Program-made: the position numbers and the translations under genes | The notes under the pieces: model-generated | Databases searched by the model: none | Told to the model about the DNA's origin: nothing | The model's input: only the letters and a program-made list of their open reading frames with translations | Shown: positions 1-64,000 of the stretch, in pieces | Position numbering within the stretch: the first letter of the stretch is position 1 | How the letters are laid out: each line of letters begins with the position of its first letter | NCBI RefSeq assembly: GCF_006345805.1 | Contig: NC_043009.1 | Location: forward strand, 3,472,001 to 3,536,000 | Length of the DNA: 64,000 nt | Reading direction: 5' to 3' | From: Octopus sinensis | Lineage: Eukaryota

Positions 1-405
1 GGAAAATGTGGAAAGCATGAAATGAATGTAAAAAAAGTGGTAATATAAGAGAAAATAAAAATACAACAAACGGGACAGTTTATGCGAACAAGTTCAAGGT
101 TGAAAGTTCAAGGTGAGAAATGTGTAGACGTCGTGGTATATTTTTTAAGGATTTCACATCAATGCAAAGTCACTTTGATCCGCGAAGGAGAGGTGCAGCC
201 AATGGTAAGTATCCAAGAGGTAAAGAAAATCCAAGGTAGAGGTAAGTGTTGATAGTGTATTGGTAGAATATAGGATGAAAGTGAGACCACGTGAGCGCAT
301 AATATATAACGGGAAGCTTTATGAAAATAGACAAAAGACGAAGGTAGGTGGAAAACAAACGAACAATTGTATTAGTATGGCGCTCAGGAATATAAATAAA
401 ACAAG

Positions 406-443
406 TCTTTAACGTTTCGAGCCTACGCTCTTCAACAGAAAGA
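406..443 (-). ncRNA. Minimal type-I hammerhead ribozyme motif, variant core (PLE-associated)
   Basis: tcttt-CTGTTGA-A-GAGC-GTAG-GCTC-GAAACGTT-aaaga: 5-bp stem I, 4-bp stem II, palindromic ACGT stem III; position A6 is U. Confidence 0.55.
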
Positions 444-974
444 TACACAGAGAGAAAAAACACAGAAAGAAGGAGAGAAAAAAAATGCGTGCAGTAGCTA
501 ACGAATCAACATGGCGATCTGATTTCGGCCAGAGTCAATGATCAAACAGAGACGCGAGAGTGAAATAAGGGAGATAATAGGGTTGATAATAGGGTTGAAA
601 ATAGGGTGAAGGACCAGCTAATAGTGCGTAGGAGGGGTCTGGACGTGTGTATGTATAGGGTTGGTGTATGTATTAGAATGTATAAGGGTGTGTGTGTGTG
701 TGGTGTGTGTGTATGAGAGAGTATTAGTGCGTAGAATTGGTCTGGACGTGCGTATGTATGGGGTTGGTGTATGTATTAGTATGTATTAGTATGTATTAGT
801 ACGTATTAGTATGTATAAGTGTGTGTGTGTGTATGAGAGAGTATAAGTGCGTATGAGGGGTCTGGACGTGTGTATGTATTAGTATGTATTAGTATGTATT
901 AGTAATTATTAGTATGTATTAGTTGGTGTATGTATTAGTATGGCACATCATATATGATGTGATGTGTAAAGTCG

Positions 975-1300
975 TGTGGTGTAGTGAGGAGAGGAGGGTG
1001 GAGAGAGAGTAGGGGAGAAGGAGAGAGGAGAGGGGGGAAGAGGAGAGGAGAGGAGGGTGAGAGAGAGAGGAGGGGGAGATGGAAGGGGAGGAGGGGGAGG
1101 GAAAGAGGGAGAGGGGGAGAGAGAAGGGGAGTGAGGGAGTGAGGGAGCAGAGGGAAGGGGAAGAGGGAAGGAGGGAGGGAGAAAGAGGGAAGAAGGGAAG
1201 GGGAGTAGGGGTGAAAGGATGAAGGACTGAAGAAGTAGGGGTCGGGGGGGAAAGGATAGGTGAGAGGGGGGAGAGTGGGGTTAGATGAGAGGGGGAGAGT
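975..1300 (+). repeat. Polypurine (G/A) low-complexity tract
   Basis: Almost purely G/A with many G3-G6 runs. Confidence 0.9.
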
Positions 1301-1484
1301 TGAGACCAAATGGCGTATAAGAGCGAAGAGAGAAGATTAATTCTTGTTCACGGCGCAAACGGGAATCCGGATGGCCTCTGTGTAAGGACAAACCGAACAC
1401 AGATAGGTGTTGCAAGGAGTGACCGGTGGAGCGGAAATGGCGTGAGACCGGTGTGTCGTTCGCAAGGTGGATGTCACGAAGGTG
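1281..1484 (-). pseudogene. Penelope-type GIY-YIG endonuclease C-terminal relic
   Basis: Hand translation HLRDIHLANDTPVSRHFRSTGHSLQHLSVFGLSLHRGHPDSRLRREQELIFSLRSYTPFGLNSPPLI* matches the PLE pattern (E)H..D......PV..HF...GH....RE..LI..L......GLN. The upstream Glu codon has become TAA. Not in the ORF track. Confidence 0.8.
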
Positions 1485-2766
1485 TTACGTAGAGATGAAT
1501 GTATATTTGTACACCCACATTCCTTTCTAAATCACATAAATTTAATCCCTCCTCTGTATTTGGCCTCGTTGAGTACATGATAAATAATTTAATACAGCTT
1601 CCTTTGTAAGAACGACCTAGTCAGGTCTCATATTTGGGCTGACACTTATTTCGCTTAGATAATGACGATGATGACGACGACAACGATGATGATGGTGATG
1701 ATGATAATACTTGGGTACAATAGGTCGGTTTTCTCTCTGTGTTTTATATTTTTGAAATTACAAATGTACACATTTGGAGCAGAATTATGAAGTAACATTA
1801 TACTTGTCATGTTCATATTGTAACAAATCAATATTTATTTTAATGTTTACTGGTCTGCTTTGGTGAGAAATTGCATCCACTTCTCTAGTCCTCCAGTGAA
1901 TTCCAATCTTCCCAGCGAAACTGACGAGAGTTTGAATAAATAAAGCTTAGTATATCTGAGTACGAAATAATACGATACGATATAATAAAAACACTTAGAC
2001 AATTAGAAACGTTGGAAGTGAGTACACGTATACATACATACAGACACCATATATATATATATATATATATATACAAATTATTACATTATATAAAAGGGCT
2101 TAGTAAAATAATTACTTTAACCTACTGAACTCATTAGAAATAGTAGCTAAAAAAAACTTTTTAAAACTATTTCTAATACTTAAAGAAAATCTCTCTCATA
2201 TAGTGTTTGCTCAATTCAACTCACGAAAGTATGGGGGTAAAGACATTAAAAAATCAAATGCAAAGGTTATTTGAGAACGTACGTTTCTAGATTAGTCAAC
2301 TCGAATTTCTATCATCAGCTCAGAACTCCTTGGTTTGGATTTGAAAACACTGAAAGGGAGCATACCCTTTCGGCTTCTTATCGCTTCTGAAGATCTGCTC
2401 GAAACTAACAGTGCCAGCAAACTCAAAATATAATGTAATAATTCGAATTCGCCTTAAATGGTCCCTTTGCATACCGAATACTTGGTGAAATTGATTAATA
2501 ATTAATTAATTTTACCCTCAATTGTTGAAATATATATATATACATAAATATATATGTATATATATGTATATATATATATGTGTATGTATTTATATATGTA
2601 TATTAAGTTTGTTTATGTTTTCCAGTTTCAGCTCTTGAGCTGTGGCCATGCTGGGGCACCGCCATTATATATATGTATTTTATATATTTATATGCATATC
2701 TATATGTGTATATATATATATGTATATATTTATATATATATGTATATATATATATATGTGTGTACA

Positions 2767-2824
<58 letters not shown>

Positions 2825-2827
<3 letters not shown>

Positions 2828-3068
2828 CCGGTTTCCGGTTTCCTTGGCGTATAGGTTCTCCACCTGGACGGTCCGTCGCAGGTAAGCTGCAAGATGCAGG
2901 AGGAAAGAGTGAGAGAAAGTTGTGGCGAAAGAGTCAGCAGAATTTCGCCGTTACCTTCTGCCGGAGCTGCGTGGATTTTAGGTGTTGCGCTCATAAACAC
3001 ACACATCGCCCGGTCTGAGATTCGAACCCACGAGTCCGCTGCTCTAACCACTTGGCCATGCGCCTCCA
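2825..3068 (-). mobile_element. tRNA-derived SINE (head type A, tail type Y)
   Basis: Minus strand begins GGAGGCGCATGGCCAAGTGG (A box) with GGGTTCGAATC (B box); body and tail are shared with 7900-8188. Confidence 0.75.
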
Positions 3069-3110
3069 CACACACACACACACACACACACATACATACA
3101 TATATATATA

Positions 3111-3155
<45 letters not shown>

Positions 3156-3164
3156 ATATATAAT

Positions 3165-3440
3165 ATCAGCTGCCACTCCGTCTGTTACGACTATGTGTGT
3201 CCCAATTGATCCGATTACCGGAACAGCCTGCTCGTGTAATTAACATGAAAGTGGCTGTGCATCCCACGGACATCCCTGAATGTGGTTCTCAGGGAGATTC
3301 AGCGTGACACAGAGTGTGACAAGGCTGGCCCTTTCAAATATAGGTACTACTGATTTTTGCCAGCTGCGTGGACTGGGGCAACGTGAAATAAAGTGTGTTG
3401 CTCAGGGACACAACACGTCACCATGAATTGAGCTCACCAC
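3165..3440 (-). mobile_element. tRNA-derived SINE (head type B, tail type X), 5'-degenerate
   Basis: Shares body and tail with 22269-22583 and the tail with 38281-38662. Confidence 0.75.
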
Positions 3441-4940
3441 CTTCCGGTGAAGAGCCTTCGAGGATAAGAATGAAAGAATATATGGGAACACAGATGAGAA
3501 TGTCTGATGTGAGTTCGTCGTTTGAAGAGACTTCTCACTGTATTTTATGCAAGAATCGAAGCGATGTACCTCGTATTTCCCTAACAAAGAACTCCTTCTC
3601 TAAACATTTTTGCGTCGTTTCGCAAGTGTTTTCGAACGTTTAGCTGACTGCATTGTGTGGACTTACAGATTCAGCATATTTATAAACACACATGAACCTT
3701 CTCTGGGATATAATCTTTGTAAAGTGCTTGTGGAAATGCCTTGATACTGTACGTATATTTCGTGTTATAGTATAAGAGATCTTTGTTGTCATTTCGATAT
3801 ATGTGCTCTAGTATTGTATTAACCAACAAGTACAAGATATAATCTATAAGTATATATTTCGCATAGATTTTGCAACATATTACCGTTTGTTAGAGAAAAT
3901 TGAATCGCGTGGAATATGGCTTGCTTCCTTCTTACAATAAATAAGTAAACGGAAGGCCTGCTGTAGATACTTAAATCCTCGAACCACTAATGGTACAATT
4001 CCATATATAACATTTTGATCAATGATTTGAGATCAATATTCCAGTAATCGAAGAGTAACACCAGTGCCCTCTCTTCTTCCACTCCCCAAACGAGTACTTT
4101 CTGAACTGATAGGATGTTATTTTTCAATTACGGTTTAGACATAAACACTTCTGTTTGTTTTTGACAAGAATTTCAATTAGAATAACATCACATGAGAATG
4201 TGATAACATAAGAAATTAATATATCAAATACATTTAAATTAATTTTAAGCTTAATAGACTAATCACTATCTAAATATAAAGTTAGATGCTGCACGCCAAT
4301 TTTAGATGTCACTAAATATTTCATAATTGCTGCTATAATTAGACGATAAAGTAATATATATTACTGCTATAAATTTCCAGCATCTACTTTGTAGCATTCG
4401 CCTGCAACATTCATACCCGATTTTTCACTGTAATTTTTTACTTTGCCTTATGAATTTGCGACTCAAGGCAGCAAACAGATAAGGACAGTAAAGAGATGTA
4501 GAAAAAGCCTTGTTATTTCTTCCGGATATTGCCTACCTGGGTTCAAATTTCAGCGATGTAAATTTTACATTTTATAATTTCAGTGCTGAGAAAAATTATA
4601 CCAGGACATCAATAGTGTAGATGTTACCAGATTGCTGACTTTTTCTTTAAAGTCGAAAATAGGAATTTTTAGAATTTATGTATGCTCCGTAGCTGTTTCC
4701 TATGCTTTGTTTCATTTAAATGAAGTTGCTTCGAGATCTAGTGAAAAACATGTCAAAGATTTACTGTGACCTGTTTGTTGAATGTGCATGAAAGGAAACA
4801 AGCATAGCAACGTAGATTCTTGACTCTCACAGAACTGTGTATTAGTCGCCCTCACAGGCAATTCGAAAGACAACATCCTTAAGAATAACTTCTCACGTGT
4901 GAAAATTTATAGATCCTTAAAAGGCGTATGCCGAGATAAA

Positions 4941-4942
<2 letters not shown>

Positions 4943-4990
<48 letters not shown>
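4943..4990. repeat. (TG)n microsatellite
   Basis: Pure dinucleotide run. Confidence 0.95.
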
Positions 4991-4991
<1 letters not shown>

Positions 4992-5010
4992 TATGTATTT
5001 ATATATTTAT

Positions 5011-5206
5011 ATATACTTTATTTAAAAGCTGCAGAAATATAACAAAAGCTTTTACTCAGAGTTTCACGTCCCCGTTCGTCAAACAGTTTTGTTAAAGTAG
5101 AACAGAAATTTCTGTTCTATTCTAACAAAAATGTTTGACGAACGGGAACGTGAAGTTCTGAGTAACAGCTTTTGTTATATTTCTGCTGCTTTTAAATAAA
5201 GTATAT
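5011..5206. mobile_element. Spacer-less palindromic MITE/fold-back element
   Basis: 98-bp arms (ATATACTTTATTTAAAAGC...GAACAGAAA | TTTCTGTTC...GCTTTTAAATAAAGTATAT), centre between 5108 and 5109, a few mismatches, TA-rich ends. Confidence 0.8.
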
Positions 5207-5347
5207 TACTCTAGCTCTGATATTTGAGTACTCTTTTTTTCCTCCTTGTTTCACATTTATGTGCTTACTCCGTTATATTTATATATATATTGTTATATAC
5301 GTCTCCTTGCGGGCAGGAAAAGTGTATACATACATACGTGCACACAT

Positions 5348-5435
<88 letters not shown>

Positions 5436-5472
5436 CACACACACACACACACACTCACACACACACACACAC

Positions 5473-5512
<40 letters not shown>

Positions 5513-6683
5513 TACATTCACTATATATATTTATATACGTGTCAGTATACATGTGTAGTATACATGTGTAGAGGTGGAGAGTGCTCGTATGTTCTTGCTT
5601 TAAAAGGTGGTCTACTTTCTTGTCTAAATCTACAAAATATGTTTTATCACCCTTTTACATTTGTTTTTTCGTAACATTTTTCCCGTTTCGCTCTTCTATA
5701 ATATTGTTATTTTCTAACTTCACTCATCGCCTCACTGTTATTACATGACGTTTTACTGTTTCGTATCCAGGTTGACTTTGACAAAATATGTAGAAACATA
5801 TTCGCACTTTACTTCTTTTGAAGTTTTAAATTATATACAAATACATCTCCTCTTATCCTGCCCCAGATGCAAATATATATTATGATAATTTCTCCTCTCA
5901 TCACATATCAACATCTCAGATATGTAAGTGCGAAGTGCGATCTCGAAATTTTAAATATGCTTACAATATTCTATGTTAAACAATATATCCCACACCATCA
6001 CACTTCCTGACAGCTTTTATAATGTATCGTCATTGCATTTTAATACAGAAAATTAATTAATAAATAATTAAATTTCAAAACTTCATTGTCCTTAATGATT
6101 TTAATTGAACTATCAATAAAAAATGCTTTGTGGAAATGACCATCTCCCTCGTGTCTTTATATAAATACATAACAATAGGATATTACTAATACCGAGACGT
6201 GTGACCTACTGCTGGCGTACGAATAAAACCCGCCGTGTTTTACTTACTGATTCTAAGACAATGAATGTTTCACCTTTTCCATTTACTTGTCACAACAATA
6301 TCACCAGATTAAAAGACCAAACCATTAGCAATAAGAGTTTCAAACATGTTTTTCTTATTTTGTATTGTTTTAGTTTATAATGGTGTGCTTTGTTTGCTTA
6401 TAATTGTTGCTTGCTATATTTCTAGACTCGTTTGTTTATTTATTTACACTGTCGAATTACAGACAAGCAGAAGAAAATTGCAACCTTAACACCGTGCCTA
6501 CTATATGCTCGTAAATAATAGATGTAATTGGAGTCTGGCTGCTAAGCAGATTACAATTTACTTAGCGATGTTCTTGGCATTTTGAATTACGGATACGGCA
6601 AAATCTAAATTTGCTATTGTTTCTAACTACAACTGAAAATTAGCTACCTTATTAAACGTTCTATATATACAAATATACATATA

Positions 6684-6719
<36 letters not shown>

Positions 6720-6746
6720 CATATATATATACATATATATATATAA

Positions 6747-6786
<40 letters not shown>

Positions 6787-6911
6787 ATGCATGCATATAT
6801 ATTTGGGAATACAAATATATAGACAGGCACACACATATATATGTATATGTGTGTACATGTGTGTGCTTACATAGGAATGTGTATGAAGACGCGTATATAT
6901 ATATATATATA

Positions 6912-6949
<38 letters not shown>

Positions 6950-6972
6950 TTCTGTGTGTACATACATATATC

Positions 6973-7019
<47 letters not shown>

Positions 7020-7614
7020 TCTGTAGCTTTTTTCCTATCTTGTTGAAATATATTTACTTGAAATGTGGCAGCTAAATTGTCGATAAACGATAAGAAAATC
7101 TATTAGACTGACGGCTCATGTGTTCCATGATCAAACACATTTTCTTGTGTTGCGCGTTTGTTGGTTTAATTTTACTGTTAGTGACGATTTTCTGTGTTTT
7201 TTTCTGTTATACATCAAGATTGTCAGCGAAAGATTGCGGCAATATACTGGATTTATATCCACGTAGATATTTATCTGTCACGCGATTAACAAATATAAAT
7301 CACGTTCCTTACATATTCTTATAATTTAAAGAAAAATATATCTATGTAATGTTTTCTTAACTTAATGCCCAGAGTGCTATATAAATTATGTGCAAAACTC
7401 ACTGTATCTTACATTATATTTATGCCTTTCTGTTCCGAGTTAAACTTCCAATTGATTTTGATATTGTCCTTCAGTTTCTGGATTCGGTTAACCGTACGGT
7501 GGTTTTGTAATACAATTGATGCTATCGACACAATCGGAGTACACTTAATCTCTTATCCGAATCTCATTACTCAATATATTTTGGGTTTCAAATTTTGGCA
7601 TACAACCAGCAATT

Positions 7615-7790
7615 TGGGGGAAGGGGTAACGTGATAGTATCAACCCCACTGCTGCTGGATTGGAACTTATTTTATCAACCGCGAAAGCATGAAATGCAAA
7701 GTCGACCAGGGTGGAATATAAACTCAGAATGTAATGACGGAAGAAATGCTACTGAGCATTTTGTCCGGCGCACTAACGATTCTTTTACTC
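7615..7790 (-). mobile_element. Degenerate SINE family S2
   Basis: Similarity to the S2 consensus (AAAGTCGACC...GGAAT..AACTCAGAA on +). Confidence 0.55.
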
Positions 7791-7899
7791 ACTGTATTTA
7801 GTCAATATATTATTTATATCCATGAAACAATTTTCAATTTTGAAATCAGAGTAAGAGAAGTTAGAATCACGGATTCGGATTTTCGTTATAGATATATAA

Positions 7900-8188
7900 C
7901 GTCACCCTTTTCAAGCCTAGCCAGGCTCATGAGCCCAGTTTCCCGGTTTCTGTGGCGTATGTGTTCCCCCCAGTTGGACGGGACACCAGTCCATCGCAGC
8001 GTTACTCAAGAAACAGGAAGAATGAGAGAAAGTTGGAGCGAAACAGTACAAGTGGCGCCATCATCCCCTGCCGAATTCTTGTGGAGCTTTTCGGTATTTT
8101 CGCTCAATAAACACACACAACGCCCGGTCTGGAATCGAAACCACAATCCTCCGACCGCGAGTCCGCTGCCCTAACCACTGGGCACTGG
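7900..8188 (-). mobile_element. tRNA-derived SINE (head type A, tail type Y)
   Basis: Head and body match 38281 (CCCAGTGGTTAGGGCAGCGGACTCGCGGTCG...GTGTTTATTGAGCGAAAA), but the 3' end differs (GATGGACTGGTGTCCCGTCCAACTGGGG...GCCACAGAAACCGGG). Confidence 0.8.
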
Positions 8189-8789
8189 GTTTACATTAAG
8201 CATAAAAATATCAAAAGAATGAAACACCTTCTAGAATTACTACAAATATATAATGTTTTACATTTGTAACGTCTAACATTCATAGATTTTGGACATTTAT
8301 AGGATGTTCTTGTGTTCGTTTTTGGTACGCCTATAATGTTGTAGTGCATATTATGAAGACTATACGATGATGCGTAGAAACTAAAATAAATTACAAAACT
8401 TGTTTACAGGTATGATATTGTTATCAATCTTCATATGTTTTCTCTTCAAAGCAATCACATTTCCGACTAAAAAAATTGATTTATGTGGATTTCGTTTTTA
8501 ACAATGCCTTTGTAGGCAAACTTTATACAAGTGAGAAAACATTTCGGCTTAGATATATTGTCGTATTTACGCTATATTGTAAACAAGACAATGTCTGGAA
8601 AAGACGTATAAGGTCTCATTCAAATAATATATACAATAATAGACCATAGAAAAAAAAAGCTCCCTCAAGCTAATTAATGCAGAATCAGTGAACCAATTTT
8701 ACAAGAAAAATATAGAAGTCGGTATTTAAAACAAAAAGAAAAACAATACTAAAATGAAACAAAGTAATTCACGTGAAAAACCTCGCACT

Positions 8790-8952
8790 TATATGCTTCT
8801 TTACCCAAGGGGCTAAACACAAAGAGAACAAACAAGGACAGACAAACGGATCAAGTCGACCTCGGCGGAATTTGAACTCAGAACGTAACGGCAGACAAAA
8901 TACTGCTAAGCATTTCGCCCGGCGTGCTAACGTGTCTGCCAGCTCGCCGCCT
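8790..8952 (-). mobile_element. SINE family S2, internally deleted
   Basis: AGGCGGCGAGCTGGCAGAC...GAGTTCAAATTCCGCCGAGGTCGACTT joined directly to the long-form tail. Confidence 0.8.
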
Positions 8953-9683
8953 GTAAAACCTACCGCATATATTTATAGAGAAATATAGCAGGACGATCAT
9001 GTAAAGTCAAAAGATGCTACTGAACTGAAATGGGAATAGTAAATACTTATCCGTCTCGAGAATGTGTTGTATATTACGTGAAATGCTCCTAATTTTGAGC
9101 CTTCTAATTCCAGATTTCTAATTCTCCTGCATAGTTTAGTTTTCAAGTTTGACAATTTTTTTTCCGTATCATAATTGAAAATGCATATCATATCGGTGTA
9201 CTGAGAGCTTATTATGGAACGCTGAGAGTTTATAGGGAAGGAAACTAAGTCTGATTTAAAAACACGACCTACTTACACTCAGACCGACTCATGAGAAACA
9301 TTACTTAAATCTACTTTTAAAAGATTTCTTGAATTAGAACTGCTTGAACGGTCCTCTTTTGTCTTCAGACGCGTTCTAAATGCTTCTCAAATATTTTTAA
9401 TGTAAATTAGCATTTAAACCAATTTTTCTTTTTTAACAGTCTTTAGATTCGGGAGATATTGCAATGCGTAAGTAACCGTGATTTTCCACGGCACTCTTAC
9501 CGCTTTTTGAGTGTTGCAAAAATGGCAATGCCCAACACTCATTTTCGACACATTATCAGAGGTAATTCACTACACTTCGCAAGCTACAGTACTTAGCTGA
9601 GGCAACCTGTGGTTGTACGAATCTTGTCTGATGTTGGGAGGAGCCTCGGATTTTAAAGGGCAATCAGTAAGAGGTTTTATATC

Positions 9684-9719
<36 letters not shown>

Positions 9720-10129
9720 ATATAATATATATATATATATCTGACATAATAAATGTAACAACTAATCTCTGTGTGTCATTGTGTCACACTTTGACCCCCC
9801 TTTCTCATTATGCAGTGACACTTTCTTGTGTTGGGGTGAGAGTAACAGTAGACATAGAAACGGTGAGGGCGGTGGCAAAGACACTGAGAAAGAGAGAGAG
9901 AAAGAGAAATTTAGAGAGAGCTCATGATGTTTTATTAAACGTAGTAGTGTGGATGATGGCAATGGGAGAAACTTGCTACGATTACATTTTTTTGTGAACT
10001 TCACAACTTCCGACTGAAAGTTTTGTACTGGTCTCTTGAAGCTTATAATATGTAAAGAATATACTGTAATATCAAAGATAACATTTTAGTCCTATTTAAT
10101 TAGCTCACTCATATCTTTAAATCTCCAAA

Positions 10130-10460
10130 ACAATATGAAGGATGCTTAGCATAACACCAGACAAAATCAATATGATTTTTGCGTTCTCGATAACAACACC
10201 ATCACCAGTTTGACACCGACTCGAGGAAAATTCGAAAGGTAAGATAAAACACCTGAAACATATCAGCTGTTATTTAGTCAAAGTATAACACAATTAGCGG
10301 GAAGGATGTCCGAAATATTGAGCGTTATAATGCCATTGTCACTTCTATTCAACATGGATGGTTTATCACGTAGTGTATTTGCACCTTTTTAAGGTCAGCA
10401 GAGCCTTCAGGTGTTCAGGAAAGTCTTGTGGGTAATCTTGGAAAATCTTTGTTTTCTTTG
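10130..10460 (+). pseudogene. Highly degenerate piggyBac-like transposase fragment
   Basis: Frameshifted peptides DNNTITS / KYNTISGKDV...RYNA...W resemble piggyBac WxDN..V / YN..MGGVD...Y motifs. Confidence 0.35.
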
Positions 10461-10559
10461 CAGAGTTTGCTTTAGACGTTTATGTATTTATGCGGCTTTA
10501 CATATACGAGACGAACTGCTTTATTTAAAAGAACACTAACGCATTCATCTCCAATATTT

Positions 10560-10962
10560 CTTTACTCTTTTACTTGTTTCAGTCATGTGACTGTGGCCAT
10601 GCTGGAGCACCGCATTTAGTCGAGAAAATCGACCCCAGGACTTATTCTTTGTAAGCCTAGTACTTATTTTATCGTTTTCTTTTGGCGAACTGCTAAGTTA
10701 CGGGGACGTAAACATACCAGCATCGGTTGTCAAGCGATGTTGGGGGGACAAACACAGACACACAGACATATACACACACATACATATATACATATATACG
10801 ACGGGCTTCTTTCAGTTTCCATCTACCAAATCCACGCACAAGGCTTTGATCGGCCCGAGGCTATAGTAGAAGAAACTTGCCCAAGGTGCCACGCAGTGAT
10901 ACTGTACCCGGAACCATGTGGTTCGTAAGTAAACTACTTACTACACAACCACACCTACGCCT
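10560..10962 (-). mobile_element. SINE family S1 (tRNA head, CORE-like CACCTTGGGCAAG box, internal TA/TG microsatellite)
   Basis: Near full-length copy of a family with at least 10 copies in the window. Confidence 0.9.
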
Positions 10963-10974
10963 ATTATATATATG

Positions 10975-11023
<49 letters not shown>

Positions 11024-11191
11024 TATACATATATATATATATACATACATATATATATACATATATATATATACATACATATATATACATATATATATTA
11101 TATATATATATATATATACATATATATACATACATATATATATATATTATATATATACATATATATATAATATATATACATATATATATAT

Positions 11192-11281
<90 letters not shown>

Positions 11282-11290
11282 TATATATAT
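10963..11290. repeat. Long imperfect (TA)n microsatellite
   Basis: About 330 bp of TA/TACA units. Confidence 0.95.
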
Positions 11291-11299
11291 ACAAATTTT

Positions 11300-11783
11300 G
11301 TAAGTTCAAGATTTTTCATCAGATCTCCAAAAAATCGAACTTATCTGCGATTCTTGTTAATTTCAATAACAATCTGTTCTTCTACACGACATGACAGTCA
11401 CTATGTTTTTACTCAGACTTTCCTCTACATGATGTGGCAGTCACTTTGCCTCTTACTCGGATTTTCAGAAATTTTGCATGACTGTATCCGAAAATTTCTT
11501 CATACAACTTGATCAAATATCCAATATGAACTATATGTAGACATGCATAAATTCTATAGGTTTAAAACCTTTCATCAGATCTCCACGAATCGAACTTTCT
11601 TCAATGCAGTTAATCCTACAACCTCCTTTATATCTACCCCTTTTGATGGTTGGGATTTCTCTGATATTTTTTCGGCTGACGAGTACGAGCCATCTGTATT
11701 CACTGCATTTTTTGTAGCTTATTAAAGATGTCCTCGTACGAAACGATCGTACCGAGATTTTAATCCATTCTTGTTGCTTTTTT

Positions 11784-11790
<7 letters not shown>
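11300..11790 (-). pseudogene. Degenerate CR1/L2-like LINE ORF2 C-terminal relic
   Basis: Minus-strand IPTIK...GLTAL....RGDLMKGFK resembles the CR1 motif IP....L.YEERL..LGL..LE.RR.RGDLI..FK; the RGDL segment is partly duplicated near 11310-11340. Confidence 0.45.
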
Positions 11791-11850
<60 letters not shown>

Positions 11851-12420
11851 CTATTAAGAAGCACTACATTCTTGGTCGATATTCATCTACTTTTAGTTTA
11901 ATATATTACAATTGAGGGTATTCATACATTTTCCCCTAAAATATTTAGCAAGAGTGTTTCTATCAAATTGTATTCATGCCATCTATAATGCTCAGTCATT
12001 TTTGTGCATTGCACAAGCTCACATTGAAACCATGTCGTTTTGAGATAAGTTCCACTGCAAGGCAAGTCTACTTTATTATAACACTGAGCCAACCAATCCT
12101 TTATGAGTGAAATTGCTGCATGGTAACTGTGTGGAAGGCTGCTGGATTATAATGTTTGACAGTCCCTGACCCCATTAGTAAGGAATTAGCAACAGCTCCT
12201 CGCTTTTGAGGGGATCCAGGGAATGATGTTTAGCTTCTTCCTCGGTGTGGAATCGAACATCCACGATTCCATAGGCCTTTCTTCTTTATATATTACTTTA
12301 GATTCCAGACGGAACGTAAAGCTTGTTGCATTTTAGCCTCTGTGGCTCTTTCCGTTTTTCTTGTCTTTAACCCGATTGTACGGTGCGTCACTGTCCGACG
12401 TATCGTAACTTGGATTGTCT

Positions 12421-12701
12421 CAGGTGGGGTATTCAACTTTAGCTACTTAGAATTTACTTCTGGTCGAGTAACCCATCCCGCTCAAAAGGTCTCCGAATAA
12501 GGGTTGTTTAAGGATGTTGAACGAAACACACATGTTTCCAGAGGTGAATTATTCAAACCTCAAAGAATCCCTCTCAACACATGGCTATGATGCTCTCCCA
12601 CTATTTCTGCTCGTTTACAGAAATGCACATATCGTCAGCCACTAAGGGACATGGTCAATTGGTTAAGGTCAAACAACTGACAAGCAAATCTGTGGTATTG
12701 A
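12421..12701 (-). mobile_element. Dong/R4 LINE 3'-region fragment
   Basis: Collinear with 60600-60890 and 22920-23200. Confidence 0.75.
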
Positions 12702-13486
12702 CACTCTTTCGACTAGATGTTTAATATATTTCAGTTCTGATGCGAATTGTATTTTCTGGAGAGATGATTTAGTTTCTCCAGCGTAAGAATGCTTTGAAAG
12801 GCTGTTCCGAGTCGTTGTATCGGCTTTCATTGATTTTGTCATTGTTGTTGCTGTTGTTGCTGTTGTTGTTGGGTTTCCTGTTGCTGTTGTCACCTCTGTT
12901 ATTGTTGATAAAGCTGCTGATGTTGTTGTTGTTGCTGTCCCCGTTGTTGCTGTTCTTTGAAGTCAACTCATCCGATGCCTCGAACACGGAAGTGCCTTCG
13001 CCGCTTACACTCTCGAATAATATTACTAAAGACAGAGCCTTTGCTTTTCAAAAGATCCTCTGCATGATCTTCATTGAAAACATTGGCTCTGTTGTCCCTC
13101 TCGTTCATTTCCTTGAGAAAAACACGATTATCGTCTGTTTTCTCTTTCAGACCGAAGCTGCCTCGCACGCATGCGCCCTCTCTATTTTGGCACTTGATAA
13201 CGCTCCTCATTTTCTCCTCACGAACGTCATCGTGTTTTCTGCTTTCTCCATGCTGGTGGGGAAAACGCACACAATTTTGATTAACGTAAGCAAAAACAAG
13301 TGACCTGTCCCCCAAAGCTGGGGGTGGAGCAAAATACGAAACTAAACTCACCACTCAACAGCAACTAACGTGTTGTCCACGACATTATAAACTTAAAGGG
13401 TGCAAATACACTATTATGTATTTCTTTATGAACGTCATGGAACGAGGTCAAGCGTGGTTTGCCAGGCTGACTCCCATAATATTAAT

Positions 13487-13496
13487 GATAATAATA

Positions 13497-13575
<79 letters not shown>

Positions 13576-13856
13576 TAATAGTAATAATGATAATGATAAT
13601 AATTATAATAGTAATAATAATAATAATAATAATGATAATAATAATTCTTTCTTTATTGGCCACCAGGGTGAACACAAAACATACAGGACGATACACAGAC
13701 GAGGGACAGTAAGGATAAACGTGTAAACAGCCAACAAACACAAAGATTAACAAAGAGCTTAAATCAACCATAATGCTTCACGAATAAGGGCGAATATAAT
13801 AATAATAATAATATAATAATAATAATAATAATAATAATATAATAATAATAATAATG

Positions 13857-13942
<86 letters not shown>

Positions 13943-13952
13943 AAGAAGAAGA
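13487..13952. repeat. (AAT)n and (GAA)n microsatellite blocks
   Basis: 13487-13645 and 13795-13912 are (AAT)n; 13913-13952 is (GAA)n. Confidence 0.95.
13648..13760 (-). mobile_element. LINE-like 3' end with AATAAA and (ATT)n tail
   Basis: Minus strand ...TTTATCCTTACTGTCCCTCGTCTGTG...CACCCTGGTGGCCAATAAAGAAAGAATTATTATT. Confidence 0.45.
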
Positions 13953-13954
13953 AA

Positions 13955-14172
13955 TTGTATTAAAGGCACAAAGCCTAAACATTTTGCAGTGGTGGGAGGT
14001 CGAATACTCGATTACGTCGATGCCAGTGCTCAAGTGGTACTCATTTTATCGTTCTCCAAGGTTGAAAGGCAAAGTCGACCTCGGTGGAATTTGAAATGCA
14101 GAACGTAATGACGGACGAAATGCCGTTAAGTATTTTGCCCGGTGAGCCAACGATTATGCCAGCTCACCGTCT
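13955..14172 (-). mobile_element. SINE family S2
   Basis: Full-length degenerate copy between microsatellites. Confidence 0.8.
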
Positions 14173-14174
14173 TA

Positions 14175-14175
14175 C

Positions 14176-14208
<33 letters not shown>

Positions 14209-14247
14209 ATACTGCTGCTGCTGCTGCTACTACTACTACTACTGCTG

Positions 14248-14293
<46 letters not shown>
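14175..14293. repeat. (CTA/CTG)n microsatellite
   Basis: Trinucleotide run. Confidence 0.95.
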
Positions 14294-14294
<1 letters not shown>

Positions 14295-16215
14295 GTTGAA
14301 TTTGCTTGTGGCATATACAATCACACAGGAATAAACTATACACACTTCTGTCCTCTTCTCTGCTCTGTATAACTCTCCAGGTGCTTCACTAACTTCTCTA
14401 TTGAATATTCCTTCTCCATAGAATTGCCCTCTGTAATTCTCCTCTCCCATAATTTTCCTGCAAACATCGACATAATGATGTTCACACTATCGATCTTTTC
14501 AGTTTGCATATATCGATCTGCCAATCTCAATGGGCCGACGATGATCAGGAATAAAACCCCATCTCCTGATGAAGCCATATGAAAAAAAAAATAAATAAAT
14601 AAAAGAATAAGTGAATGAAAAGACAAAAAGTGAAGTTGAGGTGATTCTAGAGATGCCAAACTCTGTGTTTACACTACAGCATTCCTCTCTAGCCTTGTCA
14701 TTCGCTCACTTCGCATATCACCCTGCAGATGAAAACTTCCCCCCCTCCATAGCTATTTCAAGAATTATAAAACAGAATTCACTACTGCAGGCGCTAATCA
14801 ACTGCAATAATGATGCCGATTATTACAACATAAAACCTGCCTTGCTGTCTTCTAACTGATTAAGTCGACAACGAGAATTTGGTCGTTAGCATATCATTCT
14901 CCGTTCGCTTGAACAAATATCATATCAGCTCATTACTTGAAAATGATTAACAAATATCGCAATAGGATAATTGGAAAAAGTAAGAAAAACAACAGCATCA
15001 ATAACAAGATGTAATATATAAATTGTTTTATTTTTAATGCATGGATTTTGTTTGTTTTTTTCCTCTTTATTTGGTTGTATATTTTCGCATGTTTTTTTTT
15101 TATTATCTGAAAACAAAAATATAAATTCATATAATTATTCCTATATTTATTAGATTTGCTTTGTTTTTTCAGTTGAGAATCTGTTTCTCTTCTAGCTTCT
15201 ATATCGATATCTTTGGTTAAATTCTTGCCTGATTTATTTATTTTTTTAAAATTTCTGACGTCATTTATTTTTGAACAACAACAACAACAACATGATTGAC
15301 TCCTGTTGGTTGTTTACTGAGAATTATGTTGCTGAATATTTTCGAAGGGGAAGATGTAAGGTCGATCATATTGGCCACTATCCCTACCCTTGATGTAATA
15401 TTGTCATCAACATATATGACATGACATGGTCCTGTACTTTCACACCAATCGAAAATGCGCTAGAATTGATTATTTCTTACATTTATTTTTAGCTAGGTTT
15501 GCAACAGTGGATTTGTTGCTTTCTTTGTTGCTTTTGGTGCTGAGATCCAGCTTTACCTTCTGTTCTCATTCATATCACGTAAAGCTTTCCGTACATTTTT
15601 CACAAATCCTATAGCTAATACTACATTATTCAGTCTTGTGATGCGTATGAGGTGTTTCTACGTCTCTCAAGAATACGGTGATTCTTCATGTTAAGTGTGA
15701 GTGTGTACTGGACAAGATATTATAGAAGAACAGCAATTGTCCAGCGTGCTAATCTCCCTTGACAAAGCTATTGTACTTGTCCGATGGAAAGGCAACACCT
15801 GATATTATGATACAGATTGGTATTAGTGTTATCGGTGTTGGTCATTGTAATCTGAAAAGAAGAGATGGAACAAGTATCGTAAGTTATAAAATCAAACGTC
15901 CTAAAACTCCGCTAAGCCAAAAATCTCTGCTAATTCTTTTTTTTCTCGCATCAACAACTTAAAGAATGAAGGTCAAAGTCAATATCATCGGGTTAGAGTT
16001 TTTTGTGAAAACAGCCGGAACGAATAACTCCAATAACCCAAAGCAATCATCTCTCGAACACTCCCAGAACCGTATTCATCAGAACGGGAGCCATCATGTG
16101 TATGTATATAAATGTATATAAATGTATATGAATGTATATAAATGTATATAAATATATATGTATGCACACACAGACACACAACACGCAGAGAAACACACAC
16201 AAATATATATATATA

Positions 16216-16249
16216 TATCAAAGTTGGACTCCGGAGTCCAACTTTGATA
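16216..16249. repeat. Perfect 34-bp palindrome with TA ends
   Basis: TATCAAAGTTGGACTCC|GGAGTCCAACTTTGATA. Confidence 0.95.
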
Positions 16250-16455
16250 GAAATAAGCATTCTTGACTGCTATTTCTATTTTTTCAGTATGCGGTCAAGC
16301 AACCTGTTTGCCTGTCCCTTTTTCTTATATACAATATATATACTGAACTTTACAGAAGTTCCTGCCGGTAATCGGCTATATTTACATACCGAATTCTACC
16401 AGTAAATAATTGGGGTTTTTTAAAAGCCTTTATAGAAATTATTTACTCTTATTAT

Positions 16456-16526
<71 letters not shown>

Positions 16527-16758
16527 TATATTAATATATTGCGATGTATCTATATATAATCTAAAGATGAGCGAGATTTAATGAAAGGTAGTTGAGTGGG
16601 GTTTCTCACAGGTCGAACGATTACATACAGGTAGGTTTCGATTATGCCTGGAACAAATTTGGAGGAAAAATGATAAAATTTAAGTCTGGTTATTTATTCC
16701 TTTGCTAAATCCCATTGAATATCTCTACAGAAGTATATATATATATATATATATATAT

Positions 16759-17102
16759 AGCGGTTGTATACTGTCAACTTAACGTGACAAACCCATAAAG
16801 GGAATCACACCACCGCTTTTTAGCCCTAGGAAGCATCGACGCTTCCTGTCGGCTTTGATACATTTCCTGTGTCCTTATATTTGCGAAGGGGAGACAGGCG
16901 TTGATACCCTAGACTGATGACGAGCAAGACTCAGAAACATGCATGCCTGGCTGTTGGGGGTGCTTGTCTCCCCTTCGCAAATATAAGGACACAGGAAATG
17001 TGTCAAAGCCGATAGGAAGCATCGATGCTTCCTAGGGCTAAACAGCGGTGGTGTGATTCCCTTTACGGGACTGTCACGTGAAGTTGACAGTATACAACCG
17101 CT
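16759..17102. mobile_element. Fold-back element/MITE with 141-bp inverted arms and 62-bp spacer
   Basis: Arms 16759-16899 and 16962-17102 (AGCGGTTGTATACTGTCAAC...GGGGAGACAGGC and its reverse complement); left end abuts (TA)n. Confidence 0.85.
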
Positions 17103-17186
17103 CTATCGCTCCACCACTGCTTATATCTCTGAGATATTTAGAAATTTAATATTGCTAATAATATGTGTGTGGTGTGTGTGTGTGTG

Positions 17187-17336
17187 TATAGGAGAAGAAA
17201 ATGGATAAAATAATAATGGGAAACTCGTGGTTACCCCCAACTCTGCTTCTTCCTTCTTTGTTATCTATTTAATTAAAGACATACCAGTGTAAACCACGAG
17301 TTCCCATTGTTATTATATCCATTTTCCTCTCCTATA
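17187..17336. mobile_element. Small hairpin element/MITE
   Basis: ~45-bp inverted arms TATAGGAGAAGAAAATGGATA...CTCGTGGTT (17187-17232) and 17292-17336, TA termini. Confidence 0.75.
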
Positions 17337-17840
17337 TAACCTAAATTCCGGTCTACCAACCAAATCACTTGCTACTGTACAACCTTACAAAAGACTATAC
17401 CTACGGAGCTAATAACCAGGAGCGCCTGTAGATTTAATCATCCCGTTGGGTATTAAACCCCTCTAACTTGATATCTATCTATATATAGAGTGATCATCTT
17501 CCTATTTCTTCAGTGCTATCTATCTATTCCTATCTATCACCTCTTCTATCTTTTCTCTTGTCAAAGACGATATTTCTGCAGCCCCCACTGCTTTACCCCG
17601 TCTGGTCTATCGACCGTGCTTCTTTGTTTTCGATCGGTTTCCTTGTATGTCTCCACTGTCCTATCTTTGTTACCAGCTTTGACCTTCCGCAAATCCCAAA
17701 TTTTATTTTGGTTCTCGGAAGCAACTGCCTTCAATTTCTTATATTGTCGTTCAATCCTCAAAATATGGAGTAGAAGGACAGCCGACAACTGATGAAGGGT
17801 CGTTCTTTGTGTTACTTGTCTTGTTTTCCATTTGTTTCTC

Positions 17841-18232
17841 TGCGTGGTAAGTAGCTTGCTTACGAACAACATGGTTCCGGGTTCAGCCCTACTGCGTGGC
17901 ACCTTGGGCAAGTGTCTTCTGCTATAGCATCGCGCCGACCAAAGCTTGTGAGTGGATTTGGTAGACGGAAACTGAAAGAAGCCCGTCATATATATGTATA
18001 TACATATAATTATGTGTGTATATGTTTCTGTCTCTGTATTTGTCCCCCCCCCCAGCATCGCTTGACAACCGATGCTGGTGTGTTTACGTCCCCGTCACTA
18101 GCGGTTCTGTAATAAGAGACCGATGGAGAAAGTATTAGGCTTACAAAGGATAAGTCCCGGGGTCGATTTTCTCGACTAAAGGTGGTGTTCCAGCATGGCC
18201 GCAGTCAAATGACTGAAACATATAAAAGAGTA
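17841..18232 (+). mobile_element. SINE family S1
   Basis: Matches the S1 consensus across both halves. Confidence 0.9.
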
Positions 18233-18261
18233 GAAACATATATGTGTGTGTGTGTGTGTGT

Positions 18262-18500
<239 letters not shown>

Positions 18501-19122
18501 TGATTGAACGCCACGCATCCATTTCCAAGTAAGATTCATCTTAATGTGTGTGTCTGTGTGTGTGTCTGTGTGTGTGCGGGGCGGTGTAAAAACGGTAGCT
18601 ATCACTAGATTTCTTGTCGTGTCACCAATGGTTCCTTCACAGAAATCCAACAATTTCACTGCACTAGATTTTAATTTAAATGCAGCAGCTTGTGTTGAAT
18701 TATATTAATTCTATCGTCTATTTCAGCTGCATCTGTACATTACAAGTTCTTATTTAATAAATTTCATTGGCGATACAGAGAACGGAATTTTTGTAACAGA
18801 AATATTCGTTTGAATACAATAATAACAATTTTATCGATCCACATCTATAGGGAGATAACTTCAATACTTTATAGATTGCAGATCAATAGTCTTAGACGTG
18901 AGTAGCATTACCAGATGAGAGGAGTTGGTGTAAAAGAATGCTAAAACTACTCAGACAGTTGGAACTGTCTTACAATGGAATAGACGGCTTGAATCCCCAA
19001 ATTGCAACAAGTTATCCGCCTCTTGTTAAATAAAGAATTCAATAAATTCTTCTTTTACGTTGTTGTTTTTATTTTCAATGCACTTGTTGTTGTTCTTTAT
19101 GATGTAAGTGTTGGTGGGGATG

Positions 19123-19154
<32 letters not shown>

Positions 19155-19939
19155 GATGATGATGATGTTGATGATGGTCATCATCATCATCATCTTCATT
19201 AATAGCGGTGGACCGGCATCAGTGTTCCAACCGCTGTCGTTTAATGCTGTTTTCAGGTGTTGCATTTAGGATTAACTTTTATATTTACATTCTAAATATT
19301 TCACTCATTGCAGTAAGGTCATGCTGGAGCACCGCCTTGAAAAACTTTAGTTGAAGGAATCGACTCCAATACTAATTAAAAAAAAAATTACTTTTTAAAT
19401 TTACGGAGATGTACTTGCATAGCAAATGATCTGATCTGATTTCGTGTGCTGGAACGAAAACAATTGCAGTGTGTAAGGTGATTTCGTGCAGCACGAAGTT
19501 TTTTTCAGTGAACAGGTCGCGGTCTCAAAGCGACGAAAATATTTTGACGAATTAAATTTAAATGTTGAAGTGAATCTAACGGTTTTTGTGTGTTTCTTAA
19601 ATGGCTTATAAACACCTTCCACGCTGCAATTGTTTACTTTTTAAAGCTTTAAACTTATTCTATCTAATACTTTTGCCGAACCGCTAAGTTATGGGGAATT
19701 AGACTCACCAACATCATCCATCAAGCGGCTGTGTGTATAAATACACACACAAATCCACCCATCACACCACAGACATACACAGACAATATATGTGTATGCA
19801 TGTATATATTCGATTTGTACTTCTGTTACCTAGCCATTCTCTTATATTTGTCTTACTCGGTCACTTAATATCTGCTGGGTAACATGAAATATTTCCATTT
19901 CAAGCCATATCTCTCTCATTCTGTCTATATAGCCATATC

Positions 19940-20200
19940 TGTTGTTTCACTTCGGACGTAACATTCTGTCACACTTGCGTTCAGTCTGCTCAAGTCGTAC
20001 CGCAGTAAATGGACGACGAACGAGCCAACTCTGAAAATCACTCGAAGAATTTATCACTTCATGGTCATGATCTGAATATTGACCAATCATCTCCAGGCTG
20101 TGTCATGGACGGTCTCTCGAATATTCGGGAGATTGACATCTTTTTACTCTAGTTTTGGTCTCATCCACACAGGTATTCACTATATTTGTATTTGACATGC
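19940..20200 (+). pseudogene. Possible mariner transposase N-terminal relic
   Basis: Very decayed peptides KITRRIYHFM / CHGRSLEYSGD resemble mariner helix-turn-helix starts. Confidence 0.3.
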
Positions 20201-20484
20201 CACTCACAGTGAGGGCCGTGGCGATGAGATGACACAACCACAGCTGTTTTTAATGAGACATCACTAGAGGTGTCACCGACCAAAACTGAAGAGGCCTCAT
20301 CACCACATGAGATAGAAATTATCCTGCCAAACACCAACCTGGAATCTCATGGTTTCGGCGTGAGCTTACAGTTAATACTTAAGAGTGACCTGCAGGTAAT
20401 TATGTTTAGGGGTAGACTCATTATTCCCATGCCGAGAATCCACAAACGGATACGGTGTAACGTCATTATGATTTGCTTGTATTT

Positions 20485-20700
20485 AAGGTGGCGAGCTGGG
20501 AGAATCGTTAACATGCCGGCCAAAATGATTACCGGCATTTCGTCCCGCTTTACATTCTGAGTTCAAGTGACACCGAATTCGACTTTGTATTTGATCATTT
20601 CAGAGTAAATACATTAAATACCAGTGAAGCACTGAGGTCGATGTTATCGATTCGTTGCTTCCTTCAAAATTTTAGGCCCTGTGTCTTTAGTAGAAGGGAT
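20485..20700 (+). mobile_element. SINE family S2, degenerate
   Basis: AAGGTGGCGAGCTGG...TTCTGAGTTCAAG...CGACTTTG. Confidence 0.7.
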
Positions 20701-21138
20701 TATTCGCAGGTATTGTTGTTGTCGATGATGATGGTAGTTCTGTTGTTGTAAGCTGTATTGTTACTTTTGGAAAGTCTTTGTAATTATTTTCGTTATTCTG
20801 TCAAAATTCTGTAGCCACGATGACTCTGTTGTCGTTGATGTTATAATTGTTTTTATTTCTATAGTTTTTGCTGACGTTGTTCTTTTGGGACTTGTATATA
20901 TTGTTTTATTTTTGCTATTCTTGCTGCCGTTGTTGCAATGTTGGCAGAAATGTAGGCAATCTAGAGAAAATACTTGTCTGTATGTAGCCCGTATTTGTGT
21001 TCAGAAATTCCGCCGAGGATACTGTGCTTCAGCAATGTGGGGTCAATAAAATAAGTACGACAAGAGTACCACAGTGAATATATTAAAACAGCCTCCCTAC
21101 CCCAAATCCATACTTTCTTTATATATATATATATATAC

Positions 21139-21537
21139 AGGAGTGGCTGTGTGGTAAGTAGCTTGCTAACCAACCACATGGCTCTGGGTTCAGTCCCACT
21201 GCGTGGCATCTTGGGCAAGTATCTTCTGCTATAACCCCGGGCCGACCAATGCCTTGTGAGTGGATTTGGTAGACGGAAACTGAAAGAAGCCTGTCGTATA
21301 TATGTATTTATATATATATATATGTATGCGTGTGTGTATTTGTGTGCCTATGTTTGTCCCCCTAGCATTGCTTGACAACTGATGCTGGTGTGTTTACGTC
21401 CCCGTCACTTAGCGGTTCGGCAAAAGACCGATAGAATAAGTACTGGGCTTACAAGTACGGGGTCGATTTGCTCGACTAAAAGCGGTGCTCCAGCATGGCC
21501 GCAGTCAAATGACTGAAACAAGTAAAAGAGTAAAAGA

Positions 21538-21540
<3 letters not shown>
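21139..21540 (+). mobile_element. SINE family S1, full length
   Basis: GGAGTGGCTGTGTGGTAAG (A box), GGTTCAGTCCC (B box), internal TA/TG tract, 3' GACTGAAACAAGTAAAAGAG. Confidence 0.92.
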
Positions 21541-21578
<38 letters not shown>

Positions 21579-22162
21579 CACCGCCATCACAACTATCTTT
21601 CACACCACTTACCCTCACCGTCATCCCTGACCACTTTGGCTACCACGACGACGACCACCCCCACCACCATCACCGCCACCTCTGCCTCTTTCACGGCTAC
21701 AGCTTATACTACTACCATCATCCCATTACCATCACAAAAAGGCTAAGTGTGTATAAAGGAATTCTGTTAGTTCAGTATGTTGGTTCGATGTTTAAGCCCT
21801 CTTTCTCCCACATAAACACTTTTTCTCTCTCTCTTTCTCTTATTACTCTCACCATCCACACCACTACCTTTAATAAAACCATCATCAACTCTCTCTAAAT
21901 TTCGTTGTCTCTCCCTCCGTTTTTCTTTCTTTCTTTATCTCTTTCTTTCTTTCTTTCGTTCTTTCTTTCTTTCCTCTCTCTCTCTTCTCTCTGTCTTCAC
22001 CACCACCCTCATCGTCTGTATGCCTATTATTTCTCTCACCCCAGCATTAGCAATAGTAGAATTTTCAATCACTAGTGAGAAATGAGTCGAAGTGTGACAC
22101 ACTGACAAACAGAAATTAGTTTTCACATTTGTTATTTTGTTATTTTGATTATTAGTAATACT

Positions 22163-22680
22163 AAGACGGCGAGCTGGTAGGTTCATTAAACGCTGCACAA
22201 AAAACTTGGCGGTATTTCGCCCGTCAATGCGTTCTGAGTTTAAATTCCGCCGAGGTCGACTTTGCCTTTTTTTAAAGACTCCGCCGGTTACGACGACGAG
22301 GGTCCCAGCTGATACGATCACGGACAGCTTGCTCGTGAAATTAACGTGCAAATGGCTGAGCATTCCACACACGTGTACCCTTAACGTAGTTCTCGGGGAA
22401 TCAGCGTGACACAGAGAGTGACAAGGCTGACCCTTTGAAATACAACAACTCATTTTTGCCAGCTGAGTGGACTGGAGCAGCGTGAAATAAAGTGTCTTGC
22501 TCAAGACACACGCGTCGCCGGGATCGAACTCACAACCTTACGATCATGAGCCGAATGCCCTAACCACTAAGCCACGCGCCTCCGACTTTGCCTTAAGTAC
22601 CATTGAAATACTGGAATCGATGTAATCGACTTTTCGCTTCCACACATATTCCAGGTCTTGTGCCTTTGGTAGAAAAGATT
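22163..22680 (+). mobile_element. SINE family S2 interrupted by a younger SINE
   Basis: S2 5' part at 22163-22268 and 3' part at 22584-22680. Confidence 0.8.
22269..22583 (-). mobile_element. tRNA-derived SINE (head B, tail X) with 11-bp TSD
   Basis: GGAGGCGCGTGGCTTAGTGG / GAGTTCGATCCC boxes; GACTTTGCCTT duplicated at 22258-22268 and 22584-22594. Confidence 0.9.
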
Positions 22681-22693
22681 ATTGTTGTTGTTG

Positions 22694-22755
<62 letters not shown>

Positions 22756-22758
<3 letters not shown>

Positions 22759-23308
22759 TGAGAGAGCAGTGCATCCCATCAAAGTGACACTGGGGTAATA
22801 TATACGAAGCCCAGTATACCCATCATGACTACTCGTCTGATAAGGGTACACTAGACACATGCATCACAACCATATGTGCGCGACATGGTGATCTCATATC
22901 AAGATAAACAGCACATGGCCTTGCAGGTGGGGCCCACTTAGAATTTTCTTCTAGTCGAGTAGCCCATTCTGCTCAAAATGTCCTTGAATAAGGATTGTTT
23001 AAGGATGTTGAACGAAACACCCATGTTTCCAAAGGTGATTTATCCAAACCTCCAAGAATTCCTTTCAATACACGGCTAGGATGCTCCCCAACTACTTCTG
23101 CTCGTGGGCAGAGATGCACATATCGACAGCCACTGAGGGACATGGTCAACTGGTTAAGGCCAAACAAGTGAGAAGCAAATCTGTAGTATTGAGCAGAATA
23201 TTTGCTGTAGCCCATCTTTTATATCATGACAAAATAATGTACGTGATAACACTTCCAATCAGTTAAGATCAGAAGCCATGAGAGCCACTGCATGGAACTG
23301 CATCAGTA
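22756..23308 (-). mobile_element. Dong/R4 LINE 3' region inserted in (TAA)n
   Basis: Collinear with 60560-61045; ends CACTGCTCTCTCACTG followed by (AAT)n; (ATT)n on both flanks. Confidence 0.8.
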
Positions 23309-23334
23309 TAATAATATTATTGTTATTATTGTTG

Positions 23335-23396
<62 letters not shown>

Positions 23397-23398
23397 AT

Positions 23399-23588
23399 TA
23401 AAGCAGTGAGCTGGCAGAATCGTTAGCTGGCAGAATCGTCACTACGTTCTGAGTTCAAACTCCGCCGATGTCGACTTTACCGTTCATCCTTGGTCGATAA
23501 ATTACGTACCAGTTGAGTACTGGAGTCAATGTAATCGACTTAACCCCTCCTCCAATATTTCATGCCTTGTTCTTATACTAGAAAAGAT
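23399..23588 (+). mobile_element. SINE family S2 with internal deletions, flanked by (ATT)n
   Basis: GAGCTGGCAGAATCGTTAG...GTTCTGAGTTCAAACTCCGCCG. Confidence 0.75.
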
Positions 23589-23668
23589 AATAATAATAAT
23601 AATTATTATTATTATTATTATTATTGTTATTGTTATTATTATTATCATTATTATCATTATTATCATTA

Positions 23669-23727
<59 letters not shown>

Positions 23728-24061
23728 ATTATTATTATTATTAGCACAGCCATCGTCATTAACCACGTCAGCTTACACTCGCACCTCATCATTATCATCA
23801 TGATGATCAGAATCTTTTTCAGATTTTTTTCGTGATTGACATCTTCCTTTGCCTCGTTCTTCTCCATCCCCGCCTTAGTTCTATCATCATCAGCTGCAGC
23901 AGCAGTAGAACCTCTTCAGCACTCTGGAGCATCAGCATCAGATGACAAAGTCCAAAAAATGTGATTTAATTGATAGCAGCGTTCATTGATTAGGGTGATA
24001 AAATTATGAAGTCAGAAATCCCTATAGAACAATTTGGGAAAACAAACCGATCACATCTTAT

Positions 24062-24115
<54 letters not shown>

Positions 24116-25031
24116 CCTCCCCTTTTATCTCTGTCTCTCCCTCACCAAATTTCCTAACTTTCTCCCTTTCTATTTATCGCTCCCTCTCACAATCTGCTTT
24201 ATCAATCCTCTGACTATCTCTCTCGCGCTCTCTCCCTGTCTCACCTCTCTATCTTACTCTCTCTAAGCACAAAAAGCTAAAGAGTACATTCTTTGTTGAA
24301 ATCAAGAAAGAATCTATACATTTGACATCTTTTGCGTGTAAAAAAAAATGAAAAATAAATAAAATAAACTCACAGAACAGACAACGCACAAAAAATTTAC
24401 ACCATATTTCGACGAATTATCAAAGTGATACACAATAAGGAATGTAACACGTATTCTAGAGCTTTCTTTTGCACAAAATTTATTTCCTATCTCCATCTTC
24501 ATCTCCATCGCTCATCTTTATCTTCACTGTTTCCTTCCGACCTCGTTCATATCTAACTATCTTGACACTATCTTTTTAATCTCCAGCTATATCGCTCCCA
24601 TTATCTATTATTATCTCTCCATTTGCTTACTCCGTTTTAATACTTCTGCTCTCCATACACACTCGCTCACTACATTACTCTCTCCTCTATATTACTCTCT
24701 ATCACTCCTACACACATACACACATGATCTAATCCTCTCTCCCATTCACTCTCTCTCATGCCGGAATTTGTATCTCGCTCTTTCTATTTATCTCGTGACA
24801 TAACGTCACAAGTACGCTTAAATTCTTCTAATTGTTCGTATGTTGACATCTATATATTCATATGGCATATACATTCGCCTACACACAGACACACACATAC
24901 ACACACACACGTGTTTTTCTGAGTGACTTTGTATAAATATACATACGAGTGTGTGCAAGTATGCATACATAAATACATACATACATATATATGTATCTAT
25001 ATCTATATATACACACACACACACACATATA

Positions 25032-25081
<50 letters not shown>

Positions 25082-25185
25082 CATATATATGTGTGTGTGC
25101 ATGTTTATATATATATGTATATATATACATATATATATGCATGTATATATATATATATATGTATATATACATGTATATATATATG

Positions 25186-25223
<38 letters not shown>

Positions 25224-26264
25224 GGAGAGGAAATGTATGTGTGATTATATTTTCGTACGTATATTCTAAATTATAAACACATTAACAATACACACGCACA
25301 CACACACACAGACACGCACACACAGAGACACAACCACGCACCCACAATTACATACACAGAAGCACTCAAAAGCTCAGAGGCGGTACTGAAAGTCACGCAC
25401 GCACACACGAACACTTTAGCTTTCTCGAGCGTTTGTGTTCATGGCTATATACATATTTATGTAGACATACACATCCCAGCTTCCACCCCCACCCCACAGA
25501 CTTCCCCACACACACACACAAACACACAGACATATATATATATATATATATGGGTATTTGTATATACACGCATATACATGTGTGTGCCTGTGTGTGGATG
25601 TAAATATTCATTTATATATATTTGTGTGTATATGCGTGTGTGCGTGTGTCTATACGTGTGTGAGTGTGTGTGTGTGTGCATGCACAATTTGAAACAAAAC
25701 GGAACATGGATATGTGAATTGCACCTGTGAGATAATAATGACAATGATAATTTTAACTGTCATTTTTATAAATATAATCTGTCTCCGGGAATTCTACCTT
25801 CATAATAAGCGTTATTTTTTCTATCCTTGCTTTAAATTTATGTTCGTGTTATTGCTTTCATCAGTGATGTTACGTACTTTACAAAGTTAGAATAGCAATT
25901 TCAACCTACTTCTTGTTCATATGACTAAGATGCGGTGGGGGAGAAATATAGCTCCTTTCTATGTCAAACTGCATATATGACAGCCAATGTGTGGTTTGAT
26001 GTATGTACGTATGTATAGCATTAAATAATTATATATATATATAGGTAGATAGATAGATAGGAGGGGAGAGAGAGAGGCGTGAGAGAGAGGTACATGTATA
26101 TATATATAGAGAGAGAGATAGATAGATAGATATATACATATATCTATATATATAAGTGTATGTATGTATGTATATATGCGCATATTTATCTCTCTATCTC
26201 TATCTCTCACGGTCTCTTTATACATACATATACTTATATGTATGTGTATATTTATATATATAAA

Positions 26265-26417
26265 TGTATATATATATATATATACATACATATATATATA
26301 TATATATACATAGATATATATATATATATATATATATATATCATATATATATACATATATATATAAACATATATATATATATTATATTTATATATATATA
26401 TATATTATATATATATA

Positions 26418-26462
<45 letters not shown>
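26265..26462. repeat. (TA)n microsatellite
   Basis: Imperfect dinucleotide run. Confidence 0.95.
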
Positions 26463-26557
26463 AGAGAGAGAGGGTAGGTGGAGAGATTCTCAGATAGACA
26501 TATATGAATATGCTGATCGTTACAGTAACAGATAGACAGATATTCAGATATATAGAG

Positions 26558-26592
<35 letters not shown>

Positions 26593-26780
26593 TATAAGCA
26601 TATGTGGGCTTGTGTGTGTGTGTGTATGTCTGTCTGTGTGTGCATGTGTGTGTGCGTCTGTGTATGTGTGTATACGTGTGTGTGCGTGTGTGTATGTACT
26701 GAAGTTATTAACTAAATGTTATACACGTTTTTTTATTAAAACGCATTTTTCTTAATTAATGCCAATAAATGTGAATGTAC

Positions 26781-26857
<77 letters not shown>

Positions 26858-27499
26858 TATATATAATATATATATATATATCCAGATAACATCTACTTAA
26901 AAAATTACTCTATATTTATTTATTTTACCCACACTTTCTTAGTCTCGCTTTTACACGTGCTATTTATCCTCTCTACCTCTCCTTCTTAGTTTGAGCGGTC
27001 TTCCGTCGTTTTCGACGATGCAATCCCATTCGTTTTTAAATGTCCTTGTGATGATATTTCGCATGTTAGCTACTATTTAGTGTACTAATTGGTTTAACTA
27101 TAACCCCGATTAGAATTTCGTTTAATAAACCGTTCATATATGTCCGAAGTAGTGTGAAAATATTTTCCACAGTTTTTACCGTCTCTCTTGCATATGCAGC
27201 GAAACAGGTGTACGTCGTACAGTTTGTATCCTCGTATATTTTATGCATTATTTACATCTAAGAATGTCTTTTCTTCTATCATTTATCATTCACTTGTTTC
27301 AGTAAGTGGATTGCATCCATGATGAGGTGCCACCTGGAAGGTCATAGCTGTACTACATTTTAACACTTGGAATTTATTCTAGTAGTCATTTTGTCGAACA
27401 TCTATGTTATGAAAATGGAAGCATTCTCACATTGATCATCAATCGGTGGTAGGCTGACACACCGGAAGACATGCATGCATACACATGAACATAGAAACA

Positions 27500-27649
27500 C
27501 ACAAACACAGACATTGGACGCTGATGAAAGGAAAGAAAGAAGGAGGGTTTAACGTTTCGAACGGAGCTATACGTCAGAAACATAGGAAAAGGAAAGTTCC
27601 AAGGAAACGAAGACGGAGGAAAAAAATCGCCATCGATACACACGCGGTC

Positions 27650-27652
<3 letters not shown>
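27500..27652 (-). mobile_element. PLE pLTR remnant with decayed hammerhead
   Basis: ttt-CTGACGT-A-TAGC-TCC-GTTC-GAAACGTT-aaa at 27548-27581 (three changes versus the 41194 motif); abuts (TA)n. Confidence 0.6.
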
Positions 27653-27729
<77 letters not shown>

Positions 27730-27999
27730 AACTCATACAGATATGTATGAACTCATACAGACATACGACTGGCTTCCGCACAATCTCTGCCTACTAAATT
27801 GACTGGCGTGGCATTGATCGGCTAAGAGTGATAGTCGAAATCACTTATTTAAAGTACTACACAGTGAGGCTGAAGCTGATTTCAAGAGGTTGCAAACAAG
27901 ATTCTTAACCACAGAACGTTTTAATTGTGTTTTTGTCGACTTTTTACTTCTTTCTTTCCCCGATAAAGTTTTAACACTTGGCAGGCGAGATACTCTTCA

Positions 28000-28510
28000 C
28001 ATAGGTTAATGGATCTATGTCAGAATGTATTATTTGCACATAGAATTAACGTCAGAGATTTTGTATTCTGCAGATACGTGTGTCCTTAATGTAAATCCCA
28101 GTCCTAAGTAACATGCCGCAAGATATGTAGTTAAATTATCTTCACAATCCTTCCGACCATTTCCAACAAAGTCCCCATTCATATGAAGGCATGGATCGAT
28201 CAGAGACTTAAGAAATTACACTAAATGCGGCGCAAGCTAAGCGAATCGCACAAATTCTTGACACACTTTCGTATGTTCTCTCTTCATTGTTAATCATTGA
28301 TATTTAGGAAAATTATGCCTTCCTAACGAATTGTCTGACATCTGAGTCGTGTCTCAAGCCACCAGTTTCCCGCCACATAAAACGAACTTTCTTTTCTCCT
28401 AACCCGGCAAATGTCTCTACTTTTCTTTCGGAATCACTAACAATTTTCTTCAGGATTTTGTTGAATTTCTTCTACAACGAAGCAACATAAAGATTCGTGG
28501 ATAACAATTT
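28000..28510 (-). pseudogene. Degenerate non-LTR reverse transcriptase fragment
   Basis: Decayed PEE..FRK and EKRKFV....A.DT segments resemble LINE RT P.EQ.GFR and WE....AFD motifs. Confidence 0.35.
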
Positions 28511-28662
28511 TGTGTATATCATTCAGAAGTTACATGCGTTATATATGCACATGTGAGTGTGTGAGCGCACGCATCTCTACCTATTCAAGTATGTTCATAT
28601 ACGTGTGTTTGTGTGTATATGTGTGTTTGTGTTTGTGTGTATGTGCAGGTGTATGTGTATAT

Positions 28663-28704
<42 letters not shown>

Positions 28705-30307
28705 ATTTTATATATGTATATATGCATTTATTTCTTATGTATACATAGATTGATGGAAAGGTAGAGACCGATATACAGATATAAAATAAATACTGCAGAA
28801 TCAGCCATAGATTATGTAACATGGAAATATGTCAGTGTTCCTATAAATAATTAATTGCATAAACTCATGTGAAAAGTATGTTGTCCGCCCAGTATTAAAC
28901 TATATTATATATAAACATAGATAAAGCATACATCGGTCTTGTGTTTTGGTGTTTTTTATGTTTAGTTAGAGAAGAGAAACATCAATCATAAACTTCGCAA
29001 CAACCGCTGCAAAACTGCTGATGAGAGCGAGGATGAATATGTGGTTGATGTGGTTTGTGTCCGGTCTTTTGTGTGTCAACTTCTACATGAAAACTGTTAA
29101 CTACGCTTCTAGTTATGAAGCCGATGTAAACTGGAGTCACTCGTAGTCAGAAAAAGCTAGGAAGGTGTGTGTATAGAGCTAGAGTAGCAGTAAGAGTTAT
29201 AGCAATGTTAAGAATATGAAAATAAAAGAAACATGGCGTATCTAACCGATTTTCTCTAAATATGAAAACGAAATATTTAAAAATTAAAGCAGTGCCACAA
29301 AACACTGAAAGGTATAAGAGCAGCATCTATTCATGTTATAACCTTGAGTTCTCCCGGGATTAAAGCAATGACGTAGTTGCGTTAAAAACACACGAGCAGT
29401 AAAATAAACGCGCCTATATACATTTTATATAATTGGGCGATGAACTACTTTTAAACAATTCGACAAATGTTGCAAGGTTCGTGTAGCATAGTTAAACACA
29501 CCCAGAGTTGTGACTAGTATTGAAATTCCCGACATGTAAGAATTAGAGTCTTTTTCATGTTATAAATGACGAGTGTTTCTGCTGCACAAAAATTTATTAA
29601 TGTCATAATAAGTGAGGTTCAGTGAGATCCTGTCTGATATTGTGAGCCCTAGTATTGCTAAAGAATTTCTGGGCGTCAGCTGTGAAGTAATGTTCTATGA
29701 AACATGAAATTATTGTGCCTTGATGATATGACAATGCAGCGTATGTTAGGCGACAGGTATGCGTCGATAATGCTTATGTGTGGAAGGTAAAGGCACCTGC
29801 CGAAGACGTTTATACGTGGTTAAAATTGAACAACTAGCGAGTCGTTAACTTACACAGGAATATAAGCAACTGAATGTTTTGAGATTATAAACATTTGATT
29901 GACGTATACAATAAAGAATCTGCTTATAAAATAAAGTGTGAACCCAAAAGAATAGTTCGGATCTAAGAATGCAGACAGGGGTACAGCTCACCGGAGAATA
30001 AGTTAGCCTCAATGTTAAATTATATCCCTCTCCTTCATCCATATCTCAAATTGTTCAATTATTACTACAATGGATACAGATGATAAGAAAAGCAGACACA
30101 ATATAATATCAAAAACCTGAATTATATTTTCTCCTTCATGAACTGAAATTAAAACTAAAAAGCCATATTTTCTCAGATATATTGAAAAAATCGTCGGCAA
30201 GAAAGAAATGCTGTCGATATTAGCTACGCTTTGTAAAAATTATGTAAACTCCATAGTCAGAACAGTTTCTGTGGCGTAGAGAAATGATGAGATTACTTTA
30301 TCTTATA

Positions 30308-30690
30308 CTAGCAGTATCGCCCGGCGTAGCTCGGGTTTGTTTCGACCCTTTAGAATTGGAATTTTTGAGAGGTAACAATTTTGCATAATGTAACTTGTTA
30401 TTCTCTTTAAGTGAACATTTTTCTGGTTGAAATATAGCGACACAGCAGTCAAAAAATCGTAAAAAGTGGAGATTTTCATAGAAAAAAAAGCACCTTATTG
30501 ATGTAAATAATTTTTGGTGTTAACATGGTCCAATTAAATATTTTTCTACTACGGAAGCAAGAGCAAGCCTTCTTCTACCATACTCTCAATTTTGGTCAAC
30601 TTGCACCGCAGGGTCTCGGAGGAAATAGTGTTAGTTGAAGGCTACCAGACCTGCCACACACAGACAACCTCAGCTTTATGTATAGAGAGA
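30308..30690 (-). mobile_element. Non-autonomous Helitron
   Basis: Minus strand a|TC...CCCGAGCTACGCCGGG hairpin...CTAG|t; inserted between A and T, no TSD. Confidence 0.8.
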
Positions 30691-31664
30691 TGTATCACGT
30701 TGACTGGATAAGGAGATCCTTTGTTATTGAGAAGGGGGCAAAAAGAACAAATGACGTGCAGGAAGTGATTGTTTATGATCGGTCGAATTATATCCGTTTG
30801 AATTCATGGAGGTGGAGGGCAATGAATATATAAATTTAAAGGGGTCATATTAGATTATAAGACATAATAGAGAGTGCATCTATAGAAAATAATACGACAC
30901 ACCTATGCAGTTATTTGCAAATGCACCTATATCTCTCTGGCGACATTTGCACGAACAAACACACACTTATATACACATATAAATACACACATATACGTAT
31001 ATATGTATATACATATATCTATAGATATATATATAAGTATGCATGTGTATATATATGTGTGTGTATGTGTGTGTGTATATATATACGCATATAGACACAC
31101 ATTTATACACACACACAAACATATATATATATGTATGTATGTGTGTGTGTGTGTGTCTGTGTGTATTTGTTTTTCACTAAAATGGTTGGCTGTGAAATTT
31201 CCGCTCAGTCATTTACGTCTAACTGTTCTTTATATATAATTATCTGTGACAACAAATATTTATACATACATATCTGTGCACGTATTTGAATGTTTGTGTT
31301 TTTGTTTGTGTTGGTTTGTATGTGTGACTGTTTCATTTCTAGAAGCAGTAAACTGTGATTCAGTAACACTATGCTCAAAAACTTTGGAAGCTTCAATTAA
31401 AACCATTATATTCACGGCGTGACTTCTATAGCATACAGCACTATCCTGGCTGAATATGTTGATCCACCCACTTTTAAGAAGCAGTGTCTGAGATGATGGA
31501 AAATTTGAATGCTCGTGACATTTATATATACACATATTACAGTATATGCATACATATGTGCGTGCGTGTGTTTGTATAGTATGTCTCCAATAACTGTATA
31601 CGCACATTGCATAATTATATAGAAGTGTATATCAAGATACATTTCATTGACAAACTTTGATGCA

Positions 31665-32040
31665 ATCTAGTGGTTCAGTATATAACTTTTATGAATACCT
31701 CGTTTCAAACAATCGCCTTTTTCGTTCCAGGCACGGATAATAATGCAAACAAGCGAATAACAAGCATCAGAAACGTTCCCTATTTGTGGGCATTCACATT
31801 GAATGGCAGCCCTCAATTCGTCAAATATCGAAGGTTTTGTACGGTGAAATTTATCGTTTATGTATTCCCATGAAAAGATACACAAATGTGAGTTAGATAT
31901 TCTACTTCACTTCTTCACCCGAGCCAACTGTTAAGCAAAATGTTGGGCTCCAAGATTATAGCCGAGATGGTAGTTATGTGGCCATGGCAGATTTCCGATG
32001 CAGTGGATATATAATTGTTAAACAGGACCACAAACATTAA
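31665..32040 (-). pseudogene. Tc1/mariner-superfamily transposase C-terminal relic
   Basis: FSWEYINDKFHRTKPSIFDELRAAIQCEC...EKGDCL resembles FLWGYLK.KVY..KP.TI.EL..AI..E. Confidence 0.55.
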
Positions 32041-32119
32041 GGGAACGCAATCATCTCAAGTCTTATTTTATACGACTTGAAATGTTTGTCTTACCTTAGA
32101 GTTTGTTGTATTGTTCACC

Positions 32120-32150
<31 letters not shown>

Positions 32151-32160
<10 letters not shown>

Positions 32161-32411
32161 CTGTAGGAAGAAATGGAGCTGAACGAAGATTTAACAAAAT
32201 TCCTTTTTATTATTTTCTACATATGTTTCAAAGGCTGCAAAGTCCCTAATTATGATTGAATAAGGAGTCCATTTTGCAGCCTTCTCTTCACGAAAACCCA
32301 GGAACTTAATTCTCCAACAAAATGCACACCAAGCTTTTCGACAAACGCTCACGAGGAGCCCATGGAATAAAATCTTCGTTCAGCTCCATTTCTTCCTACA
32401 CTAAATATATA
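32151..32411. mobile_element. MITE with ~42-bp TIRs
   Basis: TATATATTTACTGTAGGAAGAAATGGAGCTGAACGAAGATTT (32151-32192) versus its inverse at 32370-32411, one mismatch. Confidence 0.85.
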
Positions 32412-32554
32412 AAACTTCAAATTTTCGCACTAAGGCACGGATTTTAGGCCCCATGGTCGTAACCTCAACCGTGCTTTTTCTGTTGTGATCTTTGCTACCC
32501 CGGTATCGGTTATCATTTGAATAATCCGTAATAAGATAATTCATTTATCTACTT

Positions 32555-32651
<97 letters not shown>

Positions 32652-33208
32652 TATATAAGTGTGTATAAAGAGATGTGCACAAAGTGAAGACCCATGGAAG
32701 GACTTTTTACATGCTGAAAAGGGCAGTTTAACCCAAACTACGAAAAAAAACAAACAATTCTAACGGCACGCCGGTAAATCACTACAATGAAAGGGAGTAT
32801 TATTTATAGATAATCCCCTACTCGAGGTCCCCTCTTAATGAACAAATAAATTAATTTCTCACCCGTAGTTCATCAGTGGCATGGCTAAAACTTTGCATAA
32901 TTATAAAGCTTAATAGGTACAGAAAAACACACGTGCGAGCTCCAACCTTATAATTTTCATAGATTTAAATGAAGTGCGCAGGCGCATTTACATTCCCAGC
33001 AGAAAATAATCTATTTTAAAGCTGCGCACTATAAGTGTCAGAATTAGGAAGTTTTACTGTGTAAATCATAAGGATAAAAGTCAGAATAATTTATTACCAG
33101 TGGTTCGCATGCGTAAAGAAATTCACAAGACAACATATTTTCATACAGAGAAGACACATGACAGACTTCTTACATGCTAAAATGGACAGTTAAACCCTTG
33201 TATATCTA

Positions 33209-33271
<63 letters not shown>

Positions 33272-33274
<3 letters not shown>

Positions 33275-33670
33275 TCTTTTACTCTTTTATTTGTTTCAGT
33301 CATTTGACTGCGGCCATGCTGGAGCACCACCTTTACTCGAGCAACTCGACCCCGGGACTTATTCTTTTGTAAGCCCAGTACTTATTCTATCGGTCTCTTT
33401 TGTAACGCTATGTAACGGGGACATAAACATACCAGCATCGGTTGTCAAGCAATGCTAGGGGGACAAACACAGACACACAAACACACACACGCATATATAT
33501 ATACATATATACGACGGGCTTCTTTCAGTTTCCGTCTACCAAATCCACTCACAAGGCTTTAGTCGGCCCGAGGCTATAGTAGAAGACACTTGTCCAAGGT
33601 GCCACGCAGTGGGAGTGAACCTGGAACCATGTGGTTGGTAAACAAACTACTTACCACACAGCCACTCCTG
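33272..33670 (-). mobile_element. SINE family S1, full length
   Basis: Matches the S1 consensus. Confidence 0.92.
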
Positions 33671-33677
33671 TATATAT

Positions 33678-33720
<43 letters not shown>

Positions 33721-33735
33721 ACCACACAAGCCACT

Positions 33736-33772
<37 letters not shown>

Positions 33773-33774
33773 CT

Positions 33775-34140
33775 ATACTTTTACTTACTTTTTTTTACTT
33801 GTTTCAGTCATTTGACTGCGGCCATGCTGGAGCACACCTTTTTTTTACTTATTCTATCGTTCTCTTTTGCCGAACCGCTAAGTGACGGGGACGCAAACAC
33901 ACCAGCATCGGTTGTCAAGCAATGCTAGGGGGACAAACACAGACACACAATCACACACACATACATATATATATATACATATATACGACAGGCTTCTTTC
34001 AGTTCCGTCTACCAAATCACTCACAAGGCATTGGTCGGACCGGGGCTATAGCAGAAGACATTGCCAAGATGACACGCAGTGGGACTGAACCCGCAACCGT
34101 TTGGTTGGTTAGCAAGCTACTTACCACACAGCCACTCCTG
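33775..34140 (-). mobile_element. SINE family S1 with internal deletion
   Basis: Tandem neighbour of the previous copy. Confidence 0.88.
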
Positions 34141-34265
34141 CAACGAGAAAAGTTGCTAGTTCTAAGATCTCTATAAGAGATTTTACAACTAAAATATCTA
34201 GCAGAGGATGGTCTATGCAGAACAACGAAGTTCAGTTAATAACAAACATTACTTGTATATATGTA

Positions 34266-34315
<50 letters not shown>

Positions 34316-34531
34316 AACATATATATATATACATATATACACCCACATATAACACACTCAACACATATATATATATATTTCTATGTATATACGTATATAT
34401 ATATATATATGTATATATAATTAAAAACATATTTATTCATCAATATAAATATGTAAATATACATAGATATATACGCATCTATATACGCAGAGATATGTTA
34501 GCATATATCTTTCCAGACATAGACAGATGTA

Positions 34532-34532
34532 C

Positions 34533-34611
<79 letters not shown>

Positions 34612-34612
34612 G

Positions 34613-34648
<36 letters not shown>

Positions 34649-34660
34649 GGATAGGTAGGT
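34532..34660. repeat. (GATA)n microsatellite
   Basis: Tetranucleotide run. Confidence 0.95.
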
Positions 34661-35035
34661 AGATTTATGTGTTTCGGGGTTTTGGGGGTAGGGGAAACGT
34701 GGGCGAAGTAAGACAAATTTATGCAATGAATTATTGAAAGCGAGTCCCGCCAGAATTATATATCAGGTCAACCAGTACAAAATAACACATTTCATTTCCT
34801 CCCTCGCTAGACAAAATTCAAGAATAAAAACAAATATGCTGTCATAAACTTTGGGTCGGCCCCCATTTCTTCCTCGCATATATTTAAAACATATAGAGTA
34901 ACATCAATAGCAACATCAACGTCTCATAGAAACTGCTAGAGGTTGCACATCTGCAATGCAAATGGAAACATGTATATGTGTATATAAATATAGGTTTATG
35001 GACAGACACGTATGTTTTTGTGTATATATTTATAT

Positions 35036-36645
35036 AGACGCAAGAGTGGCTGTGTGGTAAGTAGCTTGTAAACTAGCCACATGGCTCCGGGTTCAGTCCC
35101 ACAGCATGGCAACTTGGAGAAGTGTCTTCTACTATAGCCTCGGGCCGACCAAAGCCTTCTGAGTGGATTTGGTAGACGGAAACTGAAAGGAGCCCGTCGT
35201 ATGTATATATATATATATGTACAAAACAAATATAGAGAGTGGTCAATATATGATCACTCTAGCACCAGTTAATCCAAAAGGTTTCAACCACGAAGATACA
35301 TGCTTCCCATGAAAGCCAGTACGACTGTTAGCTCACACGGACAGGGCAAGAAAAAATAACAAAATACAGATTATTTTGGGACAATTGTTTCGCTATTAAT
35401 GAATTAAATGTAATATTGCTTACAAAAAAATCCATTTGTAGCTCGTCAGCCAAGACTATCTGGATGAAATCCACTCAATCACACGCCAGATTTTACCATA
35501 ACGATAAATACGCGTGTGGTTCAATTGATTACATCCGACGTTATAATTCAAATGCCCCAACCAACAGCGCGCCAAACATTCACGGAAAACAAATACAGCA
35601 TTTAGAAATAAATGCAGCATAATTATAATTAAATATTATAAGGTGAGAGAATTAGATACTAATTTAATAGTATATTTATTCAACACCAAGTGGCCTAGTG
35701 CTACGAGAAACCTGGATTATTATAATATTTTATAACATATACAATTACTTTACAAAACAAAATATAAGAGAGTGGTCAATATATGCTCACTCTAGCACCA
35801 GTTAATGCAAAAGGTTTTTCAACCACGAAGATACATGCTTCCCATGAAAGCCAGTACGACTGTTAGCTCACACGGACAGGGCAAAGTAAAAAATAACAAA
35901 ATACAGATTATTTTGGGACAATTGTTTCGCTATTAATGAATTAAATGTAATATTGCTTACAAAAAAATCCATTTGTAGCTCGTCAGCCAAGACTATCTGG
36001 ATGAAATCCACTCAATCACACGCCAGATTTTACCATAACGATAAATACGCGTGTGGTTCAATTGATTACATCCGACGTTATAATTCAAATGCCCCAACCA
36101 ACAGCGCGCCAAACATTCACGGAAAACAAATACAGCATTTAGAAATAAATGCAGCATAATTATAATTAATTAATAAGGGTGAGAGAATAGATACTAATTT
36201 AATAGTATATTTATTAACTGGTGCTAGAGTGAGCAATATATTGACCACTCTCTTATATTTGTTTTGTAAAAGTATTGTAATATGTTATAAAAATATATAA
36301 TAATCCAGGTTTCTCGTAGCACTAGGCCACTTGGTGTTGAATAAATATACTATTAAATTAGATCTAATTCTCTCACCCTTATTAATTAATTATATATATA
36401 TGTATATATGTATGTATGTGTATGTTTATATGTTTGTGTGTCTGTGTTTGTCCCCCCAACATCGCTTGACAACCGATGCTGGTGTGTTTACGTCCCCGTC
36501 ACCTAGCGGTTCGGCAAAAGAGACCGATAGAATAAGTACTAGGCTTCCATAGAATAAGTCCTGGGTCGATTTGCACGACTAAAAGGTGGTGCTCCAGCAT
36601 GGTCACAGTCAAATGACTGAAACAAGTAAAAGAGTAAAGAGTATA
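35036..36645 (+). mobile_element. SINE family S1 split by a 1.17-kb insertion
   Basis: 5' half at 35036-35220 and 3' half at 36391-36645. Confidence 0.85.
35221..36390. repeat. Tandem duplication (~531-537 bp unit) plus inverted block
   Basis: 35221-35751 repeated at 35752-36215; 36216-36390 is the reverse complement of ~35625-35803. Confidence 0.92.
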
Positions 36646-36673
36646 CATATATATATTTGTATATATATGTTTG

Positions 36674-36905
36674 AAGGTGGCGAGCTGGCAGAAACGTTAG
36701 CGCGCCGGGCGAAATGCTTAGCGGTATTTCGTCTGCCGTTACGTTCTGAGTTCAAATTCCGCCGAGGTCGACTTTGCCTTCCTTCCTTTCGGGGTCGATA
36801 AATAAAGTACCAGATTCGCACTGGGGTCGATGTAATTGACTTAATACCTTTGTCTGTCCATGTTTGTCCCCTCTATATTTACCCCCTTGTTGGCAGTAAA
36901 TAAAT
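36674..36905 (+). mobile_element. SINE family S2, long-tail form
   Basis: tRNA-like head (B box GAGTTCAAATTCC), central GACTTTGCCTT..CCTTTCGGGGTCGATAAAT..AGTACCAG box resembling the Meta-SINE domain. Confidence 0.88.
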
Positions 36906-37196
36906 ATATATATTTGTATATGGAGAAAGCCAGATCCTTATACGTATTCATACATTTCATAATACCACTATATGTTTGTTGATATTATGTATTTTGTGTG
37001 AATTTAGCTACAATTATACACTGAGAGGTGGAGAAGTTTATATATATATACAGATACGCAAGAAGTAAATAGACACCTTCAGTTTTCAAAATTTCTAATC
37101 TAAGCGTCTTAGTATGTTTTCAACGGTATGGAATTTATAATGTAATTATTCTTTTTCATTCCATTATGTTATATTAAATATTTGCGAAGAGTAACC

Positions 37197-37585
37197 ATGC
37201 CACGCACAAAAAATTCAGCAGAACTGTCAGATTTTCAAAGAGATCTTATAGGTGGGCAATCTGAGGCTGGTCTTAGCCAGTGAAAAATTGTCGAAAATAT
37301 TCAAATTCCTATGCTACCGTTCATAGAATTATAGTGCAATTTAAAAGCCAAGGAAATGTATCAACAAATTCTCCTCCCGGCCAACCTGGCCCCTCGGAAA
37401 GGAAGCTTCACTGTTTGAAGAGAATTGTGAAAAATGAACCCCGTTCGAAGGCTTCTAACATTGCAAAACCGCTAGAAGTTAGTCCAAGAACGTGTGTCAC
37501 ATATCTGCATAATCTTGGGTATTATGGACGAGCAGCTAATAAAAAAAAACCTCTCCTTCAACCAATTAACAGCAAAGAAAAGATT
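37197..37585 (+). pseudogene. Tc1-family transposase N-terminal relic
   Basis: MPRTKNSAELSDFQRDLI...GLS...ATVHRII...RIVKNEPR...VSPRT...L...GYYGRAANKKKPLL matches the Tc1 paired-HTH and R...KPLL pattern; stop and frameshift present. Confidence 0.8.
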
Positions 37586-37959
37586 ATGAAATTAGACCTG
37601 TCTATTTACTTCCTGCATATCTGTGTACATATATATGTGTATATATATATATATATTATATATATATATATATATAATATATATATATATATATGTGTAT
37701 GTATAAAGAAAGAGAGAGAGAGAGAGAGAGAGAGCAATAAGGAAATGGTGGGGATCAATACGTAGTATTTATCAATTTTAGACATTATATTATGTCGATT
37801 TATTTACTAAAATGACAATTACAATGTAATTGCAATGCAATAAAGAACACTTGTGTATTAATAATTGGGTATTCTACCAGTAGTATATTGAATAGATATT
37901 ATTTCTTAGTTCGTTGGATTCACAACCTCTAACTTTCTTGGAATATATCCAGTACTTTT

Positions 37960-38190
37960 TTTTACCTTTTCTTTTTTAAGCCTGGTAGTATTCTACCGGT
38001 TTCTGTTGCCAAAACGCTAAGTTACGGGGATGTAAGCACACCAACACCGATTGTTAAACGGTAGTGGCAGACAAACACAGTCACAAAATCATGCATGTAT
38101 ATACGTGTACAACGGGCATCATTCAGTTTCTGTCAACGAAACCCACTCACAAGGATTTGGTCGGCCTGAGGTTATCGTAGAAAACAAATA
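37960..38190 (-). mobile_element. Degenerate SINE family S1
   Basis: CGCTAAGTTACGGGGATGTAA...CCACTCACAAGG..TTGGTCGGCC. Confidence 0.7.
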
Positions 38191-38280
38191 TAGTTTTGCT
38201 TTTAGCTTCTGCTATTGTTCCTTCTGTAGTTGTTGTTACTCATGATGTTGTTGGTGTAGCTGTTGATATTGTTAAAGATG

Positions 38281-38662
38281 TGGAGGCGCAATGGCCCAGT
38301 GGTTAGGGCAGCGGACTCGCGGTCGTAGGATCGCGGTTTAGATTCCCAGACCGGACGTTGTGAGTGTTTATTGAGCGAAAACACCTAAAGCTCCACGAGG
38401 CTCCGGCAGGGGATGGTGGTGATCCCTGCTGTACTCTTTCACCACAACTTTCTCTCACTCTTACTTCCTGTTTCTGTTGTACCTGTATTTCAAAGGGCCG
38501 GCCTTGTCACTCTCTGTGTCACGCTGAATATCCCCGAGAACTACGTTAAGGGTACACGTGTCTGTGGAGTGCTCAGCCACTTACACGTTAATTTCACGAG
38601 CAGGCTGTTCCGTTGATCGGATCAACCGGAACCCTCGTCGTCGTAACCGACGGAGTGCTTCC
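38281..38662 (+). mobile_element. tRNA-derived SINE (head A, tail X), full length with 14-bp TSD
   Basis: A box TGGCCCAGTGG, B box GGTTTAGATTCCC; TATTGTTAAAGATG at 38267-38280 and 38663-38676. Probably one of the published octopus OK/OR1/OR2 families (not verified). Confidence 0.92.
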
Positions 38663-38949
38663 TATTGTTAAAGATGATATTTCTAGTCATACTTTTAGTT
38701 CCTCGGATTTAAGTCGATAATGGGTAAACCTCTCTGAAGACGAAAATTAGATTCTTGTAGGTCTGACGGTCTAATGATTGTTCTTTCTCATCGTTCACTG
38801 GAGGATTTGTGAAGTAAACCATGTTAGATTAAAAGTATTTTCCCGAAATCACATCAAATCCTATATCCTCGTTTAAGCACATGTTACTTATAATTCACTA
38901 CTGCGAAAACACGCGTGGCAGAATGAAGGTCAGACACAGAGATACAGAG

Positions 38950-38995
38950 AGATACAGTGCGATAGACAAATAGATAGAAAGAAAGATAGATAGAC

Positions 38996-39037
<42 letters not shown>

Positions 39038-39170
39038 CTAGATAGATAGACAGATAGATAGATAGATAGATTGATAGATACATACATACATACATGCATA
39101 ATACACATATTTACATACATATATGCATACATACATACATACAGACATACAGACTGACATACGTGCATGC
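38950..39170. repeat. (GATA)n/(CATA)n microsatellite
   Basis: Tetranucleotide runs. Confidence 0.92.
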
Positions 39171-40958
39171 ATACATATAAATATATATTGTAGTATGCTG
39201 CTTAAAGCCCGTTCACAGTATTCGGCTACCTGACGTGAACAGTATAGTGTTATATCACTAGCTTTTCTCCAAAAATTACTTCTTGTCTGTAGAGTTTATA
39301 AAATAGATGAGCGAAAGAAAATGGAATTCACCAAACACTTTATTTATTACTACAAAGTCCGTTCTGACTATTCATGCATCGGTACATTAAATTTTAGATG
39401 TTGAACAAAGAGTTTGGTGAATCCCATTTTCTTTCTCTCATAGTGTATATGAGTGTGCGTATAAATGTGTGTGCGTGTTTGTGTACATACTGGGTTATGG
39501 ATGTATGTACCTTATAAGTAGTGAGATCGAAATGTCACGTTAAAAAAAGGGTCAAATTTTAGCATAGGCAGCGTCTGTATAGGTAAGGCAAGAGGGCACG
39601 ATAATCAATCAACAAATTTTATCAATTTCTGATTCCCATGCACTTCGGTCAAGATCGAAATTAGGCAGAAATTCTGATAAGAAGAATGCTACTATGGAAC
39701 TCTAGTATATAGCAACAAATCGTGCCTATAATGTGATAATTAAGTCCGTCAATGAAAGCATTTGAGCATGTAGTTATGGACTACATTTGTTTCGTAGGGT
39801 GAACCAATCGCATAAAAGGACATCCTACGATTTCTTTGCCGTAATTACTTCGCCAAGAGAAATCGGAACAAATTTATGTTTCAATACTGGAAAACGGGAT
39901 AGTAATAGGAATTGGTGGATTAACCGATGATTCCAGTGAAATGGAATGGGCTATAGTTTTAAGCAAGTTAGTCCCTTATATATATATGTAAGTGAATTTA
40001 TGGGGTGACTTAGATATTTCTTAGCTAACTCAGATTTGTAATCAAATGGGTATGAATCTGAAAATAGGCGACAAAGTGGAAAAGTCAGAATACACAACGG
40101 GTCGCTTATTAAAGAATATAAAGTGAGATTGGAGAATGTTAAGAGGAAAGATGTTCCTCAATAAACCTTTTTTGAGTATTCAAGAGATACGTATACTCTC
40201 AATAAGGACCATGCTGTGTTGGTTTGTGCGAATGCTATAAAAGCTATCGATGTATTTAAAATAACAATACAGAAAGGAAATTTGGCTTACGACTCATTAT
40301 TCAAATATCAGGTTTTTCTTTTCGGGAGTCTGAATTTAGTAAATCAGGATTATATCTTTTTTATATATATTTTCTATGTGACGTTTCAGCAATATTTCAG
40401 TCTTGCATTGTGAAGCATGCAAAGCTAACTTCTGAAAATATGTAATTTTTGGGGATTTTTGTTATGGGCAGAGATACTATGATCCAAAAAGGCAATAGTG
40501 AATGTAATATTTAATTTGCTGGCGTGGGAGAAAGACTGTGATTTTTTAAAAAATGCCAATGATCATATAAAAATAACTCTTTGGAGAAATAATTTAAGAA
40601 AGCTATAAGGAAAAACATGAAGGACAAGATTGAATTACATAATTGTTATTACACGAATAAGGATCGTTCCCATTTGCTACAGATCATCAGGAAGCAAATT
40701 CTTCGTAGGATGTGGGTGTTGTAAATAAGCTATACCATAAATCGAAACAACATTATACATATATATATATGACCTTTTAACTATACTAGAGATATTTATA
40801 TTGCTCTCAGATTTTGAGCACGAAAAGTGTCAGGTAATTTACAGCCTTAATAGTAAGATCGCGAATTTCACATATACACACACACAAACACACGTACAGA
40901 TTAATACATTAATACATACACACACACACACACACACACATACACACACACACACACG

Positions 40959-40998
<40 letters not shown>

Positions 40999-41099
40999 GT
41001 TTTGTATTTGGTTTGCGGGATTCTTTAAGTCAATTCGTTTGCTGAAGCACATTTTATAATTTTTTCATTTTTCATAGGCATTTATATGTGTATAGTTAA

Positions 41100-41289
41100 A
41101 AACAAAATGAAGATGAAACACAAGAGAAAACAACAATGCGGAGACGCGGTACATGCAAAGTATTAAAAGACGCTCCGGGAAGGTCAAAATTAGTATTTTA
41201 CGTTTCGAGCAAAGCTCTTCGTCAGAAACAGGAGAGATAAGAAAGCCCAAGAGAAGAGGAAAACGGAGGGGAAAAACGCTAACACTCCA

Positions 41290-41290
<1 letters not shown>
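41100..41290 (-). mobile_element. PLE pLTR remnant
   Basis: Same layout as 300-560 and 42061-42265; abuts (TA)n. Confidence 0.65.
41194..41231 (-). ncRNA. Minimal type-I hammerhead ribozyme (predicted, PLE type)
   Basis: tgttt-CTGACGA-A-GAGC-TTT-GCTC-GAAAC-GTA/aaata: intact CUGANGA and GAAA, palindromic ACGT stem III, predicted cleavage between 41199 and 41198. Confidence 0.7.
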
Positions 41291-41357
<67 letters not shown>

Positions 41358-42005
41358 CATATACATAGCGTAACGTAACTCTTGGAATAACAATTGCATG
41401 CGGCTGAAGAGAGCTTTAAACCATCCTTTATATCTATTATACACTGATGTAAGAATAGGTCGATTAAAGAGCTTGACACACCTGTACCGCGACATCCTTT
41501 GTGTTCTGTCTTTGATTTAATTATATATATATATGTGTGTGTATATATATGTACTTTTATGAATATATATATATGTGTATGTATATACGTGTATATAAAT
41601 GTATGCATGGATGGCTGATGGATGGATTGATGGCTGTTTGTGTGTATGTATATTCGTGTGTGTTGTGTGTCCGTTTATTTCTGTGTATACATATCTAACA
41701 AAGATTATATTACAATTTCATACTCCAATACCTACAGCTTTTCTCACACCAGGTATACTTTAAATTAAATCCCATGTTCTCTCCAATCCTCATGCCAACT
41801 CCGATATGACTGAATAATTTTTCATCAGACCATAAATGGTCATTAGACCTTATAAACTACAAATATGTGTGTATGCGTGTGTGCACATGTGTAACCTATA
41901 ATTTTCACTGCATGTGAATTTATAGGTAAATGTGTGTTCTTCTGTGCTTGTGTTTTTGTGAGCATCTGGTTGTATATATATACATACATACACACACATA
42001 TATAT

Positions 42006-42060
<55 letters not shown>

Positions 42061-42063
<3 letters not shown>

Positions 42064-42265
42064 GTGGGGTGTTTACGAAAAAAACAAAAAACGAAGACAG
42101 GTGGTGTACAAAACAAACAGATGTATTAGTGTAACGCTCAGGAATAGAAAAAGTATTTTACGTTTCGACCCTACACTCTTCTACAGAAAGGAACTCAGAA
42201 AAAACTAGGAGAGGAACAAGGAGAGGAAAAAATGTGTAAAGTGGCTAACGATCTATCATGGCGAC
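42061..42265 (-). mobile_element. PLE pLTR remnant between (TA)n tracts, with variant hammerhead
   Basis: Homologous to 311-556; motif ttt-CTGTAGA-A-GAGT-GTAG-GGTC-GAAACGTA-aaa at 42156-42190. Confidence 0.65.
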
Positions 42266-42281
42266 TATATATATATATATA

Positions 42282-43102
42282 CTAGCAGATTGCCCGCGTT
42301 GCTCGGGGATGAATTGCTTGAAAGTACTGTTAATGATTGCACTGAATTATATGATTATTCAGGCAAATATTGAAATAAGCTTACGGTGGGAGATAAGGAC
42401 TTAACGCCAACGTGTGCCATTGCATTGTTTTGGGGAACCAAATTTCTGATGGGCAACTAACTTTAAGTTTGAGAAAGTGGTGGTGGTAGTCCGGGGTGCT
42501 CAAAGGAATTGAGTACCTCTATTGGATAGTTGATGACGTCCTCTGGTCAGGAGTTGTTTGATAGACTGATATACATCGACTTCCCCAGGATGAGTTTAGC
42601 ATTTCATCATTAATATGGTGAACAGTTTTATTCCTCGGGGCCAGTATAACCTTTTTGCCAATCCAATCCATATTCTGATAATTAGCTTGTAAATCTGGGA
42701 ACACTGCACTCTGAGATCAGAAGGCGTCTTAACAATGGTACAAATGGAATCGATGGCAATATTACCATTTTCATCCCCTGGTATTTTGCCTTCGCCAAGT
42801 GCAAGGAGAGTGTGAGGAAATGCTGGTGATGTGATATTACGTCGCATATGAGCACGCATATTGGTGTGAAGTTTGAGAGTTACTTCCGTTTATTTTTAAA
42901 AATATGCATTAAAATGGAAAAAATGATGGTAAATTATTTGTAAAATCATAGACTCATCGTAGACGCGCGCTAATACCCAGAAGGGCTCGATATGAATCAC
43001 GACTATAAGATACCCGGTTTTGGTAAACTGCATCGCAAAATGTGGGAGTAGTTAGGAATCTAAATCGGAGTAGACAGACACACAACCTTTCTTTTATATA
43101 AA
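42282..43102 (-). mobile_element. Internally deleted Helitron carrying a helicase fragment
   Basis: 3' CCCCGAGCAACGCGGG hairpin plus CTAG|t at 42282; 5' end near 43102; helicase relic in the same orientation. Confidence 0.85.
42390..42880 (-). pseudogene. Helitron PIF1-like helicase fragment
   Basis: KLHTNMR...LLALGEG...VFPDL..NY.N.DW....ILAPRN..V..IN...YPIE.LNS.E.PGLPP..LKLKV are typical RepHel helicase motifs; frameshifted. Confidence 0.88.
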
Positions 43103-43818
43103 TACATACTACACACACACATACATACACACACACACACACACACCACACACACACCACACATACATGCATACATACATACACATAAACCGAGTAAAAA
43201 ATTTCAGTTATCTCTCTCTTTCACACATTACTCTCTCTGTCTCTTCACACACAACTAACAGAAGCACTTCACTTACACAACATACTGTCTGTCTCCCACA
43301 CTCCATCAAACACACACACACACACACACATGTACATCAATGAGTCCCATGCACGGTAACTTCAAAGGAACTTCCCTCGTCATACAATCGCTTTCTCTTA
43401 GTCTCTTTCGCTCTCATTACTTATGTAAAAAATAAAGTTTTTCTATGTGTGTAAAGAGGGGGGGATGCAGAGTGAAAGAATCACTCACTACAGTAAGTCA
43501 ATTACTTTCATTTTATTCGTTGCCCACTGTGTGTGTGCGTTTGCGTGTGGTGTAACCAGACTAAGAAAAGCATTTGACACACACCAGAATGTGAGTTTTC
43601 TGTAAATTTTGCTTAATTGGAGTTTAAATTTTAAAAACTGGACCTGGCATGACGCGATGCATTGTACTCTCAAAAATGCCAGTAAAATTGTAATTGAAGA
43701 AATCTATATTGTAGATTTGTATAACTCCCAAAGGGAGGCAGATAAAATCTGCCTTTTATAATAAGAGATACTTTATTAAACCCTATATCAATTTGTATAT
43801 ATATATATTATATATATA

Positions 43819-44003
43819 GGGGGGGGGCAAAGGAAAATGATTGCGTCTCTCATAGCCTCTCCTCTCCAGTGTAATGATCGCTGCAGAACTTCTACCTGGC
43901 TGCGCCTTGCGGAAAGTTCTTGCTTATGGCCTCTCCTGCACTACTGTGTCCACAGCAGCACCTTCACGCGGTACCCCCCCCTGTTCTCACTGAGCCTGCT
44001 GTG
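43819..44003 (+). ncRNA. HDV/CPEB3-like self-cleaving ribozyme (predicted)
   Basis: P1 G9 (43819-27) with C8T (43974-82); P2 CACAGCAG (43951-58) with CTGCTGTG (43996-44003); P3 ACC/GGT; L3 TTCACGC; P1.1 C43965-G43983; J4/2 CTGA (43990-93, fits CNRA). Confidence 0.72.
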
Positions 44004-44440
44004 TGGCGCGACCGGGTCTTGGCGGTATAACCGGGTGGGCAGACTGGGCTCGTTAGCCTTGGTTGACAGCCAGTCTAGAGAAGGAAAACTCTGACTCCAA
44101 ACCCTCGCTCCGCTGCCTGCGGATGCTCTTGGGAGAGGGAAAGGCTATGGAGTAAACCCAGACAGAAAATCCGGAGTGGAGCCCTGAAGGCGGTAGGGTG
44201 TCGATCTCGACCTTTTCCGGCAACTCCTGCAGCCAACCAGACTCCAAACGTACTGCACTGCATTCCTTTAGATTATGTCTGGGGGCCGAGAGGGAGATCT
44301 GGTGTCTGGGCAGCCCAGTGTCTTCGTTTCCCTACCGCCCAGGCTTGCGCCATGGAGAAACTACTCCATCGATGGAACAAGCTGAGATGGCAGTTACGAG
44401 TTTTAAGCCAGGGTGAATTGGCGTAATCCCGTACATACAT
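43819..44440 (+). mobile_element. ORF-less RTE-like non-LTR element (ribozyme, 5' UTR, short 3' end, (TACA)n tail)
   Basis: GC-rich island starting abruptly at a G9 run after (TA)n; contains GCCAGTCTAGAGAAGGAAAACTCTGACTCCAAACC (about 44069-44103), which I recognise as an RTE-clade 5'UTR motif; ends in (TACA)n. Confidence 0.6.
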
Positions 44441-44488
44441 ACATACATACATACACACATACATACATACACACACAACACACACACA

Positions 44489-44528
<40 letters not shown>

Positions 44529-44547
44529 ACATACACACATACACACA

Positions 44548-44578
<31 letters not shown>

Positions 44579-44585
44579 GTATGTA

Positions 44586-44791
44586 TATTTCAAAATAGAA
44601 AATTACCCTTTAACATGCAATTTTAACATGCTAGATATAGCAGCAAAGATTGCTACGATCCATTATTTTCTGGCAAATTTTGAAGTCCATGAAAAATAAA
44701 GACCTTTATCTTTTAATATATGTATATATATATACATCTACATATATATATATACACACACACTCATATGTATAGATATATAGATATATAG

Positions 44792-44831
<40 letters not shown>

Positions 44832-44838
44832 CATAAAA

Positions 44839-44869
<31 letters not shown>

Positions 44870-44871
44870 CT

Positions 44872-44947
<76 letters not shown>

Positions 44948-45478
44948 ATATATATATATCACATATATATATAGGCGCAGGAGTGGCTGTGTGGTAAGTA
45001 GCTCGTCTACCAACCACATGGTTGCGGGTTCAGTCCCACTGAGTGTGTATTTGTGTGTCTGTGTTTGTCCCCTAGCATTGCTTGACAACCGATGCTGGTG
45101 TGCTTATGTCCCCGATCGGCAAGAGAGACCGATAGAATAAGTACTGGGATTGCAAAAGAATAAGTCCCGGGGTCGAGTTGCTCGACTAATGGCGGTGCTC
45201 CAGCATGGCCGCAGTCAAATGACTGAAACAAGTAAAAGAAAAGAATAAAAGAATATATATATGTACCAGTTTCGCACTAGGGTCGATGTAATCGACTTAA
45301 TGCCTTTGTCTGTCCTTGTTTGTCCCCTCTATGTTTAGCCCCTTGTAGCTAGTAAATATATAGATATATAGATATTTCAAAATAGAAAATTACGCTTTAA
45401 CAGGTAATTTCTACATGCTAGAACTAGCAGCAAAATCTTGGCACGATCCATTATTTTCTGGCAAATTATGAAGTCCCG
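44586..45478 (+). repeat. Diverged ~105-bp direct repeat pair
   Basis: TATTTCAAAATAGAAAATTAC...TTTTCTGGCAAATT.TGAAGTCC at 44586-44690 and 45373-45478. Confidence 0.85.
44973..45250 (+). mobile_element. SINE family S1 with central deletion
   Basis: Head joined to the 3' half, lacking the CORE-like segment. Confidence 0.85.
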
Positions 45479-46077
45479 CAGAGATGTATGTATATGTGCA
45501 TGTACTAGTATTAATACATACATTTTTACTTATTTACGTGTATATATACACGCGTTAGCATATATGTATATCTATCTATACACACACACACACGACAGAT
45601 ATATATACTATATATAATATTTATGTGTGTGTGTGTGTGTGAGTCTGTATAATATGTATGAATGTGTGTATGTATGCATGTATCTATCTATCTAACTATC
45701 TATCAATCTATCCATATATATATATATGCGGATATATTGTACGTGCATGTATTTGTGTGTAAGCATATATCTATGCACATATATATATATACATTTATAC
45801 ATACATACAAACATATATACATGCATACATACATATGTTGCATACACATACACATACACACACACACATATATATTTATAATACCACACATGTATAAATG
45901 CACATTTAGAACACATTCATACACACGGCGTATGTAGATGTATGTATGAATGTATCTATTCTTAGAAATATGTTACATATACACACACGTTTATATATAT
46001 GTACACACATACGTACATACATATCTATATGTATATATATACACATACGTAAATACATATCTATATGCATGTATATA

Positions 46078-46310
46078 TTACTCTTTTACTCTTTTACTTG
46101 TTTAAGTCATTTGACTACGGCCAAGCTGGAGCACCGCCTTTAGTCGAACAACTCGACCCCGGGACTTATTCTTTGTAAGCTTAGTACTTATTCTATCGGT
46201 CTCTTTTGCCGAACCGCTAAGTGACGGGGACGTAAACACACCAGCATCGGTCGTCGAGCAATGTTAGGGGGACAAACACAGACACACAAACACACACACA
46301 CACACTATAT
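46078..46310 (-). mobile_element. SINE family S1, 3' half
   Basis: Ends at the internal microsatellite, where a Helitron begins. Confidence 0.85.
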
Positions 46311-46317
46311 ATACATA

Positions 46318-46703
46318 CTAGCAGTATCGCCCGGCGTTGCTCAGGTTTCTAAGGGAAATAACTATAAAGCATTTTTAGAGAGTTATAGCCAAAAAATAGC
46401 AAAAAAATGGAAACAAAATGATGGTAAATTTTTTTTGACAGTTAAAAATGGTGGAGTTGCGTCCCCTAGACGGTCTGTGGTTTGGGTTTCTGAAATTCGA
46501 CCCCATGTCGAATTTATCGATCTTTTTCAGAACTGGGGGATCTTTTCAAAATTTTCGCTGCGTTAGTTTTGAATTATGACATTGGCTATGTGTGTGTCAA
46601 GTTTCATCAGAATCGTTGAAAGCCGTGGTCAGAGTGAGGGTACGAGAAAACAGACACACAGAGAAACGCGAAACACAGACAAAGACTGCCGTTGTATTAT
46701 AGA
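46318..46703 (-). mobile_element. Non-autonomous Helitron
   Basis: a|TC at 46703, hairpin CCTGAGCAACGCCGGG, CTAG|t at 46318. Confidence 0.8.
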
Positions 46704-47449
46704 TATATATATATCGATATTATATATATATATATATATATATATGCAAAATATTTTCAATGTTGATATTTTGATGATTTAGTTCTACAGAAAGGAAACA
46801 ATACCACAGAGAGAAAACTATACATACATGCTAGGATAGTCGTTTCGTACATGATACTGGAGCGGAAAATTTAAGTATGTGTTATATATTCGTGCTAAAT
46901 AACTTACGAAAAGAGGAATGCAAAATCCGCATATAAGTTTTTTTTAATAGAATATTTTGTACTTTTCGGTTGTTTATAATGAATATTTTACTTGTATTGA
47001 CAAAATATATTTGTGAATGACTATTTCATTGTTTCTAGTGTAAGGACGTGTGATAAATACATGCGCTTGATGTACCTTTTTTCTATAACGTATGTATACA
47101 CATATGTCAGTGCTTGTACGATAATACAATACCTAAATGTTGTTCTTTCTCGCGGCAGAATTATGCGACAATCCCAAGCCACGACAGATATTTGTAACAC
47201 ATTTTGGCTACATTTGTGCGATATAAATGAATAAGAAGTAAAACTTCTGCCTGTGATGTCGTTCGAAATATACCTTATGGTAGCTTCCAATATCATATCC
47301 AGGAAAATTTTATCCATATATGTTTCATTGTCCGCTGGCCGTATTGTAGTTGGTGAAGCAAATCGGCAAATTCAAAAATACATACGTTCCCCAAAACTGT
47401 GTGTGTCTATGTGTGAGTGCTTGTGCTTGTCTGTGTGTGCATTTATATA

Positions 47450-47480
<31 letters not shown>

Positions 47481-47631
47481 GTATATGGGGGGCGTATGTG
47501 GGTGTGTGTGTGGGTGAATGGTACATATATATATATAGTTGTATATATAATGGATAAGCATTCCAATGAAGTTTTTGCACACTCAGACACTCATATGTAA
47601 TACACACACACATACACACACACACACACAC

Positions 47632-47694
<63 letters not shown>

Positions 47695-48205
47695 GTATGC
47701 GTGTTTGTTTGCATGTAGGTGTGCGTTTTTGTGTACTTATGTGTATGTGTGTGTGCATGTGTGTATTTATATACGTAGGCGTACACACACTTACATGTGT
47801 AAGAATTGATTGGAATGTTTATCCATTTGCAAATATAAACACCTTAGACATGTAAATATGTGAAAATGTGTTCGTAAGTGCATGTATAGATGCGTGTTAA
47901 AGAGATACAGTTTGCGTGCCTGTGTATGGCATGCGTGTGTGTGCGTGTGTGCGTATGCAATGTTGTCAGTGTGTGTGTGTTCGTGCGTGTTTTTCTAGCT
48001 AACTTCATTTCAAGTCAGCAACGAGAAACGATGCTATAGAGAATTAGGAGATCAGCCTGTAATTTCTGAATGTCTGTTTATTTGAACTGCTGTTATCATG
48101 TGATGACCGATAACACACGTAAACAAATCTCTCACGATGGCTTCCTTAGATCTTGGCAAAGCTGTCATCGCTTTTCTTCATTATCGAAGGCGATAAAGAA
48201 TGATT

Positions 48206-48238
<33 letters not shown>

Positions 48239-50907
48239 AAACAAAATATATATATAATAAAAGAGAAGCAGAGAGGCGGGTGTAATTGAGGAGGAGCGAA
48301 GCGGGGCAAGGATTGAGAGGAAATAAATGGTAAAGAGAATGAATTGGAGAAATAAATAGATGAAAGGAAGGGTGGTGGAGGTGATATGGAAAATGAGAAT
48401 GGAAAAGAGTAAATAGGATAATACGCTGAAGCATGTGGAGAAGGAACTTGTGTAAATTCTTAATGGTTCTGTTATATAATGAAACGTTTACTCAATCCAG
48501 AATATAAGACCATCCATTTCTATTTAATTTATTTGTTCGTTTATGCATCTCACGTGAATTCCGGATATCCGATTCTATAACCATAAGTCCCCCTCCCAAA
48601 AAAAAAGAAAAATAAGAAAAGGTAGAAAAAAGAAAAGAAAGAATCGTAAAACGAGCAATTGGCCCGGGATTTTCTGGTTCGTTTCCTTTCAGCCTTTTGG
48701 AAACTATTTGTAATGCCTATGATTCGAAGATTATTGCGGTCAAATAAACGAGAGTCGTAGAGATAAGTATAGAATCAATGACTTGAGCAAGGACATCACT
48801 TAAAAACTGATGAGGTTTAATTTATTTATTGATTTATTTGAAGAGTTACCTTTCCTGCAACGGAGGAATGAGCATTACATCTCGGTGGACACTCGAGACA
48901 CTAAATATGCTAACCATCATGTCCCTCAATTTAAGCATTGTTGTCTTATACAGAGGAAGAACAACGACGACTACACTCATGTTATACGAAATGACTGGAG
49001 AGTAATGACCGTCGCAAATTCCTGCAGAGGTTGAACGGATCTGAACTTAAAAAACGCAACATTAATAAGAACCACAAAAAAAAAATATCCAGGCAATGGA
49101 CAAAGTATTCTATTGATCAATTAATAGAATAATGATATAACACTATGTCTGTGTAATGACGCAAAAAATCCAAGAAGCAATGTTGTTTCAATAGGTTCAA
49201 GTGACGCAAGGGTCGACTATGGCTTTTATATTTTCGGGACGAAGGTGCCACACAGTGGGACTGAACCCAGAACGATGTGGTTGGTAAGCAAGCTACTTAC
49301 CACACAGCTGTTCCATATTTTGGTATAAGTCCAACAGTTTTCGTGTTTGATCTTCAGTCGCTTACATTGACCCCCATTACTGAACTGGTACAGCCTTTAT
49401 TCGAGCTTGAATGAATGAAATGTCATTTGATTTTGGAGAACTGCCAATACCTGACGTTTAGTGCAAGAAGAAATGGAGCAGAGCGTATTTTCTTACATAC
49501 TCATGATTCTTCCACGCCAGTAGATATTTATGCTTCCTTACCGTGGCACAAATCCAACAAGTTTTAGGTATAATTATAAGTTGATTACATCGACGCTAGT
49601 ACTTCATTTTGTCGTCAGCGAAAGGGCGAATTGAAAAACCCACTGCGATGACAGGTCAAAAAACGCGTTGGAATAAATATTGCTTGATGTTTTGTCCGGC
49701 ACGCTAATGATCCCACCAGCTCACTGCCCTTCTGCTATACATGATAATAACAATACTTGTTTCCTGTCTAATAGACTGACCGTGTAATTCCATGCTCCGG
49801 CGGTCTCACCACGATTCGCATGATGATTTCCTACTGATTTGGGTTTTAAATTACGTTAAGTGTTCACGTATCTCTGAAACATTCAACCACGTTGCTGTTA
49901 ATTAAACGAGTAGGTAGTTCTGCAGATCGGAACATGGAATGATTGTAGATAACCAGAACTTAATAATTGACCCAAATACAGGTGCAAACAATTGAAGATA
50001 AAGAAGGATTGGCAAGTGGTGAATATAAAAAGACGGGATGAACACGAAATCGCTACCGAATAAAACTGTGGACCATTTCGTTTTTCTGTATTTCTTTTGT
50101 AGTTTAGTTCCGCTTCTATTTTGTTTCTACCAGAGCAAGACTCATTCCTGTAAAAAGCTATTGATTTCCTCTTTATCCAGTTGAATAAAAAGAAATTACA
50201 ACCTCTTTATAAATTTTTGTACATGATTAAGTATTTAAAAATACATATTTCTGAGATTCCAATCGATAAATCGATACAAAAATCTCCAAATTTCAACAAA
50301 GTATTTTTTGGAAATATCTATAATTAAAAATTAGATAATTTAATTGCATTGATGCAGAACATAAAGAATATGATTCTTTTATAAATTTTATACTTATTTA
50401 ATGGTAAATACATTAAAACATATTAAAATATAATACAATTATCTCTGAAAATTATTTAAACCATATGGGTGTCTTTTACTGTTAATAATGTCTCTACTGT
50501 GTAACGTTAACTTCTCTCAAGCACGTAAGAAATATTTGTTCCTCTCTTCTTATTCTTCACGCCTAAATTGAATAGTTCTGTAAATAATACTTTTATACTT
50601 TTCATTTTTTACTTGTATGAGTCATAAGGCTGCGGTCATGCTGGGGCACACTTTGACAAGTTTAGTTGAGCAAATAGAAACCCTCTTATTAATTTTTCCT
50701 AAACTTGTTTCTTACACTTTCGTCTCTCTTTGGCAATGCGCTTAATTACGAGGATGTAACAAAATAAATATTTGGTGCCAAGCATTGCTAAGGAGCAAAC
50801 ACTGACTCACACACGCACAATATTTGACTATTTGCTGTAGCCAGTACAAAGTGGTCGCTTATAGGTTTTAAGCTTATAAAATAATATTATTATTTACAGA
50901 ATATATA

Positions 50908-51060
50908 TAAGTAGCTTGCTTATCAACCACATGGTGACAGGTTCAGTCCCACTGCATGGCACGTCGAGCAAGTGTCTTCTACTATAGCCTCGGACCGACC
51001 AAAGCCTTGTGAGTGGATTTGGTAGACGGAAACAGAAATACGCCCGTCGTATATACAAGC

Positions 51061-51096
<36 letters not shown>

Positions 51097-51310
51097 GCGT
51101 GTGTGCGCGCGTGTGTGTGTGTGTAGCCACCATCACTTAACAAACGACGTTGGTGTGTTTACGTCCCCGTAACTTAGCGGTTAGGCATAAGTGACGTAGA
51201 ATAAGTACTAGGTTTACAAAGAATAATCCTGAGGTCCATTTGTTCAACTAAAGGCGGTGCTCCAGCATGGCCGCAGTCAAATGACTGAAACAAATAAATG
51301 AGTAAAAGAA
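50908..51310 (+). mobile_element. SINE family S1
   Basis: Matches the S1 consensus; 5' few bases missing. Confidence 0.88.
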
Positions 51311-51364
51311 TATATATATATATATATAAGGAAGTGAGACCGCAGAAAAGTTACTGCATCAGAC

Positions 51365-51800
51365 GAAATGCTTGAAAGCATTTGTTCCGAACTCCAACAA
51401 TTCTGAGTCCAAACTGCATCGAGGTAAACCTTGCCTTTCATCCTTTCGGAGCTGTGGAAGTAAGTACCGGCTGATCAGAGTGGTCGAGAAAATCGATTAT
51501 ACCCTTGTACCTCGAAATTACAGTCTCTGTGCCTATAACCAAAAAATGATCATAATAACCCTTTCTACTATAGGCAAAGGTCCTGAAATTTGGGAGAGGG
51601 GACGAGTTGATTATATCGACCTCAGTGCTTCACTGATACTTGATTTATTGACCCCGAAATGCAAGGTCGACATCGATGGAATTTGAACTCAGAAGTTAGA
51701 CAAGGCCGAATGCCACTGAGCATTTTGCCCGGCGTGCTAACGATTCTATCACCTCACCGCCATAATAATAATAATGATGATAATAATAATAACAATAATA

Positions 51801-51838
<38 letters not shown>

Positions 51839-51884
51839 AATAATAATGATAATAATAATAATAATAATGATGATGATGATGATG

Positions 51885-51973
<89 letters not shown>

Positions 51974-51981
51974 AATAATAA

Positions 51982-52023
<42 letters not shown>

Positions 52024-52820
52024 GATGATGATGATGATGATGATAATAATAATAATAATCACTATTGTTAATGAAGGCGGTGAGCTAACAGAGTCGTTAA
52101 CTCGCTGGACGAAATGCTTAGCAATATTTCATCCGTCGCTATGTTCTGAGTTCAAATTCCGCCGTGGTCGATTTTGCCTTTCATCATTTCGGGGTTTATC
52201 TATTAACTACCAGTCAAAATCTTGTATCCATGTAATCGGCTAGTCCCTTGTCCAAAATTTTAGGCCATGTGTCTATAACACAAAGGATAATTGAGTATGG
52301 GGTCAATATAATCGACTTCTCCATCCCATGAAAATTCTGCCAAAAATTAAAAATAATCAATATTGTCATTAAATCGGCGAGCTGGCAGAATCGATAGCAC
52401 ATCGGTCATAATGCGTAGCCACATTTTGACAATCCTTACGCTCGGAGTTCAAATGTTTCCGACGTCGACGAAGCATTTCATCCTTTTGAGTCGATGAAAT
52501 TAGTACCAGTTGAGCACTGGAATCAATGTAATCGACTTACCCGCCCCCTAAAGTTACTGGCCTTGTGTCAAAATTTGAAACTAAGAATTATCGTTATTAT
52601 TAAGGCGACAAGCTCGCAAAATCGCTAGTGCGCAGGACGAAATGCTCCACAGATCTTTTTTCCGATTATACGTTCTGAATTCAAATTCCGCCGCGGTCGT
52701 CTTTAACTTTCATCCCTTCTGTGTGGTTAGATAATTAGATGTGAAGCACTAGTGTCGATGTAATCTCCTCGCTCCGTTCCCTCAAATTATTTCAGGTTTT
52801 GTTCCTATAGTAGAAAAGAA
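51365..52820. mobile_element. Cluster of five degenerate S2 SINEs around an (AAT/GAT)n tract
   Basis: Approximately 51365-51590 (+), 51590-51760 (-), 52074-52250 (+), 52372-52590 (+), 52602-52820 (+); microsatellite at 51762-52065. Confidence 0.75.
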
Positions 52821-52887
52821 TATTATTAGTAGTAGTTGTAGTACTGAAAAGCGGAGACTTATTAAAAAATAATCTTGTATATGAAAA

Positions 52888-53295
52888 CTAGCAATATGAC
52901 CCGGCGTTGTCTGGTCTATTGCTAGTGCTTGTAGTTCTGGGTCGCCGTAAAAAATTTCTCACTAAATCAAGAGCTAAGTTTCTTATCACATTTCAGCCCA
53001 GGCCAGTTTTGTTGTTTATGAGTTAGTTGGAGCTTTTTATGAGAGTAATTAATATTCATTGGACTTCGGCATCACCCTTATTCCCATAAATTATGGGCAT
53101 AAGGGGTCAGTTTATCGATTTTTAAATGGCTTTCTTGGGAGACTGGAGAAATGAAAAGATCTTCACGACCACCCTCAGACAGTTTTGAAAGCCCTTTACA
53201 AAATGCGAGCCTTTTACATGAAAAACTGTGGATTTGTATAAAGGACACACAGACACACAGATACACAGACATTTTGCCGTTTATAGTTATAGAGA
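52888..53295 (-). mobile_element. Non-autonomous Helitron (degenerate hairpin)
   Basis: a|TC at 53295, CTAG|t at 52888, subterminal CAACGCCGGG. Confidence 0.7.
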
Positions 53296-55479
53296 TTTTA
53301 ATGCATTAGACTCTCAAATAAACTTTAGTACTGCATTGATAATTTATCTAACCTAGAAAGAAAACAAGTAAATTATAGTTCACATGAACGTGACTTGAAC
53401 TCGGATAAAATAAAGAAGAGTCGGTTTAATAATAATCTGTACAATATTCTGCTGATGGCAGCATGTGTACGCATGTTAACCATCAAAGGGAATTTTTTAA
53501 AATGCCGCTTCAAAGGAAAGCAAAAATACTATTCTATCTTTACTAAAATGTGCTGACAATCCACACTTCCAACTTTCTTCATTTTTTTTAACAAAAAGTG
53601 GAAATTAACCTCACTTTCATCTTTACTTTTCTCAAGGTAAACGCTATTATTTATATAGGTCATGAGATAAGAAGAGAGGAAGAAAAATTTATTACGGTTC
53701 CTTCATATCATATATTTTTGTCTTGGACTTCTGTAAAATGTCCTTTTCCAAAAATTATTCTCACATTAAGAACCAAATATTTTCTGTTTTTTTTTTCGTT
53801 CTTAGTAAAATTTTAGAGTGATTCAACAAGTTTTATAATTCATAGTTGGTACTGTTATCTCCACTGGTCGTTTCCCTTTAATGATTTCATGTGTTGTACC
53901 ATTCATAATTTCGGTGTTTTCGAGGCCCCTTTGGTCTCTAACAATTTCATTTTCTAGGGGAAAAAATCATACATCATTCTGATATTGTTAAATAAATTAA
54001 ATTTTTCTATAGAAGATAGTAGATATATGAGGAACTGCACACTTTATGCGAGGGGGTAGATGGAGGGAAAGCAAATATCTTTTTGGTGTTCAAGCCAAAA
54101 AAAAAAACTTTTGGTAATACATGAATACGATTTTTTAAAAGTATCAATTTTCACATATTGTACGCATTACGGACAGATTCTTACACAATGCAGAACCGTC
54201 AACATGAAATTCAAATGAACCGTGCCTCTGAAAGATACGAGTTTCCTGCTATGTATTTTCAAATTATTTTCTAGTCAATTTCTTTCGTATTCGCATGTTT
54301 ATTATCAATGCTGCAGCGCCAATGAGAGCTGAAACAACCTCTGTCCACTCTTCTATTTCCTGTTATTTACTGGTATAAAACCATTAATAAATCTGAATAA
54401 AACGTAATTCTGAAATAAATTCGTCAATAATAAACTATCATTTACTCGTAACTAGCAATTGCATGAATGGATGTCGAAAGTTATGAATACAAATGATAAA
54501 AAAAAAAGAATTATGCAAAATAAAAACCAGCTTAGGATGCTTCAAATAGATATAAAATTTTACTCTATGATGTACGCTGAAGATTGATACCGACAATAAT
54601 GGGAAAGATGGTAACGTTTCTAAAAACAGTACAGAATACTAAATTTAAACTGAATTCAATATTTTACCCTTCATTTAAATTAAACAGAAAATAATTACTT
54701 CTAGAATGCACACCCCAGAAAGAAAAACAAAGAAATTTTCAAGATGATGGAGGTGAGTTCGAGAGAGTAAATGATACGTTGTGTGGGAGATGCAGAAATA
54801 TAAAGCATTTAGGCATAGACACAAATACGTATATATGTATATGTATGTGTGTATGTATATAGATATGTATGAGTGTGAGTGTTTGTTATATAAGACTATA
54901 TGTTTATATGGTTCAATGAATAGTAAGTTGATATATATTTTCCTGCTCTATACCACAGAGTGTGTTTCTGAATAGATGTTTCCACGTTTTGCCGTTGCTA
55001 TTTCCCCACATTGAAGCAGAGATTATAAAACAAGTTATGTCACATCTTAATCACATCGGTTCTGGAATTACACTAGTTTCCAGCAGGTTTGTGGTTAGCA
55101 AATATTACCAAAAGCCAGCCTAGTTGCATGTTTCTAGTATATATAAGGTTTATATTCTAAATATCCAGGCAAAAAATATTAAACAATTTCAGATCTTAAT
55201 ACATACATTTTTTTTCTTGTATACTGTTTCAAAAGAGGTTATAATCGTTGTTAATTTGGCCCCGTTAAAATATATACATAAGCCCAATGGTATTCGCTAA
55301 AATATCCACTCTGAATGATTTAGGGGCTTTACATTCAGAAAACTGTTATCTTAAACGTTTAGATCAAAACAGAGATGTGGCGCAGGCAAACAACTATAGC
55401 GCAAAAGTTTCCTCTGTAAATCAACGGTACAAAAATAGCGAGAGAGAACAGTACGTATAAAGAATGCCAATATCGGTTC

Positions 55480-55648
55480 CGAGGAAATGGTAAGTCAATT
55501 ACATCGACCCCAGTGCTCAACTTTTACCCTAGAATGGATGAAAGGAAAATCGACCTTACCGGAATTTGATCTCGAAACGTAAAGACTGATGAAAGGTTGC
55601 TAAGTATTCTGCCCGGAGCGGTAACGATTCTGCGAGCTCACCGTCTTA
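55480..55648 (-). mobile_element. SINE family S2, degenerate
   Basis: Divergently adjacent to the next copy. Confidence 0.75.
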
Positions 55649-55670
55649 AAGTGTGCCAATATTAAAACAG

Positions 55671-56063
55671 AAGAAGGCGGCGAGCTGACAGAAACGTTAG
55701 CACGCCGGGCTTAGCGGTATTTCGTCTGCCGCTACGTTCTGAGTTCAAATTCCGCCGAGGTCGACTTTGCCTTTCATCCTTTCGGGGTCGATAAATTAAG
55801 TACCAGTTTCACACTGGTGTCGATGTAATCGACTTAATCCGTTTGTGTGTCCTTGTTTGTCCTCTCTGTGTTCAGCTCCTTGTGGGTAGTAACGAAATAG
55901 GTATTTCGTCTGTCTTTACGTTCTTAGTTCAAATTCCGCCGAGGTCGACTTTGCCTTTTTAGCCTTTTGAGATCGAGGAAATACGTACCAGCTGAGCACT
56001 GAGGTCGATGTATTCTATTTACTCTCTTCCACGAGCTTCCTGGCCTTGTGCCAAAATTTGAAA
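55671..56063 (+). mobile_element. Composite (dimer-like) S2 SINE with 15-bp TSD
   Basis: CCAATATTAAAACAG at 55656-55670 and 56064-56078; full monomer, long tail, then a second head-less monomer. Confidence 0.82.
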
Positions 56064-56584
56064 CCAATATTAAAACAGGAAACACATACGTAACTTCACT
56101 ACGAAGATGTTTTATACATTAACGAATTTTAACAAATTGATAACAAATGCAGTATTCGAATTAATGGAAACGGCCCTTTACCTGCTGCATGAAACTCAAA
56201 AATGTTTATACAAGCTTTGCACATAACTTTCTCCTAAATATTATTTTCGGAGAAAACATCTATCTAAAGTCTACGTGTATTACTGCATGTATGGGCTAAG
56301 TAAAATTTATGCCATATCTTTATGCTTTTGCTTTCTCTAATTATTTCTGCCATCTATTAGCTGACATTTCAGTCAAAACACTACTTTCTCATGTCTACGA
56401 ATGATGACACACAAATTTATGAATACAAACACGGGGGAAAAAGTAAATAAGCTGTAACGAGAAAAACAACAACAATAACAGTTATTGTTACGATTACTGA
56501 TTTTTATTTCATTTGTTTGTTATTATTATCAGCGAAGTCGTTGTTGCGCTTTTTAAACCCCAGGATATGCCTGGCATATACTCT

Positions 56585-56791
56585 ACTACTCTTTTGCTTG
56601 TTTCAGTCATTTGATTGTGGCCATGCTGGAGCACCGCCTTTAGTAGAGCGAATCGACCCCCAGGACTTTATAAGCCTAGTACTTATTATATCGGTCTCTT
56701 TTGCCGAACGCTAAGTTACTGGGACGTAAACACACCAGCATCGTTTGTCAAGCGATGTTGGGGTGGGGACAAACGTATACACAAACATACG

Positions 56792-56839
<48 letters not shown>

Positions 56840-57005
56840 AATATATACATATATACGACAGGATTCTTTCAGTTTCTGCTTACCAAATCCACTCACAAGG
56901 CTTTGGTCGGCCCGAGGCTATAGTAGAAGACGCTTGCCCAAGGTGCTATGCGGTGGGAATGAACTCGGAACCATGCGGCTGGTAAGCAAGCTACATATTA
57001 CACAC
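56585..57005 (-). mobile_element. SINE family S1
   Basis: Matches the S1 consensus. Confidence 0.88.
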
Positions 57006-57031
57006 ACATAAATAAATAAATGCTTAGATCG

Positions 57032-57113
<82 letters not shown>

Positions 57114-57149
57114 AAAATACTTGCATAGACAGGTAATAAAATATATGTT

Positions 57150-57360
57150 TAAATACTGGTTTCAAAATTTGGAAGGAGGCCATCAATTTCATGGGAGGAG
57201 GTAAGTCGATTACATCGACCCCAGTGCTCAACTGGTACATATTTTATCGACCCAGAAAGGACGAACAGCACAGTCGGCTTCGAGGAATTTGAACTCAGGT
57301 CGTAAAGACGGACGGAAAGCCGTTAAGCGTTTTCCCCAGCCTGCTAAAGATTCTGCCTGC
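57150..57360 (-). mobile_element. SINE family S2, degenerate
   Basis: CGATTACATCGACCCCAGTGCTCAACTGGTAC...GGAATTTGAACTCAG. Confidence 0.75.
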
Positions 57361-57971
57361 TCAAAGTTTCATGTATATAATTACATTTTGCATAAAGGAG
57401 CTTATGTAACTAATTTCAGGACTTAATCGTAAATTGAAATGCGCAGACGAAAAATATATGTCGTTCCTTTTGCTGTAAAGAAATGCCTATTTCTTTTGTA
57501 ACTACAGACTGGAATGATTGAGGAGACTGCAATTTGATCACTACTTATTTGGGCTATTCAAGGCAGCCTATTGCTAGAGTGAAAGAATTGGCGACAGAGA
57601 GAGAGAGTGTGTGAGAGATAGATGGGGAGAGAGAGAAAGAGATAGAAGGAGAGAAAAAGAGGGAGCTATACTGTTTTCGATAGAACACAAAATAACACTG
57701 AACGGGCTTTGAACTCAGAGCGCAGAGAGGCGAAAAATGTAACAAAGTATTGGATTCCATGTGTTCAAGTCTTATAATTCACCGCCTTGGAGCATAACCG
57801 TTGCAGCTTTACTAGTGATAAGTGAAAGCTGCTTAAATCATTATAACTGAAAAACTCAGGTATCGGTAATGCTTGTTCTCCGTTGTAATTGCAGTGAATT
57901 GAATTTCTGTGTATGATATATATATATATCTATATAGATATATATAATATATAATAGTATATATATATATA

Positions 57972-58013
<42 letters not shown>

Positions 58014-58604
58014 TAATATATTTGATGTGAGCCTGGGGCATAAACCGAAGTCCTCAAAACGTTGAGATTAGAAATATATCTCGCAATTTGTAAGTCATTT
58101 GTTTTGAATGTAGGTAAATGCAGTCTGAACATTCCTGCTACTTAGTATGGGAAAATGCTGACGATGATATTTGGATGAGCAACAAAATGTGTGATAGAAA
58201 GTGGAAAACACTGAGAAAGTGTGGAGAATGCTGAGTTGCAAACAGGGTGACACAAATGTGTCTATATCTAATCTCTGAGAATGGTACTGAGAGTGAAAGG
58301 GAGCAAGAGAGCGCGAGAAGAAAAAGGGAGACAGACAGACCGACAGACAAATAAAGTGGAAAAAGAGAAAGTAAGTCGAGAGAAAAAGCCGCTAGTAATG
58401 GAAAGGGACTTTTGTTTACAGATTCTGAAATGAGGAAAGGTAAGGATCTCGACTAGTAGACCACTTGTGAATGGTCGCGCAAGACGTTTCATCTGATGCT
58501 AATTTATTGCAATTTAACGTATACATACGCACACACTGACACACTTACACACACAGGCACACACACACAAACACACACACACACACACATACACACACAC
58601 ACCA

Positions 58605-58642
<38 letters not shown>

Positions 58643-58740
58643 TGTATCTATGTATGTATGCTTATTTATGTGGACGCACAACACACGATCTATATGTGAT
58701 ATAAATATATATAATTTATATATGATATATATATATATAT

Positions 58741-58848
58741 GTTTCTCGAAACGTTAAAGACTTTTCACTTCCCGAGCATTATACTAGTACATCTGTTTGT
58801 TGTCGACACCACCTGTCTACGTCTTTTGTGTCCTTGTGAATTCTCCAT
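58741..58848 (+). mobile_element. PLE pLTR 3' fragment between (TA)n tracts
   Basis: CTCGAAACGTTAAAGAC...; homologous to the reverse complement of 311-422; hammerhead truncated. Confidence 0.6.
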
Positions 58849-58869
58849 ATATATATATATATATATATA

Positions 58870-58903
<34 letters not shown>

Positions 58904-59699
58904 ACTGAATACTATAGTGCTAATTTACCAAACCTTTTATTGAGTCTTGACAGGAAACTGCATGAACGGGAGATCAAAGCCAAGATCACGTGGACTCGAA
59001 TCTCACTTCCTAACCTGAGAACAATGCCTACAGTCTGTCTTTTAAATTCACACAAAACAATATTTCTCTCAGAAACTGGCAACTTAGGGTTACATCTTAG
59101 CATTTGTTACAATTTGTTGAAAATTTTGTCTTATATACATTTTTAAATTCATATATATGAGAACCGAATATTCAGTAGAAGGCTTCTACATTGTCTTAGA
59201 GTAAATTCTTGTAGATTTATGGCTCTTCAATTGTTCGGTTATTGTTTATAAACCGTCAGCATAATTATGACGTACGATGAAATTGCTTTTGCAAACCGAT
59301 TATTTCTTAATAAATTCACAGACAACAGTTGTGCAGGTACGGTTATGTAAGACGAATCGTTTATTAAATGTCACGTATCCGGTTAAAAGAATGGAAAAAT
59401 ATATTAGATATGAACGTTGGAAAGACATTTTTAATAAGCAAAAAAAAGTTTTAAAGTAACTAAGGAAAACTATTAATAATGCTGAACGTCTGGTAGACGT
59501 GTAACGAAATATACCGTGGGGCAATCAACTCATAAAAAAATAGAGGTAGGTTACGAAGAAACCTAATATGGCTACACACTGCCACAGGATTACGTGAACA
59601 TCATAATAATGAGGAGGCGGAGGGTCGGTGTGGTAGTGGTGGGAGTGTAATATTGGTGGTAGTGGTGGCCGTGACAGGTGTGATAGGGATCTTGCTGAT

Positions 59700-59844
59700 A
59701 ATCATAATAGTAATAATGATAGTAATAATAATAATATTAATAATAATAATAATATATAAGTAATAATAATAATAATAATAATACAATAATAATAATAATA
59801 ATAATAATATGATAATAATAATAAAAATGATAATAATAATAATA

Positions 59845-59894
<50 letters not shown>

Positions 59895-59925
59895 TAAGAA
59901 ATAAGAAGAAGAAGAAGAAAAGAAG

Positions 59926-59956
<31 letters not shown>
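59700..59956. repeat. (AAT)n then (GAA)n microsatellite
   Basis: Trinucleotide runs. Confidence 0.95.
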
Positions 59957-59964
59957 GGAATCCT

Positions 59965-60055
59965 CTCCATTAAACGCCAAAGGTACTTAATTTTTGACCC
60001 CGAAAGGATGAAAGGCAAAGTCAACCTCGGCGCAGTTTGAGCTCAGGACGTGAAA
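59965..60055 (-). mobile_element. SINE family S2 fragment
   Basis: GGTACTTAATTTTTGACCCCGAAAGGATGAAAGGCAAAGTCAACCTCGGCG. Confidence 0.75.
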
Positions 60056-60069
60056 GACATAATAATAAG

Positions 60070-61045
60070 AATGGTAGTGGGTAAAGATATGTAAGGTTTT
60101 AAGAGCTGGGTGACATTCTACACAGAGAAGTGATAGTCAAGGTCAGCGAAGGTCAGTATCAAAAATGGGTGAAGATGCTATTGAAATCCACCGTGAAAGC
60201 CAAAAATTTGTTTACCGCAATGAGTATCTGGGCAGTTGCGGTGGTAAGATATAGTGCGTCCATCTTCAAATGGACAAAAGAGGAATTATCAACACTGGAT
60301 AGAAGGTTGAGAAAGTTGATGACGCTGCATGGGGCGCTACACCCTAAAGCAAACGTAAACAGACTGTATATGAAAAGAAAGAATGGTGGCAGAGGACTAA
60401 TTAGTATAGACCTTGTGAAAGGAGAACGCTTGCCGAGTATTTGATAAACAGTGATGAAGACCTGTTGAAATATGCTATGAAAGATATGGGTGTAAATGCA
60501 GATGAAACGATGTGCAAGGCAGAGCTTAACCAAAGAGTTGAGAAGAGAAAAGATCTTCTTGAAATTGCTTTGTCTTGGTATAAAATATAGGCTACAGCAA
60601 ATATTCTGCTCAATACCACAGATTTGCTTGTCAGTTGTTTGACTTTAACCAGTTGAGCATGTCCATTAGTGGCTGACAATATGTGCATCACTGATCACGA
60701 GCAGGTGTAGTGGGGGAGCATCATAGCCATGTGTTGAGATGGATTCTTTGGGGTTTGAATAATTCACTTCTGGAAACATGGGTGTTTCGTTCAACATCCT
60801 TAAACAACCCTTATTCAGGGACCTTTTGAGCAAAATGAGTTACTCGACCAGAAGAAAATTCTAAGTGGGCCACGCCTGCAAGGTCATGTGCTGTTTATCT
60901 TGATATGAGATCACCATGTCATGCATACATGGTTGTAATGCATGAGTTTAGTGTACCCTTATTAGACGGGTAGTCATGATGGGTATACTGGGCTTCGTAT
61001 ATTTTACCCCAGTGTCACTTTGATGGCATGCACTGCTCTCTCACT
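60070..61045 (+). mobile_element. Dong/R4-clade non-LTR retrotransposon, truncated and internally deleted
   Basis: RT C-terminal relic followed by a 3' region ending CACTGCTCTCTCACT and (TAA)n. Confidence 0.8.
60105..60560 (+). pseudogene. Dong/R4 reverse transcriptase C-terminal relic
   Basis: LLKS...KNL..A...WAVAVVRYSA....WT.EEL..LDRR.RKLMT.HGALHPKA.V.RLY.KRK.GGRGL is a typical R4-clade motif; frameshifted afterwards. Confidence 0.88.
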
Positions 61046-61233
<188 letters not shown>

Positions 61234-62934
61234 ATGGTCTGCAAGTTCGCATTATACATTCGTGTTTTATTTATTTTTCAAAAAGATACAAATCCTTTAT
61301 TCTTTATTGTGTTTCTTGTGATATTTGTAATAAATTTCGCTTTTGAACCACGTTGCAGGAACACATATCTGTATGCATGTGGGCATGCATGCACATAGGT
61401 ATAGAAGCATGTGTATATATCTTGTAGAGTCTGTGTGTACGCATGAAATGTATTGGCATAATTTTTCTGAATTTCCCACCACTCGAGACAGACCTGCATT
61501 CTAGACAATAAACAAAATCTTTTATTGAAATTCAACAAATCGGTCACTGGTATGCATGTAGGTATATGTGTATATGCGTATGCATGCATAAATGTATGCA
61601 GGTAAATATCTATACACATTCCTTCATGTATATTTGTGTGCTGTAAGAATGTATGTATTATAATGTTTGTGTCCGAGACTTTCTCAAAGCGAATCATCCC
61701 ACGTTAACTTATACTTGAAAAAGATTGAAGCATCATTATAGCTTAAAGGAGATTGAAACATCGGCATCATTCTAATTAAAAGGAGACTGAGGCAACATTC
61801 TAACTGGCCATCGATCATAGTCCCTGGCACTAAGCAAAATAGTACGTTCATATAGTTCTGGTGGTATTAACCCTAAGTACTAAACTATATGACCAAGCAT
61901 TGGAAAGAATAACTGCTATCATTTGTGTGAAACATAAGCTATTATTAAGTACATTATTTCGGATATAAGAAAGAAAAAAAATTAAGATATTGACATTGTA
62001 TAAAGACAGTAATTCAAAGAAGAAAATTATTTTTAGGATACTACGGGAGAAGATAGTAGTGAGTATGTGACTAAGCAATCAGAAGCGCATCGTAGATGAA
62101 GTGAAAGATGATTTGCACATAAAACAGGTTATAAATCGACAAGTTTACCTGAGAAAATGTTCTGGGAAACCGACTGCGCACATGTATATATAAATATGCA
62201 TATCAAATACTTACGTATATATTTGAATATATATACACATACATTACCAGCGATATATATGTCTCTACATATAAATGCATATATATATATATATGTTTGT
62301 ATGTATATATAATGTATATCGATATATATATATATATATAGACACATATGTATACATATATATACACATGCATATACATATATATGTTCAGTATATAAAA
62401 TATATTCATATATATTTATATATATACATTCGCACATAGTTATACACGCATAAACGCACACATGCACATACATAAACACGCAAATACATGCATTATATTT
62501 CATATCATTGCAAGACAGGATATTTGTTGAATATTGTGTGTCCTATGAATGATTCATATGGAAAGAGAAATCCGTATATTTTGTAGAAATATTGAAGAAA
62601 ATACAGATGTATTCGATGATTTGCATGTCAAATATGGTTTCGGAGTTATTTCTAAGTGAAATCAATTATATAGAATATACGAAATATAGTTTTATGCGTC
62701 CAATTAGTTGGAAATCATTGGTAAGTGGATACACACACATATATATATACATACAGAAAACCGACGCCCATAGAAACACATACACACATATGCACATACA
62801 TGCATGTATATTTCCATCAAAATACTTACATCTTATTTCTCCCTCACATTCTCTCTCTTTTGCTTTGCCTATCGATCTATCAGTCAATGAACCTATCTAT
62901 GAATTTGTATGTATGTCATTACGTATATCTATAA

Positions 62935-62974
<40 letters not shown>

Positions 62975-63020
62975 ATATATGTATATAAATATATATATAT
63001 ATATGTATAAATACATACAC

Positions 63021-63051
<31 letters not shown>

Positions 63052-63763
63052 AATGTATGCATGTGTGCATGTCTGTGTGTGTGTGTATCTATATTTACAC
63101 ATACATACATATATACATACATACATACATATATAAATACATACATATGTATATATATTCCCACATTAATATTGCATTGCTGCTATCAGTGTTTCAGGAA
63201 TATTTTTTATCATGTTTTGTTTTATGTGTTTTATTGCAAAAATCTACATATTTTTAATATTTCGCAAGGAATATTTTGGATCATAAGTGGGGAAAAATCG
63301 AAAATATACGAAAATTGCATATATTGTATGGAACGAGTTGAGGCGAAATACGAACTTTTATACGGAGCGTGGGAGACACGTAGAGGTGATAAATATATAT
63401 TATTATTCAATGGAAAGACAGAAAATGGACAACAGATATACTCTATTATCTCACTTTTGTTAAAGCTTCATATATGAACCTCGTTTCAATATGTCTGGGT
63501 ATGTGGTATGTGTTTATATATTTATGTATGAATGCATGAATATATATATATATGTACTTAAATATATATGTATATATTTATATATATATACACACAGGTG
63601 CATGTCTGTATTTATAATACCTGTATCTATCATCTATCTATCTATCTATATAATATATATATATATATATAATATATATATATATATAATATATATTATA
63701 TATATAAATAATATATATATATATGTATGTATTCATTTACATATATAGTATTGATATATATAT

Positions 63764-63795
<32 letters not shown>

Positions 63796-64000
63796 TATAT
63801 ATATATTTTTATATATGTGTGTATTTATAAATATATCTATATAGTATTTATATATATATATATATATATGTAATGTATGTATGTATTTATATATATACAT
63901 ATATATATATATATTGTATGTTTTATATATTTATATATATATAGATATATTGTATGTATTTATGTATTTATATATACATATATGTATTTATGTATTTCTA

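What the first reader, a model, noticed from the sequence alone, without database searches (positions are those of the whole stretch)
43819..44003. Predicted HDV/CPEB3-like self-cleaving ribozyme exactly at the 5' boundary of a retroelement
Seen in sequence: the first nine bases of a GC-rich island are G9 (43819-27), matched about 150 nt downstream by C8T (43974-82), giving a G1-U wobble and a terminal C-A opposition. Between and after lie P2 CACAGCAG/CTGCTGTG, P3 ACC/GGT, L3 UUCACGC, a single C-G P1.1, J4/2 CUGA, and a structured ~123-nt J1/2 (AGTGTA/TGCACT and AGAACTT/AAGTTCT helices). Established: HDV-like ribozymes process 5' ends of R2/RTE-type non-LTR elements; mammalian CPEB3 has L3 UUCACGU and a one-pair P1.1; the J4/2 consensus is CNRA. 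Inference: this is a P4-less, CPEB3-like ribozyme that frees the element's 5' end from a co-transcript. I am not aware of such a ribozyme reported in cephalopods. Caveats: P1 is about 3 nt longer than the canonical 7 bp and P2 has a bulged C, so this copy may be decayed.
Basis: partly seen in the sequence, partly recalled or inferred. Interest (0 to 1): 0.85.

Follow-up and report, generated by a model that had tools for sequence, protein, structure and literature searches.

The report
Probable HDV-like ribozyme at element start
The first 185 bases of a GC-rich, microsatellite-tailed insert carry almost every hallmark of an HDV/CPEB3-type self-cutting RNA, far more than chance gives. It breaks the standard in three places, no curated model recognises it, and no second copy could be found to prove it.

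Summary
G9 (43819-27) is the only G run of 8 or more in 64 kb, and it faces C8T (43974-82). Between and after them lie P2 (8 bp), P3 (3 bp), L3 UUCACGC, a G for P1.1, and CUGA just before the P2 3' strand.

With the two runs held fixed, shuffling the rest recreates the core plus P2 in only 1.5e-5 to 9e-5 of trials. In random sequence, motifs of this helix quality occur at most once per 100 Mb.

The core matches the mammalian CPEB3 ribozyme closely: same ACAGCAG in P2, L3 6/7 identical, and P3 changed on both strands so that pairing is kept.

It is not a canonical member. P1 is 9 bp against the usual 6-7, P4 is replaced by 5 nt, J1/2 is 123 nt and poorly structured, and P2 needs a bulge. Rfam gives no hit, and a P4-deleted CPEB3 core model gives E=0.08.

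Long J1/2 and missing P4 have precedents in silkmoth R2 and in abalone. "Retroelement" rests only on the sharp GC boundary, a folded 3' end and a (CATA)n tail. No RT, no second copy and no clear TSD were found.

Verdict: probably a genuine HDV-like ribozyme or its relic, a new member of a known kind. Activity is untested.

The parts
43796..43818 (+). (TA)n microsatellite directly upstream. It would be the leader cut off by cleavage and is possibly the insertion target.
   Evidence: A43818 can pair with U43982 in a slipped P1 register that is 1.7 kcal/mol more stable than the G.U register.
43819..43827 (+). P1 5' strand (G9). The predicted cleavage site is 5' of G43819, which is also the first base of the GC-rich island.
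   Evidence: I14/I22; only G run of 8 or more in the window; composition step.
43828..43950 (+). J1/2 insert of 123 nt. It has a 40-nt unpaired C/U-rich 5' linker, a hairpin domain at about 43868-43943, and a 7-nt 3' linker.
   Evidence: fold -23.6 kcal/mol, z=+0.85, so not unusually stable. The CU tract at 43853-68 can pair with G9 as a competitor at -15.1 kcal/mol.
43951..43959 (+). P2 5' strand CACAGCAG plus C43959. The 7 nt ACAGCAG (43952-58) are identical to the CPEB3 P2 5' strand.
   Evidence: (I23). It is the best partner of the P2 3' strand anywhere in the RNA, at -12.7 kcal/mol.
43960..43972 (+). P3 (ACC/GGT, 3 bp) enclosing L3 UUCACGC. U43963, C43965 and G43968 occupy the conserved L3 positions.
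   Evidence: L3 is 6/7 identical to CPEB3, and P3 differs from CPEB3 (GCG/CGC) at all three pairs with pairing kept. A conserved C and G in L3 are required in R2 ribozymes.
43973..43982 (+). A43973 (J3/1, opposite C43828) followed by the P1 3' strand C8U. U43982 pairs with G43819 as the G.U wobble.
   Evidence: The 9-bp P1 is worth -17 kcal/mol. It is 2-3 positions longer than the published 6-7 bp.
43983..43989 (+). G43983 and U43984 (P1.1: G pairs with C43965, U lies opposite U43964, as in CPEB3), then the 5-nt linker UCUCA where P4 normally sits.
   Evidence: CPEB3 P1.1 is one G-C plus a U-U; abalone ribozyme with 5 nt instead of P4; silkmoth R2 without P4.
43990..43993 (+). J4/2 CUGA, with C43990 as the putative catalytic cytosine.
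   Evidence: CPEB3 has CGAA and the L014 ribozyme has CAAA. Here 2 further nt (G43994, C43995) separate it from the continuous P2 3' strand.
43994..44003 (+). P2 3' strand: G43994 (pairs with C43959), bulged C43995, then CUGCUGUG.
   Evidence: I23; P2 about -9 kcal/mol.
44004..44431 (+). Remainder of the GC-rich body. It has no recognisable coding capacity. The last 100 nt form two hairpins, the second ending at the tail.
   Evidence: no Pfam hit; CpG o/e 0.59 against 0.90 for the window; 3' 100 nt: -32.5 kcal/mol, z=-2.1, 4/200 shuffles.
44432..44580 (+). (CATA)n/(CA)n microsatellite. It is the presumed 3' tail of the element, or the target repeat.
   Evidence: D1. Microsatellite 3' ends are typical of RTE elements, including octopus RTE-2_OV.

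Best explanation
Bases 43819-44003 are, or descend from, an HDV-like self-cleaving ribozyme whose core closely resembles the CPEB3 type. It forms the 5' terminus of a short (about 610 bp plus tail), ORF-less non-LTR retroelement, comparable to R2 SIDEs or to RTE/Dong-R4 derivatives.

Proposed mechanism, inferred rather than shown:
1. The element has no promoter and is transcribed as part of a longer host transcript.
2. G9 pairs with C8U (P1). CACAGCAG pairs with CUGCUGUG (P2). ACC/GGT (P3) presents L3, and C43965 pairs with G43983 (P1.1).
3. C43990 in J4/2 acts as the general acid, with a Mg2+ ion bound at the G43819.U43982 wobble. The chain is cut 5' of G43819, leaving a 5'-OH on the element RNA.
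4. A LINE reverse transcriptase supplied in trans recognises the 3' hairpin and microsatellite and copies the RNA to its cut end, so new copies begin exactly at the G run.

Shown here: the sequence features and their improbability by chance. Inferred: folding, cleavage, co-transcription and mobility.

I put the chance that this particular copy cleaves in vitro at about 0.35-0.4.
For: - All helices and core nucleotides are present, in the right order for the double pseudoknot.
- Conditional shuffle test: 1.5e-5 to 9e-5. Random-sequence rate at this helix quality is at most 1 per 100 Mb. The descriptor is validated on two real CPEB3-type ribozymes.
- The predicted cleavage site coincides to the base with the composition step from (TA)n into the island.
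- Core resemblance to CPEB3: ACAGCAG, UUCACG, an A before P1', CCCCU-GU, and P3 changed at all three pairs with pairing kept.
- The P1.1 pattern (G-C plus U-U) is the same as in CPEB3.
- The oddities have precedents. Silkmoth R2 ribozymes have J1/2 of 216-498 nt and no P4, yet cleave. An abalone ribozyme has 5 nt in place of P4.
- Dong, R4, RTE, baggins, L1Tc and the R2-derived SIDEs use 5'-terminal HDV-like ribozymes.
- RTE and Dong-R4 are the most abundant LINE clades in Octopus vulgaris, and octopus RTE ends in a microsatellite.
- The 3' end folds better than shuffles (z=-2.1) and abuts a microsatellite.
Against: - No Rfam ribozyme model hits, even at E<=10. The custom P4-deleted CPEB3 core model gives E=0.08, rank 3, and a wrong alignment.
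- Plain alignment to CPEB3 is not significant (16 of 100 shuffles score as well).
- P1 is 9 bp (10 positions counting the C.A opposition) against the published 6-7 bp. The motif fails the descriptor with a 7-bp P1 and J3/1 of 0-1 nt.
- CNRA is separated from the continuous P2 strand by 2 nt, so P2 needs a bulge.
- J1/2 is not a stable closed domain (z=+0.85) and has a 40-nt unpaired linker. That arrangement slowed a studied large ribozyme strongly.
- The 185 nt as a whole fold no better than shuffles (z=+0.35).
- Competing pairings exist: the A43818-U43982 slip register (-18.6 against -16.9 kcal/mol) and G9 with the CU tract.
- There is no family evidence at all: single copy in the window, nothing in the protein, metagenome, viral or prokaryote collections.
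- No RT ORF and no convincing TSD.
Confidence: 0.55

Rival explanations
1. The two long inverted repeats (G9/C8U and CACAGCAG/CUGCUGUG) are ordinary structure in the 5' region of a repeat or transcript, for example a protein-binding or stability element. The small core features then fit the HDV pattern by luck, and the RNA never cleaved.
For: Given the helices, the remaining core (P3, L3 U..C..G, G after P1', CNRA nearby) arises in about 1.4e-3 of shuffles (281 of 200,000), which is rare but not vanishing. P1 length, the missing P4 and the bulged P2 all depart from the canon. No covariance model recognises it.
Against: The P2 strands must also sit directly next to P3 and to CNRA, which brings the joint chance down to 1e-5 to 1e-4. 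The extra sequence identity with CPEB3 at unconstrained positions (7/7 of ACAGCAG in P2, 3/3 free L3 positions) is left unexplained.
Confidence: 0.15
2. It is a genuine HDV-like ribozyme but is not tied to a mobile element. It would be a single-copy host ribozyme in an intron or non-coding RNA, acting like the mammalian CPEB3 ribozyme on its host transcript.
For: Only one copy is in the window and none was found elsewhere. There is no RT, no Pfam hit and no clear TSD. The core is CPEB3-like. A CPEB3-type ribozyme outside the known mammalian consensus exists in a metagenomic eukaryote-like contig.
Against: The ribozyme's first base is also the first base of a 610-bp GC-rich block. That block ends in a folded 3' region plus microsatellite, which is the layout of ribozyme-headed non-LTR elements. 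Searchable collections hold no genome of this kind, so the missing copies say little.
Confidence: 0.13
3. It is a pure chance look-alike in GC-rich, homopolymer-containing sequence, picked out by a flexible reading.
For: The relaxed descriptor gives 2-5 loci per Mb in random sequence and three low-complexity hits in this very window. The relaxations were chosen after the fact. The CM tests are negative.
Against: At the candidate's helix quality the random rate is at most 1 per 100 Mb. The conditional test gives 1.5e-5 to 9e-5. The cleavage site also falls exactly on the composition boundary.
Confidence: 0.1

Closest known systems
Mammalian CPEB3 ribozyme (Rfam RF00622)
   Same: G-rich P1 with a G1.U wobble. 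P2 5' strand ACAGCAG pairing with CUGCUG. 3-bp P3. 7-nt L3 UUCACG(U/C). An A before P1', as in human. ...CCCCU followed by GU. P1.1 of one G-C plus a U-U. A 4-nt J4/2 starting with C.
   Different: P1 is 9 bp, not 7. There are 123 nt rather than 0-2 nt between P1 and P2. There is no P4. J4/2 is CUGA, not CGAA. P2 needs a bulge. It is not in a CPEB3 intron. The Rfam model gives no hit, and a P4-deleted core model gives only 14 bits.
Silkmoth (Bombycoidea) R2 ribozymes
   Same: HDV-like core with an exceptionally long J1/2 (216-498 nt) and no P4 stem. They serve to release the element RNA from a co-transcript and cleave weakly in vitro.
   Different: Those elements sit in 28S rDNA, and P1 uses 28S sequence 28 nt upstream of the insertion. 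Here P1 starts at the element's first base and the flank is a (TA)n repeat. P1 there is 6-7 bp.
5'-terminal HDV-like ribozymes of Dong, R4, RTE, baggins and L1Tc
   Same: Cleavage is exactly at the element's 5' end. Dong sits in a (TAA)n repeat and releases the upstream repeat as leader. RTE elements lack promoters and end in microsatellites.
   Different: No RT/EN ORF or other link to any of these clades could be shown here. The element is only about 610 bp.
HDV-like ribozyme of the abalone Haliotis discus (cited in PMC3774820 from Webb and Luptak 2011)
   Same: Mollusc origin, and only 5 nt in place of the P4 stem, which is the same count as UCUCA at 43985-89.
   Different: I could not obtain its sequence, so no direct comparison was made.
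R2 SIDEs (short internally deleted elements)
   Same: Non-autonomous elements that lost the ORF. The review describes their spread as a by-product of ribozyme processing of the 28S co-transcript, using R2 protein supplied in trans.
   Different: The parent element is unknown here, and derivation by internal deletion is only an inference.

Membership tests
HDV-like self-cleaving ribozymes (nested double pseudoknot) | Cleavage-site G1 at the base of P1, paired as a G.U wobble | tested here: met
   G43819.U43982. A slipped A43818-U43982 register is 1.7 kcal/mol more stable in this genomic context.
HDV-like self-cleaving ribozymes (nested double pseudoknot) | P1 of 6-7 bp whose 3' strand follows P3 directly (J3/1 of 0-1 nt) | tested here: not met
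   P1 is 9 bp plus a C.A opposition. With a 7-bp P1, J3/1 would be 3 nt, and the descriptor with P1=7 and J3/1<=1 misses the site.
HDV-like self-cleaving ribozymes (nested double pseudoknot) | P2 of at least 5 bp, forming a pseudoknot with P1 and stacked on P3 | tested here: met
   8 Watson-Crick pairs, 43951-58 with 43996-44003, plus C43959-G43994 across the bulged C43995.
HDV-like self-cleaving ribozymes (nested double pseudoknot) | 3-bp P3 closing a 7-8 nt L3 that carries the conserved U, C and G | tested here: met
   ACC/GGT with L3 UUCACGC.
HDV-like self-cleaving ribozymes (nested double pseudoknot) | P1.1: 1-2 pairs between L3 and the nucleotides just 3' of P1 | tested here: met
   C43965-G43983, with U43964 opposite U43984. 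This is the same pattern as CPEB3.
HDV-like self-cleaving ribozymes (nested double pseudoknot) | Catalytic C at the start of J4/2, directly 5' of the P2 3' strand | tested here: inconclusive
   CUGA at 43990-93 fits C-N-R-A. However, 2 nt lie between it and the continuous P2 strand unless G43994 pairs and C43995 bulges.
HDV-like self-cleaving ribozymes (nested double pseudoknot) | P4 stem-loop (stabilising, but reported to be dispensable) | tested here: not met
   Only UCUCA lies between P1.1 and J4/2. Precedents without P4 are silkmoth R2 and abalone.
HDV-like self-cleaving ribozymes (nested double pseudoknot) | Pairings supported by covariation among relatives | not testable with these tools
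   No second copy in the window or in any searchable collection.
HDV-like self-cleaving ribozymes (nested double pseudoknot) | Mg2+-dependent self-cleavage leaving a 5'-OH on G1 | not testable with these tools
   This needs a bench experiment.
CPEB3 ribozyme family (Rfam RF00622) | Score at or above the Rfam gathering threshold (35 bits) | tested here: not met
   No hit at E<=10 on 3 kb, 231 nt or 66 nt sub-windows. The positive control L014 scored 66.5 bits.
CPEB3 ribozyme family (Rfam RF00622) | Significant match to the CPEB3 core (P2-P3-L3-P1'-J4/2) with P4 removed | tested here: not met
   Custom model R1 gave 14.1 bits, E=0.08, rank 3 in the window, with P2 3' mis-assigned.
Non-LTR retroelement (RTE or Dong-R4 type, or a non-autonomous derivative) | RT/endonuclease coding sequence or recognisable remnants | tested here: not met
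   No ORF of 110 aa or more with an RT character in the window. The element's ORFs have no Pfam hit at E<=1.
Non-LTR retroelement (RTE or Dong-R4 type, or a non-autonomous derivative) | Multiple dispersed copies with a common 5' end and different flanks | not testable with these tools
   Single copy in the 64-kb window. The source genome is not searchable here.
Non-LTR retroelement (RTE or Dong-R4 type, or a non-autonomous derivative) | 3' stem-loop followed by a simple-repeat tail | tested here: met
   The 3' 100 nt fold with z=-2.1, followed by (CATA)n/(CA)n at 44432-44580.
Non-LTR retroelement (RTE or Dong-R4 type, or a non-autonomous derivative) | Target-site duplication | tested here: inconclusive
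   Only a 7-nt low-complexity match, TGTATAT at 43794 and 44582.

The most novel reading that the evidence does not exclude
The element carries a true relative of the CPEB3 ribozyme lineage, with shared P2 and L3 sequence and a P3 changed on both strands so that pairing is kept. That would mean CPEB3-type ribozymes are an old, retroelement-borne family present in a mollusc-like genome. It would suggest that the mammalian intronic ribozyme was domesticated from such an element. This branch would also work with a 9-bp homopolymeric P1 and no P4, widening the accepted geometry of the fold.
Probability: 0.12. Interest if true: 0.75.

Novelty: new member of a known kind. Interest (0 to 1): 0.45.

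Why it matters
If confirmed, it would give the abundant RTE and Dong-R4-type elements of cephalopod-like genomes a defined 5'-processing mechanism, which matters for elements proposed to be active in the octopus brain. It would add a natural HDV-like ribozyme with an unusually long P1 and no P4. It would also offer a non-mammalian sequence with CPEB3-like core letters that bears on where the CPEB3 ribozyme came from.

If it is only a relic, it is still a useful marker of full-length 5' ends when annotating this repeat family.

Tried and rejected
- **Rfam cmscan** at E<=10 on 42800-45800, 43800-44030 and 43945-44010, and at gathering threshold on the whole window. No ribozyme family matched.
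- **Nested MFE folding** of the 185 nt and of J1/2 alone. Neither is more stable than shuffles, so thermodynamics neither helps nor decides.
- **Plain local alignment** of CPEB3 positions 8-38 to the window. Score 13 against a null of 11.6 +/- 1, not significant.
- **P4-deleted CPEB3 core covariance model.** E=0.08 and mis-aligned.
- **Looking for more copies:**
  - blastn of the element against the window;
  - protein-word searches with two ORFs of the element;
  - exact-protein look-ups;
  - exact core patterns in prokaryote genomes and viral contigs.
  All were empty.
- **Generic CPEB3-like pattern** in viral and metagenome contigs. Of 20 loci, 18 are chance matches without a P2 3' strand, and 2 are a real CPEB3-type ribozyme unrelated to this element.
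- **Verifying the host taxon** with a transposase-like ORF. No hit.
- **Supplements of two octopus repeat papers** searched for the core sequence. Nothing found.
- **Papers not held.** Webb and Luptak 2011 and Webb 2009 are not in the library, so the abalone ribozyme and the original descriptor could not be compared directly.
- **Other readings rejected:**
  - hammerhead, twister or another ribozyme class (no Rfam hit);
  - a tRNA/7SL/5S-derived SINE head (no Rfam or ARAGORN hit);
  - a DNA transposon or LTR (no terminal inverted or direct repeats).
- **The other long C run** in the window (C10 at 18044-53) lies in unrelated SINE-like sequence.

Full report
**1. What is in the sequence**

The window is AT-rich (GC 0.35) and full of microsatellites. 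A (TA)n tract ends at 43818. At 43819 a GC-rich block begins (GC 0.49-0.59) and runs to about 44431. It is followed by 150 bp of (CATA)n/(CA)n.

- G9 at 43819-27 and C8T at 43974-82
- CACAGCAG at 43951-58 and CTGCTGTG at 43996-44003
- ACC at 43960-62 and GGT at 43970-72
- TTCACGC at 43963-69
- G43983
- CTGA at 43990-93

G9 is the only G run of 8 or more in 64 kb. C runs of 8 or more occur twice. The other one (18044-53) lies in unrelated SINE-like sequence.

**2. Is it more than chance?**

I wrote a descriptor for the HDV-like topology. It requires:
- P1 starting with G paired to U
- a 3-bp P3
- L3 of 7-8 nt with U, C and G at the conserved positions
- a G after P1' for P1.1
- C-N-R-A before the P2 3' strand
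- P2 of at least 6 bp
- J1/2 of at most 150 nt
- at most 100 nt where P4 sits

It finds the human CPEB3 construct and a metagenomic CPEB3-type ribozyme at the correct bases with canonical settings.

The candidate is missed when P1 is 7 bp and J3/1 is 0-1 nt. It is found only with a 9-bp P1 and 2 extra nt after CNRA, which is equivalent to a bulged C in P2.

Results with that relaxed descriptor:
- Random sequence gives 2-5 loci per Mb.
- The real window gives three further hits, all in TA/TG microsatellites with weak A-U and G-U helices.
- Requiring at least 5 G-C pairs in P1 and at least 7 Watson-Crick pairs in P2 (the candidate has 8 and 8) gives 0 hits in 100 Mb at GC 0.35 and 1 in 100 Mb at GC 0.55.
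- Holding G9 and C8T fixed and shuffling everything else 200,000 times gives the core plus P2 of 6 bp or more in 9e-5 of trials, and P2 of 8 bp or more in 1.5e-5.

The relaxations were chosen after seeing the site. Even after discounting for that by a factor of ten or more, chance is a poor explanation. In addition, the predicted cleavage site falls on the first base of the composition step.

**3. Resemblance to CPEB3**

I took the human CPEB3 ribozyme from the oligonucleotide printed in bioRxiv 10.1101/2022.09.22.508989 and the Rfam consensus.

| | P1 5' | J1/2 | P2 5' | J2/3 | P3 | L3 | P3' | J3/1 | P1 3' | P1.1 | P4 region | J4/2 | P2 3' |
|---|---|---|---|---|---|---|---|---|---|---|---|---|---|
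| CPEB3 | GGGGGCC | - | ACAGCAG | AA | GCG | UUCACGU | CGC | A | GCCCCU | GU | P4 stem-loop | CGAA | UUCUGCU |
| Window | G9 | 123 nt | C-ACAGCAG | C | ACC | UUCACGC | GGU | A | CCCCCCCCU | GU | UCUCA | CUGA | G(C)CUGCUGUG |

The P2 5' strand contains the same ACAGCAG. L3 is 6/7 identical. P3 is changed at all three pairs with pairing kept. P1.1 has the same G-C plus U-U pattern reported for CPEB3.

Formal tests of family membership nevertheless fail:
- Rfam gives no CPEB3, HDV or other ribozyme hit at E<=10, even on 66-231 nt sub-windows.
- A plain local alignment is not significant.
- A covariance model of the CPEB3 core with P4 removed scores the site 14.1 bits (E=0.08), third in the window, with the P2 3' strand mis-assigned.

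So it works like a CPEB3-type core, but it cannot be filed as a member of that family.

**4. Departures from the canon, and precedents**

- **P1 length.** Published P1 helices are 6-7 bp (Webb 2016; R2 survey). Here P1 is 9 bp plus a C.A opposition. I found no precedent for this.
- **Slipped register.** Because both strands are homopolymers, a slipped register using the flanking A43818 is 1.7 kcal/mol more stable than the G.U register. G9 can also pair with an internal CU tract.
- **J1/2.** It is 123 nt, folds no better than shuffles (z=+0.85) and leaves a 40-nt unpaired linker. In a studied large ribozyme, long unstructured linkers cost up to about 175-fold in rate.
- **P4.** It is replaced by 5 nt.
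- **Precedents.** Silkmoth R2 ribozymes have J1/2 of 216-498 nt and no P4, and still cleave 10-25 % in vitro. [quoted passage not shown]
- **Thermodynamics.** Nested-fold energies are neutral overall: the 185 nt give z=+0.35. P1 is worth about -17, P2 about -9 and P3 about -1 kcal/mol. The double pseudoknot is competitive with the alternatives but does not dominate.

**5. Is it the 5' end of a retroelement?**

For:
- There is a base-exact composition boundary.
- The 3' 100 nt fold better than shuffles (z=-2.1) and end in a microsatellite.
- The literature shows 5'-terminal HDV-like ribozymes in Dong (in TAA repeats), R4, RTE, baggins and L1Tc, and describes ORF-less R2 SIDEs that spread as a by-product of ribozyme processing.
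- RTE and Dong-R4 are the most abundant octopus LINE clades, and octopus RTE ends in a microsatellite.

Against or missing:
- There is no RT/EN ORF and no Pfam hit.
- There is no second copy in the window.
- Nothing was found in any collection I could search.
- The only TSD candidate is a 7-nt low-complexity match.
- The host taxon could not be verified.

The retroelement reading is therefore plausible but inferred.

**6. Literature on novelty**

My searches found no paper reporting an HDV-like ribozyme in a cephalopod. The giant squid Rfam annotation lists only hammerheads. The two octopus repeat papers do not mention ribozymes. HDV-like ribozymes in molluscs and in these LINE clades are established. 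This would therefore be a new member of a known kind, with an unusual P1.

**7. Verdict**

| Reading | Confidence |
|---|---|
| Genuine HDV-like ribozyme or its relic at the 5' end of a short non-autonomous non-LTR element | about 0.55 |
| This particular copy cleaves in vitro | about 0.35-0.4 |
| Non-catalytic structure that happens to fit | 0.15 |
| Real ribozyme not linked to a mobile element | 0.13 |
| Pure chance | 0.10 |

The decisive data are a genome-wide family alignment and a co-transcriptional cleavage assay with a C43990U control.

No viral sequence was used or reproduced. Comparisons relied on the mammalian CPEB3 sequence taken from a paper and on Rfam output.

Noticed in passing
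L014:8822-8900 and L013:4863-4941 (JGI metagenome contigs Ga0210059_1000457, 51.6 kb, and JGI24158J21664_10037919): A complete CPEB3-type ribozyme (Rfam RF00622, 66.5 bits, E=5e-18) in an ORF-poor, eukaryote-like contig. It differs from the mammalian consensus by a compensatory P1 change (GGGGGUC/GACCCCU), a longer P4, J4/2 CAAA and an unrelated 5' flank. [quoted passage not shown] The source organism is unknown.
   Followed up: partly
window 44586-44692 and 45373-45476: A 105-bp segment is duplicated in direct orientation at 87.5 % identity. Each copy is preceded by microsatellite sequence. The first copy starts right after the element's (CATA)n tail.
   Followed up: partly
window 44975-45240: A GC-richer block that looks like a tRNA-derived SINE head and body. 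It is not called as a tRNA by ARAGORN or Rfam. Related pieces appear elsewhere, for example near 18050-18110 on the minus strand.
   Followed up: no
window ~31056 (+), ~45805 (-), ~62356 (-): The relaxed HDV-like descriptor also fires in TA/TG microsatellites. These are low-complexity false positives built from A-U and G-U pairs. They are a warning for any descriptor-only ribozyme scan of this genome.
   Followed up: yes
window 43819-44094: Reading frame 0 is open from the very first base of the island for 92 codons, across the whole ribozyme region, with an ATG at 43837. There is no Pfam hit and no homologue in the protein search, so it may be coincidence.
   Followed up: partly
window 43819-44431: CpG observed/expected is 0.59 in the island against 0.90 for the window as a whole, while GpC is 0.98. 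This is compatible with past methylation of a repeat, but it was not pursued.
   Followed up: no
window 37280-37765: A 161-aa ORF whose N-terminal part looks like the DNA-binding region of a Tc1/mariner-type transposase (my reading only). The protein search found no homologue.
   Followed up: partly
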